Source: Actinomycetes bacterium (GTDB taxonomy: Bacteria; Actinomycetota; Thermoleophilia; Solirubrobacterales; JACPNS01). From it: DNA of 64,000 bases. The stretch covers positions 2,519-66,518 of the forward strand of contig JAEYBE010000033.1 of the NCBI GenBank assembly GCA_023404495.1, read 5' to 3'. A model generated the notes under the pieces. The model had not been told where the DNA came from, did no database searches, and saw nothing but the letters and a program-made list of their open reading frames with translations. Shown piece after piece: positions 1 through 64,000 of this stretch (the stretch's first letter is position 1; the number at the start of each line of letters is the position of its first letter). A program made the translations under genes and the position numbers.

Positions 1-685
1 GATGACAGTGCAGCCCGACGAAATTCGGCGCCTTCTGGATCGCCTGCTCGACTTGGCTGAGCGGAATGCCGAACTTGCTGTCGACCTGTCCGGTCTGGAT
101 GTAGGCGTGGGTCGACGGCTTGATGCCCGGCGCTACGCGCACCAGCGTGCGCGGTCCGTCGGGTCCGAGCTTCCCCGCAAGGCGATCGATCTCGTCGAAC
201 GAGTCGATCACGATGTAGCCGACGCCGGCCGCGATCGCCTGGTCGATCTCGGCGTCTGTCTTGTTGTTCCCGTGCATCAGGATGCGCTCGGGGGCAAAGC
301 CGCCCTTGAGCGCGAGATGCAGCTCGCCGCCCGAGGCGACGTCGCAGTAGATGCCCTCCGCGGCCATCAGGCGATAGGCGGCCGTGCAGGGGAACGACTT
401 GCTGGCAAAGAGCACACCGGGCTCCTCGGCACTGCCGTCTCCGAATTCGGCTTCTGCGTCCGCGAAGGCCTTGACCGCAGCTCCAGCACGGGCCTTCAAG
501 TCTGCTGACGCGTAGACGTATGCCGGCGAGCCGAAGCGCTCGGTCACTTCAACTACGTCACAGCCGCCGATCGTCAGGCGGCCAGCGTCGTTGATCGCGG
601 AATCGATCGGAAACGGAGGACCGAGTGGTCCGACCTCAGCGAAGCCGCCCGCGGCTGCGGCCTGGGTGTCCTGCTCAAGCGCCAT
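1..685 (-). CDS. lysA: diaminopimelate decarboxylase, N-terminal ~228 codons (3' end lies beyond the left edge)
   Basis: Hand translation of the minus strand from ATG at 685 gives MALEQDTQ..RLTIGGCDVVEVTERFGSPAYVY..FASKSFPCTAAYRLMAAEGIYCDVASGGELHLAL..ILMHGNNKTDAEI, a PLP-dependent DAP/ornithine decarboxylase pattern. It is absent from the ORF track because it has no stop inside the window. Confidence 0.8.
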   Translation of the reverse strand, partial: MALEQDTQAAAAGGFAEVGPLGPPFPIDSAINDAGRLTIGGCDVVEVTERFGSPAYVYASADLKARAGAAVKAFADAEAEFGDGSAEEPGVLFASKSFPCTAAYRLMAAEGIYCDVASGGELHLALKGGFAPERILMHGNNKTDAEIDQAIAAGVGYIVIDSFDEIDRLAGKLGPDGPRTLVRVAPGIKPSTHAYIQTGQVDSKFGIPLSQVEQAIQKAPNFVGLHCH

Positions 686-711
686 GACGAGGCGTAAGTA
701 TGACGGACGCG

Positions 712-1050
712 CTAGGAGCCGGGCATCTCGGAAAGCACCACGCGATAGGTCTCGACGTGCAATCCGGTCGGCTTGCCGTCGTCCGGCCGATCGGATGTAT
801 CGACGCCCGCGTGAGCACGGGCGAAATGCTCGCCCTCGCGCCAGGCCTTGAAGGCGGCTTCGCTCACCCAGCGGCTGACGACGACGTACTCGTCCTTGCC
901 CTCGCGGCGCAGCAGTTCAAAGCCAGCGAAACCGTCGACTTCGCTCAGATGGCTCTGGCGCCTGGCGAAGGCCTGCTCAAATCCGTCGGCACCGGAGATC
1001 GGCACCTCGACGACGTTGAATACGACGTACTCACCTTGTGTTCCGCTCAT
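712..1050 (-). CDS. antibiotic-biosynthesis-monooxygenase (ABM) domain protein, IsdG/MhuD-like
   Basis: The 112-aa core MSGTQGEYVVFNVVEVP..FELLRREGKDEYVVVSRWVSEAAFKAWREGEHFARAH is typical of ABM domains. Its ATG at 1050 overlaps the zur stop (TAATG), so the upstream extension in the track ORF is discounted. Confidence 0.7.
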   Translation of the reverse strand: MSGTQGEYVVFNVVEVPISGADGFEQAFARRQSHLSEVDGFAGFELLRREGKDEYVVVSRWVSEAAFKAWREGEHFARAHAGVDTSDRPDDGKPTGLHVETYRVVLSEMPGS

Positions 1051-1544
1051 TATGCGGCCCCCTTCTTCTGTTCGCACTCCTGGCAGGTGCCAAGCAGCTC
1101 GGCTTGATGTTCGATTCCGGAGAACCCGTACTCGGCGCCGATCTTTCTGCCCCATTCGCCGAGGCTGCAGTCATGAATCTCGACCACCTTCCCACACTCG
1201 CGGCAGATCAGGTGGTGATGATGTCCGTGGCCGCAGGCGCGGTAGGCCGTCTCCCCGCTTGGGCGACGGATCGCGTCGATCGCGCCGTCCTCGGCCAGCC
1301 GCCCGAGGTTGCGGTAGACGGTCGCAAGGCCGACCTTCTCAAGCCGTTCGTGCAGTTCTTGCGCCGTGAGCGCGGCCTCGGATGCGCCGAGCGCATCAAC
1401 GATCGCTGTCTTTTGCGCGGTGGCGCGGCTCTGGGCCTTTGTGCTGTCGGTCGTCTTATTGATAATGATTCTCGATTTTACTATGCTCGCGCCGATGAAG
1501 CTAGCCGCCGCCCTTGAGAACCCGTTCGATCTGCTCGCGCCCAC
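1050..1544 (-). CDS. zur: Fur-family zinc uptake regulator (Zur)
   Basis: LTAQELHERLEKVGLATVYRNLGRLAEDGAIDAIR..YRACGHGHHHHLICRECGKVVEI..HQAELLGTCQECE closely parallels mycobacterial Zur as recalled. The true start is uncertain: 1544 is the only canonical start codon upstream of the conserved core. Confidence 0.85.
   Translation of the reverse strand: MGASRSNGFSRAAASFIGASIVKSRIIINKTTDSTKAQSRATAQKTAIVDALGASEAALTAQELHERLEKVGLATVYRNLGRLAEDGAIDAIRRPSGETAYRACGHGHHHHLICRECGKVVEIHDCSLGEWGRKIGAEYGFSGIEHQAELLGTCQECEQKKGAA
1460..1475. promoter_or_regulatory. putative Zur/Fur box in the zur / ABC-importer divergent region
   Basis: TGATAATGATTCTCGA has a GATAAT-G-ATTCTC 6-1-6 inverted repeat with 5/6 pairing. 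It resembles the actinobacterial Zur box TGAAAATGATTTTCA. It is an AT-rich island in GC-rich DNA, next to a -10-like TACTAT at 1479-1484. Confidence 0.55.
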
Positions 1545-3297
1545 CTACGCCCAGCGCGCGTTCTTCTGCATCGTGGTGCTCGCGCTGCTCTCGGCGGCCG
1601 TCGGCTGGGCGATTGTGCTGCGCGATCTCCCCTTCTTCACGCACGCCGTCGGAAGCGGCGCGTATCCGGCACTTGTGCTCGGCGTGGTGAGCGGCGTGAG
1701 CGCAGCCGTCGCGGCACTCGCCGGCGCGGTGGCCTTCGCCGCCCTGCTGGCACTGGCGTCCGGAATCGGCACGGCGCGCGCAGCTACTTCAGACGCCCGG
1801 CGGCGCGACGCGCTGGTCGGCCTGGCGGTCGTGGCCGCGCTCGCAGCCGGCTCAGTGATCGCCTCGATCGCCGGATCGGGCGACGCGCGACTTGCCGTCG
1901 CACCGGAGTCGCTGCTCTTCGGCTCGGTGCTGACTGTTGATCCGGCGACACTCATGACGCTCGTGGCGGTTGCGCTGGTCGCAGTCGCCTGCTCGATCGC
2001 GCTGTTTGATCGCTGGCTGGCCGGCGGGTTCGACTCGAGCGTCAGCGGACACTTGGGATCGAGGCGAGCCGACCTGGCGTTGCTCGGCTGCGTGGCGCTG
2101 GCGGCCGGCGCGGCTCTCCCGGTGACCGGTGCGTTGCTGGCAGGCGCGATGCTGATCGTCCCCGCAGCGACGGCACGAATCCTGACCGACCGCGCACGGC
2201 GCATGCCGATCCTCACGTTGTTCGTCGCACTGGTCTACGGAACAAGTGGGCTCTACCTGTCGCTCGCGCTCGACCTGCCGACCGGCGCGGCGATCGCCGC
2301 CGTCGCGGGCGCAGGGTTCCTGCTTGCCGCGCTCGCCCGAGTACTCGCGCGTGGGAGCCTGCGCCGGGGACCAGTCCCGGCGCTCGCTGCAACGCTGCTT
2401 TGCGCGCTGGCAGTCGTCGGCTGCGGCGGTGGCGCCGCAGACGAGGCCCCGGAGGATCAGCCACTCAAGGTCGTGGCGACGACGCCGCAGGTGGCCGACA
2501 TCGTCAAGCAGGTTGGCGGGGAGGCGGTCGCCGTGACGACGATGCTCCCCGCCGGGTCGGATCCGCACGACTACGAGCCAAAGCCGAGCGCGATTGCGGC
2601 ACTGAGCGAGGCCGACGTGGTGTTTCGTTCCGGCGGTGACATCGACTCCTGGCTCGATCCGGCGGTCAAATCGGCCGCGCCAAAGAATCCGCCGGTCGAT
2701 CTGTCGCGGTCAGTGGTGCTGCTTTCGGAAGGCGGCGAGGACTCGGACCGGTTCAACGCCCACTGGTACCTCGCCCCCGAAAACGTCGCGCGCGCTGCCC
2801 AGCGGGTGCGCGACGAACTGGTCAAGGCAGACCCGGCGGCGCGCGAGACATTTCGCGCCAACGCCAACGAGTACCTCGACGAGATTGAGAGCGTCGAGCG
2901 GAAACTCTCATCTTGTGCGAGCCGCGTCCCGGAGGACGACCGGCGCCTGCTGAGCGGCCACGACGACTTCAACTACTTGGCCGACGCATTCGGCTTCACG
3001 ATCGCCGCGCAGATCGCCGAGACCGGCGAGGCGCAACCCTCGGCGTCGGACCTCCAGTCCGCCGTCGACGCGGCGCGCGCCGCGAAGACGCGCGCGCTGG
3101 TCGCAAGCAGCGGCGAGGTCTCGCAACTGGAGCGACAGGTTGCGGCGAAGCTGGGGATCCCCCTCCTGCAGCTCTACGCCGACAACTTGACGACGGGCGA
3201 CGACGCTTCGACGCTGCTGGGCGCGATCGGCTACGACGTCGGCCGAATCGCAGCGGCGGTCACCGACGGCGCCGTCACGTGCCCACCGACGCAATGA
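1483..3297 (+). CDS. fused ABC-3 family metal permease (ZnuB/TroC-like) and cluster A-I metal-binding lipoprotein (ZnuA/TroA-like)
   Basis: The N-terminal ~285 aa are polytopic (ENPFDLLAPTYAQRAFFCIVVLALL..IVPAATARILTDRARRM). Then comes RRGPVPALAATLLCALAVVGCGG (signal/lipobox-like), followed by LKVVATTPQVADIVKQVGG..GSDPHDYEPKPS..NAHWYL. The frame is continuous with no stop. The start may be ATG 1483 or ATG 1495. Confidence 0.8.
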   Translation: MLAPMKLAAALENPFDLLAPTYAQRAFFCIVVLALLSAAVGWAIVLRDLPFFTHAVGSGAYPALVLGVVSGVSAAVAALAGAVAFAALLALASGIGTARAATSDARRRDALVGLAVVAALAAGSVIASIAGSGDARLAVAPESLLFGSVLTVDPATLMTLVAVALVAVACSIALFDRWLAGGFDSSVSGHLGSRRADLALLGCVALAAGAALPVTGALLAGAMLIVPAATARILTDRARRMPILTLFVALVYGTSGLYLSLALDLPTGAAIAAVAGAGFLLAALARVLARGSLRRGPVPALAATLLCALAVVGCGGGAADEAPEDQPLKVVATTPQVADIVKQVGGEAVAVTTMLPAGSDPHDYEPKPSAIAALSEADVVFRSGGDIDSWLDPAVKSAAPKNPPVDLSRSVVLLSEGGEDSDRFNAHWYLAPENVARAAQRVRDELVKADPAARETFRANANEYLDEIESVERKLSSCASRVPEDDRRLLSGHDDFNYLADAFGFTIAAQIAETGEAQPSASDLQSAVDAARAAKTRALVASSGEVSQLERQVAAKLGIPLLQLYADNLTTGDDASTLLGAIGYDVGRIAAAVTDGAVTCPPTQ

Positions 3298-4067
3298 CCG
3301 GTCAGCCGCTAGTCGCAGCCGAGCGCGCGAGCTTCGGCTACGAGCCGGGCACGGTCGTACTGGCGGAGGTGTCGGCGACACTGGCCGGCGGCGAACTGGT
3401 GATCGTTCTCGGGCCAAACGGCGGCGGAAAGACAACGCTCTTTCGAGCCTTGACCGGCGAGCTCTCGCCGCTGGAGGGAAGCCTTGCGGTGCGCGCGCCC
3501 GTCGCCTACCTGCCGCAGCGCGACGCATCGCGGATCGATTTCCCGGTTTCGGCGATCGACGTCGTGATGATGGGGCTGCTCGCCGAGCGCAAGTTCTGGC
3601 AGCGCACGCGGGGCCGCGACCGCCAGCGGGCACTCGCGGCGCTCGAGAAGGTTGGATTGAGCGAGCACGCCGATCGCACGTACGGCGAACTCTCGGGAGG
3701 TCAGCGGCGGCGGGTGCTGCTGGCCAGAACGATCGTCGGCGGCGCGCAGATCTTGCTGCTCGACGAGCCGCTCGCGGGCGTCGACCCGCGCTCGGCCGAA
3801 GAGATTCGCCGCGCTCTGGATGCGCTCCGCGACGAGGGCCGGCTTGTGATCGAGGCCTCACACGACATCGATCACGCGCGCGGCGCCGATCGCGTGATCT
3901 GCCTTTCCGGTCGCGTGATCGCTGACGGGGATCCCGACTCAACGTTGACCGACGCTGTTCTGCGCGAGACCTACGCCGGCGAGATCTCGGTGATTCGCGA
4001 TCAGGAGGGCCGCGCGGTCCTCGCCGCGACCGAGCCCTGCGCACACGACCACGAGGCCGGAGAATGA
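3294..4067 (+). CDS. metal ABC transporter ATP-binding protein (ZnuC/TroB-like)
   Basis: Walker A GPNGGGKTT, signature LSGGQRRRV and Walker B LLLDEP are present. The ATG overlaps the upstream stop (ATGA). The track ORF's N-terminal extension is antisense-like and is discounted. Confidence 0.9.
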   Translation: MTGQPLVAAERASFGYEPGTVVLAEVSATLAGGELVIVLGPNGGGKTTLFRALTGELSPLEGSLAVRAPVAYLPQRDASRIDFPVSAIDVVMMGLLAERKFWQRTRGRDRQRALAALEKVGLSEHADRTYGELSGGQRRRVLLARTIVGGAQILLLDEPLAGVDPRSAEEIRRALDALRDEGRLVIEASHDIDHARGADRVICLSGRVIADGDPDSTLTDAVLRETYAGEISVIRDQEGRAVLAATEPCAHDHEAGE

Positions 4068-4894
4068 GCGCCAGCCTGCTCGCTCCGCTCTCGGGTGATT
4101 TTGGCCTTGCGAGTGCCTGTGAGTTGCTGCTGATCGGCGCTGCGTGTGGCGCGGTTGGGGTGTGGGTGCTGCACTTTGGACGCGCGATTCTCGCCGAGTC
4201 CTTCTCACACGCCCTGCTGCCCGGCCTGGTGCTTGCGGCGATGGTCGGCGCGGGACTCTTCTTCGGCGCGATCGCCGGCGTGGTGCTCGCGTATCTCTTG
4301 CTGCTTGCGTCGGGGCGCGCACCCAGCACGAGCCTGCCGACGGCCAATTCTGTGACCGTCACGACGCTCGTGGCGCTTGGCGCCCTGCTGGCTTCGAGCG
4401 GCGCCGGCGTCGCACAGTTCGAATCGCTGCTGTTCGGCGATCCGCTGGCTTCCTCTTGGCGAGATGTTGCGACCGCGGCGGTCTTCGCGATTGTCGCCTT
4501 TGCCGCGCTGGCCGTACTCGGCGGCCGATTCGCCGCGCTCGCGTTTGACCCCGGTGCGGCGCCCGCGCTCGGCGTGAACACCGCCCGCGTCTCCGCCGCG
4601 GCGCTCGCGCTGCTCGCCGTTTCGGTCTCTGTCGCAGCCAACGTTTCGGGCACGCTGCTCGCGCTGGCTCTGGTCACCGGGCCGGCGCTGGGCGCGTCGG
4701 CGATCTCGCACCGTTTGAGGCCGGCGCTTGCAGTTGCGGCACTGGCGGGTGCCTTCAGCGGAGTAGCTGGGATCTATCTCTCCTACTACGCCGATTGGCC
4801 GGCGAGCGCCAGCATCGCCTTGGTGATCTGCCTGTGGACCCTGCTCGCCAGCGCCTTCGGCCGGATTTCGCCGGGCCGCGCCGGGGTAGCCTGA
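4064..4894 (+). CDS. second ABC-3 family metal permease (ZnuB/TroD-like)
   Basis: The 276-aa polytopic protein (LLIGAACGAVGVWVLHFGRAILAESFSHALLPGLVLA) has an ATGA overlap with the ATPase gene. Confidence 0.85.
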   Translation: MSASLLAPLSGDFGLASACELLLIGAACGAVGVWVLHFGRAILAESFSHALLPGLVLAAMVGAGLFFGAIAGVVLAYLLLLASGRAPSTSLPTANSVTVTTLVALGALLASSGAGVAQFESLLFGDPLASSWRDVATAAVFAIVAFAALAVLGGRFAALAFDPGAAPALGVNTARVSAAALALLAVSVSVAANVSGTLLALALVTGPALGASAISHRLRPALAVAALAGAFSGVAGIYLSYYADWPASASIALVICLWTLLASAFGRISPGRAGVA

Positions 4895-4899
4895 TCGCC

Positions 4900-5655
4900 G
4901 TGCAGCCGGAGATTCACCTCGGACCGTTGACGCTCCAGACCTTTGGTCTGATGTTTGCGCTGGCCTTTGTGGTCAGCGGAATGATCATCGCGCGACGTCT
5001 GAAGGAACTCGGCTCGCCGGTCGATTGGGCCTACGAGATCGTGCTCGCCGCGGCCTTCGGTGGGATCGTCGGCGCGAAGCTCTGGTTCTCGCTCCAGGAG
5101 GGCGAGTGGTCGCTCTCGCAGATCTTCTCCGGCACCGGCCTGGTCTGGTACGGCGGCGCGCTCGGAGGCGCGGCAGCCGTTGCGGCGTACGCCGCTTGGC
5201 GCGGGATCTTCAATCGAACGCTGCTTGACGTAGCGGCACCGGCGCTTGCGGCGGGGTACGCGGTCGGTCGCATCGGCTGCCAGCTCTCTGGCGACGGCGA
5301 CTACGGAAAGCCGACCGATTCGTGGCTCGGGATGGGCTACCCGAACGGCACCGTGCCCACTCCGCCGGGCGTCGAGGTCTGGCCGACGCCGATCTTCGAG
5401 GCGGTGTTGATGGGGCTTCTGGCGATCGCGCTCTGGCGCATGCGCAACCGCTTTGCGCCAGGCGTGCTGTTTGGGATCTACCTGGTCGCCTCAAGCATTG
5501 AACGATTCATGATCGAGTTCCTGCGCACGAACGACCCGATCGCCCTGGGCATGACGCTCGCCCAGTGGACCAGCATCGTCCTATTCGCAATCGGCGCAAT
5601 CATGATCGCCGACTGGCGCAGAGCCCCGCACGACAAAGCTGCATCTTTGACGTAG
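4900..5655 (+). CDS. lgt: prolipoprotein diacylglyceryl transferase
   Basis: IHLGPLTLQTFGLMFALAFV..WYGGALGG..GRIGCQLSGDGDYGKPT..ERFMIEFLRTND is an Lgt pattern. GTG at 4900 is chosen because it is just past the upstream stop. Confidence 0.85.
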   Translation: MQPEIHLGPLTLQTFGLMFALAFVVSGMIIARRLKELGSPVDWAYEIVLAAAFGGIVGAKLWFSLQEGEWSLSQIFSGTGLVWYGGALGGAAAVAAYAAWRGIFNRTLLDVAAPALAAGYAVGRIGCQLSGDGDYGKPTDSWLGMGYPNGTVPTPPGVEVWPTPIFEAVLMGLLAIALWRMRNRFAPGVLFGIYLVASSIERFMIEFLRTNDPIALGMTLAQWTSIVLFAIGAIMIADWRRAPHDKAASLT

Positions 5656-5659
5656 TGCT

Positions 5660-6829
5660 TTAGAGGTAACCCATTGGGTCGACTGGGTTGCCGCCGACTC
5701 GGACCTCGAAGTGCACGTGCGGACCGGTCGAGTGGCCGGTGTTGCCGGAGGCGGCGATCACTTGGCCCTGGCGGACCGACTGGCCGACGGTGACCATCAG
5801 ACGGCTGTTGTGTCCGTAACACGTCGAGAGGCTGCCGGTGTGCTGGATGCAGATGTAGTTGCCGTATCCGCCGACCCAGCCGGCGATCCGCACGGTGCCG
5901 GTGTCGGCAGCGTGCACGGCCGTGCCAACCGGAACGGCGATGTCGATGCCGGCGTGCAGCCGGCCCCAGCGGGTGCCGAACGGCGATGTGAACTGGCCGT
6001 TGACCGGCCACACGAGGCGGCCCGAGCCCTGCTTGATCGGCGCACTGTTGTCGAGCGCGCCGACGATGCCACCGTTGCTCGCGCCCATCGCGGCGAGGTC
6101 TTCCTGGTCGTGCGCGAGGCTGCGCGAGACGCTGGCCAGCGTCTTCTTGCGACTGCCGACGGCATCCGAAAGGTTGTTGCGCTGGGCCGCCAGGGTGCCC
6201 TTGGCGTCGGCTACCTCATCGCGGCGCTTGCGCACCTGCGCGACCAGCTGCGAGGCCTCGCGCTCGAGCTTTGCGAGCTTGACAGTCTCCTTCTTGGTCT
6301 CGCCCTTCAAGCGCGTGACCTTGGAGATGATCTTGTGGTCCTGCGCGGCGATCCGCTCCATGTAGGTCGTGCGTTCGACCATGTCGGCAAATCCGCGCGA
6401 GCTCAAAACAACCTGCACGACGTTGGGCTCGCCCTGCTTGTAGACCTCGACGATCCGCGCGGCCAGCACCTTGCGCGAGTGCTCGAGCTGCGACTTCAGA
6501 CGCGCGAGGCGATCGCGCGAGATCGAGAGCTGGTTGGCGATCTTCTTCTGCCGGGCGGCCTTGGCGTCGAGGTCGCGCTGGATGCGGTTCTGCGTCGACT
6601 GGAGCTTCGAGATGCGTCCGCGCAAGCCGGAGATCTTGCCCGAGAGTCGCGAAATGTCGCTCGAAAGCCGGCTCGTCTTCGCCGACTTGGCGGCGATGCT
6701 GTTCTGCAGCTCGGCCGCGGTCTTTGCGCTCGAGTCGCTCGGATCGGCCAGGTAGAAGGCGACCAGGAACGTGCAGATCGCAAAGGCCACGATTGCCGCG
6801 CGCGCCGAGTTGTTGATCGATCGATCCAT
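5660..6829 (-). CDS. secreted coiled-coil protein with C-terminal M23 (LytM) peptidase domain, EnvC-like
   Basis: It has an N-terminal anchor, a long heptad-rich region, then HAGIDIAVPVGTAVHAADTG..YGNYICIQH..GNTGHSTGPHVHFEV. It lies 15 nt after the upstream gene, so it is likely co-transcribed. Confidence 0.85.
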   Translation of the reverse strand: MDRSINNSARAAIVAFAICTFLVAFYLADPSDSSAKTAAELQNSIAAKSAKTSRLSSDISRLSGKISGLRGRISKLQSTQNRIQRDLDAKAARQKKIANQLSISRDRLARLKSQLEHSRKVLAARIVEVYKQGEPNVVQVVLSSRGFADMVERTTYMERIAAQDHKIISKVTRLKGETKKETVKLAKLEREASQLVAQVRKRRDEVADAKGTLAAQRNNLSDAVGSRKKTLASVSRSLAHDQEDLAAMGASNGGIVGALDNSAPIKQGSGRLVWPVNGQFTSPFGTRWGRLHAGIDIAVPVGTAVHAADTGTVRIAGWVGGYGNYICIQHTGSLSTCYGHNSRLMVTVGQSVRQGQVIAASGNTGHSTGPHVHFEVRVGGNPVDPMGYL

Positions 6830-6847
6830 CAAGTTGCTCGCTTGCCT

Positions 6848-8011
6848 CTAGATGCCGGGGTAGTGACGAACGGTGAATGAGCCAACACCGGCGCCGTTCA
6901 TGCCGGTCTGCCAGCGCGAACCGGTGCCGCTGCGACCGCTGGTGTCAAAGCGCAGCCCGCCGACGGTCATCCACATGTGGCCGGGGTTTGTGTAGATCGT
7001 GATCCACTTGCCGGGACCGGGCGAACCCCAGCTCATGAACCCGCCCGAGGCCATCGGGCTGCTGAGGACGCCGGCCGCGTGCAACACGTAGCTGACCGAG
7101 CCCGAGCAGTCGTAGCCGCGGTCGCTGAAGGAGCCGTGTCCGCCGCCCCAGATGTAGGGAGTCCTTGCGATGCGGTTGCCGGCGGCTACGGCAGCCTTGA
7201 TTGCCGCGGGGGCATTGGCCGGAGCCGAAGCGGTGCCATCGGAGTTGAGCGTGACGCGGCCGCCGGGACCGGAAACAGGCTGGAAGTTGACTGTGTCGGG
7301 CGCCGGCTGAACGCCGACTGCGGCCGCGGCCGCGCGCAGCATGCGTCGCTGCTTGGCGATCTCGCGCAGCAGCGGCCCGCGCTTGGCGATCACGCGTCCC
7401 TTGGCTGCGGCGATGCCGTCGCGCTCGCGGGTCACCGTGGCGACGAGCTGCGATTGGCGCTGCTCGAGCCCGGCGAGCTTGACCGACTGCGCGCGCGTCG
7501 ATTTCTTGAGCTCGGTGACGCGATTGATCTTGAACTGATCCTGCTTGGCGATGCGCTCGAGGTAGTTCGCGCGTTCGACAAGCTCATTGAAACCCTTGGA
7601 CTCGAGTACCACGGTGACGATGTCCGGCTCGCCCTGCTTGTAGACCTCTACAACGCGCTCGGAAAGCACGGCCTTGGCGTACGCCAGGCGCTTCTTCAGG
7701 CGCGCGAGCCGCGCCTTGGCGACGCCCAGCTGCTGCTGCAGTTCGCGCTGGCGCGCGGCCTTGCGATCAAGATCCGCCTGGGCGACGTCCTGCTTGCCCT
7801 GCAGGCGATCGAGCTGGAGCTTCAGTTGGTGCTCACGCTCGCTGATCGCCTCGATCCGCGCGTTGATCTCGGCAGGCGTCTCGGCGACGGCGCCGCGCGG
7901 CGCAGCCAGCAGCCCTGCAATCGCGCAGGCCAGCAGGGTCAGCGCGAGAAGTGCGGTGATTGCGGGACGAAGGCTCCTCATCGGGGCCTGCAGGCTAGGT
8001 CGAGAATTCAT
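6848..8011 (-). CDS. secreted coiled-coil protein with C-terminal NlpC/P60 (C40) domain, CwlO/RipC-like
   Basis: It has a signal peptide (MRSLRPAITALLALTLLACA), a coiled coil, then RTPYIWGGGHGSFSDRGYDCSGSVSYVLHAAG. The start is ATG 8011 or ATG 7981. Confidence 0.8.
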   Translation of the reverse strand: MNSRPSLQAPMRSLRPAITALLALTLLACAIAGLLAAPRGAVAETPAEINARIEAISEREHQLKLQLDRLQGKQDVAQADLDRKAARQRELQQQLGVAKARLARLKKRLAYAKAVLSERVVEVYKQGEPDIVTVVLESKGFNELVERANYLERIAKQDQFKINRVTELKKSTRAQSVKLAGLEQRQSQLVATVTRERDGIAAAKGRVIAKRGPLLREIAKQRRMLRAAAAAVGVQPAPDTVNFQPVSGPGGRVTLNSDGTASAPANAPAAIKAAVAAGNRIARTPYIWGGGHGSFSDRGYDCSGSVSYVLHAAGVLSSPMASGGFMSWGSPGPGKWITIYTNPGHMWMTVGGLRFDTSGRSGTGSRWQTGMNGAGVGSFTVRHYPGI

Positions 8012-8149
8012 CTTTGCCGGGAAATTCCTGCTCGGTTATGACAACCTGCAACTCGCTTTGCGGGCGTGGGTCGTCCGCCCCCGGTGCGCGGGCGAGCGAG
8101 CACGTCCGTGCTGCTTGCTGTGGTCGTCTTTGCGACTTTGGTGCCGTTG

Positions 8150-8292
8150 CGCTTGCGGGGTTAGCTGTCGGGCTCGCGCACGGTCGGAAATCGAGTTCCT
8201 TTTGCGCGCTACGCGGTCCCAATGACCACGATTCGCCCCGGGGATTTGGGTCCCCCGTCGACCGATCCTGGCGAGATCGGTCGTTCAGCGAC
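8150..8292 (-). promoter_or_regulatory. c-di-AMP riboswitch (ydaO/yuaA class) in the leader of the hydrolase operon
   Basis: The minus-strand RNA reads GUCGCUGAACGA, then hairpin CGACCGAUC/GAUCGGUCG, then ACGGGGGACCCA, GGGGCGAAUCG and GAGCCCGACAGCUAACCCCGCAAGCG. These are the conserved ydaO blocks in the right order and spacing. Confidence 0.75.
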
Positions 8293-8299
8293 TTGGAGG

Positions 8300-8328
8300 A
8301 ATATACCGCAAGCGATCCGATTCGTCAA
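8300..8328 (-). promoter_or_regulatory. sigma-70-type promoter for the riboswitch/hydrolase transcript
   Basis: On the minus strand: TTGACG (8328-8323), a 17-nt spacer, then TATATT (8305-8300). Such AT-rich hexamers are rare in this GC-rich DNA. Confidence 0.5.
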
Positions 8329-8370
8329 CCGAACCCGCTGCAAATCCCCACTTTTACGGCTCACAGCGCG

Positions 8371-8410
8371 AAGAAATACGTCCTGCCGAATTCGGCAAGA
8401 CGTACTTCTT
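8371..8410 (-). terminator. stem-loop downstream of the acyl-CoA dehydrogenase gene
   Basis: AAGAAATACGTCCTGCCGAATTCGGCAAGACGTACTTCTT forms an ~18-bp stem (two G-U pairs) with an AATT loop, about 55 nt past the stop. It has no clear U-tract. Confidence 0.5.
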
Positions 8411-8464
8411 GGCAGGAAACGGCTTTAACTTGCTGGCGCGCCTGGCGGCGCGCACGCCGGGTCG

Positions 8465-9721
8465 TTAGGCCGCGACCGCTTCGGCCTTCTTGGCCTCGAT
8501 CTCGGCCGCTGCGGCCTCAACCTGGGCGCGGTAACTGCTGACCTGCAGGCGGCCGACGACCATGCGCTGGATCTGGGCCGTGCCCTCGAAGATCTGGTAG
8601 ATCTTGGCGTCGCGGTACCACTTCTCGAGCGGCAGCTCGGCGTCCCACGCGGCAGGGCCGATCAGGTCCATGCAGGCTGCGGTCGCCCACATCGCGACGT
8701 CGCCACACTTGAGCTTGCTCATCGATCCCTGACCGGCGAGCAGCGGCTGGCCGTTAGCGCCCATCCATGAGGCGCGCTGCACGAGCAGACGAGCGGCGTC
8801 GATCTCGGTGGCGATGTCAGCGATCTGCTGATGCACGCCGGGGTTGTCGAGCGCCGGCTTGCCGTCGATCTTCTGCTCGGCGAGGTAGTCGAGCGTGAAG
8901 TCGTAAGCGGCCTGAGCGATGCCGATCGCGCTTGCCCCCACGAACGGACGCGTGATTTCAAACGTCGCCAGCGCATTGGCGCCGCCGACCTTCTTGCCGC
9001 TGCGGGCGTTCTCGAGCTTCTTGTTGAGCTTGTCCATGCCGCCGAGCAGATACTCAGCCGGGATGCGGCAGTTCTCGAGGATCACTTCGGTGGTCTGCGA
9101 AGCGCGGATACCGAGCTTGTCCTCCTTCTTGCCCTGCGACATACCGGGAGTGTCCTTGGGCACGATGAACGATGCCTGTCCGCGCGTTCCGAGCTCCGGG
9201 TCGACCGTTGCCACGACGACCGTCACATCGGCGATCCCGCCGTTGGTGATGAAGACCTTCGAACCGTTGAGCACCCACTCGTCGCCCTCAAGCTTGGCGG
9301 TGGTGCGCAGAGACTTGACGTCAGATCCAGCCGAGGGCTCGGTCACGGCGTAGGCACCAAGATGCAGATCGTCGCCGGTCGCAAAGCACTTGGGAACCCA
9401 CTCGGCAATCTGCTCACCGGTTCCCGAAGAGGCGATCCCAGCCGCCGCCAGGCCCGAACCGGCGATCGAGAGCGCGATGCCCGCGCAACCCCAGTGCATC
9501 TCTTCGGCGTAGATCACCGAGAACTGTCCCTGCGGATCGGTGCCCATCGACATCATGAACTCGAGCGTGCCGATGCCCTGCTTGGCCGCCTCCTTCATCA
9601 CGTCCCACGGCACCGACTGTTCCTTGTCGTGCTTCAAGGCGGCCGGGCGCATGTGCTCGACGGCAAACTTGTGAATGCGCTCCTTGAGCTCCAGCTGCTC
9701 AGGCGTGTAACCGAATTCCAC
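8465..9721 (-). CDS. acyl-CoA dehydrogenase
   Basis: VEFGYTPEQLELKERIHKFA..YAVTEPSAGSDV..IYQIFEGTAQIQR. The GTG at 9721 is preceded by GGAGCAGAAAG, and the track ORF's 45-aa extension is discounted. Confidence 0.9.
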   Translation of the reverse strand: MEFGYTPEQLELKERIHKFAVEHMRPAALKHDKEQSVPWDVMKEAAKQGIGTLEFMMSMGTDPQGQFSVIYAEEMHWGCAGIALSIAGSGLAAAGIASSGTGEQIAEWVPKCFATGDDLHLGAYAVTEPSAGSDVKSLRTTAKLEGDEWVLNGSKVFITNGGIADVTVVVATVDPELGTRGQASFIVPKDTPGMSQGKKEDKLGIRASQTTEVILENCRIPAEYLLGGMDKLNKKLENARSGKKVGGANALATFEITRPFVGASAIGIAQAAYDFTLDYLAEQKIDGKPALDNPGVHQQIADIATEIDAARLLVQRASWMGANGQPLLAGQGSMSKLKCGDVAMWATAACMDLIGPAAWDAELPLEKWYRDAKIYQIFEGTAQIQRMVVGRLQVSSYRAQVEAAAAEIEAKKAEAVAA

Positions 9722-9895
9722 TTTCTGCTCCTGTCGGGAAATTTGGAGGGGTGCAGATGCGACCGAACGTTCGTCTGCAACCGGCAGCGCGGAATTGTAT
9801 CTGCGAATGCGCCGATCGGTGGACTTTTGCTCAGCCGTTGGGAAGCGGTTAAGCAAGCAGCCTCCCGGCCCTCACGCGAGTATCGTGCCCGTTGC

Positions 9896-11161
9896 ATGAA
9901 GCCCTCCGCCGATCCTCGCCTGCGCCTCGCGCTCGCCACCGGCTGCGCCGTGATCGCCGCTCTGGCGCTCTCGGGCTGCACGCTGGGCGACAACGGTCTG
10001 CAGAAGACCACACTCTCCAGCGAGTCAAGCGTCGAGGACTTCGCCCGCGGCAGCGGTTCACCGGCGCTGACCACGCGTAACACGATCCGCATCCCAGGCG
10101 CTGACCCGGCGGCAAACGCGGCCGGCGCGGCGATCACCGCCTACCCCTCGAGCAGCTCGTTCACACGGCCCACCGCCGCCACGGTCGTCGGCGAGCAGGA
10201 TTGGCACGCGGCGATCGCGATGAGCGTGCTCTCGGCACCGCCGGTCTCGGCGCCGATGCTGCTCTCAAGCGCCGACGGCATGCCCGACGTCACGAAGTCC
10301 GCGATGGAGGCGCTCAGCCCGATCGGGGTCGTGATCCCCGGCCAGACGCTCAAGCCCAAGGCATTCGTCGCCGGCAATCTCGAACTCCCCGAGCGCACCC
10401 CGCGCGTCAATCTGGTCAACGACAGCTTCGAGAATCTCGCGCTCGCCGTCGACCGTCTCTCGACGCGCCTCTCCGGCGGCACGCCCTCTGAGTCGGTGAT
10501 CGTCACGACCGGCGATCCCGCCTTCAAGCGCTACGCCCTGCCGGCCGGCCCGCTGGCCGCGAACACCGGCAGCCCAGTCTTTTTCGTCGGCAAGGACACG
10601 GTCCCGCTGGCAACCCTGCGCGCGATCGCCGCCCACAAGAAGCCTTCGATCTACGTCGTCGGACCCGAAGGCGTGATCAGTGATCAAGCCCTTGTCCTAC
10701 TGCGGCGCTACGGGAAGGTCCGGCGCATCTCCGGAAACAACCCGACCGACAACGCGATCAACGTCGCTGTCTTTTCCGACCCCACCACCGGCTGGGGCTG
10801 GGGCGTCTACGACCCGGGTCACGGCCTGGTGATCCAGAACTCGCACAACGAGATGAACGTCGCGGCCGCGACCACGCTCACTGCGAATGCCGCCTACGGC
10901 CCCTTGCTCCTCAACAGCAGCGCGCAGGTCGTCGACCGCGAACTGCGCCAATACCTGCTCGACATCCAGCCGACTTACGTCCAGGGCTCGGGCCCGCAGA
11001 CGGCTGTCACCAACCGCGCCTGGCTGCTCGGTGACAGCGCGCAGATCTCAGCGGGCATGCAGGCGACGATCGACAAGTTGCTGGCGGTGATCTCCCCGAC
11101 CGTCGCGACCGGCGCCAGCGAAGAAACCGGCTCGCCGAAGGCCGCGGCGCCGACGCCGTGA
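9896..11161 (+). CDS. lipoprotein with three cell-wall-binding-repeat-2-like modules
   Basis: It has a lipobox (LALSGCTLG). Repeated units resemble CWB2 (IRIPGADPAANAAGAAITAYP; GSPVFFVGKDTVP..IYVVGPEGVISDQALVLLRRYGKVRRISGNNPTDNAINVAVF). The first 355 codons of the track ORF are antisense to the ACAD gene. Confidence 0.6.
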   Translation: MKPSADPRLRLALATGCAVIAALALSGCTLGDNGLQKTTLSSESSVEDFARGSGSPALTTRNTIRIPGADPAANAAGAAITAYPSSSSFTRPTAATVVGEQDWHAAIAMSVLSAPPVSAPMLLSSADGMPDVTKSAMEALSPIGVVIPGQTLKPKAFVAGNLELPERTPRVNLVNDSFENLALAVDRLSTRLSGGTPSESVIVTTGDPAFKRYALPAGPLAANTGSPVFFVGKDTVPLATLRAIAAHKKPSIYVVGPEGVISDQALVLLRRYGKVRRISGNNPTDNAINVAVFSDPTTGWGWGVYDPGHGLVIQNSHNEMNVAAATTLTANAAYGPLLLNSSAQVVDRELRQYLLDIQPTYVQGSGPQTAVTNRAWLLGDSAQISAGMQATIDKLLAVISPTVATGASEETGSPKAAAPTP

Positions 11162-11176
11162 CGTAAGATCGTCCGC

Positions 11177-11434
11177 GTGAGCGAATTCGAGAAGCCAGAG
11201 CTCGCAGGCGCGGGCACAGTCACGGTCGACGACGTGCGTGAACTCTCGGGCGCCGCAACCCCGCACTTCGCCCTGCACGTTCGCAATCGCCTTCGCCGGC
11301 TCGTTGCACCACTTGATCCCTCGGACCCGGCTCGCCAGCTTGCCGATGTCGAGATCGCGCGCCTCGAGCGCCTGGCGGTCGAGGGTCAGCGCGGAAGCGG
11401 GGAGTCCGATCTCCCCCACCTCACTAACGGCTGA
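11177..11434 (+). CDS. hypothetical small protein (85 aa)
   Basis: This is an ORF with a GTG start in a gap with no competing homology-supported gene. I recognise no family. Confidence 0.4.
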   Translation: MSEFEKPELAGAGTVTVDDVRELSGAATPHFALHVRNRLRRLVAPLDPSDPARQLADVEIARLERLAVEGQRGSGESDLPHLTNG

Positions 11435-12745
11435 TCAGACCGACTGCAGCGCGGCAGCCGATTCGAAGCTGCCGTCAATCAGCCTTGCAGCTGCCGGATC
11501 CAGCCGGCTGGCGCTGTTCTCACTGATGTCCAGCGAGGAGAGCAGGGCGCCAACTATCACGGGATCAAACTGTGTGCCGGCGTTGCGAACCAGCTCGGCG
11601 CGCGCCTCTTCGACGGGCATCGCCGTGCGGTAGGGCCGGTCGCTGGTCATCGCGTGGAAGGCGTCGCAGACGAGCACGATGCGGCTGGCCAGCGGAATGT
11701 CGTCGCCCTTGAGCCCATCGGGGTAGCCCTTGCCGTCCCATCGCTCGTGCTCGTGGCGAATCGCCTTGGCAACCTTTTCAAGCCCCGGGATGCGGGCGAC
11801 GATGCGCTCGCCGATCACCGGGTGTTGCTTCATGATCTCCCACTGCGCTTCGTTGAGCTTGCCCGGCTCGTGGAGCACTTCGTTGGGGATGCCGATCTTG
11901 CCGATGTCGTGCAAGAGGGCGACGTCGGCGATCGTGTCGACATCCGCGACCGGCAGATCGAGCTGATCGGTCACCGACGTGACGAGTTCCAGCGTTTCGG
12001 CCGAATGCTCTCCGGTGTATCCATCGCGAGCCGAAAGCGCCGCGCAAAGTGCCTCGACAGTCGCCTTGAAACGCCGGCGCTCGGTGCGGCTGATGCCGCG
12101 GACGCGGTTGGCGAGAACGCCGACCATCGCGGATGTCGCGATGTAGGTCGGCATCGCTACGAGCAGTTGCTCGAGGTTCACCTCGCCCGGTCGCAGCACC
12201 TCAGACGCAACAAATACCGTGCTCCAGACCACGTAGCCGGCGATCATCACGCTCCAGCGTCCCCAGTAGAAGAACGCCAGGAAGAGCAGCGGGAAAAGGT
12301 GGAAGGCGGCGATCCCGGGCTTGTCGAGCACGACCGTCGCAACCGCGATCACGGCGGTCGCGTATCCGATCATCGGCAGCACCCACCAGCGCTCGGCGCG
12401 GCTCCAGGGAACGATCAGCGCGGCGGCGAAGCCGACGCCGCAGAGCGCCAGCATGCCCACCGACGCGCCCGAGAGGTCGTCGGTCGAGAGCATGTAGATC
12501 GAAGAGAGCAGCGCACCTAGGAACCACGCGAAGGCGGCCAGACGCCCGACCCAGATGAAGGTCTGCTCGGCCTCGGCGCGGTGACCCTGCCAGGCCGGCG
12601 AGCTCTCGTCGGTGAGCGAAACATTGTCGATGACGTTCGGAGTCAAAGATCGTCCTCTGTGGTGATCAAGCGCCGGGCGGATCTCCCCAGATCCTTCTGG
12701 CGCGCCCCCGCCCTGCATCTCTGTAGGGCGAGCAAAGTATGACAT
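11435..12745 (-). CDS. membrane-anchored HD-GYP domain phosphodiesterase
   Basis: Multiple N-terminal TM segments are followed by YTGEHS..ALLHDIGKIGIP..HEHERWDGKGYPDGL..DAFHAMTSDRPYR. The start is uncertain. Confidence 0.85.
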   Translation of the reverse strand: MSYFARPTEMQGGGAPEGSGEIRPALDHHRGRSLTPNVIDNVSLTDESSPAWQGHRAEAEQTFIWVGRLAAFAWFLGALLSSIYMLSTDDLSGASVGMLALCGVGFAAALIVPWSRAERWWVLPMIGYATAVIAVATVVLDKPGIAAFHLFPLLFLAFFYWGRWSVMIAGYVVWSTVFVASEVLRPGEVNLEQLLVAMPTYIATSAMVGVLANRVRGISRTERRRFKATVEALCAALSARDGYTGEHSAETLELVTSVTDQLDLPVADVDTIADVALLHDIGKIGIPNEVLHEPGKLNEAQWEIMKQHPVIGERIVARIPGLEKVAKAIRHEHERWDGKGYPDGLKGDDIPLASRIVLVCDAFHAMTSDRPYRTAMPVEEARAELVRNAGTQFDPVIVGALLSSLDISENSASRLDPAAARLIDGSFESAAALQSV

Positions 12746-12814
12746 TCGTCACAAGCAAAAACAAGCCGAAAACGCGGTATTTCCGAAAATCCTCGATTCT
12801 GCGTAGAGCCAGGT

Positions 12815-14014
12815 TCAGACTGCAGCGGCGGTCATCTGGGTGGGCGAACTGAGTGCGGCCTGCGGAACGCGCGAACGGCGCTCGTCGTCGGCCAATTCAC
12901 CTTGGTCGAGCACGTGGAGCAGCGCGCCGACGACGGTCGGATCGAACTGAGTCCCGGCGTTTCGCGAGAGTTCAAGGCGCGCGTCTTCGACTGACATCGC
13001 CCTGCGGTAGGGGCGGTCGCTGGTCATCGCGTGGAAGGCGTCGCAGACGAGCACGATGCGGCTTGCCAACGGGATCTCGCCCGCCTTCAGCCCGTCCGGG
13101 TAGCCGCCGCCGTCCCAGCGCTCGTGCTCGTGGCGGATCGCGCGAGCGACTTCCTCAAGCCCCGGGACCGTGACGACGATCCGCTCGCCGATCACAGGAT
13201 GTTGCTTCATCACTTCCCACTGCTCATCGCTGAGCTTTCCGGGCTCGTGCAGAATCTCATTCGGGATGCCGATCTTGCCGATGTCGTGCAGCAGCGCGAC
13301 GTCGGCGACGTACTCGCAGGCGTTGGGCTTCAAGCGCAGTTCGTCGCAGATCGCGTTGACGAGGCCAAGCGTCTCCTGGGAGTGCGAGCCGGTGTAACCG
13401 TCGCGCGCGGTAAGCGCGGTCGAGAGCGCCTCGATCGTGGCCTTGTAACGGCTGCGCTCGGCGATCCGCATCGTGTTGAAGCGCGCGGCCAGTCCGCCGG
13501 TCAGCAGCGCGACCGCGATCAGCGCCGGGAGCGTGATGATCAGTGCCGAGGATGCGTCGCGGGCATCGCCGGTGATCACCGGGAGCGCAAAGACGAGCGC
13601 GGCGCCAAAGAGGTTCAGCCCGACGAGCACTCGGTTGTCCCAGAAGAACGAAGTGAGGGCCATCATCGGCATCAGCAGGACAACGGCCAACGTCGAAACG
13701 TCAAAGATGTAGACGGCCCCGACGATCGCGACCAGCGCGAGCCAGTAGAGCGAGAGCAGCCATTCCCTGCGCAAACGCACCCAGGGGATCAGCGCGCCGG
13801 CAATTGCCGACGCTGCAGTACCCGCGACCAGAACGATCGTCGCCGTCGTCCAACGGTCGGCGAGGGTCGCGTAGAGCGCCGCGCCGATCGCGCCGACGGC
13901 CATCCCGATTGCGAACAGCGAGCCGAGAATCTCGCGCGTGTCGCGGGTGGGTTGGTAGGCGGCGCCGACCGAGACGATTTGTTGGATGCGGGACTGGGCG
14001 TCGTACTGCGGCAT
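12815..14014 (-). CDS. membrane-anchored HD-GYP domain phosphodiesterase (paralog)
   Basis: It has the same HD-GYP motifs (HEHERWDGGGYPDGL). ATG 14014 is preceded by AGGAGACCCA. Confidence 0.85.
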   Translation of the reverse strand: MPQYDAQSRIQQIVSVGAAYQPTRDTREILGSLFAIGMAVGAIGAALYATLADRWTTATIVLVAGTAASAIAGALIPWVRLRREWLLSLYWLALVAIVGAVYIFDVSTLAVVLLMPMMALTSFFWDNRVLVGLNLFGAALVFALPVITGDARDASSALIITLPALIAVALLTGGLAARFNTMRIAERSRYKATIEALSTALTARDGYTGSHSQETLGLVNAICDELRLKPNACEYVADVALLHDIGKIGIPNEILHEPGKLSDEQWEVMKQHPVIGERIVVTVPGLEEVARAIRHEHERWDGGGYPDGLKAGEIPLASRIVLVCDAFHAMTSDRPYRRAMSVEDARLELSRNAGTQFDPTVVGALLHVLDQGELADDERRSRVPQAALSSPTQMTAAAV

Positions 14015-14163
14015 TGGGTCTCCTGAAGTTCCCGTGGCCATTTCGATTCTTGCGGATTCCCACGTCGTGGGCAAATTCGCCCTGGACGGATCTTCACGCG
14101 TTTTCAGATGTCTCATGTGACGCCGGGCCGGCGGCATCACCGAGTTACTGGGAAGTCAGTTCT

Positions 14164-14193
14164 GCGCGCGGGTCGGAATTCCGGCCCGCGCGC
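14164..14193 (-). terminator. GC-rich stem-loop downstream of the thiolase gene
   Basis: GCGCGCGGGTCGGAATTCCGGCCCGCGCGC has 13-nt arms with 12/13 paired, 38 nt past the stop at 14231. Confidence 0.45.
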
Positions 14194-14230
14194 TTTAGAA
14201 CTGCAATCGGGATTTCAGGAGAGTTTCGAC

Positions 14231-15427
14231 TCAGACTCGCTGGATCAGCGTGGCGGTGCCGATTCCGCCGCCGCAACACATCGTCACGAGCGCCCATTCC
14301 TTGTCGGCGCGCTCGAGTTCGTGCAGCGCCGTGGTGATCAGGCGGGCGCCGCTCCCGCCCAGCGGGTGGCCGATCGCGATCGCGCCGCCGTTGGGGTTGA
14401 CGCGGTCCCAGTCGGGACTGATTTCGCGGCGCCAAGCGGCAACCACCGAGGCGAAGGCCTCGTTGATCTCAATCAGATCGATGTCGTCGATCGTCATGTT
14501 GTTGCGCTCGAGGATCTTCTTGGTGGCGGGTATCGGACCGGTCAGCATGATCACCGGGTCTACGCCGACGGTCACCTGATCGACGATCTTCGCGCGTGGC
14601 GTGAGGCCGAGCTCTTCGGCCGTGTTGCGTTCGGCCAGCAGCACCGCGGCGGCGCCGTCGGAGATCTGGCTGGAGTTGCCCGCGGTCGTCACGCCGTCCT
14701 CCTTGAAGCTCGGCGTAAGGCCTGCGAGGCCCTCAAGCGTCGTCTCGCGCAGGCCCTGGTCGGTCGTGTAGGTGACCGAGTCGCCGTTGGTGCCGACGGT
14801 CATCGGCAGGATCTCGCGGTCGAAGCGGCCCTCTTCGGTGGCCTGCTGGGCGAGTTGCTGGCTGCGCAGCGCGAGCTCGTCGAGCTCGCTGCGCGGGATC
14901 TCCCACTTCTCGGCGATCATCTCCGAGCTGATTCCCTGCGGGACAAGCTGGTACTTGGAGTAGAGCTCTTCGGTGAACGGCGAGCCGACCTTGCCGAGGA
15001 TCTCCGGCGAGAAGCCGACGCCCATCGGAACGTGTCCGAGGTGCTCGACGCCGCAGGCAAGCACGACCTCATCAGATCCCGCCGCGATCTGGCTGGCCGC
15101 GAGATTCGTGGCGTGCTGCGAGGAGCCGCACTGAAGGTCCATCGTCGTCGCCGGCACGTCGATCGGCAGCCCGGCCTGCAGCCAGGCGTTGCGGCCGATG
15201 TTGAGCGACTGCTCGCCGATCTGCTGGACGCACCCGGTCATCACGTTGTCGACCTTCAGCGGGTCCAGACCGGCCCGCTCGAGCGCCGCCTTCTGCACAC
15301 TGCCAAGAAGTTCGTTGGGGTGCGTGTCCTTGTAGTAGCCCTTTTCCTTGTGGCCTCGCCCGATCGGGGTGCGCACGGCTTCGACGATCGTGACCTCGCG
15401 GCCATTGGCGACTGACTGCATACTCAT
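14231..15427 (-). CDS. acetyl-CoA C-acetyltransferase (thiolase)
   Basis: MSMQSVANGREVTIVEAVRTPIGRG..CGSSQHA..NPNGGAIAIGHPLGGSGARL..MCCGGGIG. The start is set at ATG 15427, and the 113-aa upstream extension is discounted. Confidence 0.9.
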   Translation of the reverse strand: MSMQSVANGREVTIVEAVRTPIGRGHKEKGYYKDTHPNELLGSVQKAALERAGLDPLKVDNVMTGCVQQIGEQSLNIGRNAWLQAGLPIDVPATTMDLQCGSSQHATNLAASQIAAGSDEVVLACGVEHLGHVPMGVGFSPEILGKVGSPFTEELYSKYQLVPQGISSEMIAEKWEIPRSELDELALRSQQLAQQATEEGRFDREILPMTVGTNGDSVTYTTDQGLRETTLEGLAGLTPSFKEDGVTTAGNSSQISDGAAAVLLAERNTAEELGLTPRAKIVDQVTVGVDPVIMLTGPIPATKKILERNNMTIDDIDLIEINEAFASVVAAWRREISPDWDRVNPNGGAIAIGHPLGGSGARLITTALHELERADKEWALVTMCCGGGIGTATLIQRV

Positions 15428-15542
15428 GTTCCGGCTGCCTATCCTTCTCGCTCGCGGCTCGCTTGCGCGCTGAATCTGCGCGGAGTGAACCGATCGGTAC
15501 TTGTAGTTGCACATTCTTTCAACCTTTGAGGGGAACTTTGTC

Positions 15543-16349
15543 GTGAGTGAGAAGCTGGGAATCGTCGGGAGCGGCCTGATCGCCACCGGACTTGCGGTCG
15601 CGTCGGCGTCGACCGGCGGAGACGTCGTGATCCGCGCGCGCTCCGAGGAGTCGGTCGAGAAGGCGAAGGCCGCAATCGACAAGGCCGTCTCGCGGCTTGA
15701 GAACCCCGAGGAAGTTGTGGCGCGGATCACGCACACGACTGATTTGTCTGACCTCGCCGACCGCACCTATGTCGTCGAGGCCGTCGCCGAGGACTACGAG
15801 GTCAAGAACCCGCTGCTGGCTGAGCTTGCCGGCGTGATAGCGGACGACGCGGTGCTGGCCTCCACGACCTCGTCGCTGTCGGTCAACAAGCTTGCCGCCG
15901 CCGCCGGGATCCCGGAGCGCTTCGTCGGCTTCCACGTCTTCTCACCGGTCCCGGTGATGAAGCTGATCGAGATCGTCTACGCGGACGAGGCCACAGAGGA
16001 CGTGCGGTCCCGCTCGCGCGCGCTCTGCGAGGCGATCGGCAAGACCGGCGTTGAAGTCCCCGACACGCCGGGCTTCATCGTCAACCGCCTGCTCTTCCCG
16101 TACCTGTTTGACGCCGCGCGCTTCCTTGAGACCTCTGGCCTTGAGCCCGAGGCCGTCGACACCGCGATGAAGCTCGGAGCCAACTTCCCGATGGGCCCGA
16201 TCGCCCTGCTCGACTACGTCGGCCTCGACGTCTCGATCGCGATCGGCGAGCAGATCGGCGTCGAGATCCCGCAGAACTGCCGCGACCTACTGGCTGCCGG
16301 CAAGCTCGGCCGCAAGACCAAGCAGGGCTTCTACGACTACAACAAGTAG
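15543..16349 (+). CDS. 3-hydroxyacyl/3-hydroxybutyryl-CoA dehydrogenase
   Basis: KLGIVGSGLIATGLA..FHVFSPVPVMKLIEIV..PGFIVNRLLFPY..GPIALLDYVGLDV. The GTG at 15543 follows GAGGGG. Confidence 0.9.
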   Translation: MSEKLGIVGSGLIATGLAVASASTGGDVVIRARSEESVEKAKAAIDKAVSRLENPEEVVARITHTTDLSDLADRTYVVEAVAEDYEVKNPLLAELAGVIADDAVLASTTSSLSVNKLAAAAGIPERFVGFHVFSPVPVMKLIEIVYADEATEDVRSRSRALCEAIGKTGVEVPDTPGFIVNRLLFPYLFDAARFLETSGLEPEAVDTAMKLGANFPMGPIALLDYVGLDVSIAIGEQIGVEIPQNCRDLLAAGKLGRKTKQGFYDYNK

Positions 16350-16357
16350 CGGGCCGT

Positions 16358-16381
16358 GGCCCGGGGCCTTAGCTCCGGGCC
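16358..16381. terminator. stem-loop between convergent genes
   Basis: GGCCCGG-N10-CCGGGCC lies between the hbd-like stop (16349) and the CNNM stop (16384). Confidence 0.4.
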
Positions 16382-16383
16382 GG

Positions 16384-17727
16384 TCAGTCCGCCGGGACCG
16401 CGGCGATTTCGCTGGTTTCACCGTGGCCGGCTACTGCGATGCGGACTGCTTCGATGCGGTTCTCGCGCACGCTCTCGACACGGATGATGTAGCCGCTCGC
16501 GCGGATCGCGTCGCCGCGCTTGGGCAGGCGACCGAGTTCGGCGAAGACGAAGCCGCCGATCGAGTTGTAGGCGTCAGAGTCCGTCGGCAGTTCGATGCCG
16601 TGATCCTCCAGATCGACCAGCGGCACGTGACCGCGCACGAAGAGGTCGCCGTTGGCAAGGCGGCGAACCGCACTCAGGGCCGAGTCCGTCTCGTCGTCAA
16701 TCTCCCCGACCACTTCTTCGACGATGTCTTCAACGGTCACAATCCCGACCGTGCGGCCGTACTCGTCGACGACGATCGCCATCGACATGCGCTCGCGCTG
16801 CAGATCGGCGAGTAGATCGTCGAGCGGCTTGGTCTCGGGCACCACGTAGGCGTCGCGCACCGCCTTGCCGATCGTCGCGTCCTCACCCTTGGAAAGCATC
16901 AGCCGCACCAGCGACGAGAGGTGCAGCACGCCCTTGATCTTGTCGGTCGATCGCCCTTCGGTGACCGGCAGCCGCGTGTGGCCTGAAGAAGTGCAGCGGC
17001 GCAGCGCCACCTCGACGGTGTCGTCGATGTCGATCGTCACGACGGCCGGAATCGGCGTCATCACGTTGCGCGCCTCATTCTCGTGCAGCTCGAAGACTCC
17101 GGAGAGCATGTGCGCCTCACCGGGATCGAGCGTCGCGTGCGAGCGACCGTGCTCGACCAGCGCGCGAAGATCGGCGCCCGTCGCCCCCAGCTCCATCTCC
17201 GAGGCCGGTCGGATTCCGACCAGTCCGACGAGCCAGTTCGCGGTCCCGTTGAGCACCGCGATCGCCGGCGAGAACACCCGCTTGAATACGCCGAGCGGCC
17301 CGGCGAGCCAGCGCGCGGTGCCCTCGGGCCGGGCAATCGCAATCGATTTCGGTGCCAGCTCGCCGATCACGATGTGCAGCACCGTGATGATCACGAAGGC
17401 CAACGTCACCGCGGCCGCGGTGGAGGCCTTCTCGCCGAATGCCTCGCCAAAAAGTGGCTCAAGCAGATGGCCCAGCGCGGGTTCTCCGGCAAAACCAAGG
17501 CCGATCGACGCCATCGTGATTCCCAACTGACAGGCCGACAGGTAAGAGTCGATCTGCGTCATCGCCGAGAGCGCGGCGCGCGTGCGCCGCGAATCGCCTT
17601 CTTCCTCGACCTGGCCCTCCAGCAGCGACGCCTTGGCGCGCACCAGCGAGAACTCGGCAGCGACAAAGAACCCGTTGATCAGGACAAGCAGCAGCGTGAC
17701 CAGCAGTAGCAGCCAGCTCATGCGCAA
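16384..17727 (-). CDS. CNNM/HlyC/CorC family protein (DUF21-CBS pair-CorC_HlyC)
   Basis: [27 protein letters not shown] is followed by a CBS region and a C-terminal [19 protein letters not shown]. Confidence 0.9.
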
Positions 17728-17827
17728 GCCTCCCGGTCCGGGCGGCGATGCGAGTTGCTACTTCGAGGAGGCGCGTCTTCGGGGACGTCCATTGCAGGCC
17801 AAGTTACCAGCAGCGAGGACAGACCGC

Positions 17828-18088
17828 CTACGCAAGCTTGTCGATCTCGCGCGCGAGCTCGAAGTCCTTCTCGGTCACGCGCCCCTCAGAATGCGTGAAC
17901 AGCGTCACCTCAACGTCCTTCCAACTGACGCGCAGATCCGGGTGATGACCCGCGCGCTCGGCGGCCGGAGTGATCGCGTTGATGAAGTCGACCGACCCGA
18001 CGAAGTCGCCGCGGTCGAACGTGCGCACCAGCGCGTCGCCGCGCGGCGTCTGTACGAGATTCCAGCCGTCGGGCACATCGAATGACAT
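17828..18088 (-). CDS. 4a-hydroxytetrahydrobiopterin (pterin-4-alpha-carbinolamine) dehydratase
   Basis: The 86-aa protein contains FVGSVDFINAITPAAERAGHHPDLRVSWKDVEVTLFTHS. Confidence 0.85.
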   Translation of the reverse strand: MSFDVPDGWNLVQTPRGDALVRTFDRGDFVGSVDFINAITPAAERAGHHPDLRVSWKDVEVTLFTHSEGRVTEKDFELAREIDKLA

Positions 18089-18125
18089 GCCGCCGATCCT
18101 ACGAGAAGCCCCCTAGGCTTGCGCC

Positions 18126-19037
18126 ATGCGCATCGCAAGCCTCGTCCCCTCGGCCACCGAACTGCTCTTCGCAATGGGACTCGGCGACAAAGTCGTCGCG
18201 GTCACGCACGAGTGCGACTACCCGCCCGAAGCGCAAGACCTACCCCAACTGACCACAAGCGTGATCCCGGCGGATCTGCCCCCGGCGGACGTCGACGCGC
18301 TGGTGCGCGGCCAGATGCAGGAGGGCAAGGCGCTCTACACGCTCGATGAGGAGCTGCTCAAGGAAGAGGAGCCAGATCTGATCGTCGCCCAGCAACTCTG
18401 CGATGTCTGCGCCGTCAGCATCGATGACGTGCGGGCCGTCGCCGAGCGCATGGACCCGAGCCCCCAGGTGATCAGTCTCGATCCCACGACGTTCGGCGAG
18501 GTGCTCGGTGACATTCGCACGCTCGCGCAGGCGACCGACAGCAAGGACGCCGGCGTCGAGCTGGTGCAGTCGCTGGCCGACCGCGTCGATGATGTGCGGA
18601 TCGCGCTCAAGGACGTCGGCCGGGAGACCGGGCCCGATCGCGTCTCGACAGTCGCGCTGGAGTGGCTCGATCCGGTCTTCATCGGAGGGCACTGGATTCC
18701 GCAGATGATCGAGATGGCCGGCGGATTCGATCCGCTGGGCATGCCCGGCGAGCCCTCGCGCGAGTCGGACTGGCACGAGCTCTCGGCCGCCGAGCCAAGC
18801 GTCGCGGTGCTCATGCAATGCGGGTACGACGCCGCGCGCAGCGCCGATGAAGCCGAAGAGTTTGCCCGCGAAATCAAAGGCACCGGCGTGCGCCAGACGT
18901 TCGCAACCGACGCAAACGCCTACTTCAGCAGGCCCGGGCCGCGCCTGGTCGACGGCCTTGAGCTGCTCGCCCACGCCCTGCATCCCACGCTCGTCCAGGA
19001 ACCTGCAGTCGGCGCGATGCTCGAGCTCGAGCTCTAG
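18126..19037 (+). CDS. BtuF/TroA-fold class (cobalamin/siderophore-type) binding protein without a signal peptide
   Basis: MRIASLVPSATELLFAMGLGDKVVAVTHECDYP..PDLIVAQ..WLDPVFIGGHWIPQMIEMAGG. Confidence 0.7.
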   Translation: MRIASLVPSATELLFAMGLGDKVVAVTHECDYPPEAQDLPQLTTSVIPADLPPADVDALVRGQMQEGKALYTLDEELLKEEEPDLIVAQQLCDVCAVSIDDVRAVAERMDPSPQVISLDPTTFGEVLGDIRTLAQATDSKDAGVELVQSLADRVDDVRIALKDVGRETGPDRVSTVALEWLDPVFIGGHWIPQMIEMAGGFDPLGMPGEPSRESDWHELSAAEPSVAVLMQCGYDAARSADEAEEFAREIKGTGVRQTFATDANAYFSRPGPRLVDGLELLAHALHPTLVQEPAVGAMLELEL

Positions 19038-19049
19038 CCAGATCCGCCG

Positions 19050-19934
19050 CTAGGCAAACTGCGCGCGGGCGACCAAGATGCAAGCCACGTACATCGCCAA
19101 TCCCATGCAGGTGACGATCGTCGTGCCGACGTAGCGGGCACGTGGTCCGCTCCCGAGCCAGCCACGGCGCTCGCCCAGCTCGAAGAGGATCACGCCGCAG
19201 ATCGCGCCACCGATCAATCCGCCCAGGTGCGCCCCCTTGGATATCCCGGACGCCCCGAACGTGATCACGAGGTTGATCAGCACCAGCACGCCGATCTGCT
19301 GCACGGCTTCGCGGATCTGCCTCGATCGCGCGATCACCAGCGCCATCCCCATCAAGCCGAAGATCGCACCCGACGCACCAGCCGAAGGTGTGCTCGGCTC
19401 AAGAATCAGCGCCCCGAGCGAGCCCGCGATCAGCGAGGTCATGTAGACCGCCAGCATCTGCAATGACCCAAGCTCAGGCTCGAGCATGCGGCCGAGCACG
19501 TACAGCAGGTACATGTTCAAGGCGATGTGCAGGATCCCGAGATGCAGGAAGCCCGGCGTGACGACGCGCCACCACTCCCCCTGGGCGATGAGCGGCCCGA
19601 AGAGCAGTCCGTTCTCCGTCACCCACCCGCCGCCGGTGCTGAGCAGCCCGACGGGGAACCCGGTGGCGATCTGAGCGAGAAACACCAGGATGGTGATCGC
19701 CATGATCGACGAAGTCACCGGCGACTCGCGGAAGAATCCGGCAAGCCCGCCTGCGCCGGGTCCGATGTCCGACCGCGTATAGACGCGCTGGCGCTCGCTC
19801 GAGCACTCGGGGCAGCGCATCCCGACCGGCGAAGGGGTCATGCAATCAGGGCAGATCGGCCGGCCGCAGTTGCTGCACGAAACGTTCGTCTCGCGGCCGG
19901 GGTGCCGGTAACAGGTCTGGACGTGCGCCTCCAT
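19050..19934 (-). CDS. rhomboid intramembrane serine protease with N-terminal zinc ribbon
   Basis: CYRHPGRETNVSCSNCGRPICPDC..RCPEC is followed by TM segments with GFLHLGILHIALNM and GASGAIFGLMG. Confidence 0.85.
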   Translation of the reverse strand: MEAHVQTCYRHPGRETNVSCSNCGRPICPDCMTPSPVGMRCPECSSERQRVYTRSDIGPGAGGLAGFFRESPVTSSIMAITILVFLAQIATGFPVGLLSTGGGWVTENGLLFGPLIAQGEWWRVVTPGFLHLGILHIALNMYLLYVLGRMLEPELGSLQMLAVYMTSLIAGSLGALILEPSTPSAGASGAIFGLMGMALVIARSRQIREAVQQIGVLVLINLVITFGASGISKGAHLGGLIGGAICGVILFELGERRGWLGSGPRARYVGTTIVTCMGLAMYVACILVARAQFA

Positions 19935-19971
19935 TGGGCGCAGATCGTAGGCGCGAAGGCCGGCGGAGCGG

Positions 19972-20349
19972 CTACTTGGTCAGATCGCGTGCGGCGCGCT
20001 TGATGTCTTCGCGCGCACCGTCGGCCGCATCGCCGAGCGCATCGGTCAGGGCTTTCACCGCGGCGGTTCCTGCGTCGTCGCCGTGGCGGCGGTGTCGCAG
20101 TCCCATCACGACCAGCGCGCCGGCCGCAGCGGTGCCGGCCGCCAGCGCGACCGCTGGGCGCACCCAGTTGCGTGGATCGCGCATCGCCGCGAGCTCCCAG
20201 TCGGAGAGCTCCTCGGCTGCGGTCATCGAGATCTCGGTCAGCCGCGACTGAAACTCTTCGTACATCCGCGCCGGGGGCTCGACGGGCGCAAACGCGCGCG
20301 AGAGGACGCTCTCGATTGACTCGAACTCGAAGTTCCCGCGATCACTCAT
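19972..20349 (-). CDS. single-pass membrane protein, candidate anti-sigma factor
   Basis: Its ATG overlaps the sigma-factor stop (ATGA). It has one TM segment (VRPAVALAAGTAAAGALVVMGL) and no zinc-binding anti-sigma motif. Confidence 0.5.
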   Translation of the reverse strand: MSDRGNFEFESIESVLSRAFAPVEPPARMYEEFQSRLTEISMTAAEELSDWELAAMRDPRNWVRPAVALAAGTAAAGALVVMGLRHRRHGDDAGTAAVKALTDALGDAADGAREDIKRAARDLTK

Positions 20350-20906
20350 GATCCCGCGCCCACCTTCTCGTCCTCTGCCAGCGCCGCTTCGAGCTGCTTG
20401 ATCGCACGGTGCAGAAGCACCTTGGTTGCGCCCTCGGTCTTGCCCATCGCGCGCGCAATCTCGCCGTTGTCCATGCCCAGTGCGAAACGCATGATCAAAG
20501 CCTCGCGCCGGTCATCGGAGAGCTCTGCGACTTTTTCGAACACTTGGTCGAGTTCTTCGCGCGCCTCGACGAGATCCTCGGTGTCGTGACCGGCGGCGAA
20601 CTCGCCCGCGGCCTCCAGCGGCGCGACCGGCTTTCGCGAGCGGTCGCGATAAAGATTGATCGCGAGGTTCTGCGCGATGCGGATGAGCCACGGCCGCAGC
20701 GAGCGGCCCTGCGACTCGGAAAGGGCCTTGGGCAGGTGCCGATAGGCCTGGAGGAAAACCTGCTCGGAAACGTCCTCGGCGTCGTGATGATTGCCAAGCC
20801 GGTAGTAGAGAAACGAGTAGACGTCGCGCAGGTGCGCTTCGTAGAGCTCGGTGAAGGCGCGATCGAGCTCGGTCTTGTCCATCTTGGGCGCTTGTTCGTT
20901 TGACAC
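20346..20906 (-). CDS. ECF (sigma-24 type) RNA polymerase sigma factor
   Basis: Region 2 is DAEDVSEQVFLQAYRHL..RPWLIRIAQNLAINLYR. Region 4 is REALIMRFALGMDNGEIARAMGKTEGATKVLLHRAIKQL. Confidence 0.9.
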   Translation of the reverse strand: MSNEQAPKMDKTELDRAFTELYEAHLRDVYSFLYYRLGNHHDAEDVSEQVFLQAYRHLPKALSESQGRSLRPWLIRIAQNLAINLYRDRSRKPVAPLEAAGEFAAGHDTEDLVEAREELDQVFEKVAELSDDRREALIMRFALGMDNGEIARAMGKTEGATKVLLHRAIKQLEAALAEDEKVGAGS

Positions 20907-20925
20907 ATCGCCAGCCTACTTCGCC

Positions 20926-22749
20926 TCAGGCCGCGCGCCGCACGATCGAAACCCATTCTTCAGGTTCGATCGCCCCCGTGATCAGGTCGCGCAGCGCGAA
21001 AACGGTCGGCGCGTCGGACCCTTCGTTCTCGAACACGGTCGCAAGCAGTGGCACGGTGTCGACCGCCTCAGCGACGTGGCCGAGCTCCTGCTTGATCTGG
21101 TCGGCCGGGACGCCCGCACCGAGTAGCTCGCCGGCGCGGCGATTGCGCGATCCCGCCGCAAGCACGGTCGCGACGAGATCTCCGGTGCCGGCGAGTCCGA
21201 GGAACGTCTCTCGACTCGCGCCGAGACCGCGGGCGAGGTGCTCGACCTCGCGGAAGGCGTGGCCGGCGGCCGCTCCTGCCGCGTTCATACCCGCGCCACC
21301 TGCGGCGCTGGCGGCGAGCGCGGCGACGTTCTTGGCGCAGCCGGCGAGCTCAGTGCCGACCAGGTCAGATGAGCGTTCGACGTCCAAGCCGGCCTGTTCG
21401 AGGGTCTCGCCGAGTTGCCTGCGAAGCGCATCGTCGGGCGTTGCAAGCACGACAGACGCCCCATGCAGGACCGCTTCGGCAGCGTGCGCCGGGCCGCCTA
21501 GACAGGCGATTGCGCGCGTCCGCACTCGTGCGCCGACATATTCGGACGGGAGCGTTCCGAGCGGCGGCACGAGCCCTTTGCTCAAGACCAGTACGGCACT
21601 GCGCGAGCCGATTCGGTCGGCCGCCTGGGCCACTGCGTTGGGCAGCTCTTTTGAAGGCACCGCAAAGACGATCAGGTCCTGACCGGAAAGCTCGATCGTC
21701 GACGCAGCCTTGACGCTCAGCTCCGGAGGCAGATCGACTTCGGGCAAATAGCGCTCGTTGCGCCGCTCGCTGTCGATCCGCTCGGCCAGCTCTTGAGTGC
21801 GGGTTCCGAGCTCAACCTCCATGCCCGATTTGGCCAGCAGTGCTGCCACCGCTGTGCCCCAGGCGCCAGAGCCGATCACCGCGGCGCGGCGCATCGGGGG
21901 CAGTCCCCCGAGCCACTCCCACTGCAGCTCGACGCGCGGCCAGATGCGATTGGTGACCTCGACGGCGAGTTCGCGCGACGGATTCTCGGTGTGCGGGAAG
22001 ACGAGCGGATCGCCGGCCCGGATCGTGACCTTGTGCGGACGAATCCTCCAGCCACGACGGATGTTCTCGGTGCCGATCAGCGCAATCGGGACGATCGGCA
22101 CGCCGGTCTCGAGCGCGAAGCGGCCGACGCCACGGCGCGGCCGGCCGAGACTTCCGGGTCGCACGCGTGTGCCCTCGGGGAAGATCACGATCGAATCCCC
22201 ACGCTTGAGGATCGCGCGCACCGTCTGAAGCAGCTCCTGGTCGGACTGGTCGCGCATCACCGGGATCGCGCCCAGCGAGTTGAGAAACCATCCCTGGAGC
22301 GGCTTCTCGAAGAGCTCCATCTTTGCCACATAGAACAGCGGCCGCTTTGTCATCGCCCCGATGATGAACGGGTCCAGGAAGCTCCGGTGGTTGCTCGCGA
22401 AGATGATCGGGCCGTCCTGAGGGACGTGCTCGCGGCCGATGCGCTTCATGCGGAAGTACGTGATGAAGAACGGGAAGAGAACGAGCCACGCGGTCCAGTA
22501 CATGAACTTGTTCACGCCCTTCGTGCGGGCACGTTCATGGAACTTGTAGAAGTAGTCGGGCGGCGGCGCGCCTTGGCGCTCGGGCGGCAGCGGCGGGTCC
22601 TCTTCTTGCGCGCGCGGCGCTACAACAGGAGTCTGCGGGCCGGTTTCGGGATTCGGCGGACGCTCGGCGCGCGAGGCCGCATCTTGCACCTCGCGTGTCT
22701 GGTCGTCATTCTCCCCGGAGGGCGCTTGAATCGTCTCGTCCGCGCTCAC
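20926..22749 (-). CDS. fusion protein: 1-acyl-sn-glycerol-3-phosphate acyltransferase (PlsC) domain + NAD(P)H glycerol-3-phosphate dehydrogenase (GpsA) domain
   Basis: The N-terminal half has FASNHRSFLDPF and IFPEGTR. The C-terminal half has AAVIGSGAWGTAVAALLA..LSKGL..GPAHAAEV..CAKNVAALA..GTGDLVATV. It is a single uninterrupted 607-codon frame. Confidence 0.85.
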   Translation of the reverse strand: MSADETIQAPSGENDDQTREVQDAASRAERPPNPETGPQTPVVAPRAQEEDPPLPPERQGAPPPDYFYKFHERARTKGVNKFMYWTAWLVLFPFFITYFRMKRIGREHVPQDGPIIFASNHRSFLDPFIIGAMTKRPLFYVAKMELFEKPLQGWFLNSLGAIPVMRDQSDQELLQTVRAILKRGDSIVIFPEGTRVRPGSLGRPRRGVGRFALETGVPIVPIALIGTENIRRGWRIRPHKVTIRAGDPLVFPHTENPSRELAVEVTNRIWPRVELQWEWLGGLPPMRRAAVIGSGAWGTAVAALLAKSGMEVELGTRTQELAERIDSERRNERYLPEVDLPPELSVKAASTIELSGQDLIVFAVPSKELPNAVAQAADRIGSRSAVLVLSKGLVPPLGTLPSEYVGARVRTRAIACLGGPAHAAEAVLHGASVVLATPDDALRRQLGETLEQAGLDVERSSDLVGTELAGCAKNVAALAASAAGGAGMNAAGAAAGHAFREVEHLARGLGASRETFLGLAGTGDLVATVLAAGSRNRRAGELLGAGVPADQIKQELGHVAEAVDTVPLLATVFENEGSDAPTVFALRDLITGAIEPEEWVSIVRRAA

Positions 22750-22796
22750 AGCTGATTTCTACACCCTCTCGGTGGGCCGGTTACGGAAGGTCTTCA

Positions 22797-22869
22797 AGCC
22801 GGGAAGGGGACTCGAACCCCTGACCTACTGCTTACAAGGCAGTTGCTCTACCAGCTGAGCTATCCCGGC
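22797..22869 (-). tRNA. tRNA-Thr (anticodon UGU)
   Basis: The reverse complement is GCCGGGATAGCTCAGCTGGTAGAGCAACTGCCTTGTAAGCAGTAGGTCAGGGGTTCGAGTCCCCTTCCCGGCT. It has a 7-bp acceptor stem, anticodon loop CTTGTAA and a GTTCGAG T-loop. CCA is not encoded. Confidence 0.9.
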
Positions 22870-22906
22870 ATACGCAGGCAGAGTAGTTCCGAATAGTGTT
22901 GCCCGG

Positions 22907-23803
22907 ATGAACGAAGCGGTGATTCGCACAGAGTCGCTGACCAAGCGCTTTGGATCGCTGGCGGCGGTTGAGGACGTCACGCTTGAGGTGCAAGGCGGAG
23001 AAGTGTTCGGATTGCTTGGCCCCAACGGCGCCGGCAAGTCGACGACCTTGCGCTGCCTGCTCGGAATGATCAGGCCCAGCGCCGGCTCCTGCACGATCTT
23101 CGGCCTCGATTGCTGGCGCGACCGCGTCGAGGCTCATCGCCGCGTCGGCGTGCTGCCCAGCGAGTTCGACTACGAGGGCGAGGTCACCGGACGCGAGTTG
23201 GTCCGGCTCTTCTCGTTGCTTCGCGGTGTCGACACGAGCGAGCGCGCCGAGTCGCTGGCCGCGCGGCTACGCGCAGACCTCGACCGGCCGCTCAAAGAAC
23301 TCTCACGCGGCAACCACCAGAAGATCGGGCTGATCACCGCGCTCGCACACGACCCCGAGCTGGTCGTGATGGACGAGCCAACCGCCGGGCTTGACCCGCT
23401 GATGCAGGAAGAGTTCCTGCGCATCGTCGGCGAGCTGCGCGAGGACGGCAGGACCGTTCTGCTCTCCTCCCACAACATGGCCGAGGTCGAACGCTGCTGC
23501 GACCGCGCCGCGATGATCCACGAGGGAAAAGTGCTGGAAATCGCGGATATTTCCTCCCTGCTCGAGCGCTCGCCCAAGCGCGTGCAGGCCGTCTTCGCGG
23601 TGCCGGTGGATGTATCCGAATTCAGCAAGCTTGAAGGCGTCACCGACGTTGCGGTCGACGGACGCACGCTGAGCCTGAAGGTCAGCGGAGGTGTCGATTC
23701 CGTGGTGCGGGCAGCGGCGCGGCACGAGATCGTCGATTTCGTATGCGAGCGACCGTCGCTTGAGTCGGCATTCGTCGAGCTCTACGCGGAGGACCCACAA
23801 TGA
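22907..23803 (+). CDS. ABC transporter ATP-binding protein (ABC-2 exporter type)
   Basis: GLLGPNGAGKSTT, LSRGNHQKIGL and VVMDEPTAGLDP are present. Confidence 0.9.
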   Translation: MNEAVIRTESLTKRFGSLAAVEDVTLEVQGGEVFGLLGPNGAGKSTTLRCLLGMIRPSAGSCTIFGLDCWRDRVEAHRRVGVLPSEFDYEGEVTGRELVRLFSLLRGVDTSERAESLAARLRADLDRPLKELSRGNHQKIGLITALAHDPELVVMDEPTAGLDPLMQEEFLRIVGELREDGRTVLLSSHNMAEVERCCDRAAMIHEGKVLEIADISSLLERSPKRVQAVFAVPVDVSEFSKLEGVTDVAVDGRTLSLKVSGGVDSVVRAAARHEIVDFVCERPSLESAFVELYAEDPQ

Positions 23804-24606
23804 ACGCGCGGGGCGTTTCGGTGATGGTCTGGCAGACGCTGAAGATGCGCCGTTTCTCGCTCCTGGGCTGGTCGCTGGTGCTCGCCGGACTGGTGATCAT
23901 GTACACGGCGATGTTCCCGACGATCGAGAAGATCGACATCGCGAGCCTGCTCGAGCAATATCCCCAGGAACTGCTCAAGGCATTTGGATTTGACGAAACC
24001 GCCAACCAGCTGAACACCGCAATCGGCTTCCTCAACACCGAGCTCTTCGGCTTCATGCTGCCGCTGGCGATTGTCTTCCTGCCGGTTGGGGTGATCGTGC
24101 GGATGACCGCTCGAGCCGAGGAGAACCATTACCTGGACGCACTCTTCGCCGCACCCCTCGCGCGCTGGCAGCTGATGATCGCCGCGGCCTCGGCAGCCGG
24201 GATTGCGATGGCGATCCCGATCGTCGCGACCGTGGTGACCGCACTCGTGACCGCCGCGGTGGTCGGAGTCGATCTCTCGCTCTCGGAAATCGGCTCGTCC
24301 GCCCTCAGCCTCCTGCCGATGGGCGCACTGGCCGGCGGACTCGCGGTGCTGATCGTCGGAATGACATCCCGTCACGCAATGGTCACCGCGACAGCCGTCG
24401 GCGTGGTTGTCGCGATGTATCTGATGAATGTGCTGGTCGAGCTTGTGGCGTTCTTCAACGACATCAAGTGGATCTCGATCTTCCACTACTACACCGACTG
24501 GATCAACCACGGGATCGCCTGGCCGGGGTATCTCGCCTGGCTTGCGATCGCCGCTGCGCTCACCGCAGTCGGTTGCGTGCTCTATGAGCGCCGCGATCTC
24601 GACTGA
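23800..24606 (+). CDS. ABC-2 family transporter permease
   Basis: This polytopic 268-aa protein is translationally coupled (ATGA) to the ATPase gene. Confidence 0.75.
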   Translation: MNARGVSVMVWQTLKMRRFSLLGWSLVLAGLVIMYTAMFPTIEKIDIASLLEQYPQELLKAFGFDETANQLNTAIGFLNTELFGFMLPLAIVFLPVGVIVRMTARAEENHYLDALFAAPLARWQLMIAAASAAGIAMAIPIVATVVTALVTAAVVGVDLSLSEIGSSALSLLPMGALAGGLAVLIVGMTSRHAMVTATAVGVVVAMYLMNVLVELVAFFNDIKWISIFHYYTDWINHGIAWPGYLAWLAIAAALTAVGCVLYERRDLD

Positions 24607-24616
24607 TCAATCGCGA

Positions 24617-25345
24617 TCAGAGGATCACGTTGCGTTCCTGAAGGTGCCCGCCGACCTTGCGCTTGACGCGCTGAAGCGCATTGTCGACCGTCTTGGCGTC
24701 GCATCCGAGCTTCTCTCCGATCGTCTCGTATGAGTAACCGTCGAGGTAGAAGCGCAGAACGTCACCCTCAAGCTCGCTGAGGCTCGCTTGCAGGCAATCG
24801 ACAAGGCTCGTGAGCTCCTCCGAGCTGATCACCTGCACGACCGGGTCGTGCACGTGGCTGCCGGGAAGCATCTCGTCGAGCGTCTGGTCGCCGTCGTCGT
24901 CACTGCCGCCTGGAGGAGCGTTGAACGAGACGTATTGGTTGAGCGGCGCGTGCTTGTTGCGCGTGCTCGTCTTGACGGCCGTGATGATCTGGCGAGTGAT
25001 GCAGAGCTCTGCAAAGTTGCGGAAGCTGCTCTCGCGGTCGGTGCGGTAGTCGCGGATCGCCTTGTAGAGGCCGACCAGGCCCTCCTGGATCAGGTCATCC
25101 GAGTCGCCACCGATCAAGAAGTAGCTCGAAGCCTTCAATCGGACGAATCCGTAGTAGCGCTTGACCACCATCTCGTAGGCCTCGCTGTTTCCGGACTTTG
25201 CGAGGGCGATCAGGTAGTGATCATCAACCTCAGGTAGAGCTTTAGACTTTTGCCGAATACGGCCGGCATTGGTGCGCGGGGCCAGTTCTTCTGGCGATTC
25301 GAGCTGTTCTTCGGTTACAGCGGCTGCCTGGGATGCAGTGGTCAC
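24617..25345 (-). CDS. sigH: sigma-70 family sigma factor of the SigH (Spo0H) type
   Basis: YGFVRLKASSYFLIGGDSDDLIQEGLVGLYKAIRDY..SFRNFAELCITRQIITAVKTSTRNKH..VLRFYLDGYSYETIGEKL..VDNALQRVKRKV tracks B. subtilis SigH as recalled. The GTG at 25345 is preceded by GGAGG. Confidence 0.85.
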   Translation of the reverse strand: MTTASQAAAVTEEQLESPEELAPRTNAGRIRQKSKALPEVDDHYLIALAKSGNSEAYEMVVKRYYGFVRLKASSYFLIGGDSDDLIQEGLVGLYKAIRDYRTDRESSFRNFAELCITRQIITAVKTSTRNKHAPLNQYVSFNAPPGGSDDDGDQTLDEMLPGSHVHDPVVQVISSEELTSLVDCLQASLSELEGDVLRFYLDGYSYETIGEKLGCDAKTVDNALQRVKRKVGGHLQERNVIL

Positions 25346-25584
25346 GGTGCCTCCAAATCGGCAATTCACCTGCAAATGAACCCTTTCTGTGGGCCATCCT
25401 CGGCGAATCACCATTGTGGTCGTGACGCATGCCTCCCAACTTGCGTCAAATGGATCTTCTATGTGTCCTTCGGTCCATCTGAGCTCAAAGCCGGCGAGCC
25501 GGTCCTCAAACCTGAAGCTGGACTTTAGGTTTAACGTCGGACGGCAATTATTGCGCTTTTATGGCAACCGCGCATTTCGGCCGC

Positions 25585-25610
25585 GATTCTGCATGTCTGC
25601 TTGCAGAATC
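25585..25610 (-). terminator. perfect 9-bp-arm stem-loop at the rlmB stop codon
   Basis: GATTCTGCA-N8-TGCAGAATC overlaps the rlmB UGA. It has no U-tract, so it may be a terminator, a processing site or a protein-binding site. Confidence 0.35.
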
Positions 25611-26310
25611 AGGCCCCGCGCGAGGCGAGAACGGCGTAGAGCAACACCGCGGCGGCGGTGCTGACATTCAGCGACTCGATCTGGCCGCGCTGCGGGATCG
25701 ACACCAGCGCATCGCAGGTCTTTGCGACCTTCGGCCGCATCCCCTTGCCCTCCGAGCCGGCGACGATCACTACGCGTCCGCTGTAGTCAGGCTCGTTGTA
25801 GGCCATCTCGCCGTCGGCGGCCGCGCCGTAGACCCAGGCGCCGGCGTCTTTGGCCGCGACCAGGAAATCCGAGACGTTCCCGACACGGGCGATTCTCAGG
25901 TGCTCGACCGCCCCTGCGCTCGCCTTGCACGCTGCCGGCGTGACCTCCGCCGTCCTGCGCTCGGCGATCACCATTCCGCTCGCGCCCGCCGATTCGGCGA
26001 CGCGCGCCAGCGCGCCAAGGTTCTGCGGGTCCTGGATCTCGTCGAGCACGAGAATCAATGCGTCTTCGGGCTCGAGCAGCTGCGCGGCGTCGGCATAGCG
26101 GTATTCCGCGGTTTCAGCGACGACGCCCTGGTGCGCATCGGTGCCAGCCAGGGCGATCAGTTCCTCCGTGGTCGCACGGGAAACAGGCACGGCGCCGGAC
26201 AGCTCGCCAAGCCAAGGCTCCTTCTCGGCGGCCTGAGTCGCCCAGATGCGGCTTACCTTGCGCGGACCGCGCAGCGCCTCGCGCACCGGATTGCGGCCGT
26301 AGAGAATCAT
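25609..26310 (-). CDS. rlmB: SpoU/TrmH-family 23S rRNA 2'-O-ribose methyltransferase (RlmB/YacO-like)
   Basis: MILYGRNPVREAL..LVLDEIQDPQNLGALARVAESAGASGMV..IPQRGQIESLNVSTAAAVLLY. Confidence 0.85.
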   Translation of the reverse strand: MILYGRNPVREALRGPRKVSRIWATQAAEKEPWLGELSGAVPVSRATTEELIALAGTDAHQGVVAETAEYRYADAAQLLEPEDALILVLDEIQDPQNLGALARVAESAGASGMVIAERRTAEVTPAACKASAGAVEHLRIARVGNVSDFLVAAKDAGAWVYGAAADGEMAYNEPDYSGRVVIVAGSEGKGMRPKVAKTCDALVSIPQRGQIESLNVSTAAAVLLYAVLASRGA

Positions 26311-26335
26311 GTCGTGAGGTTACGGGGGCCGAGCG

Positions 26336-27691
<1,356 letters not shown>

Positions 27692-27710
27692 TTTCCCCGC
27701 TCGGAAGCCT

Positions 27711-28166
27711 ATGACTTTCGCGCACGGCTATTTTCCCCTGCTCATGAACGAGCGCGTGAACGCAATCGTCGCCAGCGTGATGGAGGTGCCGCTGCACCGT
27801 CACCTCGCGATCGTCCTGATCGATCAGCAGGACCCCGCTCGCGGGATCGAACTGACGGTCGACGATCGCCACCTCAACAACGTCGGCGTACTGCACGGCG
27901 GGGTGTTCCCCGCCTGCCTCGACGTCGCGGCTTACCTCGCCGTGCTGCCGGAGCTGGAAGCGGGCACCCACGCCACGACGGTCAGCACCACAACTTCGAT
28001 CGCCCGTGGCGCCCGGGCTGGAGACGTGATCCGTTTTGAAGGCGCGGTCACCCGGATCGGCCGGACACTCGCCTTCACATCGGCCAGAGCGAGCGTTGAC
28101 GGCAACGTCATCGCCACCTGCGAACTTGTCAAAGCGATCGTTCCGGCGCCGCCCGAGCAGGCCTAG
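27711..28166 (+). CDS. PaaI-family hotdog-fold thioesterase
   Basis: NNVGVLHGGVFPACLDVAAYLAV..IRFEGAVTRIGRTLAFTSARA. The start is set at ATG 27711. Confidence 0.7.
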   Translation: MTFAHGYFPLLMNERVNAIVASVMEVPLHRHLAIVLIDQQDPARGIELTVDDRHLNNVGVLHGGVFPACLDVAAYLAVLPELEAGTHATTVSTTTSIARGARAGDVIRFEGAVTRIGRTLAFTSARASVDGNVIATCELVKAIVPAPPEQA

Positions 28167-29338
28167 CCGGCGATTCTCTGCCGGGCCAGCGCCACCCGCT
28201 CCGGCGTGGCGCAGGCGAGCACATAGGGGAACTCAGGGCCCTGCACGCGGCCGGTGAGCGCCGCTCGCAGTCCATGCAAGGCCGAAGCGAGCGAGACGCC
28301 CCGACCTCGCAGTTCAGACTTCAGCTCGCCGAAGGCCTTGGTCGCTGCTTCAACGTCGATCGGCCACTCCGGCACTATCGCGTCGAGGGCCGCGATCGCC
28401 GCCGCAGCCTCCGGCTCAGAGATCGCCAGCCGCGCATCGATGTCCGGCTCGGGCGGGTCGACGAGCGCACGACCAACCGCTGCGCTCTCGGCGAACGTTG
28501 CGCCATCGGTGCGCGCGGCCTCGACGGCGGCGATCGGCAGACTGCCGCTGCCGAACTCGGCGAGGCTGGCCGCCAACCGATCGGCCGGCATCGCGCGAAT
28601 GTGCTCTCCGGACACCCAGCGGAGCTTCGCCTCATCGAACTGCGAATCCGCGGTGTGCAGCCGCGCCAGATCAAAGCGCGCAGCCATTTCGTCCAGGCTG
28701 AGCATCAATTCTTCGGTCCCATAGTCGGCCAGCGAGAGTGCCAGCGTGTTGCAGATCGCGGCAGCCGGAAATCCCTCGTCGCGCAGCGCCGCGACCGTCG
28801 CAGAGTCGCCCTCGCGCTTGGAGACCTTCGCCCCGTCAGCGAAGACCAGGAGCGGCGCGTGAACGTACTGCGGCGGTTCGGCACCGATCGCCCGGATGAT
28901 CGCCGTTTGCAGCTCGGTGTTTGTCAGGTGGTCGCGGCCCCGCAGCACGTGTGAGATCGCGTCATCCACGTCGTCCACGGCGGTGGCCAGGTGGTAGAGC
29001 GGCGAGCCGTCCGAGCGGGCGATCACGCGTCCTTCGAACTCGTAGGCCCCGTCGCGGCGGCGCACAGGCAGTTCGGCGAGCACCTCGGCGTAGCGAGCCA
29101 TGCGGTCTTTCTGGTGCACCGGCCCGTCGTCCCAGTCGAGCCCGAGCCAGGCCAGATCGCGCTCGATCGCGGGCTCGAGCGCCGCATCCGAACGGGCAGA
29201 ATCGGTGTCGTCAAAACGCAGCAGGATCCGGCCGCCGGCAGAGCGCGCAAAGAGCCAGTTGAGCAGCGCGGTCCGCGCCGAGCCGACATGCAGCGCCCCG
29301 GTCGGCGAGGGCGCAAAACGGACGCGAATCGCGCTCAC
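28163..29338 (-). CDS. gltX: glutamate--tRNA ligase, unusually short (391 aa)
   Basis: VRFAPSPTGALHVGSARTALLNWLFAR, LRFDDTD, SDGSPLYHLATAVDD and KVSKREG (KMSKS-like) are present. The GTG at 29338 overlaps the ispF stop (GTGA). Confidence 0.85.
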   Translation of the reverse strand: MSAIRVRFAPSPTGALHVGSARTALLNWLFARSAGGRILLRFDDTDSARSDAALEPAIERDLAWLGLDWDDGPVHQKDRMARYAEVLAELPVRRRDGAYEFEGRVIARSDGSPLYHLATAVDDVDDAISHVLRGRDHLTNTELQTAIIRAIGAEPPQYVHAPLLVFADGAKVSKREGDSATVAALRDEGFPAAAICNTLALSLADYGTEELMLSLDEMAARFDLARLHTADSQFDEAKLRWVSGEHIRAMPADRLAASLAEFGSGSLPIAAVEAARTDGATFAESAAVGRALVDPPEPDIDARLAISEPEAAAAIAALDAIVPEWPIDVEAATKAFGELKSELRGRGVSLASALHGLRAALTGRVQGPEFPYVLACATPERVALARQRIAG

Positions 29339-29841
29339 GATTCGGCTGCCGGCTCCGGAGCTGGCGCGAGTGAGGCGACCGCAAGGGCCGCGACCCCCTC
29401 GGCGCGCCCGAGATAGCCCATTCCCTCCCCGCGCGTGAACTTCACGTTGACTGCATCGTTTCCGAGGCCCAGCGCCGCCGCGAGGTTGAAGACCATTTGT
29501 GCCCGGTGCGCACCCATCAGCGGCTCCTCGGCGATCACCGTGGCGTCGACATTGACGACAAAGAGACCACGTTCGCGCACCATCTCCGAGCACCGCGCCA
29601 GCAATTCCAGCGAATCGGCGTCCTTCCACTCGTCGGCCGTATCGGGAAAGTGCTCGCCAATGTCGCCCAGCGCGGCGGCGCCAAGCACGGCGTCGGCGAT
29701 CGCGTGGGTCAGTACGTCAGCGTCGGAGTGGCCGAGCAGCCCGTGCGTGTGCTCGATCGTCACGCCGCCAATCACGAGCGCGCGATCCTCCACGTAGCGG
29801 TGGGTGTCCCAGCCAAGGCCGCTACGCGCAAATGCGTTCAC
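29335..29841 (-). CDS. ispF: 2-C-methyl-D-erythritol 2,4-cyclodiphosphate synthase
   Basis: GLGWDTHRY..GLLGHSDADVLTHAIADAVLGAAALGDIGEHFPD. Confidence 0.95.
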   Translation of the reverse strand: MNAFARSGLGWDTHRYVEDRALVIGGVTIEHTHGLLGHSDADVLTHAIADAVLGAAALGDIGEHFPDTADEWKDADSLELLARCSEMVRERGLFVVNVDATVIAEEPLMGAHRAQMVFNLAAALGLGNDAVNVKFTRGEGMGYLGRAEGVAALAVASLAPAPEPAAES

Positions 29842-30662
29842 CCGATCTGCTCCATCGTGCGCTGGCGACCTTCGAAGACGGCCAGCTCGGTGATTCCGTG
29901 CTCGCCGAGCAATGCGATCGCCTGCTCGTATCCGTAGCCGACGTGCAGCGGCTCGTGGGCATCCGAAGAGAGTGCGAATTTCAGGCCGGCGTCAAGGCAC
30001 ATGTCGACAAAGGCCGGAGCGGGATAGATCTCCCCGACCGGCTTGCGCAGCCCCGCGGTCGACATCTCGACCGTCACGCCAGCCTCGGCAAACGCCTCGA
30101 CGGCCGGCTCGTAGAAGAAACGCAGATCGCCCTCGGGGATCGGGCGGTCCTTGCCCCAGATCTTCACCAGGTCTGGGTGCGACATGATGTCGTAGAGGCC
30201 AGTGCGAGCCGCCTCGGCCAGCGTCTCGAAGTACTCGCGCCAGACATCCGCTGGGTCCGACCGCTGACGCCAGATGTCGTAGGTCTCCATGTCGAGTGCC
30301 GCGCGCTTGAGGAAATGAACCGATCCGAGCACGTAGTCCCACTCGTAGGCGCCGAGCAGGTCAGCGATCTGCTCCTCCCGGCCGGGCACAAAGTCCGCCT
30401 CGATTCCGAGTTTCAGGTCAGTTGAACGGACGAACTCGACGTAGGCGTCCATGTCGTCGACCCCCCACTCCTGCCAGAGCGGGTGATCCCAGATGCTGAG
30501 CGCCTGCTTGAAGCGGTAGATGTGCTCGCTGGCCCCGAGTTCGGTGATCCCGGCCTCCTCGGCGGCCGCGCGATAGCGCTCGGCATTTTCGGCAGTCATG
30601 TACTTCTCGAAGTCCGAGCCCTCTCCATCCGGGCGCAGGTGCACGTGGTAATCGCTGAGCAT
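29838..30662 (-). CDS. PHP-family histidinol-phosphatase-like protein (HisJ/HisK type)
   Basis: MLSDYHVHL..ELGASEHIY..LGSVHF..MSHPDL..SSDAH. Confidence 0.8.
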   Translation of the reverse strand: MLSDYHVHLRPDGEGSDFEKYMTAENAERYRAAAEEAGITELGASEHIYRFKQALSIWDHPLWQEWGVDDMDAYVEFVRSTDLKLGIEADFVPGREEQIADLLGAYEWDYVLGSVHFLKRAALDMETYDIWRQRSDPADVWREYFETLAEAARTGLYDIMSHPDLVKIWGKDRPIPEGDLRFFYEPAVEAFAEAGVTVEMSTAGLRKPVGEIYPAPAFVDMCLDAGLKFALSSDAHEPLHVGYGYEQAIALLGEHGITELAVFEGRQRTMEQIG

Positions 30663-30689
30663 TGGTTCCTTGAGGCTTGGCGGTGGAAT

Positions 30690-32273
30690 TCAGTCGCCGG
30701 AAGTTGTAGCGGACTGCGTCGCCTGAGCGTCGTCCCGCCCGTCAAGGGCGGGCGAGGTGCCGGCCGCCAAGGCCGACGGATCGAGCGGCAGGTAGACGGT
30801 GAAAGTCGATCCACTGCCGAACTCGCTCTCGACCGCAAGTCTGCCGCCGTGCAGTTCGATCATCTGCTTGGCAATCGCAAGTCCGAGGCCCGTTCCGGGC
30901 ACTCCCTCGTTTGCTTCGGAGCGAAAGAACGGCTCTGCGATCTTCGGCAGGTCCTCGCGCGGGATCCCCATCCCCCAGTCGACGAACGAAACCACTGCTT
31001 GGCGGTCGACGGCCAGCGCCCGCACCACTACAGCCTGACCGTCGCGGCTGTACTTGATCGAGTTTGAGAGCAGGTTGCCGAAGGCCTGGCGCAGCCGCAG
31101 GGGATCGCCCTGAACAGTCAGGTCTCCAGTGTCAACAAGCACGATGTCGACGTCGCGCTCGGCCCCGATCGGGAGCAACTCGGACTTCAGATCATGCAAC
31201 AGGCCGCGCACATCGACCAGGTCTGTCCGCATGTTCATGCGACCGCTCTGCACGCGCGAGAGGGTCAAGAGGTCGTCGATCAAGTCCGAGAGCTGTCGCG
31301 CGTTGCGGTCGGCGATCTCGACGAAGCGCAGTTGGTCGGGCTTGAGCTCGCCGGCTTCACCTTGCTCGAGCAGTTCGAGATACCCGCGGAGCGATGTGAT
31401 CGGGGTGCGCAGCTCGTGCGAGACCGATGAGACGAAGCGGCTGCGCGCGACCGACAGCTCGTGCAACTGCCCAACGTGCTGCTCGATCTCGTCAGCCATC
31501 TGATTGAAGGCGCTTCCAGTGAGCGAGATCTCCTCCACCCCGCCGGGCTCGACTCGCGCCGAGAGGTCTCCGTGCCCAAGCCGGCGCGAGGCCACCGCGA
31601 GGTTCTCCAGCGGCACAAGCGTCTGGCTACGAATCCAGAGCAGCACGCCGACCCCGGTGCCGAGAATCAGCAGACCCGAGAGCACGATCAGGAGGGCGTT
31701 TATTCCCTGGCGCCGGGAGACGGCCTCATCGGCGTCGCGCTGGCGCTGTGTGAGCTCGTCGGACAACGCAACGTTGGCGGCGTTCTCGGCGGCGAGCTGC
31801 TTCACCGCGGCCGGCGAAGAGAGCTCCTTGCGCGCAGCGTCGCTGTCGCCGCCGCGCACGAGCCTGACGACCTTTCCCCCGGTCTCCTCGAGATAGGCGA
31901 ACTGCAGATCGGCAAGTCTTCGCGCATTGTCGGCCGAACCACCGGGGAGTCCGCTCTGCAGTACAAAAGCGATCGTCGTGATCTGCGATTTCGACTGGTT
32001 GAACGCACCGAGCGAGAAGGTCTTGCCGCCGGCGGCATATTGGCGCAGCGCGAGCCGGGCGCGGTCGAACTCCTGATTCTGCCCGGTCAGAAAAAGCACA
32101 TTGCGCGTCTCGCGCGCGAGATCCTCGGACTTCGAGCGGGTCTGCAGTGCTCCCCACAACGTCACGCCCAGCAGCAGCGCGATCACGAGCACTTGGAGCG
32201 CGATGCTGTAACGGATCAGCCGGCGAAAACTGAAGCGCTCGGAGGCTGGTCCTTTGAATGGTTCCGTTGCCAT
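30690..32273 (-). CDS. membrane sensor histidine kinase (HAMP-HisKA-HATPase)
   Basis: FVSSVSHELRTPITSL, NLLSNSIKYS and GTGLGLAIAKQMIELHGG are present. The start is set at ATG 32273 and the upstream extension is discounted. Confidence 0.85.
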   Translation of the reverse strand: MATEPFKGPASERFSFRRLIRYSIALQVLVIALLLGVTLWGALQTRSKSEDLARETRNVLFLTGQNQEFDRARLALRQYAAGGKTFSLGAFNQSKSQITTIAFVLQSGLPGGSADNARRLADLQFAYLEETGGKVVRLVRGGDSDAARKELSSPAAVKQLAAENAANVALSDELTQRQRDADEAVSRRQGINALLIVLSGLLILGTGVGVLLWIRSQTLVPLENLAVASRRLGHGDLSARVEPGGVEEISLTGSAFNQMADEIEQHVGQLHELSVARSRFVSSVSHELRTPITSLRGYLELLEQGEAGELKPDQLRFVEIADRNARQLSDLIDDLLTLSRVQSGRMNMRTDLVDVRGLLHDLKSELLPIGAERDVDIVLVDTGDLTVQGDPLRLRQAFGNLLSNSIKYSRDGQAVVVRALAVDRQAVVSFVDWGMGIPREDLPKIAEPFFRSEANEGVPGTGLGLAIAKQMIELHGGRLAVESEFGSGSTFTVYLPLDPSALAAGTSPALDGRDDAQATQSATTSGD

Positions 32274-32307
32274 CGCGTGATACCTATTGTTACACCAGAG
32301 GAGGCAG

Positions 32308-32715
32308 TTGAACGAGATCGCATCCCGCGAACGGCCACTGGTGCTCGTCGCGGACGACAACGCGGACATCCGCAACTTGCTCGCAACGCGACTTCGCACC
32401 CGTGGTTTTGACGTGGTCGAAGCCGCCGACGGCCAGGAGGCACTCGACGCCGCGCTCGAACAGGCGCCTGACATCGCGCTGCTCGACTGGGTGATGCCGG
32501 TGATTCAGGGTCACGAACTCTGCGTCAAGCTCAAGACCGATCCCGAGACCGAGACGATCCCGGTCGTGATGCTGACCGCCCGCGGCGAGGAGTCCGACCG
32601 GCTGCTCGGTCTCGACCTTGGCGCTGACGACTATCTCGTCAAGCCATTCGACATCGAGGAGTTGGTGGCGACAATCAGGCGCTTGACCGGTCAAGCCGCG
32701 CCTGAGCAGACCTGA
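32308..32715 (+). CDS. stand-alone receiver-domain response regulator (CheY-like)
   Basis: LVLVADDNADIRNLL..DIALLDWVMPVIQG..PVVMLTARG..GADDYLVKPF. The TTG at 32308 follows GAGGAGG. There is no output domain. Confidence 0.85.
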   Translation: MNEIASRERPLVLVADDNADIRNLLATRLRTRGFDVVEAADGQEALDAALEQAPDIALLDWVMPVIQGHELCVKLKTDPETETIPVVMLTARGEESDRLLGLDLGADDYLVKPFDIEELVATIRRLTGQAAPEQT

Positions 32716-33451
32716 GGTCTTCCGGCGTCGTGACCTTCTCGTTTGGCGCAGACCACTCGAAGACCTTGACGCGGTGGCCGCGCGCTTCGACCAGCGAGGC
32801 GTCGTCCGTTGCCGTGGCGATCTCCGCGTCGGCGACCGGCGCCGTGACACCGAGCGCGTCGGCGAGTACCTCGCCACGAAACACCTGAGGCGTCTGCACG
32901 GCCCAGAGGCGCTCGCGCGGCGGCGTCTCGTGCACGTCGCCGCGGTCATCGACGAGCTTGATCGTGTCGGTCACCGGGCGGGCGGCGATCAACCCGGCGA
33001 CATCGGGGGGATACTCGGCGAGTGCACCGCCGAGTCCGTCGATCAGTCCGGCGGTGGTGAATATTCGCGCCGCGTCGTGGACGAACACGTGGCCTGTCGA
33101 ACCAGCGACCTCGATGCCCGCCCGCAGCGCGGCGGCGACCGAGTGCGAGCGACTCTTGCCGCCCTCCACGACAAGCACGTCGAGGCCGGCGTTTCGGGCC
33201 GGTTCGCAGGCGGCTTCAAACGCCGGCAGATCCGAAGCATGTGCTGCGACCACCACAAGGCCGGCGCCGGCGGCGAATGTCGAACTCGCCGCGAAGGCGT
33301 CCAAGCACCACGCGAGCAAGGGGCGACCGGAACAAAGAACAAGCGCCTTGGGACCGTCGGCCCCAAGGCGCTTGCCTTCGCCTCCAGCTGCGATCAGCGC
33401 CAGCGGCCGACTCGCGGACGCGGCGCCTTCGCGCATGGCGGTGTTCTCCAT
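32675..33451 (-). CDS. ispD: 2-C-methyl-D-erythritol 4-phosphate cytidylyltransferase
   Basis: LIAAGGEGKRLG..PKALVLCSGRPLLAW..VHDAARIF..VTDTIK..VQTPQVF. Confidence 0.9.
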   Translation of the reverse strand: MENTAMREGAASASRPLALIAAGGEGKRLGADGPKALVLCSGRPLLAWCLDAFAASSTFAAGAGLVVVAAHASDLPAFEAACEPARNAGLDVLVVEGGKSRSHSVAAALRAGIEVAGSTGHVFVHDAARIFTTAGLIDGLGGALAEYPPDVAGLIAARPVTDTIKLVDDRGDVHETPPRERLWAVQTPQVFRGEVLADALGVTAPVADAEIATATDDASLVEARGHRVKVFEWSAPNEKVTTPEDLRSAQARLDRSSA

Positions 33452-33477
33452 TCCCTCTCCCCGGGAGAATGAAGCCG

Positions 33478-34035
33478 TCAGGCTTCCGCGCCCTCCGTGG
33501 CCGGCTCGATGCCAAGCAATTCGTCGACGTGAGCCTCAGCTTCCTCTTCCGTCATGTTCAGCGCGTACATGAACTCGCTGGCGAGGATGCGCTTGGCACG
33601 CACGAACATCTGCTTCTCGCCGCTGCTGAGTCCCTTCTCGGACTCGAGCGCGGAGAGATTGCGAATCACCTCTGCAAGCTCGAAGATGTCGCCTGTGCGG
33701 ATCTTCTCACGGTTGTGCTTGAAGCGGCGGTTCCAGTTGCCTGGCATTTCTGAGACGTCGTCCTGCAGCACTCCGACGACCTTCTTGACCGTCGCGTTGT
33801 CGATCACGCGGCGAAGTCCGGCGACGCCCGTGTTCTCGCACGGAACCATCACCGTCATGTCGTTGTGCAGAATCTGAATCGTGAGGTACTCGCGCTTCTC
33901 ACCAAGCAGCGACTTCTTCTCCTTCTTCAGAACCTTGCCCGCGCCGTGGTGCGGGTAGACGACCTTGTCTCCGACCTTGAAATTGATGTTCGGCGCCTTT
34001 GGCGCGAGTTCAAGGTCTTCGAGCTCCATATCCAA
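33478..34035 (-). CDS. carD: CarD/CdnL family RNA polymerase-binding regulator
   Basis: FKVGDKVVYPHHGAGKV..REYLTIQI..MTVMVPCEN..WNRRFKHNREKIRTGD. Confidence 0.9.
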   Translation of the reverse strand: MDMELEDLELAPKAPNINFKVGDKVVYPHHGAGKVLKKEKKSLLGEKREYLTIQILHNDMTVMVPCENTGVAGLRRVIDNATVKKVVGVLQDDVSEMPGNWNRRFKHNREKIRTGDIFELAEVIRNLSALESEKGLSSGEKQMFVRAKRILASEFMYALNMTEEEAEAHVDELLGIEPATEGAEA

Positions 34036-34092
34036 AACGTCTGTGTCCGAAATCCGAATCGCCTCCTGTGTGCGGTCGACAGTGCAGGCCCG

Positions 34093-35205
34093 CTAGGCCT
34101 GCATGTACCGGTCGACCATGTTGATTTCCTGAAGGCGCTTGAGGCCCTCACGAATGTCTTTTGCTCGTACGTCGCCAACGCCGTCGACGGCCTCCAGCTC
34201 GGAGTCGTCGGCGCTGAGCAACTCGTCCAGACCGCCAAACTCGTTGACGATGTCGTGGACCACCATCTTCGGTAGGCGCGGAATCCTCGAGAGGATCCGG
34301 TAGCCGCGCGGAGCCACCGCGTAGTCGATGGTGTTCATCTTGCGGTCGTAGCCCAGCAGCTCTGCCAGGCGACCGAAGTCAAGAAGGTCTTGGTGGGGCA
34401 TGCGCGCCAGCAGGTCGACGACCTGTCCGTAGGACTCGTCGGTGTCCTGTGTCATGTAGTCGCGGACCAGCCCGTGCTTCTCGGCGGCGACGCCGATCAT
34501 CGTCTCCTCGAGCTGCATCTCGATCAGCCGGCCCTCGGTGCCCAGCTCGACGATGTAGCGCTCGACCTCGACGCTCATCCGCGTGATCAGCTCGGCACGC
34601 TGCAGCACGGTGAGCACGTCGTGCATGTAAGTGCGCCCCTCAAACTCGAGCAGCGTGAGCCTCGCCGAAACCTGATCGAGCCGGCGGCGGTACTTGTCGA
34701 GGGTCGCCAGCGCCTGGTTGGCCTTGGCGAGCACCTCTGGGATGTCGACCATCACGTACTTCGCGTTGTCGACGTAGAGGCTGACCACTTCGCGGCGTGC
34801 GCTGATCGCCAGCACGATCGCGTCGGACTGCTTGGCGACGCGCTCGGCGGTGCGGTGACGTGTGCCGGTCTCGACCGAGTGGATCGTCGGGTCGGGCATC
34901 AGCTGCACGTTGGCCCAGGCGATCTTGCTGGCGTTCGCGCTGAGCACGATCGCGCCGTCCATTTTTGCCAGCTGGTAGAGCATCGCCGGCTGGTAGTCAA
35001 GGTCGATCTTGATCCCACCGCTGAACATGAAGGCGAGCTCTTCCGGTTCGCCGATGATGATCAGCGCACCGGTGCCGCCCTGCAGCACTTCGTCGATGCC
35101 TTCGCGGATGAAGGAGCCCGGAGCGATCATCTCCAGGGCCCGGAGAAGCTTCGGCTCCAACCTGTTGTGTAGTTCAACTGACTCTTCCACAGCACGTTGG
35201 GCCAT
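34093..35205 (-). CDS. disA: DNA integrity scanning protein DisA (diadenylate cyclase)
   Basis: The DAC domain has GALIIIG..AKMDGAIVLS and TGTRHRTAERVA. It is followed by linker helices and a C-terminal HhH (VDGVGDVRAKDIREGL). Confidence 0.95.
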   Translation of the reverse strand: MAQRAVEESVELHNRLEPKLLRALEMIAPGSFIREGIDEVLQGGTGALIIIGEPEELAFMFSGGIKIDLDYQPAMLYQLAKMDGAIVLSANASKIAWANVQLMPDPTIHSVETGTRHRTAERVAKQSDAIVLAISARREVVSLYVDNAKYVMVDIPEVLAKANQALATLDKYRRRLDQVSARLTLLEFEGRTYMHDVLTVLQRAELITRMSVEVERYIVELGTEGRLIEMQLEETMIGVAAEKHGLVRDYMTQDTDESYGQVVDLLARMPHQDLLDFGRLAELLGYDRKMNTIDYAVAPRGYRILSRIPRLPKMVVHDIVNEFGGLDELLSADDSELEAVDGVGDVRAKDIREGLKRLQEINMVDRYMQA

Positions 35206-35377
35206 ATGGGTAAGTGTAGATGATCACATAACCCACTCCGTCCGGAGCGTCCACTATGCACGTTTATGCCCGTTTTGCAGGCTATTTGCCGCCTCATGCG
35301 GCCGCATGTGTGCGCTCGAATGGCACTGCCAAAGGCTCAGTCCGCACACATACCGCCCACTCCGGCGCCGCAAGGGA

Positions 35378-35986
35378 TCAGTACGGCTCCGGAGCACCAA
35401 GCACAGCCCTTTGAAGCTGGCGGGCTCTCATCCAATCGAGGTAGCTTGCGACGCCGCCAAAGCGGGCGAGCGCGCCCGCGACATCAAGCCAGTCCGGCAC
35501 CAATGCCGGGTGCCCGACGTAGAGCGAATGCGTGCAGAACTCGCAATAGCAATGGTCCCCGTGATTCTCGTGCACATACGCGATCGCGTTCAGCTCCTCA
35601 CGCAGTCCATCGGCGGGCCGAAGGCGCACCTCGGCGTCGAACATCGAGCCCGATCGACCGTATTTGCGATTGAAGTACTTGGCGTACGCAATCATCACCA
35701 CCCGAAACAGCTCGCCGGCCGCGTAGGGCTCGACTTGAAACACCACCGCATGGAAGTGATTCGTCTTGAGCACTAGTGAGAAAAGCTTGACCCTCCCATT
35801 GAAGTTCGGATACTCCCGTCCCCGCGCATTGGCCTGTGGCTGTGGCGAGAGATATCGCTCAAACAGCGCCTTGAAATGTCGGCGATCCTCGTCGTCGCGA
35901 AACATCGGCGCGCGCGATCGTTCACGGTTGTACCCGTGATAAACCGTCCCACCCCGGTCCCCCTTGCGCGTGTTCTTGCGCGGCAT
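35378..35986 (-). CDS. IS200-like / REP-associated tyrosine transposase (RAYT)-type HUH protein
   Basis: VYHGYNRERSRAPMFRDDEDRRHF..LVLKTNHFHAVVFQ (HUH)..AYAKYFNRKYGRSGSMFD..AIAYVHENH. It is flanked by lower-GC non-coding DNA. Confidence 0.65.
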   Translation of the reverse strand: MPRKNTRKGDRGGTVYHGYNRERSRAPMFRDDEDRRHFKALFERYLSPQPQANARGREYPNFNGRVKLFSLVLKTNHFHAVVFQVEPYAAGELFRVVMIAYAKYFNRKYGRSGSMFDAEVRLRPADGLREELNAIAYVHENHGDHCYCEFCTHSLYVGHPALVPDWLDVAGALARFGGVASYLDWMRARQLQRAVLGAPEPY

Positions 35987-36054
35987 CGCTCAATCAGAGC
36001 GCATACCCGTGTAACGGTTCAAGACCTAAATCAAACGATTTGGCAAAGAAACAG

Positions 36055-36585
36055 CTACGAAGCGCCCCGTGGGCGGAAAGTCTCAGGCAGATCGAAGGTC
36101 CAGCGCGACTGCGTGCTGGGATAGGCGCCCTCGAGCCAAGCGTTGATCGTGCGCGGGTGGACGCGGTACAAACCGGCATCCGAGAGCTCGCCCTGCGGCG
36201 ATAGCTCGTTTTCGGTCATCACGTACTTGGCCATGTAGCGCCGCAGCACGGCGCGCGAGTGGTCGCCAGCAAAGACATCCTCCCACGGCGCGACAAGCTC
36301 GGCCACACCGTCGACGATCACGACATCATCGCCGCTCTCGATGTGAATCACGCAACGCGGATCGACGGCGAGGTTTTGACCCTTCACCGATGACCGGCCC
36401 GTCGAAAACCAGACGGTGCCGTCGTAGTACACGCCCCAGACAGGCCGCGTGTGTGGTCCTCCCCCGTTGGGCTTGGAGGTCACGAGCCAGTAATTGCTGC
36501 TTGTAATCAGCTTTCGCTCAACCCACGACCATTCGAGCGGCTGTGTGTCTAGGGCCGCGAGACGCTCTGTCCTGTCGCGATCCAT
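36055..36585 (-). CDS. pyridoxamine 5'-phosphate oxidase-family (F420/FMN-binding split-barrel) protein
   Basis: SNYWLVTSKPNGGGPHTRPVWGVYYDGTVWFSTGRSSVKGQNL..CVIHIESGDDVVIVDG. The start is set at ATG 36585. Confidence 0.65.
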   Translation of the reverse strand: MDRDRTERLAALDTQPLEWSWVERKLITSSNYWLVTSKPNGGGPHTRPVWGVYYDGTVWFSTGRSSVKGQNLAVDPRCVIHIESGDDVVIVDGVAELVAPWEDVFAGDHSRAVLRRYMAKYVMTENELSPQGELSDAGLYRVHPRTINAWLEGAYPSTQSRWTFDLPETFRPRGAS

Positions 36586-36650
36586 GGCTACCGAAGGGTA
36601 GGTGAGATTTGTCACATTGACAAGTACCGAATCCTCTGCGCGCCCGGGTC

Positions 36651-37607
36651 TCAAGAGCGTCCCTGCCTGCGATTTTCGGCGGCGATCGCCTTGAGCACGG
36701 CCTCGGCAATCCCCATCTCGCCGACCGGATTCGGGTGCATCGCGAAGGCCGGCTCCGTCGGCACGACCGATTCGATCCAGCGCTTGTCGCGAGGCGCGCA
36801 GACGCCGAGGCCCTCAGAGGGCGTGTACGTATCGACGTAGGTCATCCCGCGGTTCTTCGCCGCCGCCCGGAGCTGTGCATTCAACTGCCTCATGCCACTG
36901 TCAAGGTAGGCGAGATCCTCAGCGGTGAACGGCATCTCGTTCGGGCAGTCCGTGCCGTCGCCGGGCGTGATCTGGGGATAGCCGACGACGTACACCTCGG
37001 CGTTGGGCGCCTTTTGGCGCACCAGCGCGAGCATTTGCTCGATCTTCGGGTTGATCTTCTTGACGGACGCGATGAACTCATCTTGACCGCCGGATCGGAA
37101 CTTCTTTACGCAGAAGCTCGGGTTGGCGGCGTCGTGCGGCTTCCCGGCGCACTCGAAGAAAAGCGGCAACAGCATCGAATCGTTGCCGGCCAGTCCGATC
37201 GTCACCAGCTTCGTCTGCGCGGAGAGCGCATCGGCCTGCGGCGCATTGCTGCCGTCTTTCGTCCACTGCGCCTCGCTTAGGTGCCGCGTGAACGCCCCCG
37301 AGCACGAGACGTCGGTAAGGGATGGCGCCTTGATCGCCTTGGCCACGATGTGCGGATAGTTTGCGTCCGACTGGAAACACTCGCCTGGGGTGCTCACCGC
37401 AATCTGCTTGGCGAGCGCCGGCGCCGCCGTGTAGGAGTCGCCCAGAGCTACGTACCAGGCGGTCGCGGGATGCTTCTTCGGCGGCATCAGCGTCGTCTTC
37501 ACCTTCTCCGGCAAGAACGCGAATGCGACGAGCGCGACCGCCAGAAGCACAAAGAGCACGAGGGCGATCAGCAGGATCTGCATCTTTCGTGTCTTGGGCA
37601 TCCGCAT
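36651..37607 (-). CDS. membrane-anchored SGNH/GDSL hydrolase
   Basis: It has an N-terminal TM segment, then YVALGDSYTA (block I), GLAGND and VVGYPQI. The start is set at ATG 37607. Confidence 0.75.
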   Translation of the reverse strand: MRMPKTRKMQILLIALVLFVLLAVALVAFAFLPEKVKTTLMPPKKHPATAWYVALGDSYTAAPALAKQIAVSTPGECFQSDANYPHIVAKAIKAPSLTDVSCSGAFTRHLSEAQWTKDGSNAPQADALSAQTKLVTIGLAGNDSMLLPLFFECAGKPHDAANPSFCVKKFRSGGQDEFIASVKKINPKIEQMLALVRQKAPNAEVYVVGYPQITPGDGTDCPNEMPFTAEDLAYLDSGMRQLNAQLRAAAKNRGMTYVDTYTPSEGLGVCAPRDKRWIESVVPTEPAFAMHPNPVGEMGIAEAVLKAIAAENRRQGRS

Positions 37608-37641
37608 CGAGTCCTCGACTCTATTGCCAGGTCCCGACCGC

Positions 37642-38922
37642 TCAGCCAATCGGCCGGCGCAGCGCGCGCAGCAGACGCGATGCGGCGACCGCCAGCCAGG
37701 CGGTGCTGACGGCCGCGGCGATCGCCATCGCCCAGGCGGCGCCAAGCGCGCCGAGGCGATGGACGAGCGGCACAACCAACACTCCGTAAACGATCCAGGA
37801 GAGGATCTCCGCCGACGTACTCGGAAGCGGCGCGCCGCCGCCGCGCATCACGTCGCCGATGATCCGGCGGAAGCTCAACAGCAGCGCGGCGATCAGCAGG
37901 ACACGGGCGATCGGCACCGATGCCTCGAACTGCGAGCCGAAGAGGAATGGGATCAGCCAGCCGACGATCAGCTCGAGGCCGGCGACCACGATCACCGCGA
38001 ACCCCCCGGCGAGCGCCACGGCGTTCAACGCGGTCTTCACTGCATGATCGGTCCCGATCGCCGAGGCGACACGCGGGAACGCCACGACGCCGATCGCCTG
38101 CGAGACGAACTTGGGCAAGTTGGTGAACGCCGCCGCCCCCGCGTAGAGACCGAGCCAGTACGGCCCCGAGAGCGCGCCGACGATCAGGAGGTCGATCTGG
38201 AACGACTCGATCGGCGAGACCGCGCCGATCTGACCTTTCACGCCGTAGTCGAGCATTTCGCGGCGCGACACGCCGGTGTCGCCAGAAGGCGGCAGCCAGC
38301 GCGAAACGATCACCACCGCGACGACCGCTGTCACGCAGGAAATGACCGTGAAGGCGGCGGCAAACTCGCCGAGCCCGCCCAGGCCGACCAGTGCGAGGAC
38401 CACGAGCGCAATTCCGTAGATCGGGATCGGGATCGTCTTCAAGAGGTTGAACGCGAGGAAGCGGTGCATTCCCTGCAGGTAGCTCGTTGCGTACATCGCC
38501 ACCAGCAGGGCGGCGGTCAGCGGAAGCGTGATCCACGCCGCGAGGCGCGCGTGGCTCGGTTCGTCTGCGAGCACCGTCACGAAGAGCACCGCCGGGACGA
38601 GCAGAGCGACGCCGATCTGCGCGAAGATCACGCCGCGCAATTGGCGCAGCGTCTTGCGCGCAATCGACTGGTCATGCGCGACGAAGTAGGCGACCGCCAC
38701 CGGGATGCCGAGCGCGACGATGAACGACCCCGCGACGGCGATCGACTGGAAACCAGCGAGGTACCCGCGATCTTCCGGCCCCAGCACGCGGGCGGCGATG
38801 ATGCCGCTCAGAACCAGGCCGAGCTGCGCGAAGACACCCGCCGCGACGGTGCCGAGCATCGCGTTGTCGGCACTGGCGACGACTTGGCGCGGCAGTCTGA
38901 TCAGCTCGCGCAGCGAGGGCAC
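37642..38922 (-). CDS. oligosaccharide flippase (Wzx / MOP superfamily)
   Basis: The 426-aa protein has about 12 TM segments. Its N-terminus (GTVAAGVFAQLGLVLSGIIAARVLGPEDRG) is typical of polysaccharide flippases. Confidence 0.8.
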   Translation of the reverse strand: MPSLRELIRLPRQVVASADNAMLGTVAAGVFAQLGLVLSGIIAARVLGPEDRGYLAGFQSIAVAGSFIVALGIPVAVAYFVAHDQSIARKTLRQLRGVIFAQIGVALLVPAVLFVTVLADEPSHARLAAWITLPLTAALLVAMYATSYLQGMHRFLAFNLLKTIPIPIYGIALVVLALVGLGGLGEFAAAFTVISCVTAVVAVVIVSRWLPPSGDTGVSRREMLDYGVKGQIGAVSPIESFQIDLLIVGALSGPYWLGLYAGAAAFTNLPKFVSQAIGVVAFPRVASAIGTDHAVKTALNAVALAGGFAVIVVAGLELIVGWLIPFLFGSQFEASVPIARVLLIAALLLSFRRIIGDVMRGGGAPLPSTSAEILSWIVYGVLVVPLVHRLGALGAAWAMAIAAAVSTAWLAVAASRLLRALRRPIG

Positions 38923-38925
38923 CGG

Positions 38926-40110
38926 CTAGCCGCCCTCGATAGCGCGCTCATACATCTCGCGAAACTGCGGACCGACGACAGACCAGTCGTAGCGCCGCAC
39001 GAAGTCGCGTCCCGACGCCGCGACCCGCTCGCGCCGACCGGCGTCGCCAAGCAACTCGCCGAGCGCTGCGGCGAATGGCTCCGGACTCTGATCGGCGACG
39101 AGTCCGGCGTCCGCCGCCAGCACGTCTGGGGCGAGGTTCACGGCCGGGGAGATCACCGTCGCCGCGCCTGCCGCCATCGCCTCGATCACGGCGATGCCGA
39201 AGTTCTCGGAATGCGAGGAGAGCGCCCAGACATCGGCCGCAGCCAGTGCATCCGTGCGCTCCTCGCCGTAGAGCGCGCCGGTGAAGGTGACGGCACGCTC
39301 AAGGCCAAGCCGCGAAACCTGTGCCTCGAGCCCTGCAAGCAGCCCCTCGTCATCGGGCCCGACGATCGCAAGGTGCGCCCCCGGGTGCTCGCGCAGGGCA
39401 ATCGCGAACGCGTCGATCAGGACGTCGATCCCCTTCTTGAAGTTGAGCCGCCCCAGGAACATCACGAGCGGCCCTTCAAAACCATCGAGGTGACGCTGGC
39501 GGAAACGCGCGCCGTCGGCATCGGCCGGCGCCAGCCGGTCGATCCACAAACCGTTGGGCACGATCACCCGCGGCACCTGGGGAGCAACGTCGGATATCAG
39601 CTCCTGTTCGTCGGCCGTCGTCACGTGCAGCGCCGCGGCGTGCTTGAACATCGAGTTCTGCCAGAGCGCCGAGGTCGCTGCCTTGCGCGCGCGCCCGCGC
39701 TGGCGCAGGTATGGATCGAGCGCGCCGTGCGGCGAGACGATGTAGGGCACTCCCGCCTTACGTGCGGCGTGCTGCCCGGCATACTGGGGATGCAGCCAGA
39801 GCGAGTGCACATGCACGATGTCGAACTCGCGCGCAACCTCACGCAGCCGCCCCGCAAGCTCCGGCGAATAGAGCAGTCGCTGCGGCCACTTGACCGGGAA
39901 GAGTTCGTAGTCGAGTTTGTCGGCGTTTGGCGGTAGCTCGGACGGCTCGACGCTGCGCCAGTCGCCGGCCCACGGGGCCTTGCCAAGATCGGTGGCGAAG
40001 ATCGTCACATCGACGCCCTGTGACGCAAGCGACTCTGCGGCGTCGGCGACGACGGTCACCGGGCCGCCGAAGCGAGACGAGAACATCGGAACAACCTGGG
40101 CTACGCGCAT
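38926..40110 (-). CDS. GT4-family glycosyltransferase
   Basis: MRVAQVVPMFSSRFGGPV..HVHSLW..E..FGIAVIEAMAAGAATV (EX7E region). An alternative start is at 40140. Confidence 0.85.
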   Translation of the reverse strand: MRVAQVVPMFSSRFGGPVTVVADAAESLASQGVDVTIFATDLGKAPWAGDWRSVEPSELPPNADKLDYELFPVKWPQRLLYSPELAGRLREVAREFDIVHVHSLWLHPQYAGQHAARKAGVPYIVSPHGALDPYLRQRGRARKAATSALWQNSMFKHAAALHVTTADEQELISDVAPQVPRVIVPNGLWIDRLAPADADGARFRQRHLDGFEGPLVMFLGRLNFKKGIDVLIDAFAIALREHPGAHLAIVGPDDEGLLAGLEAQVSRLGLERAVTFTGALYGEERTDALAAADVWALSSHSENFGIAVIEAMAAGAATVISPAVNLAPDVLAADAGLVADQSPEPFAAALGELLGDAGRRERVAASGRDFVRRYDWSVVGPQFREMYERAIEGG

Positions 40111-40169
40111 CTGCAGGGGTTCCTCGGCGGCATCCTTCACCTAGGTTAGACCGGTAGACTGCGGCGCCG

Positions 40170-40892
40170 ATGGCAGCCCACCTGCGAAAGGCCAAGAAGG
40201 CCGCAAAGCTCGCGCGCACGCCGCGCTGGCGCGCTGCGCTCAGGCACGGGGTTGCCGCGACGATCGAGCACCAGGAGGTCGACTTCGGCGACGACTTCGC
40301 ATCCGTGCTCGATGTCGGCGGACACCACGGACAGTTCACGCTCTTCGCGCTCGAGCGCTTCCCGGCCGCGCAGATCGTCACATTCGAGCCGCAGGCGGAA
40401 GGCGTGGCGAAGATCCGCAGCGTGACGAGCGGCGAGCCCCGCGTTCGGATCGAGAACTTTGCGCTCGGCGAGCAGCCCGGTACTGCCGAACTGAACATCT
40501 CCAAGCGCTCGGACTCCTCTTCGCTGCTGCCAATTGGTGAAGGCCAGACCACCGCCTTCCCCGGCACCGAGGCGGCAACCACCGAGACGATCCAGGTCGA
40601 GACGCTCGACAATCTCCTGCCCGACGCGCCCGAGCGGCCCGCGCTGCTGAAGATCGACGTCCAGGGCTTTGAGCTCGACGTGCTCAAAGGCGGCCAACGA
40701 ACACTCAGTGCGATCGATGCCGTCTTCGTCGAGTGCTCATTTGTCGAGCTCTACTCAGGCCAACCGCTGATCGGCGAGATCGTCGCCTTCCTCGCCGAGC
40801 GCGGGTTCGCGCTGGCCGGAGTATTCGGCGTCAGCTACGACGCCCAAGGACGCTGCCTGCAGGCTGATTGCCTCTTCAGGCGCGATCAGTAG
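40170..40892 (+). CDS. FkbM-family methyltransferase
   Basis: VLDVGGHHGQFTLFAL..IVTFEPQ..LKIDVQGFELDVLKG. Confidence 0.85.
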   Translation: MAAHLRKAKKAAKLARTPRWRAALRHGVAATIEHQEVDFGDDFASVLDVGGHHGQFTLFALERFPAAQIVTFEPQAEGVAKIRSVTSGEPRVRIENFALGEQPGTAELNISKRSDSSSLLPIGEGQTTAFPGTEAATTETIQVETLDNLLPDAPERPALLKIDVQGFELDVLKGGQRTLSAIDAVFVECSFVELYSGQPLIGEIVAFLAERGFALAGVFGVSYDAQGRCLQADCLFRRDQ

Positions 40893-41566
40893 ATCATCAT
40901 TGACTTGCGCGTGAAGAACTTGGCGTCTTCAGGCAAGTCGGCGACGCGCTTGGCCGGCACGCCGGAGTAAAGACCCGGTTCTTCGTACATCCCGCGGATC
41001 ACCGATCCGGCTCCCACGACGGAGCGGTCGGGGATGTTTGTGCCGCCGAGGATCACGCAGTTGGTGGCGATCATCGTGTGGTCGCCGATGTCGATCGTGC
41101 CGGCAGTCTGAACGTTTTCGCGGATGTCGACGCCGTGCGTCATCAGGACGCATCGGAAGCCGGCGATTCCGGAGTACTCGCCCATCGTGATGCGGTTGTT
41201 GCAGTCGACGATCATCCGGTGCATGAACACCGAGGCGCGACCGATCTCCAGCGATGGATCGCGATCCTCCACTGCTTTGAAGAACTCAGGATTGTCCAGC
41301 GGCAGCGCCGTGATCCAGTTGAGCCGACCGATCGCGGCCTCTTCACGCAACACGACCTCGCGCAGGCCCCGAATGAACGTGAGGTGACCGATCACCGCGC
41401 CGCGCTCCATCACCAGGTGGTCGACGGCGATAAACGCAAGCCCAATCCGTGCGTCTGGATGAACCTCGTGTCCGTACAGACGGCGCAGGAGCTTCTGCCG
41501 TCGCTCGCCGGAGAGAAACAGCGACGACATCACGATCACCGATGCTTGGAACAAGATCTGCATCAA
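40886..41566 (-). CDS. hexapeptide-repeat (left-handed beta-helix) acetyltransferase
   Basis: IGDHTMIATNCVILGGTNIPDRSVVGAGSVI..SGVPAKRV is preceded by an N-terminal hydrophobic segment. Confidence 0.8.
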   Translation of the reverse strand: MMQILFQASVIVMSSLFLSGERRQKLLRRLYGHEVHPDARIGLAFIAVDHLVMERGAVIGHLTFIRGLREVVLREEAAIGRLNWITALPLDNPEFFKAVEDRDPSLEIGRASVFMHRMIVDCNNRITMGEYSGIAGFRCVLMTHGVDIRENVQTAGTIDIGDHTMIATNCVILGGTNIPDRSVVGAGSVIRGMYEEPGLYSGVPAKRVADLPEDAKFFTRKSMMIY

Positions 41567-41636
41567 GCCTCCAGTCGCTGCAAGATCGCGACGATGCTAA
41601 CAGGATGACCGCTCACCGCGAATATGCTGCCAGCGC

Positions 41637-43094
41637 ATGAATGCACTCGCCAAAACCGGTGCAAATCGCCTGAATCTGACGCCACCCGTGATGGTCGCGC
41701 TCGCGCTCGGCAGCGCGGTCACCGTGGTTGTCACGATCTTTGCGCTCGGCGCCTACGACAACGGCGTGCAGCCATCGCCGCTCTGGCTCGCCCCCTTTGC
41801 GCTGGTCGGCGCCTACTACTTCTTGCGGCCCGACTGGCCGCAGGCGCTGCCTGCTCGAGAGGCAGCACCACTCGACCGCGTCGCGCTCGCGCTGATGTCG
41901 CTGGCGATGCTCTTCATGACGATGAACGGGGTGCGTGCCGGCGGTTCGATGGCTGTCAGCGACGCCTTCCTGATCCTTGCCCTGGTCGCCGCGCTGCCCT
42001 CGCTCTTCTACCGCGACCTCGCCAGGCCTTTCCTGCCGCCGGCGTGGCTCACGATCCCCGCCGGCATCCTCGTCTTCGTCGGCCTCGTCTCGATGGTGTT
42101 CCTGTCGGACTCGCTCGTCTCGCTGGCCGGACTGCTGCGGCTGGTCGCCGCACTCCTGCTGGTGCCGCTCACCGTCGGGATGATCGGCGGGACGCAGCGC
42201 ACGATCGTCTGGCTCGTCGACCTCTGGATCGTCTCGGCGATGATCAACGCCGCTGTCGCGATCGGCGACTACGGACTTGGGCTCGGGATTGGCGAGGCGG
42301 TCACGCACGTGATCTCTGCCGGCCGCTCGACCGGCCTCACCACTCACTCGAATCACCTCGGTGTCGCGATGTGCATGACCACTCCGCTGATTCTTGGCCG
42401 CATGGTTGTTGCAAAGACGCGCTTTCAGCGACTGGTGTTCTTCGGCGCGCTGTGTGCGACTGGCCTTGCCGTGCTCTCAACCGGGTCACGCGGGGCGCTC
42501 GTTGCGTTCGTGATCGCCGCTCTGCTCGGAACCGCCGTACTGCCGCGCGAGATTCGCGGACGCACCTGGAAGTGGCTGCTGGTTGCCGGCCTGGCCGGGA
42601 TCGTTCTGGCTGCTGCGGCCTTCCGCGGCGAGGCGCTCAACTCGTTCAATCGCATCCTCGGCGGGTCGGCCGAGGTGCGCGTCAATGTCGACGAATCAGA
42701 CCGCGAGCGCAAGGACGCTCGCGACCAGGGCATCCACCAGTTCACGGGCAATCCGATCTTCGGCGCCGGGCTCGTAAACGCCCGCGATGCCCACCTGATC
42801 TACCTGCAGATGGCCGCCAGCAGCGGGTTGATCGGCCTGCTGGCCTTTCTCGCATTTTTTGCGGGCTCGATCGTCGCCGCCGCACGGCGCGCACGCGCTC
42901 CTGACCTCCCGCTGGCCGTCCGCGCGGTCGTGGCCTCCGCCGGCGCGGCAGTTGCGGTTTGGGCGCTCCTCGGGCTGGTCGAGAACCAGATCGCCGACCG
43001 CTATCTCTATGTACCGTCGGGCCTGATAGTTGCAGGCATCTGGTACGGAGTCCGGAATATCTCAAGGAATGAACAGCCTTCCGCCGACGGGTAA
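41637..43094 (+). CDS. O-antigen ligase/polymerase family (Wzy_C) membrane protein
   Basis: The 485-aa polytopic protein contains HSNHLGVAM..LSTGSRGALVAFVIAALLG..NARDAHLIYLQMAASSG. Confidence 0.8.
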   Translation: MNALAKTGANRLNLTPPVMVALALGSAVTVVVTIFALGAYDNGVQPSPLWLAPFALVGAYYFLRPDWPQALPAREAAPLDRVALALMSLAMLFMTMNGVRAGGSMAVSDAFLILALVAALPSLFYRDLARPFLPPAWLTIPAGILVFVGLVSMVFLSDSLVSLAGLLRLVAALLLVPLTVGMIGGTQRTIVWLVDLWIVSAMINAAVAIGDYGLGLGIGEAVTHVISAGRSTGLTTHSNHLGVAMCMTTPLILGRMVVAKTRFQRLVFFGALCATGLAVLSTGSRGALVAFVIAALLGTAVLPREIRGRTWKWLLVAGLAGIVLAAAAFRGEALNSFNRILGGSAEVRVNVDESDRERKDARDQGIHQFTGNPIFGAGLVNARDAHLIYLQMAASSGLIGLLAFLAFFAGSIVAAARRARAPDLPLAVRAVVASAGAAVAVWALLGLVENQIADRYLYVPSGLIVAGIWYGVRNISRNEQPSADG

Positions 43095-44556
43095 TTCGCC
43101 CGCCAAACCCCCCTCCACAGTCTTTGACGTATTCGGCATCCTCTGGCGCTGGCGCTGGGTGATCGTCGCGATGACGCTGCTGGCGTTCTTCGTCGCCGCG
43201 ATCTACACGATGCGCCAGACCAAGATCTATGAAGCCGAGGCCTCCGCGCTGGTCCAGCGGCAGTCGCTTGCCAACAGCCTGAACAACATCCTCTCGCCGG
43301 GCGCCCAGGCCAACGAGGGGCCGCGCGTGGTCACGGCCCAGGCGCAACTTGCCAAGTCACCGGTGATCGCCGAGCGCACGCTCAAGCAGGTGCCGAGCGC
43401 AAACCTCGATGTCGGTCAGTTGCTCGCGAGCGTCACCGTTGAGGCAGACGCCGGCAGCGACGTCCTGCACTTCAAGCTCCAGAACGAGAGCGGTCCGCTC
43501 GCGGTGCGCCTCGTGAATGTCTACGCGCGCGAGTACGTGATCTACTCGACCGAGCTTTCCAAGCAGAGCGCCGTGGACGCAACCAAGACGGTCCGCGCGG
43601 AGCTCAAGCGCCTCGCCGATTCCGGCGACCGCTCAAGCCAGCGCTACCTCCAGCTCCAGCGAAACCTCGACTCGCTGCAATCGGTTGTTGCACTCACGAC
43701 TCCGACGGCACAGGTGATCAACACCGCGACTGGCTACACGAAGGTCAAGCCGAAACTGATGATCGCGCTCGTGCTCGGTGCCTTCCTGGGATTCGGCCTG
43801 GGGATCGGCCTCGCATTCCTGCTCGAGGCGCTTGACCCGCGCTTGCGCTCGCCACAGGCAATCGCTGACCTGGTCGGGCTACCGCTGCTCGCGGTGCTTC
43901 CAGCGAAGACGAGAGGTCCTGAGCCCGTCACGATCCGCGGCCGCGACGAAGCGAGCACCGAGGCGTATCGCGTGCTGCTGGCAGCTGCCGAGAACGTCGC
44001 TGGCTCGCCGCTTCGCGGCATGTTGCTCGTGACCAGCGACTCTGACCCCGCTCGCGCGTCGGCCGCGGCGGTCAATCTCGCAATCGCCAGTGCTCGCGCC
44101 GGCCACGCGACGACGCTGGTGGACATCGGCTTCTCCTCGCCTGTGCTGACCACATTGCTCGGTGCTGCCGAGCACGCCGGAATCTCGGATGCGGTTATCG
44201 ACCGTCGTCCACTGCGCGAGACGATGCTGCCGATCAAGGCCGCCAGCAGCGGCGAAGAGACGCCGGCGCCGCTGCGATTCGTCCCGGTCGGCACGAAGTG
44301 CGAAGACCCGTCGGAGCTGATCGGCTCAGACGCGGTCAAGGAAGCGCTCGAAGACCTCGACGCCGGGGACGGAATCGTGATTGTCGACACCGGAGCCGTG
44401 GCGGGATCGAGCGGTGCCGTTTCGGCCGCGAGCGTCGCCGATCACACCCTGCTCGTCGGGTCGACCGAGAAGTCGCGCCCACAGGAGCTCGAGGAAGCCG
44501 GCCGCAGTATTGCGCTTGGAAAGTCCGAGGCGCTGGGAGTAGCCGCCTTCGACTGA
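43069..44556 (+). CDS. polysaccharide co-polymerase (Wzz-type) fused to a BY-kinase-like domain with degenerate Walker motifs
   Basis: It has an N-terminal TM plus IYEAEASALV, a second TM (LMIALVLGAFLGFGLGIGLAFLL) and a C-terminal P-loop-like fold. The Walker A position reads VTSDSDPARASAAAVNLA, with no GK[ST]. Confidence 0.75.
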   Translation: MNSLPPTGNSPAKPPSTVFDVFGILWRWRWVIVAMTLLAFFVAAIYTMRQTKIYEAEASALVQRQSLANSLNNILSPGAQANEGPRVVTAQAQLAKSPVIAERTLKQVPSANLDVGQLLASVTVEADAGSDVLHFKLQNESGPLAVRLVNVYAREYVIYSTELSKQSAVDATKTVRAELKRLADSGDRSSQRYLQLQRNLDSLQSVVALTTPTAQVINTATGYTKVKPKLMIALVLGAFLGFGLGIGLAFLLEALDPRLRSPQAIADLVGLPLLAVLPAKTRGPEPVTIRGRDEASTEAYRVLLAAAENVAGSPLRGMLLVTSDSDPARASAAAVNLAIASARAGHATTLVDIGFSSPVLTTLLGAAEHAGISDAVIDRRPLRETMLPIKAASSGEETPAPLRFVPVGTKCEDPSELIGSDAVKEALEDLDAGDGIVIVDTGAVAGSSGAVSAASVADHTLLVGSTEKSRPQELEEAGRSIALGKSEALGVAAFD

Positions 44557-44563
44557 CCCGCGG

Positions 44564-45802
44564 CTACTGCTGCTGGTAGACCCGCACGTAGTCGGTTTCC
44601 ATCGTTGAGCCGTCCTCAGTGGCGTAGTCGCGACCGATCGCCTGCTGGAGGATCAGGTACATCGACTCGCGCGGCACGGCGCTGCCCGTGTACTTCGGGC
44701 CGGGAATGCCGTCCATGAAGACCTGCACGCTGTTGGCGTCCCAGAGCAGTCCGTATGTGTGCCAGGTGTCGACGTAGTTGCTCGCGGTGTTGCCGAAGGG
44801 CTGGGTGCTGGATTCGATCGCGCCGCCGGAACCTGCCATGTGCGTAGAGAAGTACGGGAACTTCAGCTTGGCGGTGTCGAAGTACTCGAAGATGTCGATC
44901 TCCGGCGGCCAGCCGTCCTTGGCCGGCAGCATCCAGAAGGCCGGCCAGCAACCGTTGCAGGACGGGACGCGGATGCGCGACTCGACGTAGCCGTAGGTGA
45001 AAGAGAAGCGGTCCTTGGTGTTGACCATCCCGGTCGAGTACTTGTAGGTGCCCCAGTGCTGCGTCTCAAGCGGTGTTGCGAGCTTGCGCACCGTCTGCTT
45101 GAGCGCGCCGCCAGCGACCGTGGAGTTCTCCGGCATGTACCAGGCGCCCTCGAGGATGTTGTAGGGGAAGCCGCCCTTCTTCCAGGGCTGCCCAAAGTCG
45201 TTGATGCCCTTTGTAGTCCAGTCGTTTCGCTGGGGACTCCACTTGGACGAGTCCAGCGAACTGCCGTCGAACTCGTCGGAGAAGACCATCCGCCAGCTGT
45301 CGCTGGTGTCGCCATCGGTGATCCCGCCAAGGCGTGGGTCGGGGGTGGGCTCAGGGAGCGTCGGTGCCGGAGTCGCCTTGTTTGACCCCGATGGCTTGGG
45401 CTTTGAGCCCTTGCTGCGCGATGCATTCGAGATCACCGCGGAAATTCGGCGCGTGAAACTGCGCGAGGCGGCGACGCTGGCTCCGCGGGCGACCGCCCGC
45501 AGCGTGAATGTGTACTCGCCGTCGGCAAGCGCCGTGGTGTCGACGCGCGGCTTGAACGGGGCGCGGCCATCGACTGCGATGCGCGCCGAGCCGAGCCAAA
45601 CCTCGACACGCTTGACACGCTGCTTGAGGCCCTTGGCAAGACGCGGCTTGAAGGTCGCGGTGCGGCTCAAGGTTGCTCCGTCGCGCGGCGAGGCGATCGT
45701 GACGCGCGCGGCCGAAGCGCTCGAAGCCACAGCCAGAGCGCAAAAGAGAGCGGCCAGCGTGGAGGCGATCAGCCGAGTGGTGAGAAGCGTGGAGCACTGC
45801 AT
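44564..45802 (-). CDS. secreted GH16-family glycoside hydrolase with N-terminal Ig-like domain
   Basis: It has a signal peptide, then FSDEFDGSSLDSSKWS and the catalytic EIDIFE in WPPEIDIFEY, and ends DYVRVYQ. Confidence 0.85.
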   Translation of the reverse strand: MQCSTLLTTRLIASTLAALFCALAVASSASAARVTIASPRDGATLSRTATFKPRLAKGLKQRVKRVEVWLGSARIAVDGRAPFKPRVDTTALADGEYTFTLRAVARGASVAASRSFTRRISAVISNASRSKGSKPKPSGSNKATPAPTLPEPTPDPRLGGITDGDTSDSWRMVFSDEFDGSSLDSSKWSPQRNDWTTKGINDFGQPWKKGGFPYNILEGAWYMPENSTVAGGALKQTVRKLATPLETQHWGTYKYSTGMVNTKDRFSFTYGYVESRIRVPSCNGCWPAFWMLPAKDGWPPEIDIFEYFDTAKLKFPYFSTHMAGSGGAIESSTQPFGNTASNYVDTWHTYGLLWDANSVQVFMDGIPGPKYTGSAVPRESMYLILQQAIGRDYATEDGSTMETDYVRVYQQQ

Positions 45803-45935
45803 CGTGCCCCACCTATCGGCGGCTGTTCTAGACGCTCAGCAGCGCTTTAAACGTTTGTTCTAGTCAGACGTTGGACCGGCTGGACGTTTGTTCGAAACGC
45901 CCGGCCAACCGCTCAAGAGCGGCTAGGCATCGGCC

Positions 45936-47084
45936 TTACTTCGACTGCCAGACGCGGATGTAGTCGGTCCGCATCTCCGGGTTCCCGGCAGGCACCAGCC
46001 CGTCGGCGACCGAGAGCGAAAGGATCAGGTACATCGAGACCTGCGGAACCGCGGCGCCGGTGAAGACCGGTCCGGGCACGCCGTCAAGGAACGGCTGAAT
46101 CTTGGACGGGGTCCACAGGAAGCCGTACGTGTGGTACTGCCCGGTGTAGTCGGTCGCGGTTCCACAAGGCACCGTGAAGTACTCGAGGTTCGACTGGTTC
46201 ACGCCGTTTTCCGACCAGTGACTGGCAAAGAACGGTCGACGCTGCGATCCGGCCGTGTCGATGTACTCGAAGAGGTCCATCTCCGGCGGCCAGGAGACGC
46301 CCTGAGGGAGAGTCCAGAAGACCGGCCAGCAGCCGCGGCAGCTTGGCACCTTGACGCGCGCCTCGACATAGCCGTACTTGAAGAAGAAGCGGTGATTGCT
46401 GTTGATCATGCCGGTGGTCAGCGGGTAGGACTCGTATGGCTCCTGCTTGATCATCTGCACCAACGAGCCGCCTGAGACCGTGGTGTTCTCGGGCCGGTAC
46501 CAGGCGTCCTCACGGTCGTTATAGGGGTTTCCGCCGATGATCCAGTCGTCGCGCTGACTAATCCACTTGCTGTTGTCAAGCGCGTTCCCGTTGAAATCGT
46601 CACGGAAGATCATCGACCACTTCTTCTTCGACTTGGTGAGCGCGGTCGGCAGCGCGACGGTCTTCTTCTTGGTCGCCGACGGAACGGCGAGCTTGTTCGA
46701 TACGCGGATGTAGATCGAGCGCATGTACTCGCAGATCTGGCGGTTCGGACCCTTGGTTCCACGCTTCTTGACGAGCAGGCTGGCGCGCAGGACGTGCTCG
46801 CCGTTGTCAAACTTGCGCGTGTCGATCGACGCCGTGTACGGCGCACGCTTGTCCACCCCGATCCGCTGGCCGTCAACCCAGAACTCGACGCCCCAGACCG
46901 TCTTGATCAGCTTCTTCTTGATCGCAGTGCGCGCGGTGATCTTGCCGGCCACACGCTGGTTGTTGTAGGGCTTGGCGAGCACGAACGAGCCGTAGCTCGC
47001 CGCAGATGCGGTGGAAATGCCGCCAAGAACGAACAGCGCGGCGAGTGCCAACGCGAGGATGATTGGAAATCTGCGGGGATGCAA
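45936..47084 (-). CDS. secreted GH16-family glycoside hydrolase with N-terminal Ig-like domain (paralog)
   Basis: It has a signal peptide, then FRDDFNGNALDNSKW and EMDLFE in WPPEMDLFEY, and ends DYIRVWQ. Confidence 0.85.
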   Translation of the reverse strand: MHPRRFPIILALALAALFVLGGISTASAASYGSFVLAKPYNNQRVAGKITARTAIKKKLIKTVWGVEFWVDGQRIGVDKRAPYTASIDTRKFDNGEHVLRASLLVKKRGTKGPNRQICEYMRSIYIRVSNKLAVPSATKKKTVALPTALTKSKKKWSMIFRDDFNGNALDNSKWISQRDDWIIGGNPYNDREDAWYRPENTTVSGGSLVQMIKQEPYESYPLTTGMINSNHRFFFKYGYVEARVKVPSCRGCWPVFWTLPQGVSWPPEMDLFEYIDTAGSQRRPFFASHWSENGVNQSNLEYFTVPCGTATDYTGQYHTYGFLWTPSKIQPFLDGVPGPVFTGAAVPQVSMYLILSLSVADGLVPAGNPEMRTDYIRVWQSK

Positions 47085-47261
47085 AGTGAGAAGAATCGTC
47101 GGGGAAAGGGTGAAATAAGAAATAGCTCAAACTTGCGGACTCGTCAACCCGCAAGATTCAGGTCTTGCACATCCGAAAACCGTGGATAGCCTCAAGGTTG
47201 CGCGTCGGCGGAACTTTTCCTGCTTCCCCCGCCTGATCGCCGAGGCGCAACTCGATCACAA

Positions 47262-48449
47262 GTGCGCATTCAGCTCTGGAGTTACAACTACGCCCCCGAA
47301 CCGACCGGAATTGGTCCGGTCAGCCGTACCTGGGCTCAGGCGATGAACGAGCTCGGCCACGAAGTCAGCGTCGTCGCCGCCCATCCGCACTACCCGGAAC
47401 CCGTTTGGGGTCGTCACATCCTGCCCACCCGCTCTGACGAAGATGGAATCGAAGTCGTCCGCCTGCCGCTCTGGGTCGGCCGCAAGAGCGCCCTGGCCCG
47501 GATGCGCCAGGACGCGTCGTTTTCGGCCGCACTCGCCGCCTCCTACCCCTTTCTGCCGCGATGCGACGCGCGCGTGGTCGTCTCGCCATGCTTTCCGGCG
47601 CTTTCCTGTGCGATCGCAGCCGGCAAACTCGACCGCAAGCCTTGGCTGCTCTGGATTCAGGACATCCTGCCCGACGGCGCGATCGGCACCGGGCTGGTCG
47701 ATGAGACCAGCACAACGATCCGCCTTTCCCGCAAACTCGAGTCAGCCGCCTACCGCGCGGCGGACAGGATCGCGGTCATCTCCGACCGATTTGAGGCGAA
47801 TCTGCTCGGCAAGGGCGTGCCCTCGCAGCGACTCTGCCGGATCTACAACCCGGCCACACTGCCTTTGGCGTCCGGGCCGCGCGAGTCATTCGCCGCCGAG
47901 CCGACCGTGCTCGTGATGGGCAACATCGGTCACTCGCAGGGACTGGATCGCGTCGTTCGCGAGTTTCAGGAGAGCGAACGGCTCGCCGCGATCGGGGCGC
48001 GGCTGCTGATCACGGGCACCGGCGTGGCGGCCGAGCAAGTGCGAAACGCGATTGCATCGGACCGCGTCGAGATGCTCGGGCTGGTCGACGACGCACGGCT
48101 CAAAGAGCTGCTGGCCACGGCGACTGTCGGCCTCGTCGCCCAGGCCGCGGAACTCCCGGAGTTCAATTTTCCCTCGAAGTTGATGAATTACCTCGCCAGC
48201 GCGTTGCCAACCGTCGGATTCGTGGCAGCGGACTCAGAAGTGTCCGGCGTGCTGGCGGCAACGGGCGCGGGCCTGGCGATCGACAACGCCGCGCCGGGAT
48301 CGCTGGCGGGCGGTCTCGCAGACTTGCTTGAGTCGCCCGTCCGCCTGCATGAAATGTCCGACGCCGCGCACACATTCGCCGCCGAGAACCTCTCGCCGCA
48401 GGCGCTCGCGCGCGCCTTCGAGCGCGAGATTGATGAGATTGCGAAATAG
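47262..48449 (+). CDS. GT4-family glycosyltransferase, WcaI/WbuB-like
   Basis: MRIQLWSYNYAPEPTGIGPV is the characteristic WcaI-type N-terminus. The start is GTG. Confidence 0.85.
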   Translation: MRIQLWSYNYAPEPTGIGPVSRTWAQAMNELGHEVSVVAAHPHYPEPVWGRHILPTRSDEDGIEVVRLPLWVGRKSALARMRQDASFSAALAASYPFLPRCDARVVVSPCFPALSCAIAAGKLDRKPWLLWIQDILPDGAIGTGLVDETSTTIRLSRKLESAAYRAADRIAVISDRFEANLLGKGVPSQRLCRIYNPATLPLASGPRESFAAEPTVLVMGNIGHSQGLDRVVREFQESERLAAIGARLLITGTGVAAEQVRNAIASDRVEMLGLVDDARLKELLATATVGLVAQAAELPEFNFPSKLMNYLASALPTVGFVAADSEVSGVLAATGAGLAIDNAAPGSLAGGLADLLESPVRLHEMSDAAHTFAAENLSPQALARAFEREIDEIAK

Positions 48450-48697
48450 CTCTAGAATCTGACTGCACAAAAATGTGCAATCGCCCCGTCAAAAGGGTGG
48501 CGCAGAAGAAGATTCGGTACTACGATGAGACGACGGACCTACCGGCCGGTCAATCAAGACCGGCAAGTCAAGAGGACATCGGTAGCTAAGTCTCGGCAGT
48601 ACCAAACAATCAACTCAATCCGCACCGAGGACATCGCAGGCCCCAAGAACCTGCGCCAGTTCTGAATCGGACGCCCCAAGGAAGGGCCGAGAGTTAC

Positions 48698-50227
48698 GTG
48701 GAAAGCAATTTGAATCCAGTCGAAGCCCCCAGCCTGCCGCTCAGCGAGCCGCTCAGCCAGCCGCCCGTGGCGCCGCCGGGCACCGTCAGTGAGGTCTACG
48801 GCAACGAACTGATCCTCTTCGATCGCGATCCCGCACGCGTCAGCAAGCGTGCCCGCGCTGCGTCGGACGAGACGTTTCTGCGCCGCGCGATGGCTGTGTC
48901 GGACCTTCTCTCCGCCACGCTGGCGATCGCCCTTACCGGAGTTCTGATCGGGGCACATTCGATCGGCGACCTCAGCTACTTGGCACTGCTCTTCGTGGTG
49001 CCGCTGATGAAGGTGCTCGGCCTCTACGACCGCGACGCCAACCTGCTGCACAAGACCACGCTTGAAGACATGCCGCAGATCGCCGCCTCGGCGATGGCGC
49101 TGACGATGATCGCCGTCTCGCTGCCCGGCCTTTTGGGTTCTCAGCCGGTCCTGATCGACACGATCACGCTGCCGGTGATGATCCTCACGATGACCGTGCT
49201 GCTGACACTTTCACGCCGGGTCACCCGAGCGATCGTCACGGCGATGGCTCCTGAAGAGCGCCTGCTGCTGATCAGCGGCGCCGAGGACGCCGAACGCCTC
49301 GACCACCGGCTCGAACGCAGCGCGACGATCAAGGCCAGCGTTGTGGCACGAATCCCGGTCAGCTTCACCGAACTTCCCCACGGCCCGGCCCGCGTGCTGA
49401 GCAACCGTGCTCAGCTCGAACGCATCGTCAAGGACCAGCAGATCTCGCGCATCGTGATCATGCCGGGTGAGCGTCACTCCGACGAAGTCGGCGATGTCAT
49501 TCGCACCGTGCGCAGCATTGAGGTCAAGCTCAACGTTCTTCCGAGTGCCGGCGACGCGATCGGCGCCACCACGCTGATCGACGACGTTGCAGGCCTGCAG
49601 ATGATTGCGGTCAGCGACCACACGATGTCTGCTTCGTCACGCATGGTCAAGCGCGGCCTCGACCTCGTCGGCGCAGGCGTTGGCCTCCTGCTGATTTCGC
49701 CGTTCCTGCTGGCCACCGCGCTCGCGATCAAGCTCGACTCGCGCGGACCGGTGTTCTTCAAGCAGCGCCGGATCGGCCGCGACGGCAAGCCGTTCGAGAT
49801 GATCAAGTTCCGCTCGATGGTGCAGAACGCCGACGCGATGAAGGCCGACCTCGCACACCTCTCGGTGACTGACGACTTCTTCAAGATCGACGATGACCCG
49901 CGGATCACCCGCGTCGGTTCATTCATCCGCAAGACGTCGATCGATGAGCTCCCACAGCTGATCAACGTTCTGCGCGGCGACATGAGCCTCGTCGGACCGC
50001 GCCCGCTGGTTCCCGAGGAAGATGGAGCGATCTCCGGTTGGTACCGCCGACGCAGCCAGATCACCCCGGGAATCACCGGCGTCTGGCAGCTGCTTGGCAG
50101 CGTGCGCATCCCGCTTGAGGAGATGGCGAAGCTCGACTACATGTACGTGGCCAACTGGTCGCTTTGGTCGGACGTCAAGATCCTCGTGCGCACGGTTGTC
50201 CACGTGCTCGGCCGCCGCGGCCTCTAG
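48698..50227 (+). CDS. polyprenyl-phosphate glycosyl-1-phosphate transferase (bacterial sugar transferase, WbaP/EpsB-like priming enzyme)
   Basis: KRGLDLVGAGVGLLLISPFLL..DSRGPVFFKQRRIGRDGKPFEMIKFRSM..DELPQLINVLRGDMSLVGPRP. Confidence 0.9.
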   Translation: MESNLNPVEAPSLPLSEPLSQPPVAPPGTVSEVYGNELILFDRDPARVSKRARAASDETFLRRAMAVSDLLSATLAIALTGVLIGAHSIGDLSYLALLFVVPLMKVLGLYDRDANLLHKTTLEDMPQIAASAMALTMIAVSLPGLLGSQPVLIDTITLPVMILTMTVLLTLSRRVTRAIVTAMAPEERLLLISGAEDAERLDHRLERSATIKASVVARIPVSFTELPHGPARVLSNRAQLERIVKDQQISRIVIMPGERHSDEVGDVIRTVRSIEVKLNVLPSAGDAIGATTLIDDVAGLQMIAVSDHTMSASSRMVKRGLDLVGAGVGLLLISPFLLATALAIKLDSRGPVFFKQRRIGRDGKPFEMIKFRSMVQNADAMKADLAHLSVTDDFFKIDDDPRITRVGSFIRKTSIDELPQLINVLRGDMSLVGPRPLVPEEDGAISGWYRRRSQITPGITGVWQLLGSVRIPLEEMAKLDYMYVANWSLWSDVKILVRTVVHVLGRRGL

Positions 50228-50240
50228 CCAGCTCGCGCGA

Positions 50241-51680
50241 CTAGTAAGCCGAAGAGAACGCCCGCGCGATCGCCGCGCGCACACTGGCAAGTCCCTGGCC
50301 TTGATCGCTGGGGACGAGCGTCGACGTCAGGCCGAACTTGACGGCCTCGGCAACCCGTCGGTCGGCCTGCTGAACGCTGCGCAGCTCGCCGGTGAGGCCG
50401 ATCTCGCCGAAGCAGGCCAGCGGAACGGATGCGCCGCCAGATGATTTCGCGGTGAGCGCAGTCCCCTTGGCGGCCGAAGCCACGGCGAGCGCGATCGCAA
50501 GGTCCGCCGCTGGCTCGTCGATGCGGACGCCCCCGACGACGTTGATGAAGACGTCTTTGTCGCCCAGCGCGATGCCGGCGTGCCTTGCCAGCACCGCGAG
50601 GATCAGCGAGAGCCGGTTGCGGTCGATCCCGTTGGCCAGCCGCCTCGGCGGGACGATCTCCGAGTCCGAGACGAGCGCCTGGATCTCGACGAGCATCGGG
50701 CGCGTGCCCTCGATCGCGCAGAAGACCACCGAGCCGGGGTTGCAAGTGGCGTCGCCGACAAAGCGCGCCGACGCGTCCTTGACCTCAATGAGCCCGTGCT
50801 CGCCCATCTCAAAAACGCCGAGCTCGTCGACAGAGCCGAACCGGTTCTTGGACGCCCGCAGCATGCGGAACGTTCGCTCGCGCTCGCCTTCGAAGTGCAG
50901 AACGCAGTCGACGAGGTGCTCAAGCACGCGCGGGCCGGCCAGTGAGCCCTCTTTGGTGACGTGTCCGACCAGCACGATCGCGATCTCTCGCGACTTTGCG
51001 AGCTGCATCAACCTGCCGGCGACCTCACGGACCTGTCCGACACTCCCGGGTGCGCCAGCAAGCTCGGAGCTGTAGAGCGTTTGGACCGAATCGATCACGC
51101 AGACCGCCGGCTTTGTCTGCTGGGCTTCGATCGTTGCGATCACCGCGTCGATGTCGGTCTCGGCGATCACCGGCACGCGCAGTGCGTCGTCGCCGAGGCG
51201 TTCGTGGCGGACGCGGATCTGCTCCGGGGACTCCTCGCCCGACACGTAGAGAACTGGAACTTCCGCGCGCGCGAGGTTGCCGAGTGCCGAGCCGACCAGC
51301 GTCGACTTGCCGATGCCCGGTGCGCCGCCGAGCAGCACCAGCGACCCCGGCACGATCCCAAGGCCCGAGCGTTCGCCGCCGCCCAGCACCCTGTCGAGCT
51401 CGGCGATCCCGGTGGCGATGCGGCGGATCCGGGCGGCACGCACCTCGCTGAGGATGATCGGCTCGGCGATCGGAGTGGACGAAGTGGCACGCAGCTCGCG
51501 CGGCTCGGACACGCCGCCGATGCCGCGTCTTGCGCCCTTGCCCGTGCTTGGCGCCGCCTGGGACTGTTCGGTCAGCGAATTCCAGGCGCCACAACCCGGA
51601 CACTGGCCATGCCACTTGCGCTCAACCGTGCCGCAGTCGTCGCAGACAAATACCGATGATGGACTCTTGACGCTGGCCAT
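50241..51680 (-). CDS. radA: DNA repair protein RadA/Sms
   Basis: It has a zinc ribbon (CDDCGTVERKWHGQCPGCGAWN), Walker A (GAPGIGKST), KNRFG and a Lon-like C-terminal domain. Confidence 0.95.
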   Translation of the reverse strand: MASVKSPSSVFVCDDCGTVERKWHGQCPGCGAWNSLTEQSQAAPSTGKGARRGIGGVSEPRELRATSSTPIAEPIILSEVRAARIRRIATGIAELDRVLGGGERSGLGIVPGSLVLLGGAPGIGKSTLVGSALGNLARAEVPVLYVSGEESPEQIRVRHERLGDDALRVPVIAETDIDAVIATIEAQQTKPAVCVIDSVQTLYSSELAGAPGSVGQVREVAGRLMQLAKSREIAIVLVGHVTKEGSLAGPRVLEHLVDCVLHFEGERERTFRMLRASKNRFGSVDELGVFEMGEHGLIEVKDASARFVGDATCNPGSVVFCAIEGTRPMLVEIQALVSDSEIVPPRRLANGIDRNRLSLILAVLARHAGIALGDKDVFINVVGGVRIDEPAADLAIALAVASAAKGTALTAKSSGGASVPLACFGEIGLTGELRSVQQADRRVAEAVKFGLTSTLVPSDQGQGLASVRAAIARAFSSAY

Positions 51681-51723
51681 GGACAGAACATATGTTCGCC
51701 CACGGACGGAAGGTTCCTGCGGC

Positions 51724-52305
51724 TCAGTCGGACGCGGAGTCCGGAGCCAGCGCCATCACTTTGGTGCGGGCGGCGCTGATCACCGTTGCGTCGTCGGCCG
51801 CGTCCTCGGTGAGCATCGCGTTGGGGCCGATCTTCACGCGGTCGCCGACGGTCAGCGGTCCGAGCACCTTCGCGCTCGCGCCGACGATCACGTCGTCGCC
51901 GATCTCCACGCACTGGCCGTCCGGGTCGCCGTCGACGTCGAGCCAGCCGATCGTGACCGACGGTCCGACAACGGTGAGGTTCTTCCCGGCGACCATGTTC
52001 GGCGCGAGGATCACGGCCTGCGGGTGCATGATCACGAAACCGGGTCCGAACTTCGCGGCGGCCGGCAGCTGCACGCCGGTCAGCAGCGTGTTCAGCCGGT
52101 CGAGCAACAGCGCCAGGTAGCGCGCCGGAAACGGCAGGCCACGCACGAAACTGGAAAGCCGGTAGATGCCCACAGCAAGGACGCCGGCGTTGAACACCAG
52201 CATCACCGGGATGTAGGCCCAGAACTTCCAGCCCGACAGCTCGCCGCCGTAGCGCAGGCGCATCGGCTTCGTGCGCAGGATCGCGCGAACGTCATCGAGA
52301 AACAT
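51724..52305 (-). CDS. serine O-acetyltransferase-like hexapeptide transferase
   Basis: GVQLPAAAKFGPGFVIMHPQAVILAPNMVAGKNLTVVGPSVTIG..IGDDVIVGASAKVLGPLTVGDRVKIGPNA. The start is set at ATG 52305. The 110-aa R/S-rich extension in the track is discounted. Confidence 0.7.
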   Translation of the reverse strand: MFLDDVRAILRTKPMRLRYGGELSGWKFWAYIPVMLVFNAGVLAVGIYRLSSFVRGLPFPARYLALLLDRLNTLLTGVQLPAAAKFGPGFVIMHPQAVILAPNMVAGKNLTVVGPSVTIGWLDVDGDPDGQCVEIGDDVIVGASAKVLGPLTVGDRVKIGPNAMLTEDAADDATVISAARTKVMALAPDSASD

Positions 52306-52330
52306 CACGCCCGAAGTATGGCGAACGCGA

Positions 52331-54961
<2,631 letters not shown>

Positions 54962-55214
54962 TCCTTAGCTCCTAACTGCCAAACCCTCCTCACGGAGGGG
55001 TGTCTGCCGAGTCTCGCGCCGGACCCCTCGCGACGGCTCTTGGCTATGGGTATCGGCCGCTTTGGGGTGAATCACCAGACACACCTGATGCTTCTTAATG
55101 CGGTCGAAAGACGGCTTGCCGGTTCGAGAGTGATCCTAACAGTGGCTCGGACGGCGGCAGCCGCTCGATCCGCTTCGACCGGAGCGATCAGGCACGGGCC
55201 TTATATTAGTTTCT

Positions 55215-55226
55215 ACTTACGTAAGT
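55215..55226. promoter_or_regulatory. perfect 12-bp palindrome upstream of the ArsR-family gene (candidate operator)
   Basis: ACTTACGTAAGT lies 20 nt upstream of ATG 55246 in an AT-richer patch. Confidence 0.4.
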
Positions 55227-55245
55227 GCTTGCTAACATACTGGGC

Positions 55246-55572
55246 ATGCAAACCGCATTCGAAGCCCTCGCAGAACCGCGCAGGCGCAAGATCCTCGAAC
55301 TCGTACGAGACCACGAACTGCCGGCGGGAGAGATTGCCGTCAGCTTTTCCGACGTCTCGCGCCCGGCCATTTCGCAACACCTGAAGGTGTTGCGAGAGGC
55401 CGGCTTGGTCAACGAGCGCAGATCAGGCACGAGTCGGCTCTACAGCGCTCGCCCGGAGGGTCTTGAGGATCTTCGGGAGTTCGTCCAGAGCTTCTGGAAC
55501 ACCAAGCTCGACGATCTGGCGCGCCTTGCCGAGGCGGCGGAGGCGACAAAAGCCCAAAAGGAGAAGCAATGA
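55246..55572 (+). CDS. ArsR/SmtB-family transcriptional regulator
   Basis: FEALAEPRRRKILELV..ELPAGEIAVSFSDVSRPAISQHLKVLREAGLV. Confidence 0.85.
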   Translation: MQTAFEALAEPRRRKILELVRDHELPAGEIAVSFSDVSRPAISQHLKVLREAGLVNERRSGTSRLYSARPEGLEDLREFVQSFWNTKLDDLARLAEAAEATKAQKEKQ

Positions 55573-56018
55573 CCAATTCAACGACCGAAACCGAGACGAT
55601 CGTCGTCGAACGACTGATCGACGCCTCCCAGGAGACGCTTTTCGCCTACTGGACCGAGTCGGACAAAATCACCCAATGGCTGGCCAAGGAGGCCGACCTT
55701 GATCCCCGGCCCGGTGGCAACGCGAACCTTGTGATGGGCGGTCACGTCAAACCCGGCACAAGGTTCAGCGGTGAGAATCGATTCCTAGTCGTCGAGCCGC
55801 ACAGTCACGTGGAGTTCACGTGGGGCTTCGACGATGAAGCTGTCGGCGTCCCGCCCGGTTCGAGCATCGTCGCTGTCGACTTGATCCCGCAGGAGAAAGG
55901 CACGCTGGTGCGAGTCTCGCACCGCGACCTGCCAGCAGGGCGCGATCAATCGCCCTACAGCGAGCGCAAGGGCTGGAACGCCATGCTCGAACACCTCGAG
56001 GAAGCCGTCACGGCGTAG
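55569..56018 (+). CDS. SRPBCC-superfamily (AHSA1/START-like) protein
   Basis: IVVERLIDASQETLFAYWTESDKITQW..VEFTWGF is coupled (ATGA) to the ArsR gene, a common pairing. Confidence 0.8.
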   Translation: MTNSTTETETIVVERLIDASQETLFAYWTESDKITQWLAKEADLDPRPGGNANLVMGGHVKPGTRFSGENRFLVVEPHSHVEFTWGFDDEAVGVPPGSSIVAVDLIPQEKGTLVRVSHRDLPAGRDQSPYSERKGWNAMLEHLEEAVTA

Positions 56019-56022
56019 TCGT

Positions 56023-57492
56023 TCAATCCCGCATCGCCGGGAAGAGCACAACCTCACGAATGGCGTGCCGCCCACTGAGCAGCATGACGAGTCGGTCGAT
56101 GCCGATTCCGAGGCCGCCGGTGGGCGGCATTCCGTGTTCCAGGGCCTGCAAGAAGGCCTCGTCAAACGGCTGCGTCTCATCGTCTCCCTCAGCCGCCAGT
56201 CGCATCTGCGCCTCGAAGCGCTCGCGCTGGACCTGCGGGTCGTTCAACTCTGAGAACGCGTTGCCGAACTCCATCCCCTGGGCAAAGACCTCAAACCGCT
56301 CTGTGAGTCCCGGCTTCTCGCGGTGCTCCTTGGCAAACGGCGAAAGCTCAACCGGGTAGTCGGTGATGAACGTCGGGTGGATCAGCTTTGGCTCGACGTG
56401 TTTTGAGACCAGCTCATCGACCAGCTGCGGCCACGTCTCATCCGGCGGCGAGTCGTGGAATCCCTTCTCCACCATCGCAGCGGCCAGCGCATCGCGGTCG
56501 CGCAGCGCCTCGACGTCGATCCCGGTCTGCTCCTTGACCGCATCGCCCAGTGGGATCCGCGGCCACGGTGCCGCAAAGTTCAGTTCGCCTTCGTAGCCGA
56601 CTTCGTCGGCAAGCCAGGAGACGAGCTGCTCGACCATGTCCATCACGTGGTTGTAGTCCGCGTAGGCCTCGTAGGTCTCGAGCATCGTGAACTCGGGATT
56701 GTGCTTGTGGCTGATCCCCTCGTTGCGGAAGTCTTTGCCGAGCTCATAGACCTTCTCCAGGCCGCCGACGATCAGGCGCTTCAGGTAGAGCTCCGTGGCG
56801 ATGCGCAGATAGAACTCACGGTCGAGCGCGTTGTGGTGGGTCGTGAAAGGACGTGCCAGAGCGCCGCCATAAATCGGTTGCAGCACCGGGGTCTCGACCT
56901 CAAGGAATCCTCGGTCGTCGAGCCAGCGGCGTACCAACGAGATCACCTTCGAGCGCAGAATGAAAAGCTCGCGCGCCTCTTCGTTGGCGATCAGATCAAG
57001 CTCGCGGTGGCGATAACGGGTCTCAACGTCGGCAAGTCCGTGGTGCTTGTCCGGCGGCGGCCGGAGCGACTTGGCGAGCAACGTCCAGCCGGTCGCTGCG
57101 AGCGAGAGCTCGCCGCGCTTGGTCACGAACGCCGTGCCGTCGATCCCGATCAGGTCGCCGAGGTCCAAGGAGACGAGTTGCTCGAAGCTCTCCTCGCCGA
57201 GCAGGTCGGCGCGCGCATGGACCTGCATGCGTCCGCTGCGGTCGACGACATCAAGAAACGCGGCCTTGCCGTGTCCGCGGCGGGCCGAGAGCCGGCCGGC
57301 GATGCGGTAACTGACGTTGGTCTCGGCGCCGGCCTCCAGATCGGTGTGATTTGCGCGCACTTCCTGGGACGGCACGACACCCGGGAATTCGTGCGGGAAT
57401 GGCTCGATGCCGGCTTCACGCAGTCGCGCGAGCTTCGCCTTGCGCTCGGCGATCAGCTCGTGTTCGTTCTGGGTCTCGGGTGCTTCGGACAT
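56023..57492 (-). CDS. lysS: lysine--tRNA ligase (class II)
   Basis: NEHELIAERKAKLARLRE..FLEVETPVLQ..FRNEGIS.KHNPEFTMLE..GGLGIGIDRLVMLL. The start is set at ATG 57492. Confidence 0.95.
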   Translation of the reverse strand: MSEAPETQNEHELIAERKAKLARLREAGIEPFPHEFPGVVPSQEVRANHTDLEAGAETNVSYRIAGRLSARRGHGKAAFLDVVDRSGRMQVHARADLLGEESFEQLVSLDLGDLIGIDGTAFVTKRGELSLAATGWTLLAKSLRPPPDKHHGLADVETRYRHRELDLIANEEARELFILRSKVISLVRRWLDDRGFLEVETPVLQPIYGGALARPFTTHHNALDREFYLRIATELYLKRLIVGGLEKVYELGKDFRNEGISHKHNPEFTMLETYEAYADYNHVMDMVEQLVSWLADEVGYEGELNFAAPWPRIPLGDAVKEQTGIDVEALRDRDALAAAMVEKGFHDSPPDETWPQLVDELVSKHVEPKLIHPTFITDYPVELSPFAKEHREKPGLTERFEVFAQGMEFGNAFSELNDPQVQRERFEAQMRLAAEGDDETQPFDEAFLQALEHGMPPTGGLGIGIDRLVMLLSGRHAIREVVLFPAMRD

Positions 57493-57519
57493 TGCGGGAT
57501 GGGAGACTACTCTGGCCGC

Positions 57520-57996
57520 ATGGCCGTGCGCGGGACTCTCGTCACGAATACCGATTGGGCCGAATGCGCGCCAAGCGACGCTTGGAACGCGATCATCCCC
57601 TGCGATCTGACCCGCTTTTTCACCGGCATGGGTCCGCTCGTCCCGGCGATCACTTCCGTGACCGACCAGACCGGCGACTGGGACCAAGCCGGCCAAACGC
57701 GCAGCATCCACCTCGCCGACGGCTCGAGTGTTGCCGAGCGCATCGACGCCGTCGACCGGCCGCACACCTTCAACTACACAGTGGGTCCGTTCTCCGGACC
57801 AATCGGAAAGCTTGTCGAGCACGCCTCGGGCGAATTCGTCTTTGAGGAACTCGGCGGCGGCACAAGTGTGCGCTGGAGCTACGACTGGAAACCCAGGCCC
57901 GGCGCGCGAGTGATCGTCCTGCTGCTTGCGCGCCTCTGGAACGCCTACGCCAAGCGGGTGCTGACGCGGCTGGCGATCGACGCGAGCGGAGGCTAA
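57520..57996 (+). CDS. SRPBCC-family (polyketide cyclase/dehydrase-like) protein
   Basis: The 158-aa C-terminal part of the track ORF begins at ATG 57520. The upstream 355 codons are antisense to lysS. Confidence 0.6.
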   Translation: MAVRGTLVTNTDWAECAPSDAWNAIIPCDLTRFFTGMGPLVPAITSVTDQTGDWDQAGQTRSIHLADGSSVAERIDAVDRPHTFNYTVGPFSGPIGKLVEHASGEFVFEELGGGTSVRWSYDWKPRPGARVIVLLLARLWNAYAKRVLTRLAIDASGG

Positions 57997-58469
57997 GCCT
58001 CGATCTTGGTGATCTTCAGCTGACGCTGAGGACCGCGCGGAACCGGCACCTTGACGATGTCGTTGCGCTTGTGGCCGATCAGGGCCTTGCCGATCGGGGA
58101 CTCGTTCGAGAGCTTGCCTCCGAGCGGGTCGGCCTCGGAGGAGCCGACAATCTTGTACTTGACCGACTTGCTCGTCTTCTGGTCCTTCAGGTGCACGGTG
58201 GTGCCGACCTGGACGACGTCGGTCTCAAGCTGCGCCTCGTCGATGATCTTCGCGTCGCGCAGCTTCTCTTCGAGCGACGCAATTCGCGCCTCGAGCATGG
58301 CCTGGTCGTTCTTGGCCGAGTCGTACTCAGCGTTTTCGGCGATGTCACCGAAGTCGCGGGCCTCCTTGATGCGCTCGGCGATCTCGCGCCGTCCACGCAC
58401 CGAAAGGTCCTCAATTTCGACCTTGAGCTTGTCGTAGCCCTCTTGTGTGAGCATGTGTTCTTTGGCCAT
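57993..58469 (-). CDS. greA: transcription elongation factor GreA
   Basis: LTQEGYDKLKVEIEDL..REIAERIKEARDFGDIAENAEYDSAKNDQ. Confidence 0.95.
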   Translation of the reverse strand: MAKEHMLTQEGYDKLKVEIEDLSVRGRREIAERIKEARDFGDIAENAEYDSAKNDQAMLEARIASLEEKLRDAKIIDEAQLETDVVQVGTTVHLKDQKTSKSVKYKIVGSSEADPLGGKLSNESPIGKALIGHKRNDIVKVPVPRGPQRQLKITKIEA

Positions 58470-58544
58470 TGGAGCGCGCGAGTATACAGATCGGACCGCA
58501 GTCCGGAGTTACTTGAAAGTCACTCGCCGTTTTCGCGCGCGCAA

Positions 58545-59558
58545 TCAGGCAGCGGTCGGCGCGGGGACGGCCAGGACGACTTGGCGCGCGGCATCAAGCG
58601 AGTCGGTCGCCTGGAGCGCCTGATTGATTTCGTTGAGACGCGCGCGAGTGAACGTCTCGGGATCGATCTCCTTGAACCGCTCGAGGTACCAAGGGTGAAA
58701 CTTGCGCAGGTAGCGCGCCGCCCGCTGGTCGGTCTCAAAATGCTCGCCGGCGCGGTCGATCACCCATAGCCACTCGGCGATCACCTCGTCGTGGGTCGGC
58801 AAGTCTTCGCGCTCACCAAGCGCTCGCTCGAACAGCCATGGGTTTCCGAGTGCGCCGCGGGCCAGCAAAATCGCCTCCGCGCCGGTCGAATCGAGCACGG
58901 TTCGCGCCTTCTCTGCCGACATCAAACCGCCGCTGATCATCACCGGCACAGGCAGTGACTCCACCAGCTCGCGCGCCAGTTCATAGTCAGGCAATCCCTT
59001 GTGCTGCTGGCTTGCGTGCCGCGGGTGGAAGGCGATTCCGGCAACCACGCCCTCGGCCGCCAGCCGCTCGGCGACCACAACGCCTGTACGCTCGCCGGGC
59101 TTCACGCCCGGACGCAACTTCACCGTGACCGGAAGCCCACTTCCCTCGCCCGCTGCCCGCGCGACCTCGACGGCGAGATCCGGATCCTTGAGCAGCGCCG
59201 AGCCGGCGCCGGTGCGACAGACCTTCTTGACCGGGCAGCCCATGTTCAGGTCGATCAATTGCGCCCCCGACTCGGCCACCATCGCGGCCGCCTCGCGCAT
59301 GATCGCTGGATCCGCGCCGAACAGTTGTACGCTGGTCGGGCCCTCATCGGGGTGGAGCCTCAGGAACTCGTTCTGCGTACGCTTGTCTCCGTACGCGAGC
59401 CCGTGACTTGAGACCATTTCGGAGACGGTCAGGCCCGCGCCATAGCGCTTGGCCTGCAGACGCACAAACCAGTTGCCGATGCCGGCAAGAGGAGCAAGCA
59501 GGACGCGGTTCTTCACCGCAACGCCGCCGAGCGACCAGGGTTGGTTGATAGTGGACAT
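58545..59558 (-). CDS. dus: tRNA-dihydrouridine synthase
   Basis: NRVLLAPLAGIGN..VQLFGADP..IDLNMGCPVKKV..GSALL..VKLR. The start is set at ATG 59558. Confidence 0.9.
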   Translation of the reverse strand: MSTINQPWSLGGVAVKNRVLLAPLAGIGNWFVRLQAKRYGAGLTVSEMVSSHGLAYGDKRTQNEFLRLHPDEGPTSVQLFGADPAIMREAAAMVAESGAQLIDLNMGCPVKKVCRTGAGSALLKDPDLAVEVARAAGEGSGLPVTVKLRPGVKPGERTGVVVAERLAAEGVVAGIAFHPRHASQQHKGLPDYELARELVESLPVPVMISGGLMSAEKARTVLDSTGAEAILLARGALGNPWLFERALGEREDLPTHDEVIAEWLWVIDRAGEHFETDQRAARYLRKFHPWYLERFKEIDPETFTRARLNEINQALQATDSLDAARQVVLAVPAPTAA

Positions 59559-59598
59559 CGATTTTGAGAGTACCGGCGAAGCAGCCGATCGAAGCGCG

Positions 59599-60189
59599 AT
59601 GAAGCGATCGACACTGATCGTCCTCGTCGCGACGCTCGCCCTGTCCCTGGCGGCCGCGCCGGCGAGCGCGAAGCACAACCCAAAGCCCTGCAAAGACGCA
59701 CGGCTCGTGCCGACCAAACCTTCGCAAGTCAAGCGCCTCCAGCAGGCGACGCGTTGCCTGATCAACCGTGAGCGCAAGAAGCGCGGCCTGCCCTCGCTCC
59801 ACCAGAACAAGAGTCTGCAGAAATCGTCCGACTGGCAGGCCGCGGACATGGAGTCCTACGCCTACTTCGACCACTCGCGTCCGGACGGCCCCGAGTTCGT
59901 CGATCGGATTCTCAAGTACGGCTACAGCGCCGGTGCGTCGGGGTACGAGATCGGCGAGAACATCGCCTGGGCGAGCAGCCCGATCGCCAGCCCGAAGAAG
60001 ATGGTCAAGCTTTGGATGGATTCACCCCCGCACCGCGAGAACATCCTCACGAAGACTTTCCGCGATCAGGCCGTCAGCGCGCTCTGGGTCGACCGGTCGG
60101 TCGGCGGCGATTATGCGAATGCCGGCGGCCCGTTCCTGATCTACGTCAATCAGTTCGGGCGCATGTACGGCCCGATGCGCAAGCGCTGA
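59599..60189 (+). CDS. secreted CAP (SCP/PR-1-like) domain protein
   Basis: It has a signal peptide (MKRSTLIVLVATLALSLAAAPASA), then INRERKKRGLPSL..GENIAW..WMDSPPHRENIL. Confidence 0.8.
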   Translation: MKRSTLIVLVATLALSLAAAPASAKHNPKPCKDARLVPTKPSQVKRLQQATRCLINRERKKRGLPSLHQNKSLQKSSDWQAADMESYAYFDHSRPDGPEFVDRILKYGYSAGASGYEIGENIAWASSPIASPKKMVKLWMDSPPHRENILTKTFRDQAVSALWVDRSVGGDYANAGGPFLIYVNQFGRMYGPMRKR

Positions 60190-60192
60190 CGC

Positions 60193-60960
60193 TCAGCGCG
60201 TGTTGCGGTCGTAGATCAGCCGCAGCCCGACCAGCGTGAGCATGTCGTCGGTCAGTTCGACGGTGTCGCAGAACGGGACGATGTGGCTCGAGAGCCCGCC
60301 GGTCGCGATTACCTGGATCTCATCTCCCAGCTCGTCGCTCAGCCGCTCGACGATCCCGTCGATCTGCGCGGCGAAGCCGTAGATCACGCCCGCTTGGATC
60401 GCCTCAAGCGTGGTGCGGCCGATCAGCCTTTCGGGTTCGGTCAGCTCGACCTGCGGGAGCTTGGCGGCGCGCTCCGTGAGCGCATTGAGTGAAATTTCTA
60501 CGCCGGGAGCGATGATGCCGCCGAGGTACTCGCCGTCGGAGCTGATCGCGTCGAAGGTGATCGCCGTGCCGAAGTCGACCACGACGCAGGGTCCGCCGAG
60601 GCGGTCGTAGGCCGCGACCGCGTTGACGAGCCGGTCTGCGCCGAGCTCACGCGGGTTCTCGACGCGGATCGGCATGCCGGTCTTCAGGCCCGGTCCGACG
60701 ACCAGGCACTGCTCGCCGAGGTAGCGCTCGGTCATCTCGACGTACTCGGGCACGACCTTGGGCACCGTGCTTGAAACGATCACGTCGTCGATGTCGCTGA
60801 AGCTGAGATTGCGCAGCGCCAGCAAGTTGGTGTAGGTGGACGCGAGCTCGTCAGCAGTCGCGTCGCGATCGGTTGCCAGGCGCCAGTGCTCCAGCAGACT
60901 GCCGTTCTGAAAAGCGCCGAGGTGAGTCTGTGTGTTTCCGATATCGACCGCGAGCAACAT
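60193..60960 (-). CDS. coaX: type III pantothenate kinase
   Basis: MLLAVDIGNTQTHLG..VVDFGTAITFD..GGIIAPG..ATGG. Confidence 0.95.
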   Translation of the reverse strand: MLLAVDIGNTQTHLGAFQNGSLLEHWRLATDRDATADELASTYTNLLALRNLSFSDIDDVIVSSTVPKVVPEYVEMTERYLGEQCLVVGPGLKTGMPIRVENPRELGADRLVNAVAAYDRLGGPCVVVDFGTAITFDAISSDGEYLGGIIAPGVEISLNALTERAAKLPQVELTEPERLIGRTTLEAIQAGVIYGFAAQIDGIVERLSDELGDEIQVIATGGLSSHIVPFCDTVELTDDMLTLVGLRLIYDRNTR

Positions 60961-61056
60961 GTGGCGCGCAGACTAACCGGTGGAGCCGTCGATCGGCGCA
61001 TCTGCGATCATCGCCACGTATTTGCAAGGGGGCAAGACTTGCGAGAGGGAACGGGG

Positions 61057-61830
61057 ATGAAACTCAAGATCTACCGCGTGCCGGCGTCACACCCATGCCA
61101 GGCGGTTATTCGCGCGGCCGAACTGAAGGGGATCGAGTACAAACTCGTCGATCTGCTGCCGCTGACACAACCGCTGGTGGCGACGATGTTGTTCGGCGCG
61201 CGCACCGTGCCCGCAATGAAGGTCTACGGCGGACCCAACGGCGTGGAGAAGGTTCAGACCACAGTCAAGTGCCTGCGCGCGCTCGAGTCGCTCGTGCCAG
61301 AACCGGCCCTCTACCCGGCCGCGGCCGCCGAGCGTGATCGTGTTGTGGCCGCCGAGGCTTGGGGCGCGGGAGAATTCCAGGATGTGACGCGCCGAATCGT
61401 CTGGAACGCGCTGCGGGCCAACCCGCAAGCGCTCTTCAGCTTCGATACCAACCTGCCGCTGCCCGACTCGCTGCTCAAGCCTTTCGGACGGCCGACCATC
61501 TGGGGCGAGCGCCTGCTCAACGGCGCGTCGCTCGATCGTGTGCGTGGTGACCTCGAGGCGCTGCCGCAATGGATCGACGAGATCGATGAGTTCATCGAGA
61601 GCGGAACGATCGGCGGCGCTCAGGCAAACGCCGCCGACCTGACGATTCTCTCGTCGGTCTGGCTGCTGCGCTCACTTGCCGACCTGCGGCCGATGCTCGA
61701 CGACCGGCCGACCGGGCGCAAGGCTCGCGAGCTGTTTGGCGAGGCACCCGGTGACATTCCCGAGGGATCGTTCCCGGCGGCGTGGCTGACCAGCGTCAAC
61801 GCTGCGCACGGCGAGGCCGTCCCGGCCTAG
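61057..61830 (+). CDS. glutathione S-transferase-family protein (thioredoxin-like N-domain)
   Basis: MKLKIYRVPASHPCQAVIRAAELKGIEYKLVDL..TVPAM. The start is set at ATG 61057. Confidence 0.6.
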   Translation: MKLKIYRVPASHPCQAVIRAAELKGIEYKLVDLLPLTQPLVATMLFGARTVPAMKVYGGPNGVEKVQTTVKCLRALESLVPEPALYPAAAAERDRVVAAEAWGAGEFQDVTRRIVWNALRANPQALFSFDTNLPLPDSLLKPFGRPTIWGERLLNGASLDRVRGDLEALPQWIDEIDEFIESGTIGGAQANAADLTILSSVWLLRSLADLRPMLDDRPTGRKARELFGEAPGDIPEGSFPAAWLTSVNAAHGEAVPA

Positions 61831-62324
61831 AACTCTTCGAGCAGGCGGACTGGCTGGTCGGCGACGCCGGCCAGCAGGTCGCTTGCGCGGGTGCCGTCCG
61901 GAAGCGTGAAGTCAGGTTCGATCTCGAGCAGCGGCTCGAGCACGAAGCGCCTGGTGGAGATCTCCGGGTGCGGGAGGTTCAGGCGTTCAGAGGCGTAGGG
62001 CTCGTCGCCGAGCATCAGGATGTCGATGTCGATCGGCCTCGGTCCGTGGCGGACACCGTCGGGGTCGCGGCCCATCTTGTGCTCGATTGACTTCACCAGT
62101 TCCAGCAGTTGGATCGGCCCGAGATGCGTTTCGATCTTCAGCGCGCTGTTGACGAAGTCCGGCTGATCGAGGATCTCGCCCTGCGGCGCCGTCACGTACA
62201 TCGAGGCGCAGGCCACCACGACCAGCCCCTCCTCGCCGAGCAGTCGTTCGGCCTCGCGCAGGTTGGCGGTGCTGTCGCCGACGTTTGATCCGAGTCCGAG
62301 GTAGCCGATCAACGCTCTTTCCAA
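61827..62324 (-). CDS. folK: 2-amino-4-hydroxy-6-hydroxymethyldihydropteridine diphosphokinase
   Basis: YLGLGSNVGD..GPRPIDIDILMLG..LNLPHPEISTRRFVLEPL. Confidence 0.9.
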   Translation of the reverse strand: MERALIGYLGLGSNVGDSTANLREAERLLGEEGLVVVACASMYVTAPQGEILDQPDFVNSALKIETHLGPIQLLELVKSIEHKMGRDPDGVRHGPRPIDIDILMLGDEPYASERLNLPHPEISTRRFVLEPLLEIEPDFTLPDGTRASDLLAGVADQPVRLLEEF

Positions 62325-62761
62325 ACCTCAACCGCCACATCCCCGACCGGCAGGGGGATCGGGGGTTCTGGTTTGGTTGCCCGCACCATCACCGAGTCCA
62401 CTCCGAAGTGATCCATCAGGTGATCGGCGATCGCGCTGCAAAGTCGTTCGAGTGTCTTGTAGGAGCGCTTTTGGGCGGCGAGCCAAACCTGCTCGCAGAC
62501 CGCTCCGTAATCGACGGTGTCGTCGATCTCATCGGTCACGGTCGCATCGCACGTGTCCAGCTCAAAGCCGACGTCGATCAGCAGCCGCTGGCCGATCTCC
62601 TGTTCGGCCGCCGTCACCCCGTGGTGCGTGTAGACCGACAGGCCGGTGATGTCAATCGAGACCGAGGTGTCGCCCTCCTCGTCGCGATCTTCGTCGTCCT
62701 CGAGTTCCTCGTCGTCAGGACGCTCGTCGCCCTCAGGCGGATCAGTCAAATCATCACTCAT
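62309..62761 (-). CDS. folB: dihydroneopterin aldolase with acidic N-terminal extension
   Basis: The core is ITGLSVYTHHGVTAAEQEIGQRLLIDV..DDTVDYGAV..YKTLERL. It is preceded by about 35 aa rich in D/E. It overlaps folK by 16 nt. Confidence 0.85.
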   Translation of the reverse strand: MSDDLTDPPEGDERPDDEELEDDEDRDEEGDTSVSIDITGLSVYTHHGVTAAEQEIGQRLLIDVGFELDTCDATVTDEIDDTVDYGAVCEQVWLAAQKRSYKTLERLCSAIADHLMDHFGVDSVMVRATKPEPPIPLPVGDVAVEVWKER

Positions 62762-62818
62762 CGCCGCGCAGCGTATACGTCAAAGCTGCATCTTTGTCGT
62801 AGTCGTTAGATTGGGGGT

Positions 62819-63325
62819 GTGGAGGGGATTCCGCCTTTTAATCCGATGCAGAAGAAGAGTGGTGTGCAGCGCGCCATGGAGTCTGCTGTTGCTACTCGGC
62901 CTGGGACTTGGTTCTTCAAGCGCTTCGTCAGTCATATTGAGCCGCTGATGATCAAGTCGAGCGGCGGCAAGTTGCAGTTCGGTGCCGGGCCGCGGGTGAA
63001 TCTGACTGTCAAGGGCCGCAAGTCCGGCGAGCCGCGAACGACGACGCTGCTCTACTTCACGCGCGACGAAGACGTGATCCTGATGGCGTCGAACTTCGGG
63101 GGCGAGAACTACCCGGCCTGGTATCTGAACCTCAGCGCGGCCGGCGAGTGCGAACTCGAATGGCGCGGCGGCCACGGCACCTACACCGCGCGCGAGGCCG
63201 AGGAGCCCGAGCGCACCGCGCTTTATGAGCTGGCCAAGCAGCTCTACGCCGGATACGGCAAGTACGCGGACAAAACAGAGGGGATCCGCAAGATCCCCGT
63301 GATGATCCTCACGCCCGCGACATAG
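62819..63325 (+). CDS. deazaflavin (F420)-dependent nitroreductase-family protein (DDN-like)
   Basis: TVKGRKSGEPRTTTLLYFTRDEDVILMASNFGGENYPAWYLNL..TYTAREAE. An alternative start is ATG 62846. Confidence 0.7.
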   Translation: MEGIPPFNPMQKKSGVQRAMESAVATRPGTWFFKRFVSHIEPLMIKSSGGKLQFGAGPRVNLTVKGRKSGEPRTTTLLYFTRDEDVILMASNFGGENYPAWYLNLSAAGECELEWRGGHGTYTAREAEEPERTALYELAKQLYAGYGKYADKTEGIRKIPVMILTPAT

Positions 63326-64000
63326 CGGCCGCAATCGCCGCGGCGGTGACGGCAAGCCCCTGCGCGGCTTCGCGCACGTCGTGCACGCGAAACACACTCG
63401 CGCCGCGCTCAAGCGCAAGCGCGTTCGCCGCGATCGTCCCAGGTAGGCGATCTTCCACCGCGACGCCGCTGACGCCCGCGTCCTGGGCGATCCGCGAGAT
63501 GAACGACTTACGACTTACTCCGATCACCACCGGCCGACCGATCGCCACGATCTCATCGAGCCGGGCCAGCAGTTCCAAATTGTGCGCGAGCGTCTTCCCG
63601 AATCCAATGCCCGGGTCCAACTGGATCTTTGCCTCGGGTACACCGCAAGACACCGCAAACGCCAAACGCTGCTCCAAGTACGCGCGCACATCATCCACGA
63701 CATCGCCGTAGCTGGGGTCGTCCTGCATCGTTCGTGGGTCGCCCTGCATGTGCATCAGGCAGCACTCAACGCCGCGCTCGGCGACAAGTTCGGCGAGCGC
63801 CGGGTCCACCCGGAAGGCCGAGACGTCGTTGACATAGGTCGCGCCCGCGTCGATCGCGGCGCGAGCGACTTCGGACTTCATCGTGTCGACGGAGATCTCG
63901 GCATCTGGGTGCGCCGCGCGCACTTGGGCGATCGTCGGCGCGACACGTTCGATCTCCTCAGCGGCGCTGACCTCAGCCGCGCCGGGCCGGGTCGACTCGC
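63309..64000 (-). CDS. folP: dihydropteroate synthase, C-terminal ~230 codons (5' end beyond the right edge)
   Basis: Hand extension of the frame upstream of 63923 reads ..ESTRPGAAEVSAAEEIERV... It continues with ISVDT..VNDVS..CLMHMQGDPRTMQ..DPGIGFGK..GVSRKSF. Confidence 0.9.
   Translation of the reverse strand, partial: ESTRPGAAEVSAAEEIERVAPTIAQVRAAHPDAEISVDTMKSEVARAAIDAGATYVNDVSAFRVDPALAELVAERGVECCLMHMQGDPRTMQDDPSYGDVVDDVRAYLEQRLAFAVSCGVPEAKIQLDPGIGFGKTLAHNLELLARLDEIVAIGRPVVIGVSRKSFISRIAQDAGVSGVAVEDRLPGTIAANALALERGASVFRVHDVREAAQGLAVTAAAIAAAMSRA

Follow-up and report, generated by a model that had tools for sequence, protein, structure and literature searches.

The minus strand of the window (the whole stretch of DNA analysed here, 64,000 nt from a member of the Solirubrobacterales) carries two adjacent peptidoglycan hydrolase genes separated by 15 nt. 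Gene 1 (6848..7981), whose reading frame can be extended to an upstream ATG at 8011, is assigned by profile and PDB matches to a secreted, RipC/CwlO-like endopeptidase, with a coiled coil and a C-terminal NlpC/P60 domain in the layout of M. tuberculosis RipC (FtsEX-RipC complex, PDB 8idc). Its family profile aligns with RipC (PDB 8idc_E) over residues 44-348, nearly the whole length, at E = 1.2e-13, and 36 homologues share an invariant DCSG motif and invariant His residues. The match to RipC is in line with the earlier naming of this gene as NlpC/P60, but the domain is divergent, scoring 20.8 bits with Pfam NLPC_P60 (PF00877), below the cut-off of 23, and the sequence similarity to RipC is low (36.8 bits with the NCBIfam RipC model, against a cut-off of 425). 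Gene 2 (5660..6832) encodes a coiled coil followed by a Peptidase_M23 domain (PF01551, 116.9 bits against a cut-off of 28.7; E = 4.6e-34), a layout shared with EnvC and PcsB. Gene 2 also follows gene 1 behind 12 related leaders with distinct sequences, and this synteny, together with the domain and PDB matches, supports the proposal of a two-hydrolase operon.

The same window encodes on its minus strand the diadenylate cyclase DisA (34093..35205), recognized by its DAC (1.6e-25) and DisA-linker (2.2e-44) Pfam domains as had been claimed before, and the likely source of c-di-AMP as a ligand; its presence lends indirect support to c-di-AMP binding and control of expression by the leader. On the other side of the hydrolase leader, the acyl-CoA dehydrogenase gene (8465-9856) is followed by a terminator-like hairpin on the minus strand at 8368..8413 (-35.1 kcal/mol, z = -6.8), and in two relatives (L163 and L164) a ZnuA gene of opposite orientation separates the upstream gene from the leader. 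Because of this hairpin after the stop codon and the intervening ZnuA gene in the two relatives, read-through from the upstream gene into the leader is unlikely.

A ydaO-class aptamer in the hydrolase leader

A search with Rfam RF00379 (ydaO/yuaA, c-di-AMP) gives a full-length match on the minus strand at 8300-8135, covering model positions 1-134 of 134 with 60.7 bits against a gathering score of 38. The E value is 1.3e-11 over the whole window and 1.2e-13 when the search is restricted to a 581-nt region. Apart from one chance miRNA match, no other Rfam family is found in the leader at E <= 5, and RF00379 is also matched in the relatives L001, L002 and L014. Every element of the preliminary description (the five blocks, the hairpin of 9 bp, the two promoter hexamers and the two 9-mers) is present where it had been placed; the blocks on the minus strand include GTCGCTGAACGA (8292-8281), ACGGGGGACCCA (8258-8247), GGGGCGAATCG (8239-8229) and GAGCCCGACAGCTAACCCCGCAAGCG (8175-8150). 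The conserved cores GGGGGACCCA, GGGGCGAAU and GAGCCCGACAGCUAACC are present in the window and are invariant or nearly so in 14 related leaders. The relatives that contribute these leaders were gathered individually; a metagenome scan with a single protein as query gave, among the matches listed, homologues of at most 41% identity.

Mapping the Rfam structure onto the 14 leaders provides further support. Pairing is possible in 94% of the base-pair cells, with compensatory changes in nine pairs, whereas in a control in which the partners are slid relative to each other 29-41% of the cells are paired. The hairpin of helix P2 (8259..8283, minus strand; 9 bp with a 7-nt loop) shows compensatory changes in four of its six counted pairs. 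In the Rfam alignment helix P1 is formed by CGCU (8287..8290, minus strand) and AGCG (8150..8153, minus strand), which pair in all 14 leaders, and just upstream of its 3' strand lies CCCCGC (8160-8155, minus strand), the 3' strand of a long-range helix. Helix P1, the long-range helix and a GGG/CCC pseudoknot are invariant in the 14 leaders, so that covariation neither supports nor contradicts these three pairings. The cores are kept invariant, with covarying helices, across relatives whose proteins are only 50-85% identical, and the aptamer is situated between a conserved promoter and the RipC-like/M23 gene pair, as expected of RF00379, whose members belong in the 5' UTRs of cell-wall, osmolyte or K+ genes. 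Judged by the covariance-model match and the structure counted on the 14 leaders, the minus-strand leader of the hydrolase mRNA carries a genuine but ordinary ydaO-class c-di-AMP riboswitch, as the preliminary description had it.

The promoter and the 9-mer in its spacer

Immediately upstream of the aptamer, on the same strand, a promoter scan finds a -35 hexamer TTGACG (8323..8328) and a -10 hexamer TATATT (8300..8305) separated by 17 nt (16-18 nt being the spacing expected of a sigma-70-type promoter). We call this site promoter P1; the scan finds no second sigma-70-like site in 7700-8700, where shuffled sequence yields a mean of 0.1. Among the 14 leaders the hexamers are kept in 13 (TTGAC is invariant in these, and TAnnnT is conserved among the leaders) while the sequence of the spacer diverges, and the near-consensus promoter that had been proposed is supported by this conservation and by the scan. 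The distance from the end of the -10 hexamer to helix P1 is 8-10 nt in 14 of 14 leaders, and this fixed spacing places the transcript start 1-3 nt upstream of helix P1, at a predicted position of 8294-8292 (about 8293).

The spacer of promoter P1 contains CGCTTGCGG (8306..8314, minus strand), a perfect 9-nt complement of CCGCAAGCG (8158-8150, minus strand), and the preliminary description saw here an unresolved conflict between helix P1 and the promoter. The conflict dissolves in that the 4-bp helix is equal in length to P1 of the Rfam model and is in fact the model's own P1, and the competing 9-mer is within the promoter spacer. We consider it highly improbable that a longer transcript including CGCUUGCGG (8314-8306) pairs over 9 bp with CCGCAAGCG to give a second isoform of different ligand competence. 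The perfect complement does exist, but 10% of shuffled sequences contain at least one perfect 9-nt match of the 127 upstream nt to the aptamer (and 3% contain two), the 9-mer is missing from 13 of 13 relatives, and in these the stretches complementary to the 3' strand within 86 nt upstream peak at 0-7 nt, with none in the spacer. The 9-mer is situated upstream of any start usable by promoter P1, in the spacer of the sole promoter found; a strong hairpin closes the upstream gene, and in L163 and L164 the ZnuA gene intervenes between that gene and the leader. Furthermore, pairing with the 9-mer would use up 4 nt of the 3' strand of the long-range helix, and would therefore rival the aptamer fold instead of lengthening helix P1. 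We conclude from these comparisons that the 9-mer is untranscribed and its match coincidental, and that the clash between helix P1 and the promoter is a coincidence of one genome and not a biological puzzle. Upstream of the -35 hexamer there is a further 9-mer, GGGGATTTG (8349-8341), that is complementary to CAAATCCCC (8248-8240); an 8-nt version is present in one relative only, and we take this as a chance match as well.

The expression platform

Downstream of the aptamer is a C-rich, G-poor linker (8062..8149, minus strand) that is poorly conserved and varies from 20 to 108 nt among the leaders. Scanning, conserved-structure prediction and two-state folding agree with the earlier statement that neither a canonical terminator nor a helix sequestering a Shine-Dalgarno (SD) site is evident. 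Intrinsic terminator-like sites, taken as a G+C-rich hairpin with a U tract, number zero in 7700-8700, and RNAalifold recovers from the 3' leader a conserved GCA/UGC helix of 3 bp and no other conserved structure. Among the aligned leaders there is no conserved alternative pairing that joins the aptamer to the translation start. In a two-state thermodynamic model of 15 leaders, in which the 3' strand of the aptamer is either free or sequestered, the accessibility of the 30-nt element with its SD-like site and of the two candidate start codons, ATG1 and ATG2 (described below), does not change consistently. Some leaders are predicted to have weak local pairing of AGGAA with UUCC. Two long-range candidates were rejected: a helix between GACGACC in the linker and GGUUGUC, and a pairing of the 30-nt element with the 3' strand of the aptamer (UAACC..GCAAG). 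Each is predicted in many leaders, but in most of them does no better than with shuffled linkers, and both are lost in L175 and L177. The predicted pairing of the linker with the 30-nt element likewise fails to exceed shuffles in most leaders.

A conserved block between the linker and gene 1

The linker gives way to a block of strong conservation, all on the minus strand. It begins with an inverted repeat, GCAA-N6-TTGC (8048..8061), that is invariant in all riboswitch leaders and is found across the family in 95 of 179 homologous loci, including loci of homologues that have no riboswitch. Overlapping its end is a 30-nt element, TTGCAGGTTGTCATAACCGAGCAGGAATTT (8022..8051), which hardly varies among the closest 13 of the aligned set of 14 leaders and has no further copy within the window. 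The element includes an SD-like AGGAA (8029-8025) located 11-14 nt from ATG1 (8009..8011), a distance that is long for an SD. ATG1 is an in-frame start 30-33 nt before ATG2, present in 13 of the 14 aligned riboswitch leaders and absent in L175. Exactly 10 nt before ATG2 is a -10-like hexamer, TAGCCT (7992..7997), which we refer to as candidate promoter P2; the T, A and T of TANNNT are invariant and the spacing to ATG2 is fixed in all riboswitch leaders.

Comparison with the riboswitch-less homologues suggests where this block comes from. They have the same hexamer (TAGCnT) with a -35-like CTnACA 17-18 nt upstream and a start codon 7-9 nt after it, and 69 of the 71 such loci scored have 46-48 nt between the centre of the palindrome and TANNNT, as against exactly 57 nt in 13 of 13 riboswitch-bearing loci. 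It is specifically the riboswitch clade that has lost the -35 of putative promoter P2. On these alignments, the palindrome, the 30-nt element and TAGCCT-N10-ATG go back to the promoter/operator module seen in homologues without a riboswitch, and the block probably works at the DNA level. Since these homologues share the module, P2 may serve as a second promoter that bypasses the riboswitch, and promoters of the leaderless type do exist elsewhere in the window, such as TACACT-N7-ATG before DisA. However, because its -35 is lost and the 10-nt gap from the -10 to ATG2 is longer than in classical leaderless promoters, P2 may be inactive. The long transcript from promoter P1 probably uses the clade-specific ATG1 with AGGAA upstream of it.

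Discussion

The explanation that best fits these observations, to which we assign a probability of about 0.8, is that a ydaO-class switch forms the extreme 5' end of a bicistronic RipC-like/M23 mRNA in the Thermoleophilia (Solirubrobacterales). By analogy with the tested members of the class, c-di-AMP made by DisA would stabilise the aptamer and lower hydrolase expression, which would make this an OFF switch; for the class, binding at two sites with nanomolar affinity is predicted. The output is most likely translational, as for C. glutamicum nlpC, or a non-canonical attenuation in the C-rich linker, as for S. coelicolor rpfA. The riboswitch class itself is already known, and the new point is the ancestral module between the aptamer and the gene.

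Bacillus subtilis ydaO (kimA), the prototype of RF00379, encodes a K+ transporter controlled through an intrinsic terminator. The aptamer architecture and the conserved cores are common to it and to the leader described here, which, however, precedes hydrolase genes and yields no terminator in the scan. Closer at hand is the riboswitch RSnlpC of C. glutamicum nlpC (cg2402), for which experiments showed an OFF switch at the level of translation and a CTCC/GGAG pairing was proposed (PMC9960051). Both systems have an actinobacterial c-di-AMP riboswitch before an NlpC/P60 peptidase operon, a DisA cyclase and no canonical terminator, and it is a further likeness that the C. glutamicum operon is additionally under other transcriptional regulators. 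However, no equivalent SD/anti-SD pair is conserved in our leaders, and the leader here is longer by about 140 nt. In Streptomyces, six to seven hydrolase genes are preceded by ydaO-like riboswitches (PMC10117811); that of S. coelicolor rpfA is without a canonical terminator (PMC9960051), and attenuation at rpfA has been shown in vitro (St-Onge and Elliot, as cited in PMC10117811). [quoted passage not shown]

How the aptamer might act through such a leader, and whether it acts at all, can be viewed in other ways. A Rho- or otherwise factor-dependent attenuation, in which the ligand exposes the linker (8149-8062) as a loading site for Rho and transcription terminates before the hydrolase genes, would be compatible with the lack of an intrinsic terminator, with linkers that are free to vary in length and sequence as would a rut-like region, and with the excess of C over G in the linkers of 15 of 15 leaders. 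We nevertheless regard it as unlikely: the bias is modest (0.39 C against 0.30 G for the linker of the window), folding predictions give the linker a fair amount of structure, the linkers of L175 and L177 are only about 20 nt long, and regulation by the S. coelicolor rpfA riboswitch is reported to be Rho-independent in work cited in PMC9960051.

Less probable still is a leader peptide. In such a model the 30-nt element would encode a short peptide starting at a TTG at 8051 (MQVVITEQEF... or MQVVITKQEF), and its aptamer-gated translation would control the overlapping start of gene 1. By manual reading of the alignment the frame is open in 14 of 14 leaders, starting with TTG in 13 and GTG in one, and the GTT/GTA, ACC/ACG and TTT/TTC changes are synonymous, the remaining ones being conservative. 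However, no variation is seen at six of the nine third codon positions, which points to constraint at the level of nucleotides, the TTG has no SD before it, and in L177 the frame continues into the gene. Moreover, homologues without a riboswitch also have TTGCAGGTT upstream, and there the frame corresponds to unrelated ORFs of 4-7 codons. We give slightly less credence again to the notion that the aptamer is a decaying relic without regulation, with the ancestral, gene-proximal promoter as the sole source of expression. In its favour, 157 of about 160 distant homologue loci among the matches listed are without any riboswitch, and the ancestral promoter-like module persists downstream of the aptamer. 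Against it stand the invariant cores and covarying helices across relatives with divergent proteins, a dedicated promoter conserved at a fixed distance from helix P1, and the loss of the -35 from the downstream module specifically in the riboswitch clade.

A working, ligand-responsive riboswitch leader, the explanation that we favour, may be combined with a more tentative proposal on the history of the locus, which we offer as possible but doubtful. In one lineage of the Thermoleophilia, a riboswitch with its own promoter would have been placed upstream of an older, palindrome-controlled, near-leaderless promoter. The old module would have been kept and re-spaced by exactly one helical turn (from 47 to 57 nt), losing its -35 and gaining an SD-like site and the in-frame ATG1. 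A long, c-di-AMP-gated mRNA would then be translated from ATG1, and a short, near-leaderless mRNA that bypasses the riboswitch from ATG2. If this is true, the gene 1 product would have two signal-peptide isoforms, and a putative regulator binding the 5-6-5 palindrome would act on both mRNAs.

The leader described here extends the well-documented connection of c-di-AMP riboswitches with secreted peptidoglycan hydrolases into the Thermoleophilia, a deep-branching group that is mostly uncultured, and to a hydrolase pair, RipC-like and M23, of a kind that is activated by FtsEX in other bacteria. It also adds one more terminator-less actinobacterial platform to a group whose output is debated, with translation in Corynebacterium and attenuation in Streptomyces. 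Finally, the riboswitch-bearing and riboswitch-less homologues together constitute a clean natural experiment on the joining of a riboswitch leader to a pre-existing promoter/operator.

Aptamer, promoter and target genes

A search of the whole 64-kb window with the Rfam c-di-AMP model RF00379 gives a full-length match at 8300–8135 on the minus strand (60.7 bits, gathering score 38; E = 1.3e-11), and this aptamer is the sole riboswitch of the window. The five conserved blocks of the preliminary description all lie where it placed them, from 8292 to 8150 on that strand, and its 9-bp hairpin is present at 8283–8259. We aligned the leader with 13 non-identical related leaders whose gene 1 proteins are 50–85% identical to that of the window. 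The Rfam structure yields 94% paired cells on these 14 sequences, as against just 29–41% when the 3' partners are slid as a control. Both-side changes occur at nine pairs, every one in two local hairpins, whereas the P1 helix (CGCU/AGCG), which pairs in all 14 sequences, does not vary, and neither do the long-range helix and the GGG/CCC pseudoknot. By every feature that can be checked in sequence, the locus belongs to RF00379. Rfam also finds a tRNA gene at 22797–22869 on the minus strand (RF00005, 75.5 bits).

The near-consensus promoter reported previously, which we call promoter P1, has its -35 (TTGACG) at 8328–8323 and its -10 (TATATT) at 8305–8300 on the minus strand, and no other sigma-70-like site occurs in the kilobase around it, where shuffles average 0.1. 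TTGAC is the same in 13 of 14 leaders and the -10 is conserved as TAnnnT, while the 17-nt spacer varies freely. The end of the -10 is always 8–10 nt from the first base of the P1 helix, so that transcription would be expected to start 1–3 nt 5' of that helix. In two relatives (L163 and L164) a ZnuA gene in opposite orientation sits between the dehydrogenase gene and the leader, which therefore needs its own promoter. In the window, the acyl-CoA dehydrogenase gene upstream of the leader (8465–9856, minus strand) is followed, 52 nt past its stop, by a 23-nt inverted repeat (8368–8413, minus strand; -35.1 kcal/mol, z = -6.8) that lacks a clear U tract and is probably its terminator. Directly 5' of the -35 of promoter P1 is an A/T-rich element (about 8332–8346, minus strand; consensus TTTGCAGCGATTTAG) that is conserved in 13 leaders and resembles the TTGCAGGTTATTAG portion of the ancestral module described below; it could represent either an UP element or the remnant of a duplicated promoter.

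The two-hydrolase operon proposed earlier is supported. Downstream of the leader, gene 1 (ORF 6848–8011) specifies a secreted protein that has a PcsB-type coiled coil and, at its C terminus, a divergent NlpC/P60 domain. That domain scores 20.8 bits against Pfam NLPC_P60, under the cut-off of 23; the DCSG motif and the His residues do not vary among 36 homologues. The family profile matches Mycobacterium tuberculosis RipC (FtsEX–RipC cryo-EM entries) over residues 44–348 with E = 1.2e-13, and EnvC and PcsB rank after it. Gene 2 (ORF 5660–6832), 15 nt past gene 1, encodes a coiled coil and a Peptidase_M23 domain (116.9 bits). DisA, as previously noted, is encoded in the window, at 34093–35205, with DAC and DisA-linker domains. 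The closest homologues are in Thermoleophilaceae and Solirubrobacterales metagenome-assembled genomes. L177, among the relatives at 52% identity, carries a divergently oriented gene (1–2131) for a 730-aa GGDEF-domain protein, adjoining the riboswitch-controlled hydrolase gene.

The complementary 9-mers

The preliminary description regarded a 4-bp P1 helix as too weak, and saw in a perfect 9-bp complement within the promoter spacer an alternative 5' strand, and thus a conflict between helix and promoter or two transcript isoforms. The complementary 9-mers exist, CGCTTGCGG at 8314–8306 and CCGCAAGCG at 8158–8150 on the minus strand, but the 4-bp helix is precisely the P1 of RF00379. As CGCUUGCGG lies within the spacer it is 5' of the predicted transcript start; if transcribed, it would pair with P1 and four bases of the 3' strand of the long-range helix, which would make it a competitor of the aptamer fold and not its closing strand. 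In the 13 relatives, the best complement that the 86 nt upstream offer to the 3' strand measures 0–7 nt, and none falls in the promoter spacer. Dinucleotide shuffles produce a perfect 9-nt complement of the aptamer within the 127 nt upstream in 10% of cases. We therefore reject the spacer 9-mer as a P1 strand and regard it as a coincidence of this genome, neither conserved nor beyond chance; we found no evidence of two isoforms. A second perfect 9-nt complement, GGGGATTTG/CAAATCCCC (8349–8341 and 8248–8240), links DNA 5' of the -35 with the aptamer and overlaps the TTTGCAG element that is conserved 5' of the promoter; we judge it a chance match.

Expression platform

There is no intrinsic-terminator-like site in the surrounding kilobase, in agreement with the preliminary description, and RNAalifold finds no conserved helix in the 3' leader or the whole leader other than a 3-bp GCA/UGC stem. 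When the platforms of 15 leaders were folded in a simple two-state model, with and without the aptamer 3' strand available, the accessibility of the SD-like AGGAA, of the upstream candidate start ATG1 and of the downstream candidate ATG2 showed no consistent shift. The linker 3' of the aptamer is 20–108 nt long and poorly conserved, with C exceeding G in 15 of 15 leaders, which would fit a Rho loading site yet is not evidence for one. By analogy, the output would most likely be translational control or non-canonical attenuation. The published precedents disagree on the mechanism: the riboswitch of Corynebacterium glutamicum nlpC turns expression off at the level of translation (PMC9960051), while that of Streptomyces coelicolor rpfA, in the accounts cited, attenuates transcription without a canonical terminator and reportedly independently of Rho (PMC9960051, PMC10117811). 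In a Baekduia metagenome-assembled genome (L014), a separate RF00379 aptamer (2103–2266, 69.2 bits) stops some 15 nt short of the start of a different 381-aa ORF, itself upstream of the RipC-like gene; the platform seems compact and is probably directly translational.

A conserved module between linker and gene 1

CGCAA-N6-TTGCAG is common to all riboswitch leaders, the remainder of the 30-nt element TTGCAGGTTGTCATAACCnAGCAGGAATTT (8051–8022) being shared by close relatives only. In all riboswitch leaders an invariant TAnnnT (TAGCCT, 7997–7992) lies exactly 10 nt 5' of the invariant ATG2 (7981), and in-frame ATG1 (8011) is present in 13 of the 14 that were aligned. The two codons (8009–8011 and 7979–7981, minus strand) are in the same frame, 30 nt apart. 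Gene callers usually choose ATG2 (377 aa); AGGAA is 11–14 nt 5' of ATG1, and neither codon has a good SD.

The element could be read as coding, since from TTG 8051 it gives MQVVITEQEF..., with a start that varies between TTG and GTG and with synonymous substitutions, and the short ORF (MQVVITEQEFPGKDEFST*; 8051–7995, minus strand) is open in 14 of 14 aligned leaders. We demote this reading, since riboswitch-less relatives do not conserve the peptide, and the ORF probably does not specify a genuine leader peptide. Among the loci listed, an aptamer is nearby in only one of about 160 distant loci, yet 95 of 179 carry GCA[AT]-N6-[TG]TGC[AG] in the 200 nt that precede the gene, against an estimated chance expectation below 1%. 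In riboswitch-less loci the palindrome is followed by a -35-like CT[AGC]ACA, then by TAGC[CG]T 17–18 nt on, with the start codon 7–9 nt after; judged by its sequence, this is a canonical promoter, predicted to yield a leaderless or near-leaderless mRNA. The module GCAA-N6-TTGC...CTnACA-N17/18-TAGCnT-N7-9-start (8061–7979, minus strand, in the window; L003–L160 elsewhere) is a conserved feature ahead of RipC-like hydrolase genes across Solirubrobacterales, riboswitch or not. In geometry the 5-6-5 palindrome matches a putative site for a dimeric regulator. At least two loci apparently have a divergent upstream gene less than 100 nt away, ORF calls being noisy in high-G+C DNA. Several genes, including disA, lack an SD and have TANNNT 6–9 nt ahead of the start codon, which suggests that leaderless mRNAs are frequent in this genome; ahead of disA it is TACACT-N7-ATG (35205–35225, minus strand), a leaderless-type promoter.

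From palindrome centre to TANNNT the distance is 46–48 nt in 69 of 71 riboswitch-less loci and exactly 57 nt in 13 of 13 riboswitch-bearing loci, an excess of exactly 10 nt (57 vs 47), or one helical turn. The riboswitch clade has lost the -35 consensus, and ATG1 and the AGGAA motif lie within or beside the extra DNA. We propose that the block is mainly a promoter/operator module at the level of DNA, passed down within the gene family, and not an RNA switch element. It may still have promoter activity of its own (a second promoter, P2), giving transcripts that skip the riboswitch, and the long mRNA from promoter P1 probably relies on ATG1. Tentatively, and with a probability of about 30%, a riboswitch was placed upstream of an old leaderless promoter, giving tandem promoters and dual start codons.

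Significance

The riboswitch as first posed is ordinary, its single puzzle being a coincidence, and the leader architecture is a side result of modest interest. Secreted peptidoglycan hydrolases of Actinomycetota are well known to be under riboswitch control, for instance at nlpC (PMC9960051) and rpf1 of C. glutamicum and at six to seven Streptomyces hydrolase genes (PMC10117811). What this locus adds is the host lineage, Thermoleophilia, the RipC-like/M23 pair as a riboswitch target, and the juxtaposition of the riboswitch with an ancestral palindrome-plus-promoter module.
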